Position numbers and translations under genes: made by a program. The notes beneath the pieces are model-generated. The model made no database searches, was not told where the DNA came from, and worked only from the letters and a program-made list of their open reading frames with translations. This document shows, piece after piece, positions 1 through 64,000 of a DNA stretch of 64,000 bases. The stretch spans positions 1,632,001 through 1,696,000 of the forward strand of contig CAWIAD010000001.1 in the NCBI GenBank assembly GCA_963833985.1, given 5' to 3'. The DNA is from an uncultured Planctomycetaceae bacterium. GTDB lineage: Bacteria > Planctomycetota > Planctomycetia > Isosphaerales > Isosphaeraceae. Each line of letters begins with the position of its first letter. Position 1 is the stretch's first letter.

Positions 1-1718
1 GCCGCCGTGCCCATCCTGGAACACTTCCTGAGTCGGCTCCGCCTTCGCGAGTTTCTCTGCGACCACCTGCCCCATGAGGACGGCCGCACTCGGGTCCCCA
101 CGGCCACGGCCTTGCTCGTCCTGCTGCGCAACCTGCTGATCTCGCGTGAGCCACTCTATGGTGTCGGTGAGTGGGTGGCCCGCCATGAGCCGAAACTGTT
201 CGGGTTGTCCGATGTCCAAGTCGCCGCAATGAACGACGATCGAGTTGGCCGGGCCCTCGACCGTCTCTTCGACGCCAATCTCTCGGGGTTGGCCCTGAAG
301 GTCGCGGCCCATGCCGTACGCGAATTCGACGTCAGCCTCGACCAGTTACACAACGACTCGACCACCATCACTTTCCACGGTGACTACGAGTCGGCGGAGG
401 CGGAGCGAACCCTGCGGGGACAATTGCGGTTGGCGGTGACCTGGGGTCATAACAAAGACCACCGCCCCGACCTCAAGCAGCTACTCTACATCCTCACCGT
501 GACCGGCGACGGTGCCGTCCCGGTGCACTTTCGCGTCGAGAGCGGCAACGCCACCGACGACCGCTCTCACCAGGAGACCTGGGAGTTGCTCTGTCAACTG
601 ACCGGACGCCGAGACTTTCTCTACATCGCCGACTGCAAGCTGGCCACCACCGAGAACATGGCCTATCTGCATCAGCGCGGCGGTCGGTTCCTCAGCGTGC
701 TGCCGCGAACTCGCAGTGAGGACGGTGCCTTCCGCGGCGCCGTACTCCGGGGAGAGATCCAGTGGCGATGGACCCACGACAAGTACGACGACAAGGGACA
801 GTTGACCGACCGCTTCTCGATCTGCAAACCTGCGAGCCAGACCACCGAGGGTTACCGGCTGATCTGGTATCACAGCACACGCAAGGCCGAGTTGGATGCG
901 GAGGTACGGCTGACCCGGCTGGAGAAGGCGTTGAAACGACTGGACGAACTGCGTGCCAAGCTCGCCTCGTCCCGAACCCGGTACCGCAGTCGAGCCAAGG
1001 TCGCCGAGGCGGTCGAGGAGCTGCTCCGAGACTGTGAGGTCACCGAGTGGATCTCGGTCGAGATCGAGGAGCAGGTCACCGAAAAGTTCCGCCAGGAGCG
1101 ACGCGGCCGGCCTGGACAGGACACGCGGTACGTCCGAGAGGAGAAGCTCCGTTACTCGTTGAAGCATCGGATTGAGTTGGAGCGACTGGATGAGGAGGCC
1201 CGCTGTGATGGCATTTTCCCGCTGGTGAGCAACGAATCGAAGATGACGGAGCAGGATCTGCTCTTGGCCTACAAACAGCAACCGGCCATCGAACGACGGT
1301 TCGAGCACCTGAAGACTGACTTCGTGGTAGCGCCTATGTACCTGAAGGAGGTGAGTCGGATTCAGGCCTTGCTCTGCGTGTACTTCTTCGTGTTGCTGGT
1401 CGAGGCGCTGTTGGAGCGAGAACTCCGCCGCGCGATGGAACGAGCGGGAATCGAGAGTCTGCCACTGTATTCCGAAGGTCGGGCCTGCCGACGCCCGACG
1501 GCTCGAAAAGTGATCGACCTGTACGAGGACGTTCAAGAGCATTCCCTGAAGGCTGGGAAACGCCCTCTTGAGGTCTTCAGCACAGAGTTAACTCGGCTCC
1601 AGAAGAGGATCCTGCGCCTGCTGGGGATACCCAAAGCCTACGAGATTTGAACCTGACAGGCCGAAAGACGGCACACGGAAATTAGGAGATAGTCAAGGCG
1701 AGATGTGCGGAAAGTAGG
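1..1718 (+). mobile_element. IS1634-family element A (left end outside window; right end ...GATGTGCGGAAAGTAGG at about 1718)
   Basis: Transposase ORF, then about 70 bp of tail ending AAAGTAGG where the opposite-strand transposase B loses homology. Confidence 0.8.
7..1650 (+). CDS. IS1634-family DDE transposase (true start may lie upstream of the window)
   Basis: Motifs LHNDSTTITFHG, GHNKDHRPDLKQ, ADCKL, YKQQPAIERRF. Confidence 0.9.
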   Translation: MPILEHFLSRLRLREFLCDHLPHEDGRTRVPTATALLVLLRNLLISREPLYGVGEWVARHEPKLFGLSDVQVAAMNDDRVGRALDRLFDANLSGLALKVAAHAVREFDVSLDQLHNDSTTITFHGDYESAEAERTLRGQLRLAVTWGHNKDHRPDLKQLLYILTVTGDGAVPVHFRVESGNATDDRSHQETWELLCQLTGRRDFLYIADCKLATTENMAYLHQRGGRFLSVLPRTRSEDGAFRGAVLRGEIQWRWTHDKYDDKGQLTDRFSICKPASQTTEGYRLIWYHSTRKAELDAEVRLTRLEKALKRLDELRAKLASSRTRYRSRAKVAEAVEELLRDCEVTEWISVEIEEQVTEKFRQERRGRPGQDTRYVREEKLRYSLKHRIELERLDEEARCDGIFPLVSNESKMTEQDLLLAYKQQPAIERRFEHLKTDFVVAPMYLKEVSRIQALLCVYFFVLLVEALLERELRRAMERAGIESLPLYSEGRACRRPTARKVIDLYEDVQEHSLKAGKRPLEVFSTELTRLQKRILRLLGIPKAYEI

Positions 1719-2976
1719 ACGAATAGTAACGATAGCCATGGTTTCGTTGCAGGAGGCGCTCGGCTGCGGCGCCAATCTTCTCGGGCTGTTTCAACTTCCC
1801 TGCCGCCACACGCCCCTGCAACTTCTCGAGCGATTGATGTGTCCGCTCCATGGCCTTCTGACGCATGGCTTGCTCGTATTCGCGGCGCTCGTCGGAATCG
1901 ACGATGATTATCCGCAAACCTTCAACTCCTGACGGCACCTCTTGCGCCCGAGTGCGCGGTGGATTGGCCTTTTCCCGGGCGGTGATCCCTACCGGGCAAG
2001 AAATCCACTTGGCATCGTCGAGGGCAGCCAGCCACTTGGTCAACTTTGCGTTCCGCCTTCTCTTCACGCCCACAAGATAGCCATGCTTGTCGCCAGTGAT
2101 CGCTTCCAGATTGTCATTGGTGATCATGCCTCGATCGCCGACAAAAACGAGGCGGCTGAAACCAAATCGCTGGTGCAGATCACGAATGGCTTTCTGCACG
2201 GTCTGGTGGTCGACTTCGTTGCCGGCCCAAACGTGATGAGCGATCGGCCAGCCGCCCACCATCACCACTCCGACGATCACCTGGACGTTGTGCGGCTTGC
2301 CGTCCCGACTGTAGCCATGCTTGGCGAAGTTGGCCGGTCCAGCTCCCTCGAAGTAGGTGCTCGTGATGTCATAGAGCACCAGGTCCGGCTTGATACTGAA
2401 CAGGTCGCGAAGGCGGTGATAAAGAGCCACCTCGATCCGTTCCTTGGCGTCCACGAGTTGATCGAGGGTCCGGTACCAGGACTCCAGTTGGCGAAAGTCG
2501 ACGCGAACCCGCTTGTGCTGGTGCCAGCGAGGAACAAAACGGCGGCCTTGGCGATCACAGACGAAGTCGGTCTCCAGCCACCCCGCCAAGCCGTGTTCGC
2601 TGGCGGGGTGAATCAGGCGATTGGCAATGAGCACGAAGGCCCGGTCAGTAAACGGCACGCCTTTGGCTTTGCCGAGTGATTCGTCGAGGATGGTCCAGAG
2701 CCCGAGTTGGTCGAACAAGGCCCGGACGGCGAGGACCGGCCCCCAGGTGGAAGCGTCCAGGATGTCGAGATCCTCGTCCCCAGCGGACTCCGACTCGACA
2801 TCTTGACCGAGCAAGCGTTTTAGCTTGGGAAACAATTCCGCAAGCAGGTCCTTGCGTCCCAGATCGGCCACGGTGCGTTGCTTGACCTTACCGTTGTCGC
2901 GATAGGCTTCGACGACGCGGACGTACTCGTTCAGCGCACCGCTGGACGACCGGACTTTTATGGTTCTCAGGTACAT
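1719..2976 (-). pseudogene. IS1634-family transposase, C-terminally truncated
   Basis: MYLRTIK...YVRVVEAYRDNGKVKQRTVADLGR, LYDITSTYFEG, GYSRDGKP, VGDRGM; lacks the C-terminal Y...IE..F catalytic Glu region; last residues (SYFPHISP*) are read from element A's end. Confidence 0.85.
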
Positions 2977-3164
2977 GTCGTGAAGTATCACGACGGAACG
3001 CGCCGATTTCAAGGCGAAATCAAGGTAAATTCCGAAGTAATCGCGTCGATATTGTCACTACACTTTTCGGAAAAAAACGGGTATGCCGCTCGCCAACCCC
3101 TGGAAAATAGAGGAATTATGCGTGGCAGCAGTCGCGCGGAAGGCGATCTCACCCCAAACATGGG
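1719..3164 (-). mobile_element. IS1634-family element B, interrupted by element A; outer end CCCATGTTTGGGGTGAGATC on the minus strand
   Basis: Transposase plus an AT-richer leader; sharp switch to high-GC3 coding sequence after ...AAACATGGG at 3164. Confidence 0.75.
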
Positions 3165-6069
3165 CTACGCCGGCGACGCGACGTTTGTCGACCTGCGGAA
3201 CCTGCTCCTTCCGTGGGGCAAATTCTCCGGTACGACCTACAGCTCCAACCCGTCGCTCAAGCTCAACTCCACCGGGTATCCCGAGTCCACCGCGGGGACC
3301 TACGCCGAGATCAACAATTATCCCGACGGGAATTACCAGGTCAGCTATTCCGGGCAAGCCACGCTTGACTTCTTTGGAATCGGGCAGCTTGCGGGCCCGG
3401 CCACTCTGGGCAGCGACGGGCTCTATCACGCCGTGCTCAACGTGAACCACGCGATCTACCCGGACCACAGCACGCTCATGCTCCAGGTGGCCGGGCTGAA
3501 CACCGCCAACCCGTTCGGCAACCTGAAGATCATCATGCCCGGCTATGGCACCAATACCGCGCAGGTTTATACCAATGCGCTTTTACACGACCTTCAGCCC
3601 TTCTCCTACATCCGCATGGTGGAGTGGAACGGCACGATCAACTCCACCCAGGTGAACTGGTCGGACCGCGTGCTTCCGCAGAACTTCCTGGCCACGGGGC
3701 CGAACGGAGTCTCCTACGAACAGATCATCGCCATGGCCAACGAGGCCAACAAGGACCTCTGGATCAATGTTCCGGCCATGGCCACCGACAGCTACGTCCA
3801 GAGCCTGGCCCAGCTCATCCAGCAAGACCTGAACCCGAACCTGAAAGTGTACGTTGAGTACAGCAACGAGACCTGGAACAACTCGTTCGCGGAGTACTCT
3901 CAGGTTCTTGCCGCGGCCGACAAGAACCCGCTGGTGACCGACAAGAGTAATCCCGGGCTGGCGGTCGGCCAGCAGACCGCGTACATGACCAAGCACATTG
4001 GCGACATCTTCAAGCAGGTCTTCGGCAGCCAGTCCAGCCGCGTCGTACCGGTGCTCGGCTCGTGGGCGGCCGTACCCAGCTATAACCAGACAGAGCTGGC
4101 GTTCTTGCAGTCGAACTACGGCGCGGTGAGCAACTCCATCGGCGTCTTTGCCATCGCTCCGTACATCACGCTCGCGCCCAATACGGACGTGTCCGGGATG
4201 ACGATGACCCAGCTCTTCAATTCCATGGAAACCATGCTGAACACGGAGATCTCGAGCTGGCTGACACAGAACGAAGCACTCTCGAAGACCTATGGCGTTC
4301 CCGTCATCAGCTACGAGGCCGGTCAGGGGCTTTATCCCTACAACAGCAAGAACCCGCAGCTCGAAATTCAGGCGCAGAGCAACCCGGGAATGTACACCCT
4401 GTACTCGAACCTGATCGCCATGTGGGAAAAGGACATGGGCACTCCGCTCACTTTCTATGCCCTGAATGACAGCTTCTGGGGACTGTTACCATCGGTGACC
4501 TCGCCCGGCGGACCGAAATGGGACGCGGTGATGAACGCCATCCTGCCAGCCGGCGATGCCGACCTCGACGGCAAGGTCACCGCCGCCGACATCAACATCA
4601 TCGAGGCCCACATGGGCCAGACCAACGCCACCTGGGGCGATGGGGACTTCAACCACGACGGCGTGGTCAACGCGCAGGATCTGGCGCTGGCCGAAGCGAA
4701 CCTGCCGGCCACCCCGGCGGCCGCCACATTCGTCGCCCAGGACTCCACCACCCAGGGGAACTGGAAGGGCGTGTACGGCAGCGACGGCTACGACATCATC
4801 GCCGACACCTCAAGTCTCCCCGCCTACGCGAAGCTCTCCACGACGGGAGCGACATCCTACGTCTGGTCCAGCAGCACCAGCGACCCGCGCGCCCTCCAGA
4901 AGGCCGACGCAGGCGCCACCACCGGCATTGCCGCTTGCGACTACAGCGCCAGCGGAACCTTTACCGTGAACATCAATCTGGCCGACGGTCTGACTCATCT
5001 CGTGAGCATCTACGCCCTCGACTGGGGAGCCGCGGGAAGGTCGGAAAAAGTCCAGGTGGTGAACGCGTCCACCGGCGCAGTACTCAACACCCGGACGCTG
5101 TCTTCCTTCTCCGGCGGTATGTACCTGTCGTGGCAGTTGACGGGCAACATCCAGCTTCGCTTCACGGGTATCTCGGGGCCAAACCCCGTGGTCAGCGGCA
5201 TCTTCTTCGACCACGTCGGCGCCAGCATGTTCGCGGGGACGGACACGACGACGAAGGGCAACTGGCAAGGCGTCTATGGCGGCGCCGGCTACCTCGTGAT
5301 TGGCAACGCGGCCAGCCTGCCGTCCTACGCCCAGGTTACTGCGAGCGCCCAGCAGAACATCGTCTGGAGCGGGAGCACGACTGATGTTCGAGGGCTTCAG
5401 GAAGCTGGTCCCGGCGGCACCGGCCGCATTGCCTCCGCCTGGAACAACCCGGACGGACAGTTTAGTGTGAACATAAATCTCACCGACGGCCAGTCCCACC
5501 CCGTCAGCATCTATGCCGTCGACTGGAATAGCAAGGGGATCTCTGAGCGCGTGGATGTCATGAATTCAACCACCGGCGCGGTGCTGGACTCCCGGTTGCT
5601 CACCGGTTTCTCCGGAGGCGAATACCTGACATGGAACCTGAGCGGCAACGTCACTCTCCGGTTCACCGGCCTCACCGGCCCCCACCCGGTCGTCAGTGGC
5701 ATCTTCTTCGACCATGTTGCGTCAGCGCCGGCCCTCGTCGCGTCGGGCATGACAACGCAGGGAGGGTCGAAGAGCATGAACGTCGCCAGTGGGATCGACG
5801 TCCCGAGCAATACCTCCAGCCTGCTGGCTTCCGTCCAGGTCTCGACGGCAGGGACGATCCCCCATGCCGTGCCCAGCAGCACCAGTGACCCCGGCGCCCT
5901 CCTGAAGGCCGGCACTGGAGCGGCCGCGCTCGTGGCGGCAAATGATTCCAGGCCGAATGGCTCCCTCATGGTGAACATGAATCCTGACGCCGGCAAGCCG
6001 CGCACCGTGAGAGTCTCTGGTATCAACTGGAACCAGAAAAGGAAAGTCCGGGCAGGTCTGCGGTGGTGA
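3165..6069 (+). pseudogene. 5'-truncated extracellular putative glycoside-hydrolase/cellulose-binding-type protein with dockerin-like domain and tandem TTxGNWxGVYG repeats
   Basis: YVEYSNETWN and SYEAGQ (clan-A-like Glu pair); GDADLDGKV...GDFNHDGVVNAQD dockerin-like repeat; two ~165-aa repeats; ORF part upstream of 3165 is IS sequence. Confidence 0.75.
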
Positions 6070-6090
6070 ACGCGCCCGCCGGTACAGGGC
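4720..6090 (+). repeat. Intragenic tandem domain repeats: about 4720-5218, 5221-5718 and a degenerate third copy about 5722-6090
   Basis: Copies 1 and 2 share DxTTxGNWxGVYG...PVVSGIFFDHV; copy 3 keeps TTQG, SSTSDPxALxKA and a VNxN motif. Confidence 0.8.
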
Positions 6091-6479
6091 GTTCGCTCAT
6101 TCCCGAGGCTCCCCCGGGAGGCCTTCCGCGACCGGGGATCGCCAGCGCGCGGTTCCCGGTGCCCACGCTCAGGCCGAGCTGGTGATCACTCTTCCTGGCA
6201 GTCCCTTCCCGCAGATCTCCATGGCCGGCGGTTGCTCTCTTGATCTTCCTTACCCGCCGCGCGACACTCTCCATTTCCACCTTGCCTCCGCTGACACTGG
6301 CACGGAATCGACCTGTTCGGGCATGAACTTGTCGGTGTGTTCGCGAACATCGACAGGAAATGCTTCCTGAGGGGCGGTTGCACGTGACGCATGAAGCAGG
6401 GTCATCTGGTGTTCCGTCCAGTGGCGTGCTTTGCTTGACCGGGTGAAGTACTGGCTTTGCTGTTTGAGGAGCTCTCGCT

Positions 6480-9400
6480 GTGCTGGCCGTAAGACAGGCA
6501 ACCACGAAGCAACCCGGATCCAGGCATCCACTGCTGGGGCTGGTCATCTCCCAGGCCCTGGGTGCGTTCAACGATAATGCGTGGAAGCAGATCGCGGTGC
6601 TGCTGGTGATCACGGCAACCGCCAGCGAAACGGCCTCTCAGGAGCGTACGGCCCTGGCCCAGCTCGTCTTGCTGGTGCCGCTGATTGTCTTCAACCTTCC
6701 CGGCGGCGTCCTGGCCGACCGCTACAGCAAGCGAAGCGTCCTGCTGGGAACGAAATTCCTCGAGCTCGCACTCATGGTGGCGGGCGCGATTCTGCTCTGG
6801 ATGGTTCCGACGGGGGGCACGCCTGCCCTGGTGATCCTGGGCCTGCTGGGGGCACAGGCGGCGCTTTTCAGCCCATCCAAGTACGGCATCCTGCCCGAGA
6901 TCCTGCCCCACGAGCGGCTTTCGGCAGGCAACGGCCAGATCGAGATGTGGACCAGCCTGGCGATCATCGGCGGCACCGTGGCGGGTGGGGTCATCGTCTC
7001 GGTCACGCGGGCACAACCCTGGCTTGCGGGGTTGCTGCTGGTCCCGGTCTCCGGGCTGGGGCTCTCCGCGGCGCTCTTCATCCCGCACGTTCCGCCGGGC
7101 CGCACCGAGGGAGGGCTGGGCGCAACATTCCAGCGCGGCTGGACGGCGATCCGTGGCGACCGCATCCTCCGGCTGGCGATTCTTGGCCAGGCCCTGGTCT
7201 GGACGATTGCCAGTCTGATCCCCGCGGCGGTGCTCGCCTATGCCATGAAGACGCTGGGACTCGAGGAGTGGCAGTCCGGCTTTCCGCTCGCGGCCATCGG
7301 CATCGGCATCGGCCTTGGCTCGCTGGCCGCCGGGCAGCTCTCCGCGGCGAAGGTGGAGTATGGCCTGGTACCGCTGGGGGCCCTGGGGCTTACACTCGCC
7401 ACTCTGGCATTCGCCGTGACCGGCCCTGCGCTGGCGGGCACGATCCTTCTCATGGGTCTCATCGGCTGCTCCGCGGGACTGGTTTTCGTGCCGCTGGCCG
7501 CACTGATCCAGTGGCGTTCACCCGGGGATCGGCGGGGCGCGGTCATTGCCCTGGGTAACATGCTCTCCAACCTGGGCATGGTGGCCGGTTCGCTCATTGC
7601 ACTGGGTCTGGCATGGGCGGGGCTGTCGGCGCGCGAGACCTTCCTGGGCGCGAGTATCGTGCTGGCGCTGGGAACCGCCTGGGCGCTCTGGCTGGCGCCT
7701 GACGCCCTCTTGCGGTTCTTGCTCATCATGCTGGCGCACTCGCTTTACAAGCTGCGTGTGCTGGGCCGGCAGCACGTTCCGGACCACGGCCCTGCGCTCC
7801 TGACGCCGAACCACGTCTCGTTTGTGGACGGCCTGTTCGTGATGGGCACGATCGACCGGCCGATCCGCTTCGTGGTCTACGCGGAATACTTCAACCGGCC
7901 GCTCCTGGGCCGGTTCCTGCGCACCATGGGGGCCATTCCCATTGCCAGCCACGGCGGCCCCAAGATGATTCTCGAGGCTTTTCGCGAGGCCGGGAGGGCG
8001 CTCGACGAAGGCGAGCTGGTGTGCATCTTCCCCGAGGGGCAGATCACCCGGACGGGCATGACGCTCCCCTTCCAGCGGGGCCTGGAACGCATCGTCAAGG
8101 GACGCGAGGTGCCGATCATCCCGGTGCATCTGGATCGAGCCACTTCGAGCGTCTTCAGCCCCGTGCGGCGGAGCTGGATCCCCGAGCGGCTCCCGCTGCC
8201 GGTGACGGTCTCGTTCGGCACACCGCTGCCCGCGACCAGCTCCGCGGCAGAGATCCGCCAGGCCATCGCAGAGCTTGACCAGCGCGCCTGGGAGCACCGC
8301 AAGGCGGATCGCCGGCCGCTCCATCACCAGTTTGTTCGCCACGCCCGGCAGCATCCGCTGCGGCTGGCCCTCGCCGATGTGATCAGCGGTGAGCTCTCCT
8401 GCATCAGGGCACTGGCGGGGGCCATCGCGCTGGCCCGCGCATTGCGGCCTCGCTGGCACGGCCAGGAAGCCGTTGGCGTGCTCCTGCCCACCAGCGCGGG
8501 GGGATTGTTGGTGAACCTGGCCGCGGCATTCTCCGGCCGCGTCGTGGTCAACCTCAACTTCACGGCCGGCAAGCCCGCCATGAGCTCGGCGGCCGCTCAG
8601 GCCGGGCTGCGCACGCTGGTCAGCAGCCGTAGCTTCGTGGAGAAGGCCGCGCTCGAGATACCCGACGGCCTCGAGGTCATCTGGCTGGAAGACCTGCGCC
8701 GCACGATTCGCCGCAGAGACCGCGCCAGCGCCTTCCTGCTCGCGTGCCTGTCGCCGGTCCGCTGGCTGGAGACGCTTTGCGGAGCCCAGCGCCGGATCTC
8801 GGTGGACGACACCCTCGCCGTGATCTTCAGCAGTGGCAGCGAAGGCGATCCGAAAGGCGCCGTCCTCTCCCACTTCAATATCGACTCGGAGATCGAGGCC
8901 ATTGGCCAGGTGTTCCATATCTACGCGACGGACCGCATCCTCGATGTTCTGCCGCTCTTTCACTCGTTCGGCTACCTGCTGCTGTGGCTGGGGACCTGCC
9001 GGGGCATGGGGCTGATCTGCCATGTCAAGCCGCAAGATTCCGGGGTCGTCGGCGAGCTCGTCGAGAAGTACTGGGCCACCGTGCTTTTCGCCACGCCCGC
9101 GTTCCTGCACATCTACACCAGGCGCTGCACACCCGGGCAATTTGGCTCGCTGCGGCTGGTGATCGCCGGTGCCGACAAGCTCCCTGAGCCCGTCTCGCGC
9201 GCGTTCGAGGATCACTTCGGCATCCGGCCCCTGGAAGGTTATGGAGTGACCGAGTGCTCTCCCGTGATTGCCGTGAACGCGCCGGACTTCCGCGCTCCGG
9301 GCTTCTACCAGCTCGGCGCAAAGCGCGGCACCGTGGGCCACTGCTTGCCCGGCGTTTCCGTGCGGATCATTCCGGCGGAGAGCATCGCCGGCATGGACCC

Positions 9401-9926
9401 GCTCGAGAACCTGGAGCCGATCACCCCCGTGCCGGCCAACACCGAAGGGATGATCCTGGTCAAAGGCCCAAACGTGATGAAAGGCTACCTGCTGCGCGAC
9501 GACCTCACGCGCAAGGCCCTGTGCGATGGCTGGTACGTCACCGGCGACCTCGGCAAGCTGGACGAGGATGGTTTCCTGACGATTACCGGCCGCCTCACCC
9601 GGTTCTCCAAGATCGGCGGGGAGATGGTGCCCCACGTGCGAGTTGAGGAGGCCCTGAACGACGCGATCGGCGCCGAGGAACCGGTCTTCGCGGTCACCGC
9701 AGTCGCCGACGGCCGCGAAGGCGACCGGCTGGCCGTGCTGCACACCACCTGCGACGACCGGGTCAACGAGGCGCTCGAGAAGATGCGCAAGCTCGGTTTG
9801 CCGAACCTGTATCTACCGCGGCGCGATTCGTTCGTGAAGGTGGACGCATTGCCATTTCTGGGAACCGGCAAGCTTGACCTGCGCGGGCTCAAGCGCATCG
9901 CCGGCGAGGCCCTGGCCAGGGCGTAA
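6480..9926 (+). CDS. aas: Aas-like fusion: LplT-type MFS + PlsC-type acyltransferase + AMP-binding acyl ligase
   Basis: MFS N-terminus (FNDNAWK, FSPSKYGILPE), NHVSFVD and FPEG, IFSSGSEGDPKG, EGYGVTE, TGDLG, GTGKLD. Confidence 0.9.
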   Translation: MLAVRQATTKQPGSRHPLLGLVISQALGAFNDNAWKQIAVLLVITATASETASQERTALAQLVLLVPLIVFNLPGGVLADRYSKRSVLLGTKFLELALMVAGAILLWMVPTGGTPALVILGLLGAQAALFSPSKYGILPEILPHERLSAGNGQIEMWTSLAIIGGTVAGGVIVSVTRAQPWLAGLLLVPVSGLGLSAALFIPHVPPGRTEGGLGATFQRGWTAIRGDRILRLAILGQALVWTIASLIPAAVLAYAMKTLGLEEWQSGFPLAAIGIGIGLGSLAAGQLSAAKVEYGLVPLGALGLTLATLAFAVTGPALAGTILLMGLIGCSAGLVFVPLAALIQWRSPGDRRGAVIALGNMLSNLGMVAGSLIALGLAWAGLSARETFLGASIVLALGTAWALWLAPDALLRFLLIMLAHSLYKLRVLGRQHVPDHGPALLTPNHVSFVDGLFVMGTIDRPIRFVVYAEYFNRPLLGRFLRTMGAIPIASHGGPKMILEAFREAGRALDEGELVCIFPEGQITRTGMTLPFQRGLERIVKGREVPIIPVHLDRATSSVFSPVRRSWIPERLPLPVTVSFGTPLPATSSAAEIRQAIAELDQRAWEHRKADRRPLHHQFVRHARQHPLRLALADVISGELSCIRALAGAIALARALRPRWHGQEAVGVLLPTSAGGLLVNLAAAFSGRVVVNLNFTAGKPAMSSAAAQAGLRTLVSSRSFVEKAALEIPDGLEVIWLEDLRRTIRRRDRASAFLLACLSPVRWLETLCGAQRRISVDDTLAVIFSSGSEGDPKGAVLSHFNIDSEIEAIGQVFHIYATDRILDVLPLFHSFGYLLLWLGTCRGMGLICHVKPQDSGVVGELVEKYWATVLFATPAFLHIYTRRCTPGQFGSLRLVIAGADKLPEPVSRAFEDHFGIRPLEGYGVTECSPVIAVNAPDFRAPGFYQLGAKRGTVGHCLPGVSVRIIPAESIAGMDPLENLEPITPVPANTEGMILVKGPNVMKGYLLRDDLTRKALCDGWYVTGDLGKLDEDGFLTITGRLTRFSKIGGEMVPHVRVEEALNDAIGAEEPVFAVTAVADGREGDRLAVLHTTCDDRVNEALEKMRKLGLPNLYLPRRDSFVKVDALPFLGTGKLDLRGLKRIAGEALARA

Positions 9927-9977
9927 CACCCGGCGTTGCACCTTGCGGGTTCGTCCGCATCGATACCCGTCGATTCG

Positions 9978-10364
9978 TCAGAGACCGACCCGATCCCATT
10001 TCTGGAACAGCCGCTCCAGGGCCGCGATGGCGGAGTGCAGGCGTTCGCGGTCTTCCTCGTAGAGGGCGCCCGTTTCCAGAGGCATGCGCCGGACTGCCTC
10101 GGCCACCTGGTCACGGGCACCCATCATCTGGTGGAAGAGCCTCTCGTAGCCCGTCCGGTCGGGATGGGTTGCCAGCACGGACAGCTTCTCGGCCACAGTG
10201 CCGATCTTCTGCTCCCAGGAGCGCAGCGTGTCCTCGAGCATCTGGCGCTCGCCAAAGTGGTTGCGCTGGGGATACGAGGGATTCTTGACGGGCTTGCTGC
10301 CGCTGGGCGGAGTGGCCACGGCAGGCTCGACGGAGCCAGGCGTGATGGAGGCAGGGGAGGACAC
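9978..10364 (-). CDS. Hypothetical helical protein (128 aa)
   Basis: 3' part of ORF 9978..11252; GTG at 10364 preceded by AGGAG; fills the gap between genes. Confidence 0.65.
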   Translation of the reverse strand: MSSPASITPGSVEPAVATPPSGSKPVKNPSYPQRNHFGERQMLEDTLRSWEQKIGTVAEKLSVLATHPDRTGYERLFHQMMGARDQVAEAVRRMPLETGALYEEDRERLHSAIAALERLFQKWDRVGL

Positions 10365-10538
10365 GATGGCAGCTTCTCCTCGGCATGAAGGCTTCACATT
10401 GAGGGAAATGGGAACGAGCGATAGAATCCGTCGCCCCAGGCCAGAGACGGTATTGTGATCGAAGGGACGCGACATGGCTAGCCCGCGCATGGGAAACCGT
10501 CGCGGACACGAATCGTGACACGAGTCCAGGGAGGGACG

Positions 10539-13500
10539 ATGATGCGTGGCAGCACCGCGCCGCTGGCCGCCATGAGCTTGGCGATCCTGATCGTGCACTC
10601 CGCGGCCGGTGCGGAGCCGGAGCGGTCCTGGCCGCAGCCGGCGGCCGGCTGGTCGATCGAGCCGGCCAGCGAGATTCCACTGGCGGGCCAGCCGACGGCC
10701 CTGGCCGGCAGCCCGGACGGCACGCTCTACGTCGCCCTGCACCGGCCCGCGCAGCCGGGCTTCGTGCTGGCCATCCAGGACGGCAAGAGCCGCGTCTTCG
10801 CGGACGGGCTGGGCGTCGTCAGCGGCCTGGAATGGATCGACGGCACACTTTACGTGCTCCATCCGCCGGAGCTTTCCGCGATCCGGGACACGGACCGCGA
10901 CGGCCGGGCCGACCAGCGGGTCACGCTGGTCAGCGGCCTGGGCCCGAAACCCGTGGCTGCGCTCGGCGTGAGCGACCACATCGTCGCGGGCCTGAGAGCG
11001 GGCATCGATGGTTTCCTGTACATGGCCGTGGGTGATCGCGGCATCGCCCGCGCGCGGGGGGCGGACGGCAAGACGCTCGCGCTCGTCGGTGGCGGCGTCA
11101 TCCGCGTGCGGTCTGACGGCCGGGGGATCGAGGTCGTCTCCACGGGCAGCCGCAAGCCGCGCCTCCATCTGCATGAGCTCCACGGGCGAGGTCTTCACCC
11201 TGGAAGGCTCCCAGGCCGGCGCACGCTGGCCCGGTGGATTGACGCACCACATCGAGGGCGGCCGCTACGGCTACCCGTACGACTTCCTCACCGCACCGAC
11301 GCGCTGCTTGCCGCTGGCCGGTGGCGACTTCGCCGAGCCAGGGGTCGAGGGCGTCTGGTACGACAGGCCCGGGCCGCCCGACCACAGTTCCGGCACCATC
11401 CTGGCTTGTGACCGGGCGCGGCAGGCGGTCATAGCTCTCGATATCCGCAGGTCAGGAGGCACGTTCGCAGTCGTCCGGCAGACCCCGATTGTGACCAGGG
11501 GACAGGCGGCGGATTTCCATCCCGTGACCCTCGCCGTCCGCCAGGGCGGACCAGGATGCTGGATCGCGGACTGGGGGAGCGATGCGTGGCCAGGACGGGA
11601 GGCGGCTGCCGGCCGGCTATGGTTGCTGGGACGTCACGGAGCCGACCGGAACGGACCGGAAATCGGCGGTTCACTCGCCGTGCCTGAAGACCCGATGCAG
11701 GCGCTCGACCACCCCGCGCTGGCGGTCCGGCTGGCCGCCCAGAGGAAGCTCGCGGGGCAGGGGAGTGCCTCGACCTTGCCCTTGATGGGCCGGTTGCATG
11801 CCGGCGGATCGCAGGCGGTCCGGCTGCACGCCCTCTGGGCCCTGGACGCCGTGGGCGGTCCGCAAGCCGCCCAGGCCATTCGCGGTGCGCTCCGCGATTC
11901 CTCCGCGGCGGTCCGCCTTCAGGCCTCCCGGAGCTGCGGCGATCGAACCGATCGAGCGGCCGCGCCGCAGCTCTTGATCCTGCTTGCCGACGGCGATGCC
12001 GCGGTCCGCCGCCAGGCCGCCTGCGCCTTGGGAAAGCTGGGCGACCGGCAGGCCATGGCCGGGTTGCTGGCCGCACTCGGCGAGACGGACCGCACCGCGG
12101 CATGGTCGATCCGCACCGCGATCCGCCGGCTCGGTTTTCCCGAGGCGCCCGCGATCAGCGCGGCGCTGCGCGATCCTCGCCGGCGTGAAAACCTGCTGGT
12201 GCTGGCCGACGAATCGTGGTCGGTCGCCGTCGTCCAGGGGCTCGTGTCGGCCCTGCCGGTGACTCCCGAGCCCGCGCTGCGGGGGCGCATGGTCGCCCTG
12301 CTGGCGGGGCAGTATCGCACGTATCCACAAGCCCCCGGCGCATGGTGGGCCCCTGAGCCGGCAACGAGCGGGCGGCCGCGCAAGACCGCGGCGTGGGACA
12401 GCGCGGGCATGAACGCTGTTATCCAGGGGCTGCGGCTGGGCCTGCACGACCCGGATGCCCTGGTGCGCTTTCAGGCGATCATCGGCCTGGGCGAGGTTGG
12501 ACAGCCGGCGGCCCCCTGGCTCTGCCAGGGCTTCTCCAGCGAGCCCGACGCGCGTAACCAGGCCTTGCTGGCCGAGACGCTGGCCGGGATGAACGATGCC
12601 GGGTCGGTGCAACTGCTCACCAGCCTTGCCGTGGACACCCGGCGCGCCGAACCGGTGCGCGCCGCGGCCCTGGACGGCCTGGCGCGGTATCGCGGCCGCA
12701 GCGTTGTCCGGGCGCGGCTTGCGGTCCTCTACGACCCGAGCGCCTCCAGCAACGCTGGCGGCCCGGGCCCTGCTACCGCTCGCGCGCGATGGAATTCTGC
12801 CGCCCAACGACCTGGCCGCTTTCCTCGACAGCCCTCGGCCGCTCGTGCGTGCGGCCGCGCTCATGTGCCTGAACGCCCGGCAGCCGTTGCCAGAGGAGCT
12901 CAAGGCACTGGTCCTGGCGCGGCTGGACGACCCGGTACGGGACGTCCGGCATGCCGCCGTGCTGGCGGCCGGAGTGCTCAGGCTGCGCGAGGCGATCCCG
13001 CGGCTCATCGCAACGGCCGGCGCCGGCCCGACCGGCTCGGGCCTGCGTGTGCAGGCGATCACCGCGCTCTGCCTGATGCCCGACCCGCGCGCCCGGGCAC
13101 TCTATCGCCAGGCCGCCGCCGAGGCCGATCCCGCGCTACGACGGGCCGCGGAAAGCGCCCTGGCAAGCCTGGGCGGACCGGCGGACAGGCAGGTTGTCCG
13201 CGCCGCCGGCGCCGGCGCCGGGCCGCGGCCGCCCGACACCCGGGCACTGGGCCGGTTCGCGCTCACCCACCTGTCCGACCCGCTCAAGGGCGAGGAACTC
13301 TTCTTCACCCGGCAAGAGCTGGACTGCGGCCGTTGCCACCGCGCGGCAGGCCGCGGCGCCGCCGCGCCGGGGCCGGACCTGAGCGGCCTCGGTGCACGGT
13401 ACGACCGGGCGGCGATCATCCAGATCTTGCTCCAGCCGCCGGCACGCGTTGCCGACGCTCACCATACCGTGCAGGGCCCGGCAAAGACATTGACACCGCT

Positions 13501-13606
13501 CGAATTCACGGATTTGATAGGTTTCCTTGAGAAACAAAAACACTCCGATATGAGCACTCAACCCATGCACGCGGACGCACCTCGGGATGCCGGGAAACGT
13601 GAGTGA
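10539..13606 (+). CDS. PVC-type beta-propeller + HEAT repeat + CxxCH protein, split by two frameshifts (~11162, ~12745)
   Basis: Signal peptide, DTDRDGRAD and DGFLYMAVGD propeller motifs, HEAT repeats (VRLHALWAL, VRRQAACALG), C-terminal GEELFF..CGRCH..GPDLS. Confidence 0.75.
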
Positions 13607-13746
13607 ATGCGCGGACGCCGCTCCAGTTTTCCGCTGTGCGCGATCGGCGGCCGTTCGCAGCAGACCATATGCTCTGCGATCTGGACCTGTTAAACTCAAG
13701 TATAGCAACTCGTGCAGAATGACTTTTCTCTACGAAGGTTTTAACG

Positions 13747-16593
13747 GTGGAACCGCCTCCTGTCCTGACTGACTCCTATCCCAGCGAAGAAGGACTGCCG
13801 ACCCTGAAGCCCGACCTCGTCGAGGAAGCTTTCCAGGAAGAGATCGACAATATTGTCCCGACCCGCGGATACCAGATGACCCCTATGGTCGGCCTGGGGG
13901 GGTCGGCCGGCAGCGTTCAAGCGCTGACGGAGTTCTTCCGGGCCATGCCGCCGGACAGCGGCATGGTGTTTGTGGTGGTCCTGCACCTCTCGCCGTCCCA
14001 CGAGTCGACCCTGGCCGAGATCCTCGGACGCGCCACCACGATGCACGTGGTGCAGGCGGAGGACGGCCAGAAGGTGCAGCCCGACCATGTCTACGTGATC
14101 CCGCCCGGAAAGTACCTGACCACGGTCAATGGCCACCTGCGGCTCATCGACCTGCAAAGCGAGCGCGGCAAGCGCGTGGCCGTGGACCTCTTCTTTCGTT
14201 CACTCGCAGATACCCACGGTCCGCACGCGGCCGCGGTGGTGCTCTCGGGCGCCGATGGCGACGGCGCCATCGGCATCAAGCGGATCAAGGAGCGGGGCGG
14301 TCTGACGATCGCTCAGGATCCCGACGAGGCCGAGCACCCGGGGATGCCCCGCGCCTCCATCGGCACGGGAATGGTGGACTGGGTGCTGCCGATCGCGGAT
14401 ATCCCGCGCCGGCTGCTGGCGTACCGCGACAACGAGATCCGGTTGAAGCTGCCCCCGGAGGAGAGCCCCGAGCCTGCTCAGCGGGGGCTCTCAAAAGACG
14501 ATAACGAGGCCGCGCTGCGCGATGTGCTTGTCTTCCTGCGCACCCGCACCGGATGCGACTTCTCCTATTACAAGCGTGCCACCATCGTGCGGCGGATCGC
14601 GCGGCGAATGCAGGTCAACGGTGTTGAGGACGTGCCGACTTACCTGAATCATCTGCGCACGCACCTGGGTGAGGCCGGCGCGCTGCTCCAGGATTTGCTC
14701 ATCTCGGTGACCAACTTCTTCCGCGACCGCGAGTCGTTCAAGGCCCTCGAGGAGCACATCACCACTCTGTTCCAGGACAAGGGCCCGGGAGATACCTTGC
14801 GCGTCTGGGTGCCTGCTTGCGCCACCGGCGAGGAAGCCTACTCGATCGCCATGATCCTGCTCGAGCACGCCGAGCATCTGGAGGCTCCGCCCACCCTGCA
14901 AATCTTCGCCTGCGATCTGGATGACGCGGCCATCCGCGTTGCCCGCGCCGGCCACTATGCAGCCGCGATCACGGCCGACGTGAGCGAGCAGCGGTTGCGG
15001 CGGTTCTTCGTGCAGGATCATCACGGCTACCACGTCCGCCGGGAGCTGCGGGAGATGGTCCTGTTCGCGACCCACAACCTGCTCAAGGATGCGCCCTTCT
15101 CCCGCATGGACCTGATCTCGTGCCGAAACCTGCTCATCTACCTGTCATCCGAGGCGCAGAACCGGGTGCTGGACACGTTCCATTTCTCGCTCCGGCCGGA
15201 CGGGCGTCTGTTTCTGGGAACCTCGGAATCAATCGACGATAGCAGCCGTCTGTTCCGCGTGCTGGACAAGCGGCATCGGATCTACGGGAGGCTGTTGGGA
15301 CAGCGCATGGGATTGCCCATGCCCACGGGTCCCGGCTCGCTGCTGCCTGTCATCGCGGCCGGCAGCCTGATGCAGTCGGCCCCCATCGTCCACGGCAAGC
15401 GGTTCACCCAGGGCGCGGCCATTCAGCACACGGCGTCATCCTGGCAGGGCTTCGAGCATGCGTCGCTGGCGGAGCTGCATTTCCGGCTTGTGGAACGGCT
15501 GGCCCCACCCTCGGTGATCATCAACGCCGACCAGGAAATCGTGCATCTCTCCGAACACGCCAGCACATTTCTGAGATTCACCAGCGGGGAACCATCCATG
15601 AACATCCTGCGAGTGGTCCACCCGATGCTGCGCGGCGAGCTGCGCTCGGCGCTCTTCCGCGCCTCGGAGACCAACGATATCGTGGAGGCGAAGGGGGTTC
15701 CCTGCGAGATCGACGACCTGAGCTGGCTCATCGATCTGCGGGTTTCGCCTGCATCCGAGCTTGCGCCGGGGTGTTACCTGGTGATCTTTGACAAGCACTC
15801 GGCGACGATCCAGGAGGACGGCTCCCAGGCCGAGTTGGCCCCTAGCCACGAGCACTTCGTGCGGCACCTGGAGCGCGAGCTGGAGCAGACCCGTGCGCGG
15901 CTGCGCGACATCGTCGACCAGTCCGAGGCATCGACCGAGGAGCTCAAGGCCAGCAACGAGGAGCTCCAGGCCATGAACGAGGAGCTCCGCTCCGCCACCG
16001 AGGAGCTGGAAACCGGCCGCGAGGAATTGCAATCGATCAACGAAGAGCTGACCACCGTGAACCAGGAGATGAAGGTCAAGGTGGACGAGATCGCCCACGC
16101 GAACTCGGACCTGCAAAACCTCATGGCCTCCACCTCCATCGCCACCGTGTTCCTGGACCGCAACCTGGCGATCACTCGCTACACCCCCTCCGCCGTGCGG
16201 CTCTTCCACCTGATCCCGGGAGATGTGGGCCGCCCACTGGCGCACCTGAACCCGCGGCTTGATTACCCCGATCTGATGGCAGACGCGGAACAGGTTTTGC
16301 GTAGCCTTGTACCCGTGGAACGCGAAGTGCGCGGTAACGGCGACTGGTTTCTGGCCCGGATTCAACCTTATCGCACCCTGGAAGATCATATCGGCGGGGC
16401 CGTGCTGACCTTCGTCGATATCACGGAAAGGCGCAAGGCGACCGAGGCACTACGCGAGCAGCTTGCCGAACTGGAGCGGTTCAACACCGTGGCGGTGGGA
16501 CGGGAGACCCGCATGATCGAGCTCAAGAAGGAGGTCAACGATCTGTGCGGCCGGCTGGCCGAAGCGCCCCGTTACAAGCTGGATTTCGAGTGA
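13747..16593 (+). CDS. CheB/CheR fusion protein with coiled coil and PAS domains
   Basis: GGSAG, VVLHL, LSGADGDG (CheB); WVPACATGEEAYS, ISCRNLLIY (CheR); SNEELQAMNEEL; PAS. Confidence 0.93.
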   Translation: MEPPPVLTDSYPSEEGLPTLKPDLVEEAFQEEIDNIVPTRGYQMTPMVGLGGSAGSVQALTEFFRAMPPDSGMVFVVVLHLSPSHESTLAEILGRATTMHVVQAEDGQKVQPDHVYVIPPGKYLTTVNGHLRLIDLQSERGKRVAVDLFFRSLADTHGPHAAAVVLSGADGDGAIGIKRIKERGGLTIAQDPDEAEHPGMPRASIGTGMVDWVLPIADIPRRLLAYRDNEIRLKLPPEESPEPAQRGLSKDDNEAALRDVLVFLRTRTGCDFSYYKRATIVRRIARRMQVNGVEDVPTYLNHLRTHLGEAGALLQDLLISVTNFFRDRESFKALEEHITTLFQDKGPGDTLRVWVPACATGEEAYSIAMILLEHAEHLEAPPTLQIFACDLDDAAIRVARAGHYAAAITADVSEQRLRRFFVQDHHGYHVRRELREMVLFATHNLLKDAPFSRMDLISCRNLLIYLSSEAQNRVLDTFHFSLRPDGRLFLGTSESIDDSSRLFRVLDKRHRIYGRLLGQRMGLPMPTGPGSLLPVIAAGSLMQSAPIVHGKRFTQGAAIQHTASSWQGFEHASLAELHFRLVERLAPPSVIINADQEIVHLSEHASTFLRFTSGEPSMNILRVVHPMLRGELRSALFRASETNDIVEAKGVPCEIDDLSWLIDLRVSPASELAPGCYLVIFDKHSATIQEDGSQAELAPSHEHFVRHLERELEQTRARLRDIVDQSEASTEELKASNEELQAMNEELRSATEELETGREELQSINEELTTVNQEMKVKVDEIAHANSDLQNLMASTSIATVFLDRNLAITRYTPSAVRLFHLIPGDVGRPLAHLNPRLDYPDLMADAEQVLRSLVPVEREVRGNGDWFLARIQPYRTLEDHIGGAVLTFVDITERRKATEALREQLAELERFNTVAVGRETRMIELKKEVNDLCGRLAEAPRYKLDFE

Positions 16594-16721
16594 GGATTCC
16601 GGGTAAGACAAGACAACTGATGGTCCTTCAGGAATGGATTGGGCCCGGGCGTTCGACGTGGAGGCTCTCGGCGAGGATGCAAGCTGTGGCCTTCCATCTT
16701 TTCTGAATAGCGGCATGGATC

Positions 16722-18558
16722 ATGGTCGACATGGAAAACCGCCCCAAAGAAGACATGCCACCGGGGTTGACCGTGGAACAACTCCGAACGCTCAATGCAC
16801 ACTGGCGCGAAGAAGCGCAGCACCTGATGCAGCAGAACCAGGACCTCATGCGGCAGATCTCCGAGGAACGGAGCAACAGCGAACAACGGTGCGCTGCGCG
16901 GCTCGCGGCGCTGAACCTGATGGAGGACGCGGTCGCCGCGCGCCACTCCGAGCAACGTGAGAGCCTCCAGCGGCTCCATGCCGAGTCGGAGCTGCGTCGT
17001 TCCGTCGAGAAGTACCGGACCCTGTTCGAGTCCATCGATGAAGGTTTCTTTATACTTCAGAAAGTCGAGTCGAGCTCGGAAGGATTGCCCGATTTCCTGA
17101 TTGCGGAAGCCAATCCGGCATTCGCTGCGCACATAGGCATCAAACACGTGGCCGGCATGACCATGCGGCAGGCCTTCGCGGGCGAGCCGGAAGACTGGTA
17201 CCTCACATTCGGCACCATTCTCGATTCCGGCCGGGCCGTGCGTTTCGAGCGCGAGCTGGTTTCGCGGTCCCGGATCGTGGAGCTCTATGCGTTCCGGCTT
17301 GAACACGAAAACCAGCAGCAGGTTGCCGTGCTCTGCCGCGATGTCTCGGAACGCAAGGCCGCCGAGCAGGAACTGCGCGATGCCGACCGACGCAAGGATG
17401 AATTCCTGGCCACCCTGGCGCACGAGCTGCGCAACCCGCTGGCGCCCATCTCCAACTGCTTGCAGCTCCTGCGCACCATGGCCGGCTTCGACGCTGACGC
17501 GCTGGAGTTTTGCGAGATGATGCAACGCCAGGTGGACCACATGGTCCGGCTGGTGGATGATCTCATGGAAGTATCGCGGATCACGCGCGGGATGATCGAG
17601 CTGCGGCCGGATCAGACCGATCTGGGAACCATCTTGCGGGGAGCCGTGGAGCAGAGCGGCCCGGTGATCGAAAGCTTCGGGCACGAGCTGATCATCTCCC
17701 TTCCCGAAGATCCGCTGCCGATCTTCGGAGACGTGATCCGGCTCGGGCAGGTGTTCGCCAACCTGCTGAACAACGCCGCCAGGTACACCGACCAGAGCGG
17801 ACGCATCTGGCTCTCCGCGGGGCAGGAGGGGAACGAGGCGGTGGTCACGGTGCGTGATACGGGCATCGGCATCGAGCCCGCGATGCTCCCCGCCATCTTC
17901 GGGCTCTTCGCACAGGCCGACACCTCCCGGACCCGGTCCCAGAGCGGCCTGGGCATCGGCCTGACACTGGCGAAGCGGCTGGTGGAGATGCACGCCGGTA
18001 CGATCTCGGCCCGGAGTGAGGGGCTTGGGCAGGGAAGCGAGTTCATCGTGCGGCTTCCCCTCGCGGAGGTGCCCGCGCCTGTGCCGGGCGAGTCCGGAAA
18101 CGGTGAGCCGGGAAGCGATCTTGTCCTGCGGCGCGTGCTGGTGGTGGATGACAATGCCGACTCGGCCGACAGCCTGGGAATGCTGCTCAGATCACTCGGC
18201 ACGGAGGTGAGAACTGTTTACGACGGCCCGCTGGCGCGTAGAGGTCGTCCAGGATTACCGCCCGGACGCGGTCTTCCTCGATATCGGCATGCCGGGTATG
18301 GACGGCCTGGAAGTGGCCCGCCGGATTCGCCGGTACCCGGGGCTGGAAGGCGTACTGCTCGTGGCTTTGACCGGCTGGGGACAGCCCACCGATCGCGAAC
18401 TCACCCGCGCCGCGGGGTTCGACCATCACCTGGTGAAACCGGCGCAGCCGCACATCTTACGAAGACTGCTCGCGGAGACGCAGGACGACAGGATGGCGGG
18501 TGCCGCTTCCCCCCCCCCGTTCCTGATGCCTCCTCGCGGGCACTTGCTTTCGAGCTAG
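16722..18558 (+). CDS. PAS hybrid histidine kinase/response regulator, frameshift at ~18237 in the receiver domain
   Basis: FLATLAHELRNPL, NLLNNAARYT, DTGIGI, GLGIGL; VLVVDDN then, in the next frame, FLDIGMPGMDG...HLVKP. Confidence 0.88.
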
Positions 18559-18638
18559 AAAAAAGCGCTGGCCGCCAGTAGAGTCATGTTTAAGGATTGC
18601 GGGGGTATTGCAGCCACCAAGGAGAAACGCAAACGATC

Positions 18639-19202
18639 ATGTTGCTGAAAGCCACGGACATTCGCAGGGGAATGGTCGTCACCATCGACGGAGTGAACTT
18701 TGTGGTCGTGGACTTTGCCCACCACACGCCGGGCAACCTCCGGGCGATGGTGCAGACGAAGCTGCGGAACATGAACAACGGCGCCCTCATCGACAAGCGC
18801 CTGCGGTCGGTCGACCAGATCGAGGTTCCCTACGTGGAAACCAAGGAGTACGAGTACCTCTACTCCGCCGGCGACGAGCACGTCTTCATGGATACCGAAA
18901 CGTACGACCAGCTGCATTTTGACGAGAACATCATTGGCACGGCGATGCAGTTCCTGCTGCCCAACACCAGGGTGATGGTCAAGTACATCAGCGACAAGCC
19001 CGTGTCGATCGAGATCCCCGACTCGGTGGAGCTGACGGTCTCTGACACTCCTCCATCGCTGACCGGGGCGACCGCCACCAACCAGTACAAGGAAGCGACC
19101 CTGGAGACAGGGCTGAAGGTGCAGGTGCCGCCCTTCATCAAGCCGGGTGAGAAGATCCGCATCGACACCCGCACCGCCGAGTACCTGGAGCGCGTGAAGT
19201 GA
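18639..19202 (+). CDS. efp: Elongation factor P
   Basis: ATDIRRGM, TPGN loop, FMDTETYDQ, ATLETG...VPPFI..GEKIRIDTRT.EY; upstream AAGGAG. Confidence 0.95.
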   Translation: MLLKATDIRRGMVVTIDGVNFVVVDFAHHTPGNLRAMVQTKLRNMNNGALIDKRLRSVDQIEVPYVETKEYEYLYSAGDEHVFMDTETYDQLHFDENIIGTAMQFLLPNTRVMVKYISDKPVSIEIPDSVELTVSDTPPSLTGATATNQYKEATLETGLKVQVPPFIKPGEKIRIDTRTAEYLERVK

Positions 19203-19221
19203 GCGGAAGCGAGGCGTCTCC

Positions 19222-20376
19222 GTGGACTCCTTGACGAGGCTTCTGGCCGAACTGGTCTCGATCTCCAGCGTCAACCCCATGGGCCGTGCCCTGCACGGGC
19301 CCGGCGTCTTCGAGACCCATTTGACGGACTACCTCGAGGACTGGTTTGGCCGGCAGGGGATCTCGTGCACCCGCCAGCCGGTCGCGGCCGGCCGCGACAA
19401 CCTGCTGGCGCGGTTCGACTCGCCGGGGTCGCGGCGGACCCTGCTCTTCGACGTCCATCAGGACACCGTTCCCACCGACGGGATGACGATCGACCCGTTC
19501 CAGCCGCGGATCGAGAGCGGGCGGATGTGGGGCAGGGGTGCCTGCGACATCAAGGGGGGCATGGCCGCCATGCTCGTGGCGCTGGAGCGGCTGTGCCGCG
19601 AGCGTCCCGCCCGGGCTGCCTCCGTGCTGCTGGCCTGCACCGTCGACGAGGAATTCACTCATACCGGGGCGTCGCGGCTGGCGGAGGGCTTGCCGCAGGT
19701 CGACCTGGCCGTCGTCGCCGAGCCAACCCGGCTCGATCTGGTCCATTGCCACAAAGGTGCCATCCGCACCAAGCTGCGAACCCGCGGAGTCGCCTGCCAC
19801 AGCTCGACTCCAGAGCGCGGCGTCAACGCCATCTACGCCATGTGCCGCGTGATCCGCGCGCTGGCCGAGTACGCGGGGGTCCTCGGAAGTCAGCCGCCCG
19901 ATCCGCTCGTCGGCCCGCCCAGCCTCTCGGTGGGACGCATTGAAGGCGGGCAAAGCGTGAACATCGTGCCCGACTGGTGCGAGATCGAGATCGACCGCCG
20001 GCTGGTGCCCGGGGAAGAGCCCGAGGCCTCGTTCGCCGCATTGCGGCAATTCCTCGCGGACCGGTTGGGTACACTGGAAGACGTGCAGCTTGATCCGCCC
20101 TGGGTGACCCTGCCTCCACTGGTCCCGCGCGTGCAGACCTGGCTCGAGCCGCTCAAAGAGGCCGTACGCACGGGCTCGGGCCGGGAGCCCGCCGTCGTCG
20201 GCGTGCCCTACGGCACCGACGCCGGACCGCTGGGCGCGCGCGGCATCCCCTGCGTGGTCTTCGGACCCGGCGACATCGCCCAGGCCCACACCCACGACGA
20301 ATGGGTCGAACTCGACCAGGTCCACCGCGCCGCGGATGCCTACTACCAGATGGCCCTGGTGCTGGGCCAGGCGTGA
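19222..20376 (+). CDS. M20 family metallopeptidase (ArgE/DapE-like)
   Basis: HQDTV, GRGACDIKG, DEE, AEPT, HSSTPERG, GTDAG, AHT. Confidence 0.9.
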   Translation: MDSLTRLLAELVSISSVNPMGRALHGPGVFETHLTDYLEDWFGRQGISCTRQPVAAGRDNLLARFDSPGSRRTLLFDVHQDTVPTDGMTIDPFQPRIESGRMWGRGACDIKGGMAAMLVALERLCRERPARAASVLLACTVDEEFTHTGASRLAEGLPQVDLAVVAEPTRLDLVHCHKGAIRTKLRTRGVACHSSTPERGVNAIYAMCRVIRALAEYAGVLGSQPPDPLVGPPSLSVGRIEGGQSVNIVPDWCEIEIDRRLVPGEEPEASFAALRQFLADRLGTLEDVQLDPPWVTLPPLVPRVQTWLEPLKEAVRTGSGREPAVVGVPYGTDAGPLGARGIPCVVFGPGDIAQAHTHDEWVELDQVHRAADAYYQMALVLGQA

Positions 20377-20480
20377 GGGCCCAGACGCAATGAAATCGCC
20401 CCGCCATCCCTCCTTGGGTCAGAAGGGCGACGGGGCGATTCCTCGGGAGCACTCAGACGACGAACCTCAGAGGTTGAATT

Positions 20481-20822
20481 CTAGAAGACGTCAAGCACGT
20501 AATGCTTGCCCTGGTAGAATTTCTTCTTGTCCCACTCGTGCCAGCCGTGCGGGTGGCGGAAGAAGCCCAGGACCCTGTAACCACCGTAGTAGTTTCGATA
20601 GTAGGGGCCCTGAATCTGGGGAACGATGCGCTGTTCCCGCGGGTAGCGATACCAGCCGTCGTAGAGTCCGTTGTATTCGAAGCCGTTGGCCGGGACCTGG
20701 GGCGGCACGTACGGCCAGTGCAGGTAATCCGTCCAGTCCTGAGCCTGCGCGGACTTCGCTCCGCCGCAGCCGAGCAGAGCCGCGACCAGCAGCAGCGTCT
20801 TGATCGATGTGCCTCGCGACAC
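20481..20822 (-). CDS. Small secreted Tyr/Trp/Gly-rich protein
   Basis: GGAGG RBS, GTG start, signal peptide ending AQA, GC3-biased codons. Confidence 0.7.
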   Translation of the reverse strand: MSRGTSIKTLLLVAALLGCGGAKSAQAQDWTDYLHWPYVPPQVPANGFEYNGLYDGWYRYPREQRIVPQIQGPYYRNYYGGYRVLGFFRHPHGWHEWDKKKFYQGKHYVLDVF

Positions 20823-20857
20823 GTTCCACCTCCATGTAGGGAAGCCATTCCCAAAAC

Positions 20858-22156
20858 ATGAGTAACATGCCACACGCTCCGGAAGCCGGCGGGAAATCGC
20901 CGAAAAAATCTTCTCGCGAGAAAACGGTTATGCCAGAGGCCCGGATTGGCTCGGAACTGTGCGGTCTGCTGCCCGGGAAACCCCGGTCGGTCGTTCCCAC
21001 TCTGCTGACCCTGCTGGCCATGGCGGCCAGCGGCTGGGGGCCGCTTGCGGAGTTTGCCGCTCGTGCCGATGAGCCCCTCGGGACCGTCCCGGACCAACGG
21101 CAACTGAAGGCGATCGTGGCCACGCTGACCTCTGCCGAGATGCAGGGCCGGCGCGGCGAAGGGGCACGCAAGGCGGCCGCTTACCTGGTGGACGCCTTCC
21201 AGAAACTCCGGCTCGAACCGCTCTTCGGGGGGCAGTTCCTCCAGCAGATCCCCGCGTCGGAACCGGGCCGGATCCAGGGGCGGAACGTCGGCGCGATGCT
21301 CAGGGGAATCGACCCCGTCCTGCGCGACCAGTGGATCATCGTCTCGGCACATTACGACCACCTGGGCATCCGCAGGGGAGTACTCTATCCCGGCGCCGAC
21401 GACAACGCATCCGGCGTGGCCATGCTGCTCGAGGTGGCCCGGGCCATCTCAGGCTCTCCCGAACCCCCGCGCCGCAGCCTCATGTTCGTCGCCTTCGACC
21501 TGGAAGAGATTGGCCTCTTCGGCTCACGCTACTTCGTGGCCCATCCTCCGGTGCCACTCCCGCAGGTGGCCCTGTTCATGACCGCGGACATGATCGGCCG
21601 GTCCCTGGGGGGCGTGTGCAAGAGCCACGTCTTCGTGCTGGGGACCGAGAACGCCCCGGGACTGCGCGACTGGATCGGCCAGGCCGCCCACGAGCGGCCC
21701 TTGACCGTGGGCCTCCTGGGTTCAGACATCCTGATCCTCAACCGCAGCGATTACGGGCCGTTTCGCACGCGCCGCGTCCCGTACCTGTTCTTCAGCACGG
21801 GGGAGAACCCCTGCTACCATTCGCCCGAGGACAAGCCGGAGACACTCGACTACGCCAAGCTGACGGCGATCAGCCAGATGATTCACGGTGTCACGCGCAC
21901 CGCCGCGGCCGCGGATACGGTCCCCCGCTGGAGTGACGCTCCGGATCATTCCCTGGCCGAGGCCATCACGATGCGCGACGTGATCGCCAGGCTCCTGGAG
22001 AATCAGCAGAGCCTGAAACTGAGCCCGGCTCAGCTCTTTCTCATGAAGCACACCATGCAGAACCTGGCCGCCATCATCGCCCGCGGCGCGATGAGCGAAA
22101 CCGAGCGCTCCGGGGTGGTTCAAGCGGTGCGCGTGATCCTGCTCATGCTCCAGTGA
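20858..22156 (+). CDS. M28 family peptidase (start uncertain)
   Basis: SAHYDHLG, GADDNASG, EEIGLFGS, RSDY, YHSPED. Confidence 0.9.
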   Translation: MSNMPHAPEAGGKSPKKSSREKTVMPEARIGSELCGLLPGKPRSVVPTLLTLLAMAASGWGPLAEFAARADEPLGTVPDQRQLKAIVATLTSAEMQGRRGEGARKAAAYLVDAFQKLRLEPLFGGQFLQQIPASEPGRIQGRNVGAMLRGIDPVLRDQWIIVSAHYDHLGIRRGVLYPGADDNASGVAMLLEVARAISGSPEPPRRSLMFVAFDLEEIGLFGSRYFVAHPPVPLPQVALFMTADMIGRSLGGVCKSHVFVLGTENAPGLRDWIGQAAHERPLTVGLLGSDILILNRSDYGPFRTRRVPYLFFSTGENPCYHSPEDKPETLDYAKLTAISQMIHGVTRTAAAADTVPRWSDAPDHSLAEAITMRDVIARLLENQQSLKLSPAQLFLMKHTMQNLAAIIARGAMSETERSGVVQAVRVILLMLQ

Positions 22157-22177
22157 GGTCTTGAGCCGGCCTTTCGC

Positions 22178-24376
22178 TCAGGGCTGCGGCTGCCCGAAAC
22201 GGCCGGAGCGGCGGAAGCGGCGGGTCTGCGGAAAATCGGCGCCGGCCGGCTGCGGTGGCTGGGGCGGTACGAAACGGGGGTCGCGCTGAGGCCGCATGAC
22301 GCCGGGGCCAAAGACACCGGGCGGCCCGCCCATGCGCCCGCCACCCGGAAGCTGAGGCCGCATGGGCTCGAACTGTCCAGGTCGCTGCATCCGCCCGGGA
22401 AACCTTGGGTTCTGGTCCAGCAGGCGGCCGTCCAGAGCGTCCATCACCTCGGGGACATGCAGGTCAATTGCTTCGTCATTCTCCGCGGGGTTCCCGCCGG
22501 TTGCGTCGGAACCGGCCGCCGGCGTGTCGCTGCAATGCTCGGCCAGGTAACGGGTCCACGAGCTGCGGTGGTCAGCCACCGGGGTCAGTACGCGTCCCAC
22601 TGGCGTTTCCTCCACGGTCCGGGGCGGAGCGCCCTGGACCAGCCGCAGGTACTCGATCACGGCCCGTGCCTGCCGCTCCTGATGGAGGCCCTGAAGCACC
22701 TGGGCCTTCAACGCCAGCAGCCGGAAACGCAGCTCGGTTGAACCGGCGCGGGCCGAGAGCATGTCGAGATCGGTCTCGGCGGTTGCGTAATCGCCTCGCA
22801 GGTAATCGAAAAAGAGCCGGTACTCGTCTTCGGACGGATCGGCCGGGTTCTCCTTGAGGGCGCTGCTGTGTGCGGCGGGCGGCTCGTCGAGGAGCGCCCG
22901 GGCGACCTTGCCAAGGCGGCGCAACGAGAACGTCACGGGAGACTGAGGAAGGATCTCGCCGGACGCGGGCAGGAGACTGACCCTGTCGACGGGTTGTCCG
23001 TCCAGCAAGGGCTGCGGGACGGTTTGCAGGAGCGACTGCGCGGCGCCCGCGAGCGTTGTCAGCCATTCCTGGCGCGCGGTGCTGTCAGGGGCCAGCAGTT
23101 TGACGTGGGTAGAGCCCAGGTCGCAGAGCAAGGGTGGAGACATTCCCCCGGCCGTTTCCACACGGATCGCCAGCGTCTGGCCGTCGGGATGCAGAGCGAG
23201 CGTGCCGAGCGGCAGGCCGGCGACCAGGGGGTGGAACTTCTTGATGACCGCCTGCCGGCGGATATTGCCGTAGCCGATGACCGGAGTTGGCCCGTCCAGG
23301 TCAGAGGCGAAGGCACAGAACTCCTGGTCACGGTCAAAATCGACGGAGAATCGCTTTGGTCCGGCCGTCGCCGTGGTGGGCGGCTCCAGGTCGATCATGC
23401 CCCAGCCCGCGGGGTTCCCCGGTTGCCGTGGGTTGCGCGCCTGCAACGGCCCGCGAGGTGTGTTTCTTGGCCCGGCATCGTCGCTCAGGCTCATGGCCCG
23501 GATGGTCGCGCCGGAATCCACGAGGATGCGGAGGATCTCGAATCCGGAGTTTCGCCCGTGGAGCCGCCTGGCGGCGACCAGGATCGATTGACCATCCTGG
23601 CTCCAGGCCGCGGGCTCCGTCATGGCGGTGAGCTCGGCCAGCGAGCGGGCTGCCGAGAAATCGTGGCCCACAATCTGGAGACTCTGAGTGGCGACGGCGG
23701 CTCGAAAGGTGCGGACGAATGCCAGCCGTGTGCTATCCGGAGACCATGACGGCAGGCTGGCCCCCTCGAGCGTCTTCAGAACCCGACCCTGCTCGGGAAG
23801 CACGATCAGGAGGGCCGCCGACCCGCCTGGGCGCGGAATCGCCAGGTAACGGCCATCGGGGCTCCACGATGCCCGCAGTTCGCTGAAGGCGGCCACCTGG
23901 TCGCGGTGCAGCACGGTTTCGGGAAGCGTGCCGATCACGCGATGCTCTTCCAGCGTCTGTTGCAGTACCAGTTCGACCTCGCCTCGTACGAGTCCCTCGC
24001 GCGATCTCGCGAAGCGGGGAACGAACCGGGCGTAGAACAGGCTGTGCCCCTCAGGGCCCCAGACCGGCGCGGAAAGCGGCTCGGCGGAATCGGCGATCAG
24101 GACCGAGCTTCCTGAGCCTTTTTCGGTGGCCCAGATACGGTACCGGCGAGCGGCTGCGGACCCTTCAGCGCGCTGGACTGGAATTTCGTAAGGTGAAATC
24201 GGTTCCGCCCGCGGCTCGAAGAGCCATCCGTCGCGGTGCGCAGGAGGCTCCGCGGTTTCAACGAGTGTGTAGGCCAGCCACTGACCATCCGGAGACCAGG
24301 AGACGGGCGACTGCACGCAGGCCCCGGCCAGCGTGGTGGCCAGCAATCGGAACAGGCTCAAGAGAACAGGTTGCAA
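22178..24376 (-). CDS. TolB-like (WSPDG repeat) putative lipoprotein
   Basis: Repeated WSPDG/WGPEG/WSQDG; lipobox-like LAGAC after a TTG start with GGAG upstream. Confidence 0.7.
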   Translation of the reverse strand: MQPVLLSLFRLLATTLAGACVQSPVSWSPDGQWLAYTLVETAEPPAHRDGWLFEPRAEPISPYEIPVQRAEGSAAARRYRIWATEKGSGSSVLIADSAEPLSAPVWGPEGHSLFYARFVPRFARSREGLVRGEVELVLQQTLEEHRVIGTLPETVLHRDQVAAFSELRASWSPDGRYLAIPRPGGSAALLIVLPEQGRVLKTLEGASLPSWSPDSTRLAFVRTFRAAVATQSLQIVGHDFSAARSLAELTAMTEPAAWSQDGQSILVAARRLHGRNSGFEILRILVDSGATIRAMSLSDDAGPRNTPRGPLQARNPRQPGNPAGWGMIDLEPPTTATAGPKRFSVDFDRDQEFCAFASDLDGPTPVIGYGNIRRQAVIKKFHPLVAGLPLGTLALHPDGQTLAIRVETAGGMSPPLLCDLGSTHVKLLAPDSTARQEWLTTLAGAAQSLLQTVPQPLLDGQPVDRVSLLPASGEILPQSPVTFSLRRLGKVARALLDEPPAAHSSALKENPADPSEDEYRLFFDYLRGDYATAETDLDMLSARAGSTELRFRLLALKAQVLQGLHQERQARAVIEYLRLVQGAPPRTVEETPVGRVLTPVADHRSSWTRYLAEHCSDTPAAGSDATGGNPAENDEAIDLHVPEVMDALDGRLLDQNPRFPGRMQRPGQFEPMRPQLPGGGRMGGPPGVFGPGVMRPQRDPRFVPPQPPQPAGADFPQTRRFRRSGRFGQPQP

Positions 24377-24735
24377 CGTCAGGCCCTCCCCCTTGAGATT
24401 CCTTCTCGTTTCGCACTGACCAGGAACCGATCCACGCGGGCAAGTCGTCTCCGGCTGGCTGGCATTTGCCAGGACAACGGATGCGAGCGCAGCCGTCTGG
24501 AGACCGCCTGCCGGCCCGGTATCGCCTTGCGGATCGATTCTCAGTATAGTCAAGAAGCAGGCCGAGTTCCTAGCCGACCATTTTGTTCCACTGCCCCGGC
24601 TCTTGAATCGGCGCCCGGCGGTCGATTATCTTTTATAGTGAGATCGTTGTGGCGGAAGGCGGACGATTCCCGGCGACTGGCCAGGCCCTTCCGAATCAGA
24701 TCGTATGGGTTGCACGATGACGGTCGGGAGTCGCT

Positions 24736-25265
24736 ATGCGCTTTGTGTTGATTGACCGGATTCTTGATGTGCAGAGGGGCGAATCCCTGGTGGCCGTGAA
24801 GAACCTGTCGCTCGCGGAAGAATACCTGAGCGACCACTTTCCCGGGTTCCCCGTCATGCCAGGTGTCCTGATGCTCGAGGCATCACCCAGGCAGGCGCAT
24901 GGGTGATTCGCGATATGGAAGATTTCGCGCACAGCATCATCTTGCTCAAGCAGGCCAAAACCATCAAGTATGGCAGTTTCGTTGAGCCGGGGCGGCAACT
25001 GGAGCTACGCGTCAACCTGGTGGCCCATACCGACTGCGAAACGAGCTTCAAGGCCGTGGGGCTGATCGACGGCCAGGAGATGGTCAAAGGGCGCATTGCG
25101 CTGAGGCGCTTCAACTTGCGTGATCGTGATCCGGGCCTCCACCAGACGGACTCAACCATCGTCGCCGGACTTCGCGACCTCTACCAGACGCTCCGCAAGG
25201 GGTCCGTCGGTGCTCGTGCCATCAGCCGTGTGCCGGCCGCTCCGGAGGTGAAGACAACCGTCTGA
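24736..25265 (+). CDS. FabZ-like 3-hydroxyacyl-ACP dehydratase 1, frameshift at ~24883
   Basis: Manual translation from ATG 24736: MRFVLIDRI...KNLSLAEEYLSDHFPGFPVMPGVLMLEA, continuing in the 24903 ORF frame (TQAGAWVIRD...FVEPG). Confidence 0.85.
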
Positions 25266-25627
25266 GCCAGGAATGGCCGGAACCCCCAGAACCCCCGCCT
25301 GCACTCCCGCCGTCGAATGACGCCCTCCTGTACACCCTCCCAGGCCACCTACCCGGCTCAGCTTACCTGGGCCAGGCCACTTGAATCCCTCCTTATGATG
25401 TTGCAAGGATTCTATTTTTTCCGCATGATACCGGCCTGCTACAGACCGATCGCGGTCGGGCAACTTTCCAGGCTGGCTCTCGCGGTCCATCGCGCACCGG
25501 GATGAGAGACCTTTGAAGTTGGACGCTCAGTATCGCCGACGATTAAGTGAGCCGACTTGATTCTCGGCGCCCCTGCCGGTCGGTCTGGATCGGGGTTGAG
25601 CGGCAATCCCTTTTTCCTGAGGATGAC

Positions 25628-26014
25628 ATGCCAACGTACGACGAGATCTTCGAGAAAGTTCAAGCGACTCTGGTGGATGCCCTCGGCGTGGACGAGGAAG
25701 ACGTGACTCAGCAGGCGACCCTGCAAGGGGACCTGGGGGCCGAGTCGATCGACTTTCTGGACATCGTATTCCGGCTCGAGCGGAATTTCGGGATCAAGAT
25801 TCCCCGAGGCGAGCTCTTCCCTGAAAACCTCGTTGCCGACCCCGAGTGGGTGGCCGAGGGTAAGCTCACCGAGAAGGGGATCAGCGAGCTGAAGTCGCGT
25901 CTGCCGTACGCCGACCTCTCCAGATTTGCCGCAAATCCGGACGTGGAAAAGATCGGAGATCTTTACACGGTCGACATGCTTGTCCATTATGTCCAGAGCA
26001 AACTGGCTGCCTGA
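25628..26014 (+). CDS. Acyl carrier protein, enlarged (128 aa)
   Basis: DLGAESIDFLDIVFRLE phosphopantetheine-site motif; terminal TVDMLVHYV helix. Confidence 0.9.
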   Translation: MPTYDEIFEKVQATLVDALGVDEEDVTQQATLQGDLGAESIDFLDIVFRLERNFGIKIPRGELFPENLVADPEWVAEGKLTEKGISELKSRLPYADLSRFAANPDVEKIGDLYTVDMLVHYVQSKLAA

Positions 26015-26167
26015 ACCGGTTGTATGAGTCATGGCGGGCCGGATCGCCGGGCCGGAGTCACGGTCGGTTCCGCCGCGACGTGAAGCGGAGCCGATGGCCG
26101 CGGGCTCCTGGTTCGTCGACAGCCCTGGAAATCGTCGCCCTGGTCTCAAGAGGTGCTTTTTCCGACA

Positions 26168-26707
26168 ATGCGCTGGATCTGGATCGATAAATTCCTGGAG
26201 TTTCGCAGCGGCCAGTTCGCCAGGGCGATCAAGAACCTGACATTGGCTGAGGAGCACCTGCACGATCATTTTCCCGGTTACCCGGTCATGCCCGCCTCCT
26301 TGATCATCGAGGGGCTTGCGCAGACCGGGGGTATCCTGGTCGGTGAGGCTGGTGGCTTCGCGGAAAAAGTCGTGCTGGCGAAGATCCCCAGGGCGGAGTT
26401 CCTGGGGGTGGCCTGCGCAGGTGATCAGCTCATTTACGAGGTAACCCTCAAGGACCTGCGCAGCGAGGGTGCCGTGGTCGAGGCCAAGGCGTTCCTGGAA
26501 GGCGAGCTCCTGGTCGACGCGGAGATTGTCTTCGCCCATCTGGACAACTCACGCGCCAATCAGATCTTCGGTCCCAAGAATTTCGTGTTCACGCAGCAAC
26601 TCCTCGGCGTCCTCGACCTGGCGAAGGCGCAGCAGCGCACCCGCGAGGCTGACGGGCTTGCCGCCAGCAACGGGCAACCACACCAGCCAAAGCCAACTGC
26701 CTCCTAG
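26168..26707 (+). CDS. FabZ-like dehydratase 2
   Basis: MRWIWIDKF, HFPGYPVMPASLIIEGLAQ. Confidence 0.9.
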   Translation: MRWIWIDKFLEFRSGQFARAIKNLTLAEEHLHDHFPGYPVMPASLIIEGLAQTGGILVGEAGGFAEKVVLAKIPRAEFLGVACAGDQLIYEVTLKDLRSEGAVVEAKAFLEGELLVDAEIVFAHLDNSRANQIFGPKNFVFTQQLLGVLDLAKAQQRTREADGLAASNGQPHQPKPTAS

Positions 26708-26899
26708 GCTCTTGCCAGCCACACCGTTTGTTCCGCCTGGGTGAAGACCGCGAATCGGGAAAAAGTTGCGGTCCAGGTTGAGTTTGTGTCCCCGCGACGG
26801 CCGAGAGAGGTCATAATAGTGGGACAAAAGAAAAGGACGTGGGGCCTACTAACGGGATGAGGCCCAGGGTCAGATCGGTCGGAGATCGACGAGTCATTC

Positions 26900-28216
26900 A
26901 TGCTTGGTTCCCAACGCCGCGTGGTCATTACCGGTCTGGGCCTGGTCACACCGCTGGGAGATGCCCCGGACCGAGTTTGGGGTGCCCTGGTCGAGGGTCA
27001 GGGTGCGGTGCGCCCCGTCGAGGCATTTCCCGTGGAAGGGATGCCGAACCAGCTCGGGGCCGAGATTCGCCACTTTGACTTCCTGAAGACGCCCGCGCTG
27101 GCGAAGGCGAAATTCATCAAAGAACTGCGCAAGAGCCGCAAGTACATGGCCCGGGACATCCAGCTTTGCGTGGCCGCGGCGCAGCTCGCCTCCGTGGACG
27201 CCCGCCTCGACGCGGGCGGAGTGGACCCGGCCCGAGTTGGTATCGACCTTGGAGCCGGGCTCATCTCCACAGAGCTGGACGAGCTGGCACCGGCCATCGA
27301 GCACGCCACGCCGCACGGCGGATCGTTCGATTTCGGGAGCTGGGGCCGGGAATCGATCGGCATGATCGAGCCCATCTGGCTGCTCAAGTATCTCCCCAAC
27401 ATGCTGGCCTGCCACATTTCCATCCTCATGGACTGCCAGGGTCCCAGCAACACGATCACGCAGGGCGATGCCTCGTCGAACCTGGCCATCGCCGAGGCGG
27501 CGCGGATCATCGCACGCGGTAAAGCCGACGTCATGATTGCCGGCGGCGCCGACTCGAAGGTGCATCCGCTGAGCTTCGTGCGCATGGCCCTGAATCGGAC
27601 CATGTCGCCCTGGAAAGGCGAGCCGGCCGGGGCCTGCCGGCCGTTTGATACGCACCGTTGCGGTACCGTGCCCGGCGAGGGCGCGGGCATCTTGATTCTG
27701 GAAGAGCGCGAGCACGCCCTGCGCCGCGGGGCTGTCATCCACGGCGAGGTCCTGGGCGCCGGCTCCGGGTGCGATGCCGTGGCCACGGGCGGCCTCGATC
27801 CCGAAGGGAGCGGTACGGAAGTCGCCATTCTCTCCGCGCTGCGCGAAGCCGGTCTGCCGCCATCGGCCATCGGCCACGTGAACGCCCACGGCGTGGGCTC
27901 GGTGGTTGGAGATCTCGCCGAGGCCCGGGCGTTTCACCGGGTCTTCGGCGCGGCTTCTCCGCCTGTCACGGCACTCAAGGGGTATTTCGGCACGCTGGCC
28001 TCCGGCTGCGGCGCGGTGGAACTGATCGGCAGCCTGATCGGCGTCAATCGCGGCCTCATTCCGCCGGCCTTGAACTGCGACGAACCGGATCCCGCCTGCG
28101 CGCTGGACATCGTCCGCCGTGCACCGCGGCCGACACGCAACACGGTCTTCATCAACACGAACATCACGGGCAACGGCCAGGCGGCCGCCGTGGTCGTCCG
28201 TGGTCATGCTCCATAG
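26900..28216 (+). CDS. FabF-like ketosynthase homolog lacking the catalytic Cys (chain-length-factor-like)
   Basis: RRVVITGLGLVTPLG, PNM, CRPFD, GEGAG, NAHG; TAC replaced by QGD and the second His replaced (KGYFGT). Confidence 0.85.
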   Translation: MLGSQRRVVITGLGLVTPLGDAPDRVWGALVEGQGAVRPVEAFPVEGMPNQLGAEIRHFDFLKTPALAKAKFIKELRKSRKYMARDIQLCVAAAQLASVDARLDAGGVDPARVGIDLGAGLISTELDELAPAIEHATPHGGSFDFGSWGRESIGMIEPIWLLKYLPNMLACHISILMDCQGPSNTITQGDASSNLAIAEAARIIARGKADVMIAGGADSKVHPLSFVRMALNRTMSPWKGEPAGACRPFDTHRCGTVPGEGAGILILEEREHALRRGAVIHGEVLGAGSGCDAVATGGLDPEGSGTEVAILSALREAGLPPSAIGHVNAHGVGSVVGDLAEARAFHRVFGAASPPVTALKGYFGTLASGCGAVELIGSLIGVNRGLIPPALNCDEPDPACALDIVRRAPRPTRNTVFINTNITGNGQAAAVVVRGHAP

Positions 28217-28311
28217 TCCACCCGAACAACGTCAGAGCGCAGCCGCCGGGCAAGTCATGAGGCAGCCGGCGGGATGGGTATGAGTGGATCGAACCGCGAG
28301 GAATCGCCCGC

Positions 28312-29597
28312 ATGCGTCGTGTACTGGTCACGGGAATGGGTATGGTCACTCCGGTTGGCCACGACCTCGAGTCTACCTGGTCGGCAATCCAGGAGGGACA
28401 GAGCGGGGTCGGGCCGATCTCGCTCTTCGACGCGCACACGTTTCCCACTCGCATTGCGGCCGAAGTGAAAGACTTCCGGCTCGACCGCTACCGCACGGAT
28501 GCCGGCCGGTGGGCCGACCACTCGCGCAATTCCAAGTTCGCTCTCGCCGCGGCGCAGATGGCCATGAACGATTCGGGCTTGAATGACCCCAGCGCCCTGC
28601 CCGACCGCAGCCGCTTCGGCGTCTATCTCGGGGCCGGCGAGGGCCAGCAGGACTTTCCCCGCTTTGTCAAGCTCGTGCACAAGTCGACGCACGCATGCAA
28701 GGTGCGCACCTCGGAGTTCACCCGGTTGGGCCTGCACGAGCTGCACCCCATTGCCGAGGCCGAGCAGGAGCCGGGCACGCCCTCGGCCCACCTGGCCAAC
28801 GCGTTCGGCGCCAAGGGCCTGAACGCGAATTGTTTGACAGCGTGCGCAGCCAGCTCACAGGCCATCGGCGAGGCGTACGAGATGATTCGCGCTGGTTGTG
28901 CCGATGTCGTGCTCTCGGGCGGCACCCACAGCATGATCCACCCATTCGGAGTCACCGGCTTCATCCTCTTGACCGCCCTCTCCACCCACAACGACGAGCC
29001 GGCGCGGGCGAGCCGACCGTTCGACCGCGATCGCGATGGCTTCATCCTGGGAGAGGGGGCGGGGATGCTCATTCTCGAGGAGCTGGAGCACGCCAGGGCG
29101 CGGGCGCGCGCGTCTACGGGGAAATTGTGGGCTACGGGTCCACGGCCGATGCATTCCGGATCACTGACAGCCATGACGAGGGTCGAGGTGCCATCGCCTG
29201 CATCCGCGAGGCCCTGGAGGACGCCCGGATTTCTCCGGACCAGGTCGATTACATCAATGCCCACGGCACCAGTACGAAGGTGAACGATTCGATCGAGACC
29301 CTCGCCATCAAGCAGGCCTTCGGGGATGCTGCCTACCGCGTGCCGATTTCCAGCACCAAGAGCATGATGGGCCATTTGATTGCGGCTGCCGGGAGCGTCG
29401 AGGCGATTGTCTGCCTGCTGGCGATCCGTGACGGCGTCGTGCCGCCCACGGTGAATCTCGATCACCCCGACGCGGATTGCGACCTGGACTACATCCCGCA
29501 CGAGTCCCGGCGCAAGAAAGTGGATGTCGCGCTTTCAAACAGCTTTGGCTTTGGCGGGCAAAACATCACGCTGATCCTTAGACGATTCACCGATTGA
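28312..29597 (+). CDS. fabF: FabF-like beta-ketoacyl-ACP synthase, frameshift at ~29103
   Basis: LTACAAS, SRPFD, NAHGTST, KSMMGHL, NSFGFGG (Cys-His-His intact). Confidence 0.88.
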
Positions 29598-29685
29598 AAG
29601 CACTTCAGCCCACCCGGGCCGGTACGAGCTTCGCCCCCAACGACAAGTGGGCGAAACCCGAACTGGCCGCCGGGAGCCTGTGGCG

Positions 29686-30798
29686 ATGCGATCAGGAGTC
29701 CTTGCCGTGGTTGGCTTTTCCTTCGCGGTTTACCTCGTTGCGACGACCGCTGCACTGGTGATTGCATTTCTGTCGGCCTTCATGGTCTACGCCGTATTCG
29801 CGTACGGCCCCGTGATCCGGCGGATTTTTGAGCTCCGGCCGGTGCTCCTGCCCTTGCGGGTCTCCCCGCAGGACGTCGGCGAGACCGTGCGTTTCCGGAC
29901 CGAAGACGGGCTGGAGCTTTCAGGCTCCTATCTCGCTCGCAGGGCTGTGCCGCGTGCCGGGGTCCTGGTTTTCTGTCACGAATATCTGAGCGACCGATGG
30001 AGCTGCCTTCCTTATCTCGATGCCCTGCGCGACGCCGGCTACGACCTGTTCACTTTCGACTTCCGCAACCACGGCAAGAGTGCTTCCGCCGCCGACTATG
30101 CGCCGCTCCAGTGGGCCACCGAGTACGAGGTGCGCGACCTCCGCGCGGCACTGGCTTACCTGCGTGGCCGTGCCGACCATGACGAGGCCGGTTTCGGTCT
30201 CTTCGGAGTGAGCCGGGGGGGAAGCACGGCCCTCGTCGTCGGCGCCGAGGAACCGGATGTCTGGGGAGTGGTGACCGACGGCGCGTTTCCCACACGCGGC
30301 ACGATCACCGCCTACATGTACCGCTGGGCCGCCATCTTCGTGCAGAGCAAGCTGTTGCTCTCACTCTTCCCCGGCTGGCTGTATGACATGCTGGGCTGGA
30401 TCAGTCTGCGGGGCTCGCAGCGCCGGCTCAATTGCCGGTTCCCCGACATCGAGACGGCTGCCCGGCGGCTTTCTCCGCGGCCCTGGCTGGCAATCCACGG
30501 CGCCCAGGACGTGTACATTGGCCCCGAGATCGCGCGTGCTCTCTTCGAGCATGCCCGTGAGCCCAAGGAGTTGTGGCTCGTGCCCGCGGCCAAGCATAAC
30601 CGCTGCCGGGAGTGCGAACCGGAAGCCTACGCGGCGCGGATCACCCGCTTCCTCGAGGAGCACGCACCGCGCCGCCCCATCCATTCTGCCGTGACGAGCC
30701 TGACGCAGGTGGCGGTCTCGGTTTACTCTACCGAGCCGGTACGCTCGGTCGGTGCTGGCAGGCTCGTGGCGAGCACCGCGGCCCCGGCGACGACCTGA
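29686..30798 (+). CDS. Membrane-anchored alpha/beta hydrolase
   Basis: N-terminal hydrophobic helix, DFRNHG.S, GVSRG, HGAQD, AKHN. Confidence 0.85.
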   Translation: MRSGVLAVVGFSFAVYLVATTAALVIAFLSAFMVYAVFAYGPVIRRIFELRPVLLPLRVSPQDVGETVRFRTEDGLELSGSYLARRAVPRAGVLVFCHEYLSDRWSCLPYLDALRDAGYDLFTFDFRNHGKSASAADYAPLQWATEYEVRDLRAALAYLRGRADHDEAGFGLFGVSRGGSTALVVGAEEPDVWGVVTDGAFPTRGTITAYMYRWAAIFVQSKLLLSLFPGWLYDMLGWISLRGSQRRLNCRFPDIETAARRLSPRPWLAIHGAQDVYIGPEIARALFEHAREPKELWLVPAAKHNRCRECEPEAYAARITRFLEEHAPRRPIHSAVTSLTQVAVSVYSTEPVRSVGAGRLVASTAAPATT

Positions 30799-30823
30799 CC
30801 GCCTCTCTACCAGGTGCAGAGCC

Positions 30824-32518
30824 ATGTTGAAAACCGTCAGCTGGGTTCTCGGGCAGCCCGTGGTCGCCCGCGCACGCCGGCTGGCGCGCCGCTTCCTCAA
30901 CGAAACACACCAGACCGCCGAGATCCAGCAGCGGCTCGTGCTCCAGCAGGTGGCCCGGAACTCCGGCAGCCAGTTCGGCCGCGATCATCACTTCGCCGCG
31001 ATCCGCACGGTGCAAGACTTCCAGCGGCAGGTGCCCATCAGCGGCTACGAGCGCCACGAGCCGTATATCGACCGCGTCCGCCAGGGCGATACCGAGGCGC
31101 TCTTCGCGGCGGGCACGAAAGTGCTGATGTTCGCCATGACCTCGGGCACGACCAGCCGTCCCAAGACGATCCCGGTCACCCGGCAAGCACTGGAGAACTA
31201 CCGGGAAGGCTGGACCATCTGGGGCATCCAGGCCTTCGATGCTCACCGGGAGATCCTCCGTTGGGGATTGCGCCCGATCCTCCAGATCGCCAGCGACTGG
31301 AAGGACAGCTTCACCCCCGCCGGCATTCCCTGCGGCGCGATCACCGGGCTGACCGCGTCCATGCAGAACCCGATGGTTCGCAGCGTCTACTGCATGCCGG
31401 TGGCCGGCTCGCGCATCAAGGACATCGAATCGAAGTACTACGTAGCGCTGCGGTTTTCCGTTTACCGCAACCTGGGCACCATCATTGCCGCGAACCCGAG
31501 TACGGTCCTGGCCATGGTGCGGCTGGGCGACCGCGAGAAAGAGACCCTGATCCGCGACCTGCACGACGGCACCCTGTCGCCGAAATGGGACATCCCTGAG
31601 CCGATCCGCCGCGCCCTGCGGTTCCGCTCGGGCATGAAACGCAGGGCCCACGCAAGGCGGCTCGAGAGCATCGTCAAAGAAACCGGCCGGCTCCTGCCCC
31701 GAGATTACTGGCCGAACCTGGAGTTCCTGTCGAGCTGGATGGGCGGCACCATGAAGGCCTACCTCTGCGGGTTCCCCGAGATGTTCGGTGACAAGCCCGT
31801 GCGCGACGTGGGGCTGATCGCGTCCGAAGGCCGGATGACCATTCCGGTCGAGGACGGCACGCCGGCCGGCATCCTCGATATCCGCCATCATTTCTTCGAG
31901 TTCATCCCGGAAGATCAGGCGGCGAGCGAGACGCCAGAGACCGTCGCGGCCGTCGACTTGGTCGAGGGTCAATGCTACTTCATCGTACTCACGACCGCCG
32001 GCGGGCTCTACCGCTATAACATCCACGACCTGGTGCGCTGCGTGGGCTTCCATGGCCGTGCGCCACTGCTGGAGTTCCTCAACAAGGGGTCGCACTTCTC
32101 CAGCCTCAACGGCGAGAAGCTCTCGGAGCACCAGGTCATCGCCGCGGTGGAGGAAGCCCAGCGGGTCACCGCCCAGCGGTTGCGGTCTTACCTGCTGTTG
32201 CCGGCGTGGAGCGAGCCACCCTATTACTGTTTGCTGGTCGAGAGTGCCGACCTGGCGGACCCGGCTGCTCCGGCAAAACTCGCCCAGGCCGTGGACGAGC
32301 AGTTGCGCACGCAGAACATCGAATACGCCAACCGGCGCGACACCCGCAGACTTGACCCAGTCCGCACCATCCGACTGCCAGACGGATCCTGGCTGGAATT
32401 CCAGAGGCGCCGGTTAGCGCGAAGCGGGGGAACCGTCGAACAGTATAAGCAACCGCACCTGATCCCCGACCTCGACGCGATCCACACGTTCGAGCATTGC
32501 GAACCTTCGGGCTCGTGA
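30824..32518 (+). CDS. GH3-family acyl-adenylate/amido synthetase
   Basis: TSGTTSRPKTIP, ASEG, FFEFIP, TTAGGLYRYNIHD, GEKLSE, QYKQP. Confidence 0.9.
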   Translation: MLKTVSWVLGQPVVARARRLARRFLNETHQTAEIQQRLVLQQVARNSGSQFGRDHHFAAIRTVQDFQRQVPISGYERHEPYIDRVRQGDTEALFAAGTKVLMFAMTSGTTSRPKTIPVTRQALENYREGWTIWGIQAFDAHREILRWGLRPILQIASDWKDSFTPAGIPCGAITGLTASMQNPMVRSVYCMPVAGSRIKDIESKYYVALRFSVYRNLGTIIAANPSTVLAMVRLGDREKETLIRDLHDGTLSPKWDIPEPIRRALRFRSGMKRRAHARRLESIVKETGRLLPRDYWPNLEFLSSWMGGTMKAYLCGFPEMFGDKPVRDVGLIASEGRMTIPVEDGTPAGILDIRHHFFEFIPEDQAASETPETVAAVDLVEGQCYFIVLTTAGGLYRYNIHDLVRCVGFHGRAPLLEFLNKGSHFSSLNGEKLSEHQVIAAVEEAQRVTAQRLRSYLLLPAWSEPPYYCLLVESADLADPAAPAKLAQAVDEQLRTQNIEYANRRDTRRLDPVRTIRLPDGSWLEFQRRRLARSGGTVEQYKQPHLIPDLDAIHTFEHCEPSGS

Positions 32519-32861
32519 ACGTGGCGACGCAAGCGGGTCAGGCTTGCCAGGCTCGCCTCGGCGACGTGGCAGAAGGGAGCCAGCCCTGCCGGCACACGAG
32601 CCGGGCAGATGCCTTGACCAGGTTCCACTTGCGGTGATCGGCGTGTTGTGGTAACCGGGCGATCGCGGGAGTGTCGCGACCAGTCCACGTGATGGCCCAC
32701 TCTGCTTGCTTGGGCCGTTGCTTGCAAGTCGTGGCGGCTTCTCTCCCGGTGCTGACCTGCCTGGCCGCGGAAGAGGCTCGCGGTAGGCGGGGAAAGGCCA
32801 CGGCGTGAGGCCCACCCGGTCGGCTGACCGGTGTATCCCCAGTGAGGGGGAACCCATCTCC

Positions 32862-34223
32862 ATGAAAACGGCGACAGAACTCAGCAATCGCACAGCATGC
32901 TGCCGACGAATGATCGCGCTCGGGCTGTCGATGTTGCCCCTGGGCCTGGTCGCCGGCTGTGCCGGCTGGAGCAGCCTGGGCCAGGCCGGAACCAGCCTCT
33001 CCAGCGCCTTGTGGAAGCGGTCTGGACCGGCGACCACGACGCCGGGATATGACCTCTATGCCGATACGGGCACGGCCGCACGGGCCCAGCTCGAAAGCGA
33101 CGAGCAGCTTGCCGACAACCAGGCAAAATCGCGCCGTACACAAGCGGTCGCCGAGGATCCCGCCGCCGACCTGGTGGCCCAGCGCGAGTCCGAACAGGAA
33201 AAAGCCGCCACGACCCGGAGGAACCGTGCACGTACGGGCGACACCAGCATCCGGGTGACGCTGGGACGGCCGGAAAGCTTGCCCACGCTGAAGGATCCCG
33301 TCGACACCGCCGGGCCGATGCTCGCATCCACCTCCACGGGCAACTGGAAACGTGGCGCGTCCGGGTCGGGCGAGCGAGCCGCCAGACCTGCCCGGCCTGC
33401 ACCGCCGCGCGCAGCCGGCGAGGCTCGCGAGCGTGTCGATCTCGCTGCGGCACAACGCTCGACCGACCGGGAACGGCAGCTCCAGGAAGTTTTGACCACG
33501 GCCCGGGAGCGGCTCGATGCGCTCTCCACTTACCGCGTGAACATCACGCGGGTGGAACGCGTCGGCGCAACACTCCAACCCGAAGAAGACGTGGTCCTGA
33601 ACATCCGCCGCAAGCCCAAGGCGGTCCTCCTGCAATGGACCAAGGGCCCAAGCCAGGGACGTGAGGTCATCTACTCGGCCGCGATCAACAACCGCATGAT
33701 GTACGTGAACTCCGGCAATTCCGCCTTGCCGATCCCGCGCATGACGCTGCCTGTGGATAGCCCGCTGGTTCTCAAGAGCAGCCGCCATCCGATCACCGAG
33801 GCTGGATTCGATACCATATTTGAGAACCTGTTCAAGTTCCTTGAGCCGAGGAATACACCCGACGCCGCGGACGGCAAGCTTGTCTACAAGGGCCTTGAGC
33901 GTCCTCCGGGGCTGAGCGAGCCTTGCCACCTGGTGGAACGGGTCACACCGAAGGGCGAGACCTGGAAGGTGTACCTGGACGACCGCACGTTCATGCCGGC
34001 CCTTGTCTCGGCGGCGAACACGAAGACCGGTGAACTGATTGAGCGCTACATCTACCGCGACCTGAATCCGAACCCCGCGGAACTGGCCGCCGCCGACACG
34101 TTCGATCCCGACAGGCGCTGGGGCGCTCCCAAAGGACTGCTCTCACGGCTCGCACGCGCGGCAGGCGCAGCCCCGGGCACGGCGGCCGCCCAGGCCGGTT
34201 CCCGCCAGACGACGACTCGCTGA
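32862..34223 (+). CDS. DUF1571-like lipoprotein
   Basis: Lipobox LVAGC; RVERVG, GREVIY, SRHPITEAG, ERYIYRDL. Confidence 0.75.
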   Translation: MKTATELSNRTACCRRMIALGLSMLPLGLVAGCAGWSSLGQAGTSLSSALWKRSGPATTTPGYDLYADTGTAARAQLESDEQLADNQAKSRRTQAVAEDPAADLVAQRESEQEKAATTRRNRARTGDTSIRVTLGRPESLPTLKDPVDTAGPMLASTSTGNWKRGASGSGERAARPARPAPPRAAGEARERVDLAAAQRSTDRERQLQEVLTTARERLDALSTYRVNITRVERVGATLQPEEDVVLNIRRKPKAVLLQWTKGPSQGREVIYSAAINNRMMYVNSGNSALPIPRMTLPVDSPLVLKSSRHPITEAGFDTIFENLFKFLEPRNTPDAADGKLVYKGLERPPGLSEPCHLVERVTPKGETWKVYLDDRTFMPALVSAANTKTGELIERYIYRDLNPNPAELAAADTFDPDRRWGAPKGLLSRLARAAGAAPGTAAAQAGSRQTTTR

Positions 34224-34513
34224 CTGCCAATGTGACGCGAAAGCGTGCAGTGCACCGGGTGGGCCAGCGTCGAAACCGATCTCGATGTTTCGCTTTAACA
34301 ACAAACCTAGCAATGAGATGCTACGATTGATACGAGTGGTAAGCAAGCTGCGATAAAGTTCGGCCCAAGGGTTGCATGCCAGCTTCTTTGTACGAGTCAA
34401 TAAAGCGATCCGTGAAATGAGCAGTTTTGCCGTGGCGGGTCGTGTCAGCCCCGCACAGGATGGTCCTGCCCCGGATCGCTGAACCTGATCGACCAGGTGT
34501 GAGTGTGCCTGCC

Positions 34514-34897
34514 ATGCCTGAGCTTCAGCCATACTCCATTCTCATCACCGACGACGACCCGGCCGCGCGTGAGACGCTGCGCGACGTCTTCGAGCCGGAA
34601 GGCTTTCGCACGCTCCTTGCCGAGAGTGGAGAGGAAGCGATCGATATCGTCCAGGACCACGAGGTTCATCTCGCGCTCATGGACATGCACCTGCCGCGTC
34701 TCTCCGGTCTTGAGACCATCGCCATCGTCCGCCAGATCAAGGGCGTGATTCCCGCCATCCTGATCTCCGCCGACCTTGACGACAACTTGCTGCGGCGCGC
34801 CCTGTCCGAGCATGCCTTCTGTGTCCTGGCCAAGCCGGTGAGCAAGAGCGTGGTGATCTACGTGGTAACCAAGGCGCTTCAGAAGTATTACAATTGA
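34514..34897 (+). CDS. Single-domain response regulator
   Basis: ILITDDD, MDMHLP, ISA, KP. Confidence 0.92.
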   Translation: MPELQPYSILITDDDPAARETLRDVFEPEGFRTLLAESGEEAIDIVQDHEVHLALMDMHLPRLSGLETIAIVRQIKGVIPAILISADLDDNLLRRALSEHAFCVLAKPVSKSVVIYVVTKALQKYYN

Positions 34898-34946
34898 GCT
34901 TCCGACCCCCCTGGCCCCAGACCCGCCGCCAGCGGCTCGCCTTGCC

Positions 34947-36314
34947 GTGATCATGGTGCTGATGTCTGGCGGTGTCTGCCCTCGGGCGTGGCCCCACGAC
35001 ATCCCGAACCAGCGGGTGGACCGATCGACCCAGGTGACTGTTCGCCCTGGTGTCCTGGAGATCGATTACGAGGTGAGCCTCACGGAGCTCACGCTCACGC
35101 AGGACCTGCGCACCCTGATCGGGCCCATGCCGGGCGCCGAACGCTCGCAGTGGCTGGCTCGTTACGGCCAGGTGACCGGTCCGCTCGACGCCAAGGGTTT
35201 CCTGGTCCGCTGTGCTGGTGAGCCGCTCGATCTGTCCGTGCGCGGGTACGACCTCGTCGTCGAGGAGCATCCGCGATACACCTTTCACTTCCAGGCAAGC
35301 CTGCCCCGGCGCGGCCGGCTGTCTGTGCACGACACCAACTACGCCTCGAGCGAGGGAACCAGCCGGCTCGCGGTTCGCGGCCGTGACGGCGTGCGGATTC
35401 ATGGCGATGCACTGCCGGAGAACGTGGAGGAGATTGCCATTCAGCCCCTCTGGCAGCTGGGCGACGAGGAGGAGCGCAGAACGCGGCAGGTGCAGGTCCG
35501 GTTCGAAGCGACCGGGAACGACGACTCCGGATCGCCTGCGGCCGTGGCCGCGCCGGTCGTTACTCCTCTGGAGGAAGACGCCAGTACCCCCACCAGTGTC
35601 GAGAGCGGGCAAGCGCCTGTCGGTTCCAGCTGGTCTTCCCGGCTCCCGCTGCTGCTGGACGGAGCGACCCGCCAGTCCTGGATCAGCCTGCTGCTCGTGG
35701 CCGCGGGTCTGGGTGCGCTGCATTCGCTGCAACCCGGCCACGGCAAGACCCTGGTCTCGGCGGTGAGCCTCCAGCCGCAGGCGTACTGGTATCAACCCGC
35801 GCTCCTGGGACTGGTGACGACCATGGCTCACACGGGAAGCGTGCTGGTGATTGCCGCGGTCCTCTGGGTGACCGGTGCCTCGCGGGTTGCCGCGCTGCAC
35901 CGGCAGCTCATGCAAATCGCCGGGTTCGTGATAGCGGCCGGCGGGTTCTGGAGAATCGGACGCCATCTGGGTGGCTGGGAAGATCATCACGGCCAGGACT
36001 CGCGTGTCGGGGGCCCGATCTCTGCGATGAGCCTGGTGGCGCTCGGGCTGGCCGGCGGGATGGTACCTTGCTGGGATGCCGTCGGGCTGCTGGTGCTCTC
36101 CGCGGCGATCGGCCGGCTGGCCGCCGGCGTTGCCCTGGTGGTGGCGTTTGGCGCAGGCATGGCCGTGGTGCTCGTGGGCGCGGGGCTGCTGGCCTCCCGG
36201 CTGAAATCGACGTTGCTCTCCGCCAGGTCGTGGTCGTGGTCGTGGGAGCCGGCGCTCGGACTCCTGAGCGGCCTGATCCTGGCGGCGATTGGCCTTCTGT
36301 TCTTTCTGGCGTGA
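34947..36314 (+). CDS. Ni/Co transporter (RcnA/NicO-like) with N-terminal extracytoplasmic domain
   Basis: GALHSLQPGHGKT, HTGSV, GGMVPC; signal peptide followed by HD. Confidence 0.8.
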   Translation: MIMVLMSGGVCPRAWPHDIPNQRVDRSTQVTVRPGVLEIDYEVSLTELTLTQDLRTLIGPMPGAERSQWLARYGQVTGPLDAKGFLVRCAGEPLDLSVRGYDLVVEEHPRYTFHFQASLPRRGRLSVHDTNYASSEGTSRLAVRGRDGVRIHGDALPENVEEIAIQPLWQLGDEEERRTRQVQVRFEATGNDDSGSPAAVAAPVVTPLEEDASTPTSVESGQAPVGSSWSSRLPLLLDGATRQSWISLLLVAAGLGALHSLQPGHGKTLVSAVSLQPQAYWYQPALLGLVTTMAHTGSVLVIAAVLWVTGASRVAALHRQLMQIAGFVIAAGGFWRIGRHLGGWEDHHGQDSRVGGPISAMSLVALGLAGGMVPCWDAVGLLVLSAAIGRLAAGVALVVAFGAGMAVVLVGAGLLASRLKSTLLSARSWSWSWEPALGLLSGLILAAIGLLFFLA

Positions 36315-36427
36315 GCTTTGAACGAACGGTTCAACTAATGCCGCGGCTCACGTTCACGCTGGAGTCACGTGCTGGCAAGATGCGCTCAAGGATGGAGGAT
36401 TCGCGATTGAAGATCCTGTCAAAGGTG

Positions 36428-37643
36428 ATGCCGTCGGTGCCAACCCTGGCTGGCTCGTCGCCCCGTATCCGGCGGATTGATCTGCTGGGCGTCCACGTGC
36501 CGCTCAAGAAAGTGGTCAAGCACGCCTCGCACAGCCGCAGCGACAGCGAGAACCTGGTGGTGCGGGTGGAGTTGGCCGGGGGGCAAGAGGGCTATGGCGA
36601 GGGTGTTCCTCGCAGCTACGTGACCGGCGAGACCATCGAATCCACGTTCGCCACGCTGAGCGGCCAGGACTGGGCGCGCAGGATCGGCCGCCCTGGGAAT
36701 TTCGCCGAGGTTGTGGACCGCCTGAAGACGCTGACGGTTCCTGAGAACGATGCCGATTCCCGCGGCATGGCCGGCAACGCGGCGCACTGCGCACTGGAGC
36801 TGGCGGTGCTGGACGCCTATGGACGCCACTTTGGCGAGCCCGTGGGACGCGCCGTGGAACTGGCCGATGTGCCCGGCCTGGTTTCCTTCCCCAGACCCCG
36901 GAAAGTCCGCTACGGCACGGCGATCACGGCCGATACGCGGTTTCAGGAGCTGCGCTCGGCATTCAAGTTTTATGTCTACGCTTTTGGCAACGTGAAGGCG
37001 AAGGTCGGTGTGGCGGGGCAGGATGACGTCAGGCGAGTGCGCTGGTTTCGCTGGATGCTGGGTCCGAAAGTGGACCTCGTGCTGGACGCCAACGAGGCCT
37101 GGAGCGCCGAGGAACTGCTGGAGCGGGTGCGGCCGCTGGCGCGGTACTCCATCGAGGCCATCGAGCAGCCCGTGCCGCATGCCGAGGTCCAGAAGCTCGC
37201 CGCGCTGCGACGCCGGCTCGGTGTGCCCGTCATGCTCGACGAATCGCTCTGCGGCTATCCGGACGCGGTCGCCGCGGTGCGAGAAGGCACAGCCGACCTG
37301 TTCAACGTCCGGTTGTCGAAGTGCGGAGGCATCCTTCCCAGTCTGCGGATCATCGGCCTGGCCCGGCGACTCCGGGCTGGGCGTGCAGCTTGGCTGCCAT
37401 CCCGGAGAGACGGCCATCCTCTCCGCCGCGGGCCGGCAAGTGGCCAGCCGCGTCAGCGGCCTGCGCTGGGTCGAAGGTTCGTATGACCGGCACATCCTAC
37501 GCAGCAACGTCACCCGCGAAGACCTGACCTTCGGCTACGGAGGCTATGCCTCGCCGCTCACGGGTCCCGGTCTTGGCGTCTCCATAGACACCCCGGCGCT
37601 GGAGCGGATGGTCACCAAGCGACATGAGATGATCTATGACTGA
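36428..37643 (+). CDS. Enolase-superfamily (MLE/dipeptide epimerase-like) enzyme, frameshift at ~37368; start uncertain
   Basis: GYGEG.PR.YVTGE, KAK, DANE, IEQP, LDES, SKCGG, C-terminal GPGLGV. Confidence 0.82.
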
Positions 37644-38505
37644 AGCATGCATGGAATCGACATGGCAGTCCCGGACCTTTCAGGCCTCCGACGGCTACCC
37701 GTTCCACGTGGCGGTCTGGCCCCCGACGATTCCAGCTTGTGGAAGGATCGTGGTCCTCCATGGAGTGCAGAGCCACTCCGGCTGGTACCATTCCCTGGGC
37801 CGCAGCTTGGCGGCCGCGGGCTACCATGCCTCGTTTCCCGACCGCCGCGGTTCCGGACCGAACCAGCGCGATCGCGGCCATGCGCCGGGCGGAAGGCGGC
37901 TGGTCCAGGACATCACCGAGTGGCTCCACTCTCTGCGTGCCGAGCAGGCCGAGGTACCGATCGTGCTGGCGGGCATCAGCTGGGGGGCGAAGCTGGCGCT
38001 CATCGTGGCGGCCCGCCATCCCGAGCTGGTCGACGGCATGGCTCTGGTTTGCCCGGGGCTGACGCCGCGGGTGGGCGTCTCCACGCGAGAGAAGTTTCAG
38101 ATCGCCTGGTCGCTGCTGACCAATCGCCGCAAGCTGTTTCCGATTCCACTGTCCGACCCCGCCCTGTTCACGGCCAATCCCGATGCCCAGGCATTCATCG
38201 CGTCCGACCCTCTGAGCTTGCGCCAGGGCACCGCGGGGCTGCTTGCGGCCAGCTTCTTCATTGACAGGCAGCTCAGGCGGGTGACCCGGCGGGTGTCACA
38301 GCCGGCACTGCTGATGCTGGCCGGGCACGACCGCATCGTCGATAACGCACGCACGCTGGAGTACTTTCAGAAACTGGCAGCACACGACCGGCAGGTCATC
38401 GAGTATCCCGAGGGCCACCACACCCTGGAATTCGACCCTGATCCCACGCGCTACGCGCGCGACCTCATCTCGTGGGCAACCGAGCACGTCCCGCGACGCC
38501 GGTAA
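37636..38505 (+). CDS. Alpha/beta hydrolase (lysophospholipase-like)
   Basis: HGVQSH, DRRGSG, GISWG, D and H catalytic positions. Confidence 0.88.
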   Translation: MTEACMESTWQSRTFQASDGYPFHVAVWPPTIPACGRIVVLHGVQSHSGWYHSLGRSLAAAGYHASFPDRRGSGPNQRDRGHAPGGRRLVQDITEWLHSLRAEQAEVPIVLAGISWGAKLALIVAARHPELVDGMALVCPGLTPRVGVSTREKFQIAWSLLTNRRKLFPIPLSDPALFTANPDAQAFIASDPLSLRQGTAGLLAASFFIDRQLRRVTRRVSQPALLMLAGHDRIVDNARTLEYFQKLAAHDRQVIEYPEGHHTLEFDPDPTRYARDLISWATEHVPRRR

Positions 38506-38546
38506 CCGGATGGAGCAGGAACCCGCGTGGCGCTCCGAGGCCGAGC

Positions 38547-39266
38547 TTACGACTTCGGTGTCGGCTGTTCCGCCGCTGGCCCCGTCTTTCGTGACACGCT
38601 GGCAGCCGGTTGCGGGCGGTTCCTGGACATCCTGGCGGACGCCGGGCGACTGGTCTTCGGCGCCGCGGCTGGCTTCTTGCCGTCTGTCTCCAGTGAAAGC
38701 GCCACCGAGTTCATGCAATAGCGCAGGCCCGTGGGTGGCGGGCCGTCCTGGAAGACGTGCCCGAGATGGGCCCCACAGCGTTTGCACATGACCTCGACAC
38801 GGGCTTCGGCGGGGTCGCTGTAATCCCAGGCGGTGACCACGGCCTTGTTGCTGACCGGACGCCAGAAGCTGGGCCACCCGGTACCCGAGTCGAACTTGTG
38901 CCGCGCGTCGAACAGCTTGGCCCCGCAGCAGACGCAGACGAAGGTTCCCTTGAAATGTCCGGTGGAGTACTTGCCCGAGAATGGCTGCTCGGTGTCCTTC
39001 ATCCGGGTGACCATGAACTGCTGCGGCGTGAGCAGCCTCTGCCATTCCTGGAGGCTTCGAACGACCTGCTCGGGCTCCTGCTTGCCGTCCGCGGCGAGTG
39101 ACTTGGAAGCGTCGGTCCTGGCGGCCGGGTCCCTGGCCGGGGCGCCCGTCTGCGGGGGCACACGGAAGGGATCGGAGCCCTGGGCCAGGGCTTCTCCGGC
39201 GCCCAGGATGCAGGTACTGGCCGCGAACAGCAGTACGGAGCGAACACGGAGCGATCGTCTCATCAT
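38547..39266 (-). CDS. msrB: Peptide-methionine (R)-S-oxide reductase with N-terminal signal-like peptide
   Basis: TEQPFSG, CVCC, KFDSGTGWPSF, CKRC.AHLGHVF.DGPPPTGLRYCMNS. Confidence 0.93.
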   Translation of the reverse strand: MMRRSLRVRSVLLFAASTCILGAGEALAQGSDPFRVPPQTGAPARDPAARTDASKSLAADGKQEPEQVVRSLQEWQRLLTPQQFMVTRMKDTEQPFSGKYSTGHFKGTFVCVCCGAKLFDARHKFDSGTGWPSFWRPVSNKAVVTAWDYSDPAEARVEVMCKRCGAHLGHVFQDGPPPTGLRYCMNSVALSLETDGKKPAAAPKTSRPASARMSRNRPQPAASVSRKTGPAAEQPTPKS

Positions 39267-39328
39267 TCCGGCTCCTGCAAGGAGGGTCCTGTCACCGACA
39301 TCAACACGAATCTGCATCTGACGAACGA

Positions 39329-40798
39329 TCACCTGGCTGCGGGCTTGTCGTTCTGATCTTTCTGAGCTGGAAGGCGGAACTCGCTCCTGGTGGCCTTGAA
39401 GGCACTCTCGAGCAGGCTCTCGGTCGCGGCAGGGGGGAAGCCCTCCACGACGGCCACGTCGCTGCCGCGCCGTTCCACGACCCGGCAGACGTTGTCGGTA
39501 CAGCGCCAGAGCGAGTCGGGAATCCGCTCCGGCTGGAATGCGGTCTTGCCCATCCGCCGGGTCTGGTAGCGGGTGTAGGACTCGGCGAACTCCCGGGCGT
39601 CTGCCTCACTGTCCCAGGTGGAAAGCCAGACCAGGCCGAGCTTCTTCTCGGGCGTCTCGAATACCGCGTAGCGATCACCGTCCCAGCCGGCGGCGGCCTT
39701 CGCGCCGGAGCGGCCCAGCAGCACCGAAGTCTGAAGCTCACCGAGCACGTTCCGTCCCAGCTCTTTCCAGGGCGCGCCGGGCGTCAGCTTGCCCAGGTCC
39801 AGTATCATGGGCAGATCCAGCTTGGCCAGGTACTTCTCGGGATGGATGATCTGCTCGGTGGAGACAGGGGGACGGCGATACGCCTCGTCCACGGATTTCC
39901 AACCGCCCCGGTTCGCCAGTGTGGCGCAGAAGACCATGCCGCGGAGGTAGGGGAAGATCATGCTCTCGGCGACGATCGGCGGCGCGGTCCGCATGGTCTT
40001 GCCCCCGCCGATGATCGACAGGAACGGGCTCATCAGGCTCAGGCCGCGGTCGAGGTCGGCGGCGGGCATCTGGACGATCTTGGAGCCGTCCCAGTCGTCC
40101 ATGCCCGCTCCCATCATGGCCAGGGTCGCCTCGCCCTCGATGAGCGCCGAGACCGCCAGCGCACGGTCATCGTCGTGCTTGGCGTCGTCCTGGAGCCGCT
40201 CCAGATCGTAGTGCTGGTCCGCAAGGGCGTGGGTCAGCTCATGGGCGATCACGGTCTTGTTCTCGTCCTTGTCGAATCCCTCGTGCTTGCCGAAGAGCCG
40301 CTCCAGAAGTGTGGGCTTTTCCTTGGTCTTCGACTCAGGCTCCTCGATCAGGTGCATCGTCTCGGTCTTGGGGTCGTAGAACGCGGCGATCTCCTCGGAG
40401 TAGACCTGTACCATGAGCGCTTTCAGGTCGAGCGAGCGCGGGATCAGGCCGAACGCCTTCATGGCCATCTCGTTGGCGTAGAACTCCTCGGGCGTCTGAT
40501 CCTCCTCGAATTCCTTGATGAGCATGGCCTTGAGCTGATCGCGCTTGGTGACGTCCCGCTTCACCTCGTGCTTGAACGGGATCTTGCGGAGCCGCGGCAA
40601 GAGCTGCTCGAAGGCGCTCTTGTAGCGCATGACTGCCTCGGCCGGCTTGCCGGCGTCGGCCAGCCGGTCACCCTCCGCCAGCAGCTTCGTCCCTATCTTC
40701 AAGGCGGCGTCAACCTCATCGCACCGCCCTGCCGTCACCGCCGTTGCCAGCCAGGTGATCGTCGCCAACAACGGGGCCAGGCATTGCACCAAACGCAT
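39329..40798 (-). CDS. Exported putative zinc metalloprotease-like protein (HExxH)
   Basis: Signal peptide, AHELTHALADQH, LIEGEA, FPY, STEQIIHPEKY, AAGWDGD. Confidence 0.7.
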   Translation of the reverse strand: MRLVQCLAPLLATITWLATAVTAGRCDEVDAALKIGTKLLAEGDRLADAGKPAEAVMRYKSAFEQLLPRLRKIPFKHEVKRDVTKRDQLKAMLIKEFEEDQTPEEFYANEMAMKAFGLIPRSLDLKALMVQVYSEEIAAFYDPKTETMHLIEEPESKTKEKPTLLERLFGKHEGFDKDENKTVIAHELTHALADQHYDLERLQDDAKHDDDRALAVSALIEGEATLAMMGAGMDDWDGSKIVQMPAADLDRGLSLMSPFLSIIGGGKTMRTAPPIVAESMIFPYLRGMVFCATLANRGGWKSVDEAYRRPPVSTEQIIHPEKYLAKLDLPMILDLGKLTPGAPWKELGRNVLGELQTSVLLGRSGAKAAAGWDGDRYAVFETPEKKLGLVWLSTWDSEADAREFAESYTRYQTRRMGKTAFQPERIPDSLWRCTDNVCRVVERRGSDVAVVEGFPPAATESLLESAFKATRSEFRLPAQKDQNDKPAAR

Positions 40799-40875
40799 GA
40801 ATTCATCCCGATTCAAAAGTCCAGAGAAAAAAGGGGCGGCCGAAAGAGGGAACCGACCCGCGCGGTGAACCGTGC

Positions 40876-42188
40876 TCACCGGGCCCGATTGAGTCCTGGC
40901 GGCATGGCGGCCGCGGTGGATCCGGACGGCCGCACGCGCTGCGCGGGAAGTGCCTTGGACGCCACGGCGTTGTCCTTCACCAGCTTGATATTCAGAAGCT
41001 GTCTGGCCGCATCCACACGCACCTCGGAGGAGTCTCGCGGGCCGTTGCGGGAATTCACCGTGTGATAGTGAATCTCGTTGGCGATGAAGTCGAGAATGCC
41101 CGCCTCGGGTATGCCGTAGCGGCGCAGCAGCCGCACCTTGCCTTCACGTGTCATCTTGCCGCCGAAGTGGGACAGCAGATACTTGGCCTTGGAACGGAGG
41201 TCGTCGCTGTAGTTCCGGCCGTAGCGGTTGCACAGGCTTTCGATCTCCAGCGAAGCGGATCGCCCGCCGAGCCTGATCGCCTCGCGCAGCTCGCGGTGGA
41301 AAGCCGCCCGCTCGTCCTCGACGCGCGCCTGGGCCTGCGCATCGAGTGCCTCGCGGGCGTGGTCCTTGATGCTCCGGAGCTGGCTCAGCTCGGCTTTCTT
41401 GCCGGCCGCCTCGGCCTGGATGTCGCGGATGAGCTCCTCACGCGTTGGTTCCTGCCTGAGATCCGGCGTCATCTCTCCGCCGGCCGGTTCGCTACCCGCG
41501 ACGGCCTCCGCGCTTTCCGCGATCCCGGTCAGCGGCGCCCGCGAAACCGGCAGCTCGTCGAATGGACTTGCATCGGAGGCAGGAATGGAGAAGCCGACCG
41601 TCACCGCCGGCCTGGCGGCTGGCCGGCTCGTGGTCGCGGCCACGAGTTCCGTCTTGCCGGGCTCCGCCGCCGGGGCTGGCCCGGCAGTCGCTGGAAGGGA
41701 GGAGGAGGATGCGGCCGTTCCGGGATTCACCGCGGATTCCAGGGCCGCTGCTGGTGAGCCGGCCGGTTTCCCGGCGGATGCCAGCGCGGCAGGAAGCCCG
41801 GTGCCAGGCGTGTCGAGCGACAGGAAGTCCGCCGATCTTGGCAGTGAGTTGAGGGCCAGCGGCATGCCACCGTCCGTGGGCTTGCTCGCGCCCGGGTTTC
41901 CGGCGGTCGAAACGACCAGGGCGGTTTCCACCGGCGTGGCCTCCACCTGGCTGGCCGCCGCCGGCCTGGAGACGACGGGCGGAGGCAGCGCGCGACGGGC
42001 CCGGGCGGTGCCCCGGTAATACATCGCCAGCGACCCCAGGGGGACCAGGACAACCACCGGCAAGACCAGGTACCAGGGAATGCCGCGCGAGCGGTAGTGG
42101 ATCACGACGACCGGCTGTGTCGGCGGCGGCGATTCGATCACCTCCTCGAGATGAGCGGTCTCCAGGTTGATCTCCTCGTTCTCCTCGA

Positions 42189-42192
<4 letters not shown>
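40876..42192 (-). CDS. Hypothetical single-TM protein with Ala/Pro-rich linker
   Basis: TM segment WYLVLPVVVLVPLG; ATGA overlap with the fumC stop. Confidence 0.7.
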
Positions 42193-43727
<1,535 letters not shown>

Positions 43728-43911
43728 GAGCGCTGCCTCCCTGGGTTCACGAGGCCGAAAGCCAGCGACCGGCATTCGACGCATGGCACGCACGCCGGCT
43801 CGCATCCGCCGGCCCCGGAAATGCGGCAATTCCCGGGCCAGACCCACGCGCCTGGCGGCCGGAGCGGGACACGGGCCGTGTGCGGCAGCCCGGAGGACCG
43901 AGCCGGCGCGG

Positions 43912-44715
43912 TCAGTTCAGGGCCGGCAATGCCGGCGGAGCGGGCTCGGGCGCCGGCAGGGCCGCCCCCACCTCTTCGCCCTCCGCCAGGTGCGGCAGCG
44001 GCCATTCCTCGAGCCGGACCTGGCCGCCCTGCACGACGACGAAAGGGCAGGGGGGCGACTCGATCCAGCTGCCGCTGTTGAGATAGAGAACGCCCTCGTG
44101 TTCGGCGGCCAGCGGCAGATGGGTATGGCCGCAGGTCACGTACTGGAAGCCCCGGCCGGCGGCGTATTCCGAGGCGCGCCGCATGATCAGCTCGCTGTTC
44201 CGCTGAAACCGCTTGGTGATCCTGCGAATCCACCGTGCCGCGCGGTGCGGCATGGACTTCTGGATGAAATAGAAGATCCCGCAGGCAATCTCCGTCAGCC
44301 AGGGATAGTCGGTGATGATCGTGTCAAACTGGTCGCCGTGGAGGATCAGCAGCCGGACCTCGCCGTTATCATAGACGTATTCATCGAGGATATCAACGCC
44401 CACGATATGGCTGATCGTATCGGCCGGGCCGTCATGGTTGCCGCGCACCCAGACCAGGCGAATATCGTCGCGGTCGGTGTTGCGGCGGATGACCTTCAGG
44501 CAGGCGAAATGGCGCTTCGTGAGCCGCTTGAAATTGAGGTCGTCGAAGATGTCGCCGTTGATGACCAGCTCGCGGCAATGGTCGACGGCCCAGGTGAGGA
44601 ATTCCTCGAGCAGTCTGGCCTGGCAGACGTCGCTGCCCAGGTGCAGATCGCTGATCACGATGCAGTCGTACCTCCGGCTCTCGTCGTAGCCGTTGGCGTT
44701 CGCAGCGGTCTCCAT
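43912..44715 (-). CDS. Metallophosphoesterase (UDP-2,3-diacylglucosamine diphosphatase-like)
   Basis: ISDLHLG, NGDIFD, GNHD, HGD, GHTH, NSGSW. Confidence 0.85.
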   Translation of the reverse strand: METAANANGYDESRRYDCIVISDLHLGSDVCQARLLEEFLTWAVDHCRELVINGDIFDDLNFKRLTKRHFACLKVIRRNTDRDDIRLVWVRGNHDGPADTISHIVGVDILDEYVYDNGEVRLLILHGDQFDTIITDYPWLTEIACGIFYFIQKSMPHRAARWIRRITKRFQRNSELIMRRASEYAAGRGFQYVTCGHTHLPLAAEHEGVLYLNSGSWIESPPCPFVVVQGGQVRLEEWPLPHLAEGEEVGAALPAPEPAPPALPALN

Positions 44716-45052
44716 CACGCGACTCCCGCGGTCATCCCAGGCTCGCCCGGCGGTGCCTTCCCCCGGCGGCTTTCTCGAGGCAGTTCCAGGAGCCGTGTCA
44801 AACCGATGAACGTGGCACATACGCCCGCAGCCCCTGGCGGCCTTTCCCGGAGGCAGCACGATCCGTTTCAGCTCAGCTTATCCCAGATGCCAGAACCAAA
44901 TTCATTGTGCATCCTATCTTAAAGCAACGTCTCCGGTCTGTCACCCTGATACATCAAATCTTCAAGATGTGGAGAAAGGCGCCGGGAACCTCGACAGGGA
45001 CGCGCCTCGGCGTGGTTGCCCCTGGCACAGGTTCCCGGCGGTGGCTTCGATC

Positions 45053-45955
45053 TCAGCCCTTGAAGTCGTTATATCCGGGCGTGACCTGCTTGATGTTGGG
45101 CTCGATGTTGGCGTCCACCTTGCCGGTCGCCCAGCCCAGGGCGCCAAGCAGCAGGCCCTGGTACTTGGGGTTTTCCCAGACGTCCTCGCGGTGGCCCATC
45201 GAGGTGTAGAAGACGCGGCCCTTGCCGAACGACCGCGCCCAGGTCATGGGGTAATTGGGCCGCTGGTACATGCGGCCCTGCATTCCGCTGGTCACCTGGA
45301 CGAGGATCACGTGCAGGTCATCCGGCAGGTTCCGCAGCGAGTACCATTCGTCGTTGAGCGTGAACTGGCCCGATTCGCCAAAGCCCTTCTCCAGGCCGGG
45401 GAAGTGCGGATCCGCCACCTCGATCGTCACCTTCTGCTGGGCGCCATGGCCCGCGAACTCTCCGCCGATCATCTGCACGAACGGATCTTCGCCGCCCTTG
45501 TTGCGCGGCGGGTGATGGCCGAACGAGTCCGTCGCGGAGTGCATGCTGATGAACCCCTTGCCCCCGCGGATGGCGTCATAAAGCGCCTTCTCGCCGTCGC
45601 TGGAGAGGGGCGGGGTGCCATCGGTGCCCGGCCGGTTCAGGTTCCCGGTGGTGTAAAAGGCGAACGCGTCCCACTCGCCGATCTTGTCCGGCTCGAAGAG
45701 GGTCCCATCCTTCGAGGCCACCACCTCGAAGCCGTGCTCCTTGCCGATTTCCGTGAGTGTGCGCTCCGCCAGAGCAGGGTGCCCCTGCTTGTCACGGGTC
45801 ACCACGGAATGAGGAAAGCCGGAGCTCTTGGTGAAGAACAAGACCTTCTTGGTGCTTCCCTGGGATGCCCCCAGAGCGCGCCCGAACGCACCGGCACCCA
45901 GCCAGAGGGCGCCGCCGGCCAGCAGCAGCTCGCGACGGTTCAGATCACTCTTCAT
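45053..45955 (-). CDS. ThuA-domain protein with Tat signal
   Basis: NRRELL, SSGFPH, HSATD, GGEF..H, DEWY, GRVFYTSMGH. Confidence 0.9.
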   Translation of the reverse strand: MKSDLNRRELLLAGGALWLGAGAFGRALGASQGSTKKVLFFTKSSGFPHSVVTRDKQGHPALAERTLTEIGKEHGFEVVASKDGTLFEPDKIGEWDAFAFYTTGNLNRPGTDGTPPLSSDGEKALYDAIRGGKGFISMHSATDSFGHHPPRNKGGEDPFVQMIGGEFAGHGAQQKVTIEVADPHFPGLEKGFGESGQFTLNDEWYSLRNLPDDLHVILVQVTSGMQGRMYQRPNYPMTWARSFGKGRVFYTSMGHREDVWENPKYQGLLLGALGWATGKVDANIEPNIKQVTPGYNDFKG

Positions 45956-46532
45956 GATTCAGTTCTCCTCGGGAAGATCGATCGCTCGGGGCGGTCCCGC
46001 GGGAGAAGGCCGTGACGGCAGACGACCTGGACCTCGATGGACGGGGCGCGCTGCCCCTTGCTCGGGGGTCCGTGTCTGCCGCTCTCCGAACTGGCCAACG
46101 CCCGCGCAGCGCGACCGGTCAGGCGGGGAACTCCCCCGCGAGGCAGCGATCGCCACGCCTCTTCTGTCCCTTGTACCGCACGCCGGAACCGAAAGATACC
46201 AGTCAGGGCGCGAACGCGGCGCTCGCATGGCCGCCGCCGGGAACCCGTCCAGATTCACCTTCGCTCAGGCGGCTCACAGTCGGCCGCGCGGCCCGCGGCT
46301 CACCTTCCGGCCTTCCCGCCTTCCGCCCTCCCGGGCACTTCGCATTGAGGTTGCGTGAAGCGGAGCGGAGGAGTAATCTGTGGCTCGAATGCCAGGCTCG
46401 CCGCTGGCCGCTCGTGCCGGCATGCCCGTTCCGCCGGCGGCAAGTCCGAAGCTGCGTGCTGACCAACACCCTCGCACGGACGCTGACGCTCGGCTCAGGT
46501 GTCCGGCCCCATGGTCCGGAGACGTGATCAGG

Positions 46533-46838
46533 ATGCCTCAACTCACCGCAGCAGCGGAATCCACGGACCGCTCACGACTTGCTCGACTCTCGACGACCAT
46601 CCGCGGCCAGCTCCAGTTCATGGACTACCTCGTGCGCGCCGCCGTCGCCGATGTGGAGCGGTTCCACGACGAGACCGACCCGGGCACGCGCATCTTCATC
46701 AAGCAACTGGTCGAGATGCACACCGCCAGCCTGCGGCATGAAAGTCAGAATGCTCGCATGATGACCGAGCTGTGCGCCCTGCTGGAGGAGATCGTCAGCA
46801 CGCCCGTGTCCGCGAGCGGCTCCGGAGAAAACGAATGA
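46533..46838 (+). CDS. Hypothetical helical protein A (101 aa)
   Basis: GC3-biased codons; ATGA overlap with the next gene. Confidence 0.75.
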   Translation: MPQLTAAAESTDRSRLARLSTTIRGQLQFMDYLVRAAVADVERFHDETDPGTRIFIKQLVEMHTASLRHESQNARMMTELCALLEEIVSTPVSASGSGENE

Positions 46839-47194
46839 CCGCGTCCAACAATGGCATGCTCGACGACGTTTCCCTGCGGGACGACGATGACCCGGCCGAC
46901 GACTTCGACGAGGGGCTCGAATCCGCGCCCCGCTTCATCGTATCCTCCGAGCTCAGGCGATCGCTGGCCGAGGTCAAGGGACAGGCCCAGTTCCTGCTCT
47001 ACCTGGCCGACCAGATCGAGGAGTCGATCGAGCAGTTGACCCACGAATCCGACCACTGCCACGGCGCCTTCCTGTGCAAGGTCCTGGGAATGTATTCCAG
47101 CCAGCTCGAGACCAAGCACCAGGGGCTGGGCGAGCGCATCGCCGAGACCTGCCAGGAAATCTACGTGACCGTCCGCGAGCAGGAGCCGGGCTAA
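46835..47194 (+). CDS. Hypothetical helical protein B (119 aa), apparent paralog of A
   Basis: GGAG upstream, ATGA coupling, shared GQxQFxxYL motif. Confidence 0.78.
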   Translation: MTASNNGMLDDVSLRDDDDPADDFDEGLESAPRFIVSSELRRSLAEVKGQAQFLLYLADQIEESIEQLTHESDHCHGAFLCKVLGMYSSQLETKHQGLGERIAETCQEIYVTVREQEPG

Positions 47195-47325
47195 TAGATC
47201 CTCGCCTCCTGGAATGTGGTCCAGCCGCCCTCGGCTGGCTCGGTACGGCCGCGGGCGACCGTCCCACACTGGCACCATCACTCTGCCACCGGCCGCGGCG
47301 CACGAGCACCAGCACGACGCCACCC

Positions 47326-48066
47326 CTACCCGCGGACCCGGCTCACCCCCAGCCTGAGCAGGATCCAGAGCGCCAGGGCCGCCTCGCGTGAGTTGATCTT
47401 CGAGGTGCCGGAGCGGCGGTTCTCGAAGAGGATCGGGGTCTCACCGATCCGGCATCCGACCCGCTTGCACCAGTAGAGAATCTCCTCCTGGAACGAGTAC
47501 CCGCGCGACCGCACCCGGGTCAGGTCGATCTCCGCCAGCTTGCTCACGCGATAGCAGCGGAAGGCGCCGCTGTTGTCCTTGCTGTTCAGTCCCAGCAGCA
47601 GCCGGGCGTACCAGTTGATGCCCGAGCTCATGAACTTGCGCTTGAACGTGAAACCGCCCTCGACTCCACCTCCGGGCACGTAGCGTGAGCCGATCATCAC
47701 GTCGTACTCGCGCATGCCGTCCACCAGGGCCGGAATGAACCGGGGAGGATGGCTGAAGTCGGCGTCGAGGTTCAGCAGGTAGTCGAACTGGTTGCGAACC
47801 GCATAGCCGACCGCCTCGAGCATCGCCGTGCCCAGGCCCAGCTTGCCCGGCCGGTGCAGCACCTGAATCGACGACAGCGCGCCGGCCAGCTCGTCGGCAA
47901 TCCGACCCGTGCCGTCGGGTGAGTTGTCATCGATCACCAGGATCGAACACTCCGGAGCGAACTCGCGAATCGACTGCACGAGCGGCCTGAGATTGCCGGC
48001 TTCGTTGTAGGTGGCCAGTGAGACCAGCAGCCTGGGCCTGGCGGGAGAAGCAGGAGAGTCTGACAC
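47326..48066 (-). CDS. Polyprenol monophosphomannose synthase-like GT2
   Basis: TYNE, DDNSPDGT, KLGLG, DADFSH, GSRYVPGG, GYSFQ. Confidence 0.9.
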   Translation of the reverse strand: MSDSPASPARPRLLVSLATYNEAGNLRPLVQSIREFAPECSILVIDDNSPDGTGRIADELAGALSSIQVLHRPGKLGLGTAMLEAVGYAVRNQFDYLLNLDADFSHPPRFIPALVDGMREYDVMIGSRYVPGGGVEGGFTFKRKFMSSGINWYARLLLGLNSKDNSGAFRCYRVSKLAEIDLTRVRSRGYSFQEEILYWCKRVGCRIGETPILFENRRSGTSKINSREAALALWILLRLGVSRVRG

Positions 48067-48224
48067 TTGAGATCATCCAGTCAATCAGTGCAGCCTGTTC
48101 CCGGTGAACTCGGCGGCGGGGCGAAACTCCATCCTGACCCTGCCGCGGGATCGGTGGAAGCGGGGTCCGTCCTGAAGTCCGTGGCCGCTCGCCGACGCCG
48201 CGGATACGGCGCAACGGGTGCGGG

Positions 48225-48647
48225 TCAGTTCCTTTGGTTCGCCAGATTATCGCCGGAACAGAGGATGCGCCAAGCCGAGTCACCCCGGCGCGGGCGTTTT
48301 GCCACACACCCCCGGCGCTGCCGACGTCCCGACGCGGCGTTTGCCAGGACCTGCCGCCGGACCCATGAGGGAACGAAATCGCGGAAAGTCCAGATAGGCA
48401 GGATATGCCCAGCGGAGCGCCGACGCACCGAGTTGACGGCCTTGGCCATCCTGGGCATCTTGGGTATCTTGGCATGCATGCCACGGCGGCCACGGTTGCG
48501 CTTCGGTGGGTTGTGCGACGGCGGGCTCGGGGACGGGAACGGTCTCGGCGGGCTCAAAGCTGGCGTGCGAAGAGAAGCAGGTGCCACCTCAACTCCGATC
48601 GATCCCTGGGTGCGACGACACGACATCGTTTCGCTGCGGCGGGTCAT
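48225..48647 (-). CDS. Possible basic hypothetical protein
   Basis: GGGAGG before ATG; occupies an 870-bp gap; no recognisable motif. Confidence 0.3.
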   Translation of the reverse strand: MTRRSETMSCRRTQGSIGVEVAPASLRTPALSPPRPFPSPSPPSHNPPKRNRGRRGMHAKIPKMPRMAKAVNSVRRRSAGHILPIWTFRDFVPSWVRRQVLANAASGRRQRRGCVAKRPRRGDSAWRILCSGDNLANQRN

Positions 48648-48939
48648 CGATGCCAGCCCTCCCGGGAAGAGGGTGGCGCGGAAGCACCGGGGTGAACCGA
48701 AGTGGCGACACCTGCTTTTCGAAGGGCACGTATGACGGACCCGCACGTCGAATAACGGCGTGCCCGGACCGTTATGAAACCTTTCGGTCCTTGCTCGTGC
48801 ATTTCATCAATGGAACCCTGCGTTTCATTGGCCCGGCAGGAAGCTTCTCAGCGCGATGCCGCATGGACGCACGCCGCTCCGCCACGGCCTGGCACGGCCC
48901 GGCGCGGCCCGGATAAGACAAGCCGCCCGGTGCTGCTGC

Positions 48940-50333
48940 TCACCGCGACTGCCTGAGACGCGTGAAGAGCTGGCTATACGGTGCGTGATCGTGCGGGGTC
49001 TCCGCCCTCAGTCCCAGGATCTGGGCCGGCGGCGTCTCCTGGGAGGACTCGTCCTCATCCGGCCCGGCAGGCGTTGACGGCCGGGCGTGCGCTGCTCGGT
49101 CCGCGGCCGCTGTGGGTGGAGTCAGACGGTCGCGGTTCCGCGCCCACTCCGTCCAGGCCTGAAGGGCCGCATAATGGTCCTCGATCATCTCCTCGCTGGG
49201 GAGCTCGCTCGCCGGATCCTCGGCGTCGAGGTCGACGGGTTCGACCGCGCGACCCGCGCCGGCCTCAGCGACCAGGGCAGGGGGCGGTGCGCTCGGTTCC
49301 CCCCGGCCTCAGGCGGTTCGGGGAATGCTTCATCCTCGGCCTCGAGGTTACCCTCCCAGCCCACCTCGATCAGCCCGTCCTCAACCCGGAGCGGCGGCCT
49401 GCTTGGAACCAGCGACAGCGTCGATGCCGGTGCCGGTGTCGAGGTCGGCCCTTGCGGTGCCGTGCGGGAATCGTCCGCCAGCGGCAACGTGTGCGGCTTG
49501 CGCGGACGGTCCAGCCCGGGCGCCGCTTCGGCAGGCGGTGCGGGCGCCGCCGCAGCCGCGCCGGGCAAGGCGGTGGGAGCTCGCTCCCTGAGCGCCTGGC
49601 GTGCCAGGTTCAGGAGCACCCGGGGGTTGCCCCGGGCATCGCGGTGCAGGCCGTCCAGCGTTTCGCGGTCGACCGGGATCTGGCCGCCCAGGCCGCGCAT
49701 CAAGGCGACCGACTCGTCAAGATCCAGGGGCAGCAGGTGCACGTGCTTCTGGATCCGGGTGGCCAGGCCGCCGTGCCTGCGATCCATGAGTTTCCGGGAA
49801 AGCTCGGTCGGCCCGACCAGGATCATGGCGCCGAAGCCGTAGCCGAAGCCGGAGCCCTGCACGGATTCCATGGCGTGAGCCAGCGCCAGTAGCTCATCGA
49901 GCACCGGCGGCGGGGCGTTCTGGGCGTTTTCGATGACCAGCAGACAGTGCCGTCCCGACCTGGCATCATCCTGGAGCTCTCGTGCCACAGCGATCCGCGC
50001 TTCGGCCAGGCGGCCCCTGGGCTCGATTTCCAGTCCTTCACAGACCAGGTACAGGAAGCCGGTCGCATCGAGTTCTCCGGCCATGTCCACGGAGACCCAG
50101 CGCCAGTTTTTCGGCAGCTCCTCCACGAGCCCGCGCCAGACCCAGGACTTGCCCGATCCCGATTCGCCGGTCAGCAGCACCAGGGAAGGCTCGCCCTGCT
50201 CCAGGACGGCATGCAGTTGCGCAATCGCCAGACTGCGGCTGGAGACGGCAAGATCGCGCGCCCTGGCGCCTGGCCCTCGGTATGTGGGCCCTCGGTATGT
50301 GTCGTTCCGCCCGGCATCCCGGAATCCGTTCAT
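48940..50333 (-). CDS. ExeA-like AAA ATPase, probable frameshift at ~49290
   Basis: Walker A GESGSGKS, LLVIENAQ, ILVG, GNPR; tail IEDHYAALQAWTEW lies in another frame. Confidence 0.72.
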
Positions 50334-50606
50334 CGCTGTCCACGTCCTTTCCCTATCCATCCGGTGGAGGGGGCGCACCCGTTCCTCTCTTCTCTTAGTT
50401 CGGTGACCGGAGGGCACAGGCTTGAGCACGCTTGCAGGGGGACTTTCGGCCTGGCGCGCTGCGGCTCATCCCCAAATTGCCGTGCCCCTTCGGTTTTTGT
50501 TAGAATGGCGGTCCTGTGGAAACGAACGGATCGTAGGAAATGCCAGGGGCAATGCCCCGGGGACGGCCGGCGGGTGAACCCCCGGTCTCAGGGCGAAAGG
50601 TGAACC

Positions 50607-51500
50607 GTGGCAACCGATTCCGGTACCATCAACGACGACAAGATCGGGAGCTACCGGCTGGTCCGGGTGATTCACCCCGGCGCCACTTCCATGGTCATCG
50701 AGGTCGTCCAGGAGGCCAGCCAGAAGCGATTCGCGCTGAAGCAATTGCTGGCGTCTCGCGCGGCGGATCGTGAGGAGCGGAGGACCTTCGAGAACGAGGC
50801 CCGAATCGGCATGGAGCTGCGGCATCCAAACCTTGTCCGGGTCCACGAATATGTCAAGGACCCGGAGCAGCCCTACTTCGTGATGGACTTTTTTCCAGGC
50901 TACCACCTGAAGCTTCCCATTGCCCGCCCCTCCGTCTATCCCCTGCCCAAAACGCAGCTACACCGCATCCTGGAACAGGCGGCCGCGGCGATTGCTTACA
51001 TGCATGATAAGGGCTGGACACACCGCGACGTGAAGCCTGAAAACATCCTGGCGAACAAGTCCGGGGAGGCACGCGTGATTGATTACGCGCTTGCCATGAG
51101 GCCGTTTTCCGGTTTCCGCAAGCTCTTTGGCGGCAAGATCCCGCGCCAGGGCACTCCGAGCTATATCTCCCCCGAACAGATTCGTTGTGAGCCGCCCACG
51201 CCGCTCGCCGATATTTACAGCTTCGGTATCACCTGTTATGAACTAGCGTGCGGTCGTCCACCGTTCCGGGCCAATTCCCTGCAAGAGCTGCTGAACAAGC
51301 ACTTACAGGAACGGCCGGTGGCGCTGACCATGCATAACAATCTGGTCACCCCCGAATTCTCGGACCTGGTTCTGAAGATGATCACGAAGCGGCCGGCGGA
51401 CCGGCTGGCCAGCCTGCACGAGTTCTTGACACGATTCCGGTCGGTTCGGATCTTCCAGGATGACGCGGCCGCCAGCCCGCCCGGAAATGGACTGTTCTGA
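50607..51500 (+). CDS. Serine/threonine protein kinase
   Basis: FALK, HPNLV, HRDVKPEN, IDYAL, GTPSYISPEQ, DIYSFG. Confidence 0.93.
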   Translation: MATDSGTINDDKIGSYRLVRVIHPGATSMVIEVVQEASQKRFALKQLLASRAADREERRTFENEARIGMELRHPNLVRVHEYVKDPEQPYFVMDFFPGYHLKLPIARPSVYPLPKTQLHRILEQAAAAIAYMHDKGWTHRDVKPENILANKSGEARVIDYALAMRPFSGFRKLFGGKIPRQGTPSYISPEQIRCEPPTPLADIYSFGITCYELACGRPPFRANSLQELLNKHLQERPVALTMHNNLVTPEFSDLVLKMITKRPADRLASLHEFLTRFRSVRIFQDDAAASPPGNGLF

Positions 51501-51632
51501 AGCGTCTGATCTCAGGGTGAAGCTCTCCGGACCGTGGTGAGCCCATGCCCGAGGCGGACCGAACTCCCGACTCGCTCACGATCTGCGAACGGATTATCCC
51601 GCGATCCGGCCCTGGCCGAGGATCCCCCTTTC

Positions 51633-52676
51633 ATGCCGAGCCCCAGCGATCATCGGTTGCCCTTCGAGGCGCCCATCTACGAGATGGAAACGCGCCTGGG
51701 CGAGATGGAAACCCAGTACTCCAAGAGCCGCGGCGCGGGCGATACCTCCAGGATCGGCGAGCAGATCCGCCGGCTGCGCCGCGAGCTGGCCGCCCTCAAG
51801 CGCGAGATCTATTCCCATCTCGACGCGTGGCAGACCGTCCAGGTCTCACGGCACCCGCAACGGCCCCAGACACGCGATTACCTCGGCCTGCTTTTCGAGC
51901 AATTCCTGGAGCTGCATGGCGACCGCGCCATCGGCGACGACAAGGCCATCGTGACCGGCCTGGCTCACATTGACGACCTGAAGGTCATGTTCGTCGGCCA
52001 CCAGAAAGGCAAGAACCTCGCCGAGCGCACCGCCTGCCACTTCGGCTGCGCCCATCCCGAGGGCTATCGCAAGGCCCTGCTGAAGATGCGCCTGGCCGCC
52101 AAGCTCGGCCTGCCGGTGATCTCGTTCATCGACACCCCCGGGGCTTACCCGGGAGTCTCCGCCGAGGAGCGGGGACAGGCGGCCATCATCGCCGAGAGCC
52201 TCATGGAGATGAGCCAGATCCGCACGCCGATCGTCTGCGTGGTAATTGGCGAGGGAGGGTCCGGCGGAGCGCTCGGGATCGGCGTGGGCGATCGGCTGGG
52301 CATGCTTCAGCACACCTATTATTCGGTCATCAGCCCGGAAGGATGCGCGTCGATCCTCTGGAAAGGGAGCGAGCACGCCCCCAAGGCGGCCGCCGCGCTC
52401 AAGTTTACCAGCCGCGACCTGCTGCGCTTTGGCATCGCCGACGAGATCATCCCGGAACCCCCCGGCGGCGCTCACCGCGACCATCGCCTGGCCACTTCCA
52501 ATCTGAAGTCGTTCCTGCTCCGCCACCTCAGGGAGCTCAAGACCACCCACCTCGACGACCTGCTCGAAAACCGTTACCAGAAGTACCGCAAGATCGGCGT
52601 CTTCAGCGAATCCGTCGCACCGACGGAAGGCCTGCACGACCAAGCCGTCAACGGCAAGGCCGAGGCTACGGTCTGA
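51633..52676 (+). CDS. accA: Acetyl-CoA carboxylase carboxyltransferase alpha
   Basis: RHPQRP, ELHGDR, PEGYRKA, DTPGAYPG, GEGGSGGALG, YSVISPEG. Confidence 0.97.
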   Translation: MPSPSDHRLPFEAPIYEMETRLGEMETQYSKSRGAGDTSRIGEQIRRLRRELAALKREIYSHLDAWQTVQVSRHPQRPQTRDYLGLLFEQFLELHGDRAIGDDKAIVTGLAHIDDLKVMFVGHQKGKNLAERTACHFGCAHPEGYRKALLKMRLAAKLGLPVISFIDTPGAYPGVSAEERGQAAIIAESLMEMSQIRTPIVCVVIGEGGSGGALGIGVGDRLGMLQHTYYSVISPEGCASILWKGSEHAPKAAAALKFTSRDLLRFGIADEIIPEPPGGAHRDHRLATSNLKSFLLRHLRELKTTHLDDLLENRYQKYRKIGVFSESVAPTEGLHDQAVNGKAEATV

Positions 52677-52784
52677 GCGTCGCGCTCCAGAGAGCGGTGC
52701 GCGAATTGTCTTTCCTTGCGGCGAGTACCAGTCGTCGCTCGCTGGCGATACTCTCCCAGCAACCCCGGTCGGTCGGGTCCCGGC

Positions 52785-55336
52785 TCACGGCCGGGCATAC
52801 CAGAGGGACTGCCAGTATTTTCGCTCCGTGGCATAGACGTCGATCGGATCGCTTGCGGTCACCGCGGCGTCGAGGATGCCGAAACGCTTCATCTCGCGCA
52901 CCCAGTCAACGCGGGGACGGAAGCCCGGCATGTCGAACCGCGTGACCTGCTCCAGGTAGGTCTTGCCCGCCGCGATCATGACCAGCAGTTTCTGGTAATC
53001 CGGGTCGGCCGTTGTGGCGAAGGCCGGCGCGGGTTTCCCGGACCTGGGGTCGCGGCAGAGCTCCCACCCGCCGCCGGAGCCGGCAAGGGGGGAGAGCAGC
53101 ATGAGCGACTTCTGGGGCCGGGAGAGGTTGAAGACGATGTGCCGGCTGGTGTTCAGCCGCCGGTCGCCCATCCTGGGCTGCCAGAAAGAGACGCCCGTCT
53201 CATCGCAAAGGCTTCTCGGCAGCGAGCGGCCGCGATGGTCATGGCAGACTGCGCACCGCTTCTGGAACACCGGCGCCGCGGCAAGCGTTGCGGGCCAGTC
53301 CGTATCGACATTGACCATGCTGTTCTCGGCATAGTTGCCGATCATGCCGGTGCCCAGCGCGGCGTAGGTACCGGGATAGGCGGCTCCCGAGTCGATCCAG
53401 AGCCGGAGCAACGTCTTCTGCTGCGGCGTGGCCGAGACACCGTGGTGAGTTCCTCCCAGCAACGTGAGCAGCCGGCTAGCCGATGATCCGAGATGCCGCG
53501 GCGGGTAGTTGCTCCGGGGCATGTTCCGGCCGTCGGAGAACAGCCTGGCGATCGTCATCATGTAGTAGCTCTGACTGTACAGCGGACCGTGATCGCCGCT
53601 GAGAATGAGCCCCCCGGCCGCGGGCCTCCCGCCGGGGTGGGCTCATAACCATGGCAGCGCACGCAGAGGGCGTCGAGAACCGGCTGCACGTCGCGCGGGT
53701 AGTCGATCACCTCGGGCACGCCGGCAACCGGCTCGATCTTGCTGGCAGGCCGGCGCACGGCCAGCGAGGCCAACGCAGCGTACGAGTTGTCGGGCGTGCG
53801 CGTGCGTTGCTCGTGACAACCGACACAGCTCGAAGTCTCGCCCGGCTGAACCGTGAGAAAGCTCTGCATCCGCTTGACCGAGAGCTGGTTCCTGTCCAGC
53901 GCGACGAAGAAGAAGCTGCGCAGGGCGGGCAATTCCAGATAGGCCGATCCGTCCGGTTCCACGGGGACCGTACCCACGATGCGCTCGAGCGTGAAGGTGC
54001 CGCCATAGCTGATCGGCTCCATGCCTCCGGTGTAATGGATGGGCATGGGGAGCGATTCCAGGACCAGCAGCGACCTGATGTCTCCGGGCTGAACACCCTC
54101 CATGTTGCGGCCCTGGTAGATGTTCGCCAGGGCCAGCCGCCCGGTTGCCGCCCCTGGCTCGACCCGGTCCGCGATGACCACATCGCGGCGCCGTGGTGCC
54201 AGGGGACGCGGTTCGTACAGATGCATGCCGGCTTTCGCGTCCTGATCGGGAAGGCGAAAGAGCGTTTGTTGTTCGCCCTTGCCGTTCATGACCACGAGTT
54301 CCGTTCCGAGCGCGGCCATGAAGCAGTTTTCCGAGAACGCCCAGGGGTCGCAGTACTGATCGCCTCGGCTCACTCGCCGCACCGCGGCCGGCTGGTCGGG
54401 CCCGGACCGGGGATCGACCACGCAGATGGCCCCGGCATGTTCGGGCTGGCCGTGGCCGGGAGAGAAGCTCGCCACCACCTTGTCGCAGCCGGGAATGGGC
54501 TTGGCGTCAATCATCACGGTTCCCGGGTGCTGGTTGCCGAACCAGACCATCTGGGCAGTGCCGTCCGGATTCGCCGTCCAGAGGTGGTGGTAGTCCACCT
54601 GGCTGCGATCCACGTATTCCCAGCGGGTGTAGAGAACTCGCCCGTCGGCAAGCGGCCAGGGTGTGTTGTCCTGTTCGTTGTTGCTGGAGATGGGACGGAT
54701 GTTGCGGCCCTTGCGATCGCAACGGTGCATGATCGCCACCTGTGTCAGCCAGCAGTTGACCCAGCGCTTGCAGCGGGTCGATATGAAGACGATGTCGCCT
54801 CCGGGCAGGTAAGTCGGCTCGAAGTCGTCGAAGTCGCCCTCGGTGAGCTGGCGCAGGCCCTTGCCATCGGCGCCGATCTCGAACAGGTGGTACGTTTCGG
54901 TTCCCCCACGGCGGTAACTGAAGAGGATGGTCGTGCCATCGTAGCTGACCTGAGGGTCGCGCACTCCGCCCCGCGGGTCGTCAAGCAGCGTGCTGAGCTG
55001 GCCCGTCGCCAGGCTCCACTTGTAAAGCCTCGCTCCCTCACGCCAGGCCTTGCGCGCGGGGTCGTGCGCGTAGTAACCGATGTTGGCGTACCAGTGCCCG
55101 TCGGTCTCGTTCATCCTCCGCGCGGCGAAGACGACGTCCGTCACTCCGCGCATCGGTCCGGCGCGGGACTGCTCGATCAGCGTCTTGCCGGCCGTGGTTG
55201 GCACGGCGGACCCCGCATCGCCCGCGGCCAGCACCACCGTGGAACCGAGGCACGCGAGGAAGCAGACGCAACCGCGCAGCATTTTCCGCGAACGGGTCCG
55301 CGGCCCACGAAAATGAGGAATCGAATAAGCTTTCAT
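52785..55336 (-). CDS. HzsA-related protein (propeller + hydrazine synthase alpha middle-domain-like + three CxxCH), frameshift at ~53618
   Basis: YTRWEYVD, GTVPVEPDGSA, ALD...KRMQSF...PGE..SCVGCHE, CVRCH, CAVCH; bridging frame reads AGGLILSGDHGPLYSQSYY. Confidence 0.78.
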
Positions 55337-55425
55337 AACGGCACCTTTTTCCAGACGGGTTGCGCCCGCAAGCGTGCGGGCCGAGGATGGCTCACCGGGT
55401 GGGGAGGGAGGGCCAGGTATCGTCT

Positions 55426-57336
55426 TCAGAGCGACAGCAGGTATGCGACAAGGTCGTCGATCTGGGGCTTGCTCAGGTGCGATGTCCGTCCATGCCGATC
55501 GGCGCTGTTGCGGCTGGTGAGCAGTTCTTGCAGGCTCACGCACGAGCCGTCGTGCAGGAACGGGGCGGTACGCCAGAGCTCCACGAGGGCCGGGGTGTCG
55601 AAGAGCGTGCGGCCCTGGTCGAAGGGCCCGGCGGTTCCAACGTCGTGAGCGTGCATGTCGGTCCGCAGGCCCCCGCTGTGGCAGCCCGCGCAGCCGGTTT
55701 CCGGGCTACGAAAGAGGGCTTCTCCCCGACGGGCCGCGGGGGAAAGCGCGCCATGAACCCGCGTCGGGCTTGGCAGCGGTTGCAGCGAGCGCAGGTAGGC
55801 ATCGAGGGCGGCCGGCACGTCCTCGCTCTGGACCGTGAACAGGATATGGCTCAATCCGGCACGCACGGCGGTCTCGGCGGTCTCGCGCACGCCACTGCTC
55901 ATCGCCGGCGGAGTGCGATGCGCCCAGAGCAAGCTTTTGGTGTTCCTGGGGTTGCCGATGCCGTCGTTGAGCAGGTCCCAGTTCAGGCCGTCGACCCGCG
56001 CGTCGTCCGAGTGGCAACTGGCACAGCTCTGCCAGCCCTGGAACGAGAGAGTGGCATCGTTGAAGAGCATCTCGCCGCGGCGGATCGGTGAGGCCGTTTG
56101 CGGAGGTCCCTGCGCCATCGTCACAGGCTCCAGCGGCCCATCGCGGAGGTCGACGCGCTCGACCGTATCGGAAAAATAACCCGCGGCGAAGAGCTGGGAA
56201 CCGGCGATTGCCAGCGAGCGCGGGCCGTTGCCCGCCAGGGGCACACGCCTGCGAATGCCCACCAGGAAGGCCAGGTCGCTGGGCACGTCGGCGGCCACGC
56301 GCGAGGCGGCCTGGAAGCTTTCGTGACGCGACGGTGCTGGTTTCACGGTCAGGCTCCGGAGCCTGGCCAGTAAGGCCGGCACGTCGATGACGCTCAGGTC
56401 GTGCGTTCCGGCGTGACTCACCGCGAGGATCTGGCTGTCGGCCGTCCAGGCGATCGCCCAGGGATTCGCGGCGCCACGGTCCACCTCGTCCAGCAGCACC
56501 GTATTGATGACCGCGCGTGCGGGTATGTCGATGAGTGTGAGCGCACCGGTGTTCATCCAGCCTCGATCGACCTGCGTCGTGGGCACCTTGAAGTGCGCCA
56601 GGTTGTGCGAAACGGCCGCGATCCGGCCATCGGGCGCGATGTTGATCTCGCGGAGCAGCCCGCTGCCGGCCGGCAATGCGAGGTGTGCGGCGACCTTGCG
56701 GGTCGCAAGATCGACCACGCTCACGCCCGCGGAGACCGGTCCTTGATCCGCACGCCCGTCCGGAAGGTGATGGGCAATGAGCAGGGTCTTGCCGTCGGTC
56801 GTGAGCGCCAGCGCGATGGGCTGGCGCGGCACGGCGATGTGCACGGGCTCGGACTTTTGCGACAGTTCGTGGACCGTCACGCAGTCGTCGAATCGGTCGC
56901 AGACGTAAAGCCGCTTGCCGTCCGGCGCGAGCACCGGGCTGCGCGTCGCATGACCGGCCGGCAAACAACTCGCCACGGTTCCCCGGGCTATATCGATGGA
57001 ACAGATGCGGCTCTCGGCGGCACCGCAGGTCACGAATAGCCTTGACCCGTCGGCGCTCAGGGCCAGGCCCGATGGGGCGTCAGGCAACTCGATACGCTGC
57101 ACCCATTTCCCGGTATCCCGGTCCAGGACCAGCACGGCCCGGGCTGTGGCGCAGGCGACGAACAGCCTGTGACTGTTCGCCGCGGGCACCATCGCCACGG
57201 GCGCAAGGCCGGCCTCGCGCGGCCGGGCTTCAGAGGCCGGCCCCTCCGGGTCCGCGGCGCATGCTGCCGAAGCGAGAATGGCCATGACGAAAGTGCCGCG
57301 CAGCAGGATCGACAATCCATCGGTTGATCTTTTCAT
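55426..57336 (-). CDS. YncE/YVTN beta-propeller fused to a di-heme cytochrome c peroxidase/MauG-like domain
   Basis: Signal peptide, DGxRL repeats, WQSCASCH, WDLLNDGIGNPRNT, CAGCH, TPAL...TAPFLHDGS. Confidence 0.85.
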   Translation of the reverse strand: MKRSTDGLSILLRGTFVMAILASAACAADPEGPASEARPREAGLAPVAMVPAANSHRLFVACATARAVLVLDRDTGKWVQRIELPDAPSGLALSADGSRLFVTCGAAESRICSIDIARGTVASCLPAGHATRSPVLAPDGKRLYVCDRFDDCVTVHELSQKSEPVHIAVPRQPIALALTTDGKTLLIAHHLPDGRADQGPVSAGVSVVDLATRKVAAHLALPAGSGLLREINIAPDGRIAAVSHNLAHFKVPTTQVDRGWMNTGALTLIDIPARAVINTVLLDEVDRGAANPWAIAWTADSQILAVSHAGTHDLSVIDVPALLARLRSLTVKPAPSRHESFQAASRVAADVPSDLAFLVGIRRRVPLAGNGPRSLAIAGSQLFAAGYFSDTVERVDLRDGPLEPVTMAQGPPQTASPIRRGEMLFNDATLSFQGWQSCASCHSDDARVDGLNWDLLNDGIGNPRNTKSLLWAHRTPPAMSSGVRETAETAVRAGLSHILFTVQSEDVPAALDAYLRSLQPLPSPTRVHGALSPAARRGEALFRSPETGCAGCHSGGLRTDMHAHDVGTAGPFDQGRTLFDTPALVELWRTAPFLHDGSCVSLQELLTSRNSADRHGRTSHLSKPQIDDLVAYLLSL

Positions 57337-57894
57337 GACCTTGCTTGGCCTCAGGGTGAGCGCCGCTGGCCAGGCCGATTGCGACACGGCCGTCACCGGC
57401 GGACGGCAGGTGCGAACCAAGGCCGGCCGGCCGGCCGATCGGTTGAGACGGACAGGTGCTCCGTGCCCGGCGTGCGGCAAGCCAAAGATCCTCTCGGCAA
57501 GATCCCAGTGCTCTGCGGGGTCTCTGTGCAGCAAGCGAGCCCGGCGCGGGCGTTCTCCGCGCTCATCACGGCTCAGGTTCAGTCTCAGGCAATTTTGATC
57601 GAGGCTGCGTTTGAAGTCGCTGCCGTGTACCCAGCGGTACTACGGCCGTCGCGGTAGGAGGGAAAACAGAAACCTGACGCACGCAGCCTAGCACGGAACA
57701 AGGCACATGGCAACCCGGAAGCCGGGAGGGTTGGGGGCGTAAGATAGACTCCCTGGATCAACGTCAGACAGGTTCCGGTCCAGGCGTCGCGGCAGCGGAC
57801 CGGTTCGCCTTGCTCAGCGTGCGGGCGCCGGTGGTTCGCGCCGGGGCGCCGTCGTCGACGATCTGCGGGTCGACGACGGAGACCCGGGGACGGC

Positions 57895-59688
57895 TCACGA
57901 GTAAAGGCTGCTCTCGAGGTACGAGCGGTATTCGTAGCCTTTCATCTTTTGCACATACGTTTGTGTGCCATCGGGGAGCACCTCGATGGTCTGCCCGAAG
58001 AGATTACCATTCGACCCTTGGCCCCCGGACGTGAAGGCAAGGTTCCCATTGGGGAGTAGTTGAGCACTCCCGAGGAAGGCGGAGTAGTTGCCCAGGTCGG
58101 CATTCACCACCAGGGTCGCCTTCATCGTTTGCTCGTTGAGCACCAGCTCCTGCCCGCGGCTATGCGCGTTATGGTTCGACTTGTGACGGGTGTTCCCGTC
58201 GTCGAAGAGCACGATGGTCGTATCGTTGATGTAACTCACGTCGTGCTGGTGAGAGAACCAGGAGTCCGGGCCCGTGCCCCTGAGGTCAAAATTGCCGCCC
58301 TTGCCCAGCTTCCAGACGACGTGGCCGTCACCCGTGCCGTTGCTGTAGTCGATCTTGATCACCCAGTCCTGGGCGCGCAGGAAGACGATGAGGTTTCCAT
58401 CGGCGGGCGACCAGCTCACGGAGTTGCCGTGCAGCCAGTCTCCCGGTCCCTCGCCATCCGTGCCCAGACGGCTGGTCTTCAGCCAGTTAAAGGAGTTCCA
58501 GACCCACGATACCTGAAAGTTCTGGTCCAGCACGAGCACCATGTCGCCGGTGAACTTCGTGCGATGCCCCTTGTAAAGGACCTTCTTCTGAGTGCTTGCC
58601 AGGACGGCCGTGTCGCCATTGGGCAACAACTTGACCTCGTGGTCGAAATCAATGATCGACGGCTGCCCCATCGCGGCTAACTCGGCGTTGACGGCGGAGA
58701 TGTTCGTCTCGTGCAGGGTATCGCCGGCCAGGTCGGCCACCCGCACCGTGTCAAAGCCGCCGGCAACACCAACGGCCGTGCCTCCGAGCATCATCACCCT
58801 GCCCCCCGGCGCAAGGCTCGTGGAATAGCCGGGGAAGTTACTGGCCAGCGGGTCATAATACCAGATCACGTTACCGTTCAGGTCTGTCGCCAGTGTTGTG
58901 ACGTTGTGCATCGTCGTGTACTGGTTCGCGACCGCAGCGTGGAAGACCATGTTCTGACTCGGGTCCGCACCGGCGGTCGGTGGCAACTGCTCGGTGAAGG
59001 TTGGGAAGGTCAAGCCCGCTGGCAAGCTCCCGGTGGTGAACGTAATAGGAGTGGACGTGGTCCCATCGGCCAGGACGTGCCTCATGAGGTACGTCGTATT
59101 GGGCAGCATACCGGCGACGATGAAGTTGGTGCTCTCCCCGGGTACGATCGCTTGCGAGGAGGTGCTTTGCCAGACTGGCGACGTGCTTTGCTGGGCGAAC
59201 TGAACGTACATGGTGGCACCGGAGGAGGGCGGGGCACTGTACAGGGCAACCAGCGGGTTCGCCATCGGTGTGATCACCGCGCTGTTGCCCACGATACGGG
59301 TCTGCGCCGTGTACTTCGCACTGCCGGGATCGGCGGTGGACGCGCCGTAGCTCGCCTTGACGACCACCTGGATGTGATAGGTGCCTTCTTGCAAGGGGTT
59401 CCAGGTGAAGCTACTGGTGGGGCTGAAGTCGCGGACCACGTGAGAGACCCCACCGGCCTGCCCGACGCTGAACTGGTAAACGGGCGATGTCCCGTCGCCG
59501 CTGGCCGCGGCCGTCCAGATCACCGGCGATCCCACCAGCGGAACAGGCGGCCCGCTCGCCGACAGGGTGACGGACATGAGTGAGCGCTCCTCAAGGGGAG
59601 TGCACCGCGGCCGGTGACATCGGCAACGTCGAACTGCCGTTGGTTTCGTCCGAACTTGCCTGCGGAAGGGGCTCAGGAGATGCCACAT
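57895..59688 (-). CDS. Aryl-sulfate sulfotransferase with LExR-type N-terminal motif
   Basis: LEERSLMS, NPLVALY, DHE, DWLHGNS, HQHD, LFDDGN. Confidence 0.85.
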   Translation of the reverse strand: MWHLLSPFRRQVRTKPTAVRRCRCHRPRCTPLEERSLMSVTLSASGPPVPLVGSPVIWTAAASGDGTSPVYQFSVGQAGGVSHVVRDFSPTSSFTWNPLQEGTYHIQVVVKASYGASTADPGSAKYTAQTRIVGNSAVITPMANPLVALYSAPPSSGATMYVQFAQQSTSPVWQSTSSQAIVPGESTNFIVAGMLPNTTYLMRHVLADGTTSTPITFTTGSLPAGLTFPTFTEQLPPTAGADPSQNMVFHAAVANQYTTMHNVTTLATDLNGNVIWYYDPLASNFPGYSTSLAPGGRVMMLGGTAVGVAGGFDTVRVADLAGDTLHETNISAVNAELAAMGQPSIIDFDHEVKLLPNGDTAVLASTQKKVLYKGHRTKFTGDMVLVLDQNFQVSWVWNSFNWLKTSRLGTDGEGPGDWLHGNSVSWSPADGNLIVFLRAQDWVIKIDYSNGTGDGHVVWKLGKGGNFDLRGTGPDSWFSHQHDVSYINDTTIVLFDDGNTRHKSNHNAHSRGQELVLNEQTMKATLVVNADLGNYSAFLGSAQLLPNGNLAFTSGGQGSNGNLFGQTIEVLPDGTQTYVQKMKGYEYRSYLESSLYS

Positions 59689-60216
59689 CGAAAAAAACCC
59701 TCCAAAGCAAGCGATGACGGAGCGGGGACTGTCACGAGTCCTCGGTCCCGGATGGCTGTCTCCGGGGCTCGGCAACCACTCGCATGTCAGGCAGGCGGAT
59801 CACGGAACCGCTCAGGGCGCGGAGCCTCACTTTCATCCATGGGGCCTGCGCAGCGGGCTGCGCGCACCAACCCGGTTCGCTCCGGACATGGCCCATGCCA
59901 GGGAGATGAGAGCTGGTTGCCCCGCCCGTCGCTCGTGCGGCTATTTCCACCGCTCGGAGTTCGCTCGGATCATCCCAACCGGCCGTGTGCTCGCTACGCG
60001 TACGCCCCATCCCGTTGCACGTCAATATGATGTGCTGGCAGTCAGGACTTGCAGATGGCTAAAGCACGGCACACCGGGTTCACAAGACAAAGAATGTACG
60101 CGTCTTCGACAGACTCGGCCGAACGGTGTACGGACATAAGTAAACAGGTAGGGATCGCTATTGCAAGAAAAAAGAGAACAAAAGGTTGTTTAATTTTCTT
60201 TAGTGCAAGAAGCGAG

Positions 60217-60251
60217 TGAAAGGGGGGCGTACGAATGTGTACTCGCCCCCC
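60217..60251 (-). terminator. Possible hairpin terminator
   Basis: GGGGGGCG/CGCCCCCC stem followed by TTT on the minus strand, downstream of the methyltransferase. Confidence 0.3.
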
Positions 60252-60390
60252 CCCGAACAGTCAAATAATATTACATATCTCTGATATATAAATCCAGAAG
60301 GCCCATGGTCGACCGGAGCTTGTGGATCCGGCTGGAGTGAGGCCTCCGTCCCCGACTTCGATCACGGCGATGGGGAATTCAATGCGGTGC

Positions 60391-61128
60391 TCAACGCGAC
60401 GGAGGAACGGGAGCCTTTTCGAACACCGCGAAGAAGTTCTCCTTCAGGGCCACGGCGTCATTCGTCTTTGGCGGGCCGAAGCCCGCGGCCTGGACCTCGC
60501 GGAAGTAGACTTCCTTCTCGGCCCGGGCGCGGTGGCCGCCGTGCGAACCGCTTTCCTTGTGAAGATCGAAGTCGATGAGCACCAGGCGGCCGCCCGGGCG
60601 AAGCGCTTGATGGATGGACGAGAGAATCTTCTGGGGATGCTCGAAGTGATGATAGGTCGCACAGATGAAGGCCACGTCGATCGAGGCCGGAGGCAGGTTC
60701 GTGGTGCCGTCCGCGCCGCGGGTCGGTTTGACCACACCCTCCAGACCACGCTCCTTCACCTGTTTCCGGATGTAACCCAGGAAGGCAGGAGAGATGTCCA
60801 CGGCATAGACCTGGCCCTTCGGGCCGACCTGCTCGGCGAATAGAAACGTGTACAGCCCCGTCCCCGCGCCGATGTCGGCAACGCCCATGCCGGGACGCAG
60901 GCCGATCGCCGAGACGATCTGCTTGCGCTGCGCGTAAATATCCCGCGTATCGTTCTCGAAACGCGCGACGAACGCCTTGACATCCAGGTCCTCCTTCTGG
61001 AACTGCTTGTTCATCTCGCGTGGCGTATGCTTCATCGCATCGTGCTCCTGGGCCAACACCCGCACCGGGAACCGTACCGTAACGGCAACCAGAGCCACCA
61101 GGAACAACCGCCAGGTTCGTCCGTCCAT
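60391..61128 (-). CDS. Class I SAM-dependent methyltransferase with signal-like N-terminus
   Basis: VADIGAGTG, YAVDI, YHHFE, LRPGG. Confidence 0.9.
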   Translation of the reverse strand: MDGRTWRLFLVALVAVTVRFPVRVLAQEHDAMKHTPREMNKQFQKEDLDVKAFVARFENDTRDIYAQRKQIVSAIGLRPGMGVADIGAGTGLYTFLFAEQVGPKGQVYAVDISPAFLGYIRKQVKERGLEGVVKPTRGADGTTNLPPASIDVAFICATYHHFEHPQKILSSIHQALRPGGRLVLIDFDLHKESGSHGGHRARAEKEVYFREVQAAGFGPPKTNDAVALKENFFAVFEKAPVPPSR

Positions 61129-61264
61129 CCGCGCGCCCCTTGATGCCTGGAGTATCGGGTCATGACCTTTGATTCTGACCCATCCCGAGGTGCGCGGGAA
61201 TAGCCTGGCGAGTTAAACCCAGGAGGTTGACGGCCAAGGCGGACAGGTGTTCCGAAAGGCCGCA

Positions 61265-61876
61265 TTACCGGGTGCGTTTCTCGGCCAGGGCATGCAGATC
61301 GAGGTCCGTCGAGGGCCGGGTCTCGGCCTTCAGCACTTTCCGCATCTGCTCGAGTGCAGCGCGGTTCTCCTCGGCGGTGTTCGACGCCACGCAATCCGCC
61401 GGCACGAAGAGGCGGAAGTCCCTCATGTAGGCGTCATTCGCGGTGAACAGCACGCAGTTGTTGCCCGCGATGCCGGTGATGATGAGGGTCCGTGCGCCCA
61501 GGTATTCCAGCAGGATGTCCAGGCTTGTCGAGAAGAACCCCGAGTGCTTGGGCTTGAGGACGAAGTAATCTTCAGACCCGGGCATGAGCATCCTCGCCAG
61601 GGGCTGGCCGCGCACGCCGTCTTGCAGGCAGTGTTCCACCTGGGCGTTGAAGTTGGACCGCCAGCGTCCGAAGTTGTCATTGACGTACACAACCGGGACT
61701 TCCGCCTCCCTGGCCTGCCGCTTGAGCTCAACCAGGCGGCGGGCCATCGGCAAGGCCTGCTGGAGCATCTGCTCGCCCTCCGGAAAATCCAGGTCATTGA
61801 TCACGTCGATGAGCAAGAGCGCCAGGGCCGCCTTGTCCGGCGCATTGCCATGCAGATCCTCGTTTCCGAAACCCAT
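61265..61876 (-). CDS. Isochorismatase-family cysteine hydrolase
   Basis: LLLIDVIN, KPKHSGF, GNNCVLFTA.DAYMRD. Confidence 0.9.
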   Translation of the reverse strand: MGFGNEDLHGNAPDKAALALLLIDVINDLDFPEGEQMLQQALPMARRLVELKRQAREAEVPVVYVNDNFGRWRSNFNAQVEHCLQDGVRGQPLARMLMPGSEDYFVLKPKHSGFFSTSLDILLEYLGARTLIITGIAGNNCVLFTANDAYMRDFRLFVPADCVASNTAEENRAALEQMRKVLKAETRPSTDLDLHALAEKRTR

Positions 61877-62120
61877 GGGGTGGATCTCCGCTGCTGGGCT
61901 CGACCTCCGCTGCTGATGGAAAATGCCCTGCTTTCCATCCGCGTGCAGAACGGATGCCGGACGGCGGATCAGGTCCAGAGTGCACGCGTGCATTTCTCCC
62001 GGTCTTGCCGGAATCAGGGGAAGACGTGTAGAATTCGATCGCTGCAAACGTGTTGGTATACCGCACTCGATTCCGTCCGGGAGCAAGGCCTTCCCGCGTA
62101 CCGGGAGGGGTTGGAGATTC

Positions 62121-63947
62121 ATGAAGCGACGCGATGACATCCGCAACGTGGCCATCATTGCCCACGTGGACCATGGGAAGACGACGCTGGTCGATGCGAT
62201 GCTTCGCCAGTCCGGGCAGTTCCGGGCCTCTCAGCTTCAAGGTGAGCGGATCCTGGACTCGAACGACCTCGAGCGCGAGCGCGGGATCACGATCCTGGCG
62301 AAGAACATCGCCATCCAGTACCACGAGACGAAGATCAACCTCATCGACACGCCGGGGCACGCCGATTTTGGCGGCGAGGTCGAGCGGACGCTGCAAATGG
62401 CCGACGGTGCGCTGGTGCTCGTGGACGCGTTCGAGGGGCCGATGCCGCAGACGAAGTTCGTGCTGCGCAAGGCGTTTGGCTGCCACATCCGGCCCATAGT
62501 GGTGATCAACAAGGTGGACCGGCCGGACGCCCGGCCCAACGAGGTGCTCAACGAGGTCTTCGACACCTTCGTGGAGCTGGGTGCCAGCGAGGAGCAGCTC
62601 GATTTCGCGTACATCTTCGCTTCGGGCAAGGCTGGCTTCGCCTCGCACGACCCGGCGGCGACCTCCGGTGACGTCCGGCCCCTCTTCGACCTGATCGTGG
62701 AGCGGGTGCCCGGCCCGGTGGTCGAACCCGATGCGCCTTTCTCGGTGCTCTGCACGACACTCGACTTCTCCGAGTACGTGGGCCGGATCGCCATTGGCCG
62801 GATCGTCTCGGGGCGCGTCCAGCGCGGGCAAAAGGCCGCCCTGCTGAAGGCCAACGGCGTGAGCGTCTCGGGCTCGATCGACAGCGTGCTGCTCTTCGAC
62901 AAGCTCGGCCGCGTGGAGGTGCAGGAGGCCGAGGCGGGCGACATCGTGGCCATCGTCGGCCTCTCGACCGTCGAGATTGGCGACACCATCGCCGCGCCGG
63001 AACATACCGTGGCACTGCCGCGGATCGAGGTGGGCGAGCCCACCCTGAGCATGCTCTTCACCGTGAATAACTCGCCCTTAGCCGGCGAGGGGCAGTACCT
63101 CACCTCGCGGCACATCCACGACCGGCTCATGCGCGAGCTGGAGTCGAATGTGGCGCTGAAGGTCGAGGTGACCGAGGACGGCGATGCGTTCCAGGTCTCC
63201 GGGCGCGGGCTGCTGCACCTCTCGGTGCTCATCGAGACGATGCGCCGCGAGGGCTACGAGCTGTCCGTGGGCAAGCCGGAGGTCATCGTCAAGCGGATCG
63301 GCGGGGTCGATCACGAACCCTACGAGTTCTTGGTGGTCGACGTCCCGCACAGCCACATCGGACCGGTGATGGAACTGGTGGGCGCCCGCCGGGGCGAGAT
63401 GAGCAAGATGGACGGCAAGGGCGCGTACGCGCACCTGGAGTTCCTCATCCCGGCGCGCGGCCTGATCGGACTGCGCAACCGGCTCATGAGCGCCACGCAG
63501 GGCGAGGCCATCATGCACCACAACTTTCATGACTACCGGCCGCTCAAGGGAGACATTCCCAGCCGGGGCAACGGCGTCATGGTAAGCATGGTGAGCGGCC
63601 CGGCCGTGGCCTTCTCTCTGGACAACCTTCAGCAGCGCGGCACCATGTTCGTGCAGCCCGGCGATGCGATCTATGAGGGAATGATCATCGCGGAGAACGC
63701 CCGCAGCGACGACATGGTGGTCAACCCGTGCAAGGAGAAGAAGCTCACGAACATGCGGGCCTCCGGTTCGGACCGGAACATCCTGCTGAAACCTCCCCGC
63801 CTGCTCACCCTCGAGATCGCGCTGGAGTACATCGAGGACGACGAACTGGTGGAGATCACCCCCAGCAAGATCCGGCTCCGCAAGAAGGTGCTCAAGGAGG
63901 AGGGCCGCCGGCGCATCGAGCGCGGGGGCAAGAAGGTCGGCGTGTGA
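62121..63947 (+). CDS. typA: Translational GTPase TypA/BipA
   Basis: IAHVDHGKTT, ERERGITILAKN, DTPGH, NKVD, GRGLLHL, KKLTNMRASG. Confidence 0.97.
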   Translation: MKRRDDIRNVAIIAHVDHGKTTLVDAMLRQSGQFRASQLQGERILDSNDLERERGITILAKNIAIQYHETKINLIDTPGHADFGGEVERTLQMADGALVLVDAFEGPMPQTKFVLRKAFGCHIRPIVVINKVDRPDARPNEVLNEVFDTFVELGASEEQLDFAYIFASGKAGFASHDPAATSGDVRPLFDLIVERVPGPVVEPDAPFSVLCTTLDFSEYVGRIAIGRIVSGRVQRGQKAALLKANGVSVSGSIDSVLLFDKLGRVEVQEAEAGDIVAIVGLSTVEIGDTIAAPEHTVALPRIEVGEPTLSMLFTVNNSPLAGEGQYLTSRHIHDRLMRELESNVALKVEVTEDGDAFQVSGRGLLHLSVLIETMRREGYELSVGKPEVIVKRIGGVDHEPYEFLVVDVPHSHIGPVMELVGARRGEMSKMDGKGAYAHLEFLIPARGLIGLRNRLMSATQGEAIMHHNFHDYRPLKGDIPSRGNGVMVSMVSGPAVAFSLDNLQQRGTMFVQPGDAIYEGMIIAENARSDDMVVNPCKEKKLTNMRASGSDRNILLKPPRLLTLEIALEYIEDDELVEITPSKIRLRKKVLKEEGRRRIERGGKKVGV

Positions 63948-64000
63948 GCCGCATGCGAGGCCTGCATCTAGTCTAACCGTTGCCGGCACGCCTGCGCCGT

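Follow-up and report, generated by a model that had tools for sequence, protein, structure and literature searches.

Gene content and organization of the locus

The window, i.e., the whole 64,000-nucleotide stretch of DNA analyzed here, carries seven + strand genes between positions 24736 and 32518, encoding in order a FabZ-like protein, an acyl carrier protein (ACP), a second FabZ-like protein, a ketosynthase (KS)-like protein, a KS, an alpha/beta hydrolase, and a GH3 protein. An earlier sequence-only reading had described a co-directional dehydratase-ACP-dehydratase-inactive KS-active KS-hydrolase-GH3 series with 25 bp between the last two genes. All seven genes are indeed present in that order on the + strand, and exactly 25 bp separate the hydrolase stop codon from the GH3 ATG. 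The + strand run goes on to position 38505, with genes for a DUF1571 protein, a receiver, a NicO-like protein, an enolase-superfamily enzyme, and a further hydrolase. Besides exceeding the length first reported, the cluster has two tiers, a core (two dehydratases, the 128-residue ACP, the inactive KS, and the active KS) and a tail. We refer to the membrane alpha/beta hydrolase at 29707-30798 as ABH, to the second hydrolase at 37636-38505 as Hyd4, and to the enolase-type gene as MLE. The features are as follows.

24736..25265, + strand: FabZ-type dehydratase 1 (core); PF07977 on the N-terminal piece, DHFPG and LMLEA motifs, split over two frames here
25628..26014, + strand: enlarged ACP, 128 aa (core); PF00550, GAESIDF motif, ACP fold
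26168..26707, + strand: second FabZ-type dehydratase (core); both the His and the Glu motif are retained
26900..28216, + strand: catalytically inactive KS homolog, chain-length-factor-like (core); Cys replaced by Asp190, second His by Thr
28312..29597, + strand: active FabF-type KS (core); LTACAAS, NAHG, and MGHL kept, one base missing near 29103
29707..30798, + strand: serine alpha/beta hydrolase ABH with a hydrophobic N-terminal helix; Pfam match, S169, D268, and H297 invariant in 14 sequences
30824..32518, + strand: GH3 acyl-adenylating enzyme; PF03321 (231.6 bits), PF23571, PF23572
32862..34223, + strand: DUF1571 protein with a lipobox-like LVAGC; PF07608, model pLDDT 74.6
34505..34897, + strand: single-domain response regulator receiver; PF00072
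34947..36314, + strand: NicO-like membrane protein; weak PF03824 match
36383..37643, + strand: enolase-superfamily (MLE subgroup) enzyme; PF13378, KxK, Asp/Glu/Asp metal ligands, second Lys
37636..38505, + strand: second serine hydrolase Hyd4, monoacylglycerol-lipase-like; PF12146, GISWG, HDRIV, and GHHTL motifs, PDB matches

Three genes are frameshifted, probably through assembly errors. One base is missing from dehydratase 1 near 24883 relative to all three close relatives covering the site, and one from the active KS near 29103 relative to three of four, the fourth having its own indels there; both genes align unbroken in most relatives. The third frameshift lies near 37375 in MLE. No ketoreductase (KR), enoyl reductase, or FabD gene was found within the locus, as had been noted before. 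For the KR, this does not extend to other families, which carry a FabG-type KR between dehydratase 1 and the ACP, so its absence here is a local loss.

The gene order is not due to chance, since the hydrolase was found downstream of the ACP in 62 and GH3 in 59 of the 64 relatives for which at least 7.5 kb of downstream sequence was available. A genome from another class (G034) carries DH-KR-ACP-DH-KS*-KS-ABH-GH3-DUF1571-MLE-Hyd4 on a single strand, and the locus is intact in Singulisphaera acidiphila.

The core pairs an active and an inactive ketosynthase with a dedicated ACP

In an intact relative, dehydratase 1 scores 94.8 to 96.6 bits against FabZ, below the cut-off. According to the alignment, the ACP carries about 50 extra residues ahead of its last helix, and its predicted model (pLDDT 77.8) places extra helices at residues 82 to 112. 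The proposal of a dedicated ACP system served by one active and one inactive KS was borne out: in the first KS, Asp stands where the catalytic Cys would be, and the second retains LTACAAS, NAHG, and MGHL. Among 18 relatives, the Cys position is occupied by Glu in 11 and by Asp in 7, and only 2 retain the second His. One KS with Cys-His-His and a partner lacking them form the KS/chain-length-factor pattern. In a quick tree, which held no APE or Iga sequences, the inactive KS forms its own clade (SH-aLRT 99) and the active KS falls in a CLTACAAS clade separate from canonical FabF. An intact ortholog of the active KS passes the fabF model TIGR03150 (510.8 against a cut-off of 493.75), and FabF structures rank first for the active KS.

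Two known systems resemble this core. The rhizobial cluster acpXL-fabZXL-fabF2XL-fabF1XL-adhA2XL-lpxXL makes C26-C34 acids and, in the available text of PMC11901934, shares with it a specialized ACP, a dehydratase, and two KSs in the same ACP-DH-KS-KS order; both sets of organisms contain (omega-1)-hydroxy acids with 26 or more carbons. It differs in that our locus has a 128-aa ACP, two dehydratases, often a KR, and a GH3 tail, and in that the planctomycete core is likely essential whereas rhizobial mutants are viable. No lpxXL or adhA2XL was linked to the locus among the scanned part of the neighbors, and the four PF03279 matches of the source genome all lie away from it. Orthology with AcpXL, FabF1XL, and FabF2XL was rejected, with scores of 41.8 against 83, 51.6 against 320, and 374.7 against 629, using PRK06508, PRK06501, and PRK06519, which we take to be the respective models.

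The second system, anammox Cluster I (amxACP, amxFabZ, and amxFabF2/amxFabFmut), likewise combines an ACP, a FabZ, and an inactive KS upstream of an active one, and its KS pair was shown to be a heterodimer in the accessible part of the preprint (bioRxiv 10.64898/2026.05.19.726425). There, the Cys position is Val or Thr rather than Glu or Asp. Within the window, no radical SAM or phytoene-dehydrogenase-like gene lies between the core genes or next to them, and none was among the labeled genes of the other loci. The planctomycete pair is not closest to amxFabF2/amxFabFmut: the active KS scored 329.7 bits with 9s5h_B (PDB 9s5h presumably being the anammox pair) against 403.9 with Bacillus subtilis FabF, and the inactive KS scored 183 and 147 against 218.

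The core is universal in the class and likely essential

The long ACP was detected in all 91 Planctomycetia genomes, with a single match in 90, and in 23 of 145 genomes outside the class. In Planctopirus limnophila, the published essential-gene figure includes Plim_3124 (dehydratase), Plim_3123 (SDR), Plim_3122 (ACP), Plim_3121 (dehydratase), and Plim_3120 (KS), with insertion indices of 0.024, 0, 0.003, 0.010, and 0.007, respectively, compared to 0.14-0.19 for four flanking genes. These genes were matched to the core by order, COG label, and length rather than by sequence; back-calculated lengths of 167, 128, 162, and 429 aa fit the loci of family f4. The core gene set is likely essential. 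Polarity on Plim_3120 could make the upstream genes look essential as well. Given the class-wide ACP and the matching essential gene set, the core therefore points to housekeeping lipid synthesis rather than a pigment, and we regard an essential, non-pigment lipid synthase as very probable. The polyene or secondary-metabolite role first suggested for the core does not fit an ACP found in 91/91 genomes, an active KS passing fabF, and essential P. limnophila counterparts. An essential synthase shared across the class would also be relevant to how planctomycetes assemble their unusual envelope.

As to its product, we consider very-long-chain hydroxy acids, namely, (omega-1)-hydroxy C26-C35, to be probable. 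These acids have been reported from Telmatocola and Zavarzinella (residue-bound only), as well as from Limnoglobus, Fimbriiglobus, and Lacipirellula, and the core is a candidate gene source for the bound planctomycete series. Two observations count against this assignment: the (omega-1) series is missing from Gemmata obscuriglobus, where omega-OH C24 occurs in its place, and the available passage on P. limnophila lists long-chain alcohols, diols, and 3-OH C14-C20 but not these acids. Our literature search found no lipid table for Isosphaeraceae, and no LpxL-type transferase adjoins the core in any labeled locus.

The tail encodes a GH3 enzyme, two hydrolases, and a racemase-like protein

ABH, whose GTG start was chosen from an AGGAG 8 nt upstream, is likely a thioesterase or acyltransferase. 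The GH3 protein conserves three nucleotide-binding motifs (TSGTTSRPK, LIASEG, and GLYRYNIHD) and matches JAR1 with an E value of 1e-25. It is a paralog of OlsH, from the OlsH-OlsG-OlsI ornithine lipid pathway of S. acidiphila, in which, as far as the accessible text of PMC12493201 describes, OlsH depends on ATP, Mg, and a free fatty acid, and OlsI, a member of the alpha/beta hydrolases, acts as an O-acyltransferase. Both settings combine a planctomycete GH3, conserved nucleotide motifs, and an adjoining alpha/beta hydrolase; here, however, the genes linked to GH3 include those of a chain-building system and one for a racemase-like enzyme. It is not OlsH itself (109.2 bits against the NF052613 cut-off of 620). 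A separate olsH lies elsewhere in the same genome, split into pieces scoring 513, 319, and 90 bits at 431.0-432.5 kb of contig C1, to which our GH3 is 26-35% identical. Neither hydrolase is OlsI, since ABH gave no match and Hyd4 28.4 bits against the NF052614 cut-off of 385. The racemase-like enzyme, the second hydrolase, and the characterized paralog OlsH had all been missed by the sequence-only reading.

The C-terminal domain of the DUF1571 lipoprotein adopts a LolA/LppX/RseB fold in its model (Foldseek E values of 1.6e-7 for RseB, 9.4e-6 for LolA, and 1.4e-5 for LppX), making it a candidate periplasmic lipid carrier; its gene occurs in 53/64 close loci and in the G034 operon. The receiver gene is also found in 53/64 close loci, within this run only in family f1. 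The NicO-like gene, present in 17 of 41 listed loci of at least 6 kb (38 metagenome loci and three genome regions), often lies directly upstream of MLE. In the enolase-type enzyme, K216/K218, D246, E272, D297, and K324 are invariant across 10 aligned sequences. No NCBIfam cut-off was passed, and the best PDB match was 2p88 (124.7 bits), presumably the N-succinyl-Arg/Lys racemase of Bacillus cereus. The enzyme shares a pair of catalytic lysines and three acidic ligands to the metal with N-acyl amino acid racemases and dipeptide epimerases and is a candidate for the former. The similarity to this group is distant, with EGSYD where dipeptide epimerases carry DxD, and the substrate is presumably a lipid. 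Hyd4, whose gene overlaps MLE by 8 bp, is a candidate O-acyltransferase. An unlinked OleD-like SDR matches NCBIfam 2-alkyl-3-oxoalkanoate reductases best (168.1 and 159.6 bits), but both scores fall short of the OleD cut-off of 580.

The tail is inherited as a set but is only partly linked to the core

GH3 is present in 65 and ABH in 63 of the 91 Planctomycetia genomes; 61 of the 63 ABH genomes have GH3, and the presence of one matches that of the other in 85/91. MLE and Hyd4 are common to the same 62 genomes, all within the 65 with GH3, and thereby track GH3 more tightly than the adjacent ABH does. The SDR occurs in 55 genomes, all within these 62. The proposed linkage of hydrolase and GH3 to the KS core held up in the synteny survey: no more than 12 kb separates ACP and ABH in 54 of the 63 genomes with both, and GH3 and ACP in 36/65. 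MLE lies this close to the ACP in only 12/62, and GH3 is unlinked from the ACP in 16/16 family f4 genomes having both. Outside Planctomycetia, G034 and G056 were the only genomes in which members of the close GH3 subfamily turned up, both among the 23 long-ACP genomes; G056 carries ABH-GH3-GH3-MLE-Hyd4.

In Pirellulales, the tail is placed beside a polyketide synthase (PKS) or desaturase instead of the core and is thus not tied to this ACP. In 8/12 loci, it adjoins a type I PKS and ABH is missing; the one PKS scanned has a C-terminal thioesterase and an adjoining acyl-AMP ligase. The SDR lies between GH3 and MLE in most of these loci. Overall, the tail looks dispensable. The suggested connection to stieleriacines is weak, as only one of the 13 family f3 genomes has this GH3; we take f3 to be Pirellulaceae, the source family of these compounds.

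Proposed pathway and alternatives

Our preferred reading, to which we tentatively give a probability of about 0.4, is a second dissociated fatty-acid synthase for very long envelope chains with an amino-acid-lipid tail. The active KS and its inactive partner would form a heterodimer that uses the 128-aa ACP, with reduction by the cluster KR or, in the Isosphaeraceae family here, ordinary FabG, and both dehydratases would act on long chains. The (omega-1)-hydroxy C26-C35 product would probably be transferred to lipid A or to a different bound lipid of the envelope. ABH may free the chain from the ACP as a free acid, which GH3 would adenylate and join to an amino acid as an amide, by analogy with OlsH. 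The enolase-type enzyme could then invert the alpha carbon of the N-acyl amino acid, Hyd4 could, like OlsI, attach an O-acyl chain, the unlinked SDR might reduce a keto group, and the LolA-fold lipoprotein might ferry the product across the periplasm. That the tail uses the core's chain is quite probable, and we lean toward an amide as its product; for the tail, hydrolytic release followed by GH3-catalyzed amidation, as first proposed, is still the best guess. A fuller version is more doubtful: an essential second synthase for hydroxy acids that span the membrane, with an evolutionary origin separate from that of the rhizobial system, with most sampled genomes also making an N-(very-long-chain acyl)-D-amino acid ester via GH3, a lipid-acting racemase, two serine hydrolases, and LolA-fold export, and with a portable tail re-plugged onto type I PKSs in some Pirellulales. 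If true, the proposed tail chemistry would be the second GH3 activity in bacteria, OlsH being the first, and might include a member of the enolase superfamily with a lipid substrate. The tail supplies candidate genes for some S. acidiphila lipids left unassigned, in a species for which a knockout method now exists.

Alternatively, the tail could be an independent amino-lipid module acting on ordinary free C16-C18 acids like OlsH, with ABH as the core's editing thioesterase and adjacency serving only co-regulation. The separation of GH3 from the ACP in f4, the rarity of MLE near the ACP, the Pirellulales pairings with PKS or desaturase, and the use of C14-C18 acids by OlsH (available text of PMC12493201) are consistent with this idea. 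We find it unlikely, however: G034 and G056, both from other classes, keep the full operon and ABH-GH3-GH3-MLE-Hyd4, the only out-of-class close GH3 genes are in these two long-ACP genomes, ABH presence follows GH3, and relocated tails mostly sit beside another dedicated chain builder.

A nitrogen-free lipid seems still less likely. The SDR would reduce a 2-alkyl-3-oxo acid, GH3 would activate the hydroxy acid and close a lactone or ester in an OleC-like manner, and the enolase-type enzyme would epimerize, dehydrate, or lactonize. The SDR's top matches and its position in Pirellulales fit, as do the best NCBIfam match of the enolase-type enzyme, muconate cycloisomerase (134 bits), and the lack of a recurrent amino-acid supply gene among labeled loci. 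Yet both matches fall far under their cut-offs (580 and 335), and both hydrolases have Ser nucleophiles, unlike OleB, whose nucleophile is Asp. Moreover, the GH3 enzymes described in the accessible part of PMC12493201 form amides.

For the core, elongation that stops at 3-hydroxy C18-C20 instead of reaching C26-C35, with the chains going to phospholipids or to the primary lipid A positions, is slightly more improbable again. P. limnophila lipopolysaccharide contains 22.5% 3-OH C20:0 according to the available excerpt, lpxABCDKL are essential, and the essential plsC-type Plim_3130 lies near the core. Chains of this length, however, would require neither the extra 50 residues of the ACP nor an inactive partner for the KS, and the very long acids would then have no candidate pathway among those examined.

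Our preferred second synthase also has to be set against a highly reducing type II PKS, of the aryl polyene or ishigamide kind, making a polyene or small secreted N-acyl amide that GH3 amidates or whose starter it loads; despite the shared KS with inactive partner, paired dehydratases, dedicated ACP, and lack of enoyl reductase in any locus examined, and the KS/chain-length-factor-like heterodimer reported in the accessible anammox text, this is very unlikely given a housekeeping-like, nearly always single-copy and likely essential ACP, KSs that are both nearer FabF than PKS structures (the active one passing fabF, the inactive one giving only 134 bits with ishigamide KS 6kxd), and an essential FabI in P. 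limnophila. Nor is GH3 an obligatory starter loader, because 26 of the 91 genomes keep the ACP without it.

Gene content and integrity of the locus

The sequence-only reading described seven genes in the order dehydratase (DH), acyl carrier protein (ACP), dehydratase, inactive ketosynthase (KS*), active KS, alpha/beta hydrolase (ABH) and GH3, with a 25-bp gap ahead of GH3; both the order and the gap were borne out in the window. The first five genes are referred to here as the core, and ABH, GH3 and their associated genes as the tail. The anatomy, distribution and linkage of core and tail were observed directly in the genomes. The plus-strand run extends beyond GH3, as far as position 38505. 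The features of the window with individual coordinates are as follows.

16722-18581: hybrid histidine kinase, with an apparent frame change in the receiver domain (overlapping ORF 18289-18558), likely another assembly indel
22178-24553 (-): PD40 beta-propeller protein, divergent, ahead of the cluster, as in most loci of family f1 and in genome G023
29707-30798 (+): ABH

The genome holding the window (G000) is assembled into two contigs totaling 10.2 Mb, and its named close relatives are Isosphaeraceae. Compared to close relatives, dehydratase 1 and the active KS are each one base short, and the gene for an enolase-type enzyme (MLE) located downstream in the window is likewise split. We read these frameshifts as probable assembly indels because of the comparison with relatives and because other G000 genes are also broken, olsH being found in three pieces. 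A promoter and terminator scan revealed no excess over shuffled sequences (1 versus 1.6 and 9 versus 8.2, respectively).

Distribution and essentiality of the core

The core looks like housekeeping machinery. Its 128-residue ACP, with about 50 extra residues modeled as three added helices preceding the last helix, is present in all 91 genomes sampled from the class Planctomycetia (single in 90, three copies in one) and in 39 of 161 genomes of the phylum, including 23 of the 145 outside the class. Two extra copies of this long ACP, 54% identical, are carried by the f1 genome G217 (G217:C2:1783132 and 2508298). A quick tree of 66 sequences, which leaves out the frameshifted window KS, places the active KS and the inactive KS in two distinct clades, both apart from canonical FabF. 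G000 also has an ordinary plsX-fabD-fabG-acpP-fabF locus (labels from translations), and a second, intact, stand-alone cluster-type active KS (G000:C1:1073494-1074783), 66 to 73% identical, falls within the same clade. In many families, a FabG-type ketoreductase (KR) occupies the gap behind dehydratase 1; no ortholog of this KR was found in G000, the best match being canonical fabG. In several families the inactive KS maps to another part of the genome, leaving a locus that reads DH-(KR)-ACP-DH-KS(-ABH).

The essential-gene figure for Planctopirus limnophila lists Plim_3124, 3123, 3122, 3121, and 3120 as dehydratase, short-chain dehydrogenase/reductase (SDR), ACP, dehydratase, and KS, with insertion indices of 0 to 0.024 for Plim_3120-3124 versus 0.14 to 0.19 for Plim_3117-3119 and 3125 (PMC10632474). 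Their match to the core is one of gene order, label, and length rather than of sequence; with the indices taken as fractions, lengths of 167, 128, 162, and 429 residues are obtained, 128 being the exact length of the window ACP. Polarity could inflate the essentiality calls of the upstream genes, yet the last gene, encoding the KS, precedes a dispensable one. According to the same source, five of five KS paralogs are essential in P. limnophila. Genomes of family f4 (loci L156-L163, L170, and L171) have two inactive-KS paralogs, one of which adjoins canonical fabF in 3/5 pairs; some of the five essential KS genes could be such paralogs. No GH3, COG4948 enolase-type epimerase, or COG2267, COG1073, or COG0596 hydrolase label appears in the accessible essential list (PMC10632474). 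The position of Plim_3119 matches that of ABH in f4 loci, but we do not claim it as ABH given its length of 256 residues versus 329 to 365.

Extent and linkage of the tail

The tail was initially noted as a hydrolase followed by GH3. Both are present, but its extent proved larger, with the enolase-type enzyme, a second hydrolase (Hyd4), and an unlinked OleD-like SDR co-occurring. Among the 91 class genomes (G000 included), with presence thresholds set by us and related genomes not being independent, GH3 was detected in 65, the enolase-type enzyme in 62, Hyd4 in 62, the SDR in 55, and ABH in 62 plus one more by blastp. The enolase-type and Hyd4 genome sets are identical and nested in the GH3 set, ABH presence agrees with GH3 in 85/91 genomes, and all 55 SDR genomes are among the 62 with the enolase-type enzyme and Hyd4, although in some of the 7 genomes without a match not every candidate was scored. 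Linkage within 12 kb, in counts that are depressed by contig breaks, was found for ACP-ABH in 54/63 genomes, GH3-ABH in 39/61, GH3-ACP in 36/65, MLE-Hyd4 in 50/62, and GH3-MLE in 16/62; in f4, GH3 and the ACP are linked in none of the 16 genomes. A genome of another class (G034) carries DH-KR-ACP-DH-KS*-KS-ABH-GH3-DUF1571-DUF1571-MLE-Hyd4 on a single strand, and G056 carries ABH-GH3-GH3-MLE-Hyd4. These two gene orders suggest that the window retains an ancestral operon, minus the KR.

ABH has a hydrophobic N terminus and an invariant Ser-Asp-His triad, and the three nucleotide motifs of GH3 are conserved in 18 sequences; an ESM Atlas search with both proteins returned nothing beyond family-level names. 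Both lysines and the metal ligands are conserved in the enolase-type enzyme, whose best PDB match, ahead of dipeptide epimerases, is the N-succinyl amino acid racemase 2p88. Hyd4 is similar to monoacylglycerol lipases and shares only 24% identity with ABH. The DUF1571 domain is predicted to fold like RseB, LolA, and LppX. The tail SDR is nearest to OleD, far under the OleD cut-off; at a distance of 3 kb from it is a separate KS gene, preceded by an LpxL-like acyltransferase (G000:C1:1434575-1441170), a neighborhood probably unrelated to the tail.

Likely product and kindred systems

Each chemical step of core and tail is one that we infer. The core product would likely be (omega-1)-hydroxy very-long-chain acids. 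Residue-bound acids of this type (C26-C32) are reported in Telmatocola and Zavarzinella, and Gemmata obscuriglobus is given omega-OH C24 without them in the accessible text (PMC3327967); they are also described in Limnoglobus, Fimbriiglobus, and Telmatocola (C28-C32; PMC7397252) and in Lacipirellula (C28-C35; PMC6995999). For P. limnophila, long-chain alcohols, diols, and 3-OH C14-C20 in lipopolysaccharide are reported (PMC3035269). Rhizobia make C26-C34 acids with acpXL-fabZXL-fabF2XL-fabF1XL (PMC11901934). The planctomycete core proteins fail the presumed XL models, so the core would be analogous to the rhizobial system, apparently working alike yet not belonging to it. The anammox KS pair is likewise built alike in the accessible description (bioRxiv 10.64898/2026.05.19.726425), yet the core does not belong to that system, and assignment of the cluster to anammox Cluster I was rejected.

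A stieleriacine pathway and a role of GH3 as obligatory starter loader were rejected. GH3 is not OlsH either, scoring 109 against a cut-off of 620, and the true olsH is elsewhere in G000 (G000:C1:430419-434275, L001-L003), next to methyltransferase-like and hydrolase-like genes, with a small ACP-like ORF (430419-430724) facing its end. In Singulisphaera acidiphila, OlsH couples ornithine to free C14-C18 acids, the hydrolase OlsI attaches the O-acyl chain, and at least four lipids are without assignment (PMC12493201); this species is the only one given for the pathway in the accessible part of a 2026 review (PMC12971839). The tail may work alike with extra steps, yet it is not that pathway.

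Thirteen genomes of other classes that lack the long ACP (G032, G035, G051, G052, G057, G063, G075, G090, G116, G125, G136, G138, and G142) carry a more distant GH3 group, 32 to 38% identical, and a search with GH3 against plasmids gave 12 distant matches (≤28%). A Streptomyces record (NZ_CP027299.1, L196) has consecutive genes for a type I polyketide synthase (PKS), P450, aminotransferase, zinc dehydrogenase, and GH3, the last being another PKS-linked bacterial GH3.

A literature search, with most subscription journals outside its coverage, turned up no published account of this cluster and none of a bacterial GH3 linked to a PKS. The cluster is not described in the accessible parts of a 2025 planctomycete metabolite review (PMC12078418), a ladderane genomics paper (PMC2649909), a type II PKS catalogue (PMC10132072), or PMC4334474. 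Through this locus, two open questions on lipids become accessible to experiment in a tractable species.

The tail beside a type I PKS in Pirellulales

The enolase-type gene was detected in 12/201 genomes of the order of G196 (Pirellulales, judged from names). These 12 loci include GH3 in 10, a type I PKS adjoining the tail in 8, a desaturase in 3, and ABH in only 1, with one contig too short. The G196 PKS reads KS-AT-DH-ER-KR-ACP-TE and is adjoined by an acyl-AMP ligase-ACP gene; the remaining PKSs are labeled solely from 40 to 46% similarity to it. No ABH match was found genome-wide in G196 and G225. Mainly because a built-in thioesterase stands where ABH is missing, ABH would be the releasing enzyme, a reading that fits the need of OlsH for free acid.

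The Pirellulales PKS-GH3 combination is an undescribed lipid cluster. Its loci (L177, L197, and L200-L208) carry an acyl-AMP ligase, reducing type I PKS, ApbA-like reductase, GH3, SDR, enolase-type enzyme, and hydrolase. The ApbA-like gene has just a 41-bit match in G000, and an MMPL transporter is found in the G196 cluster.
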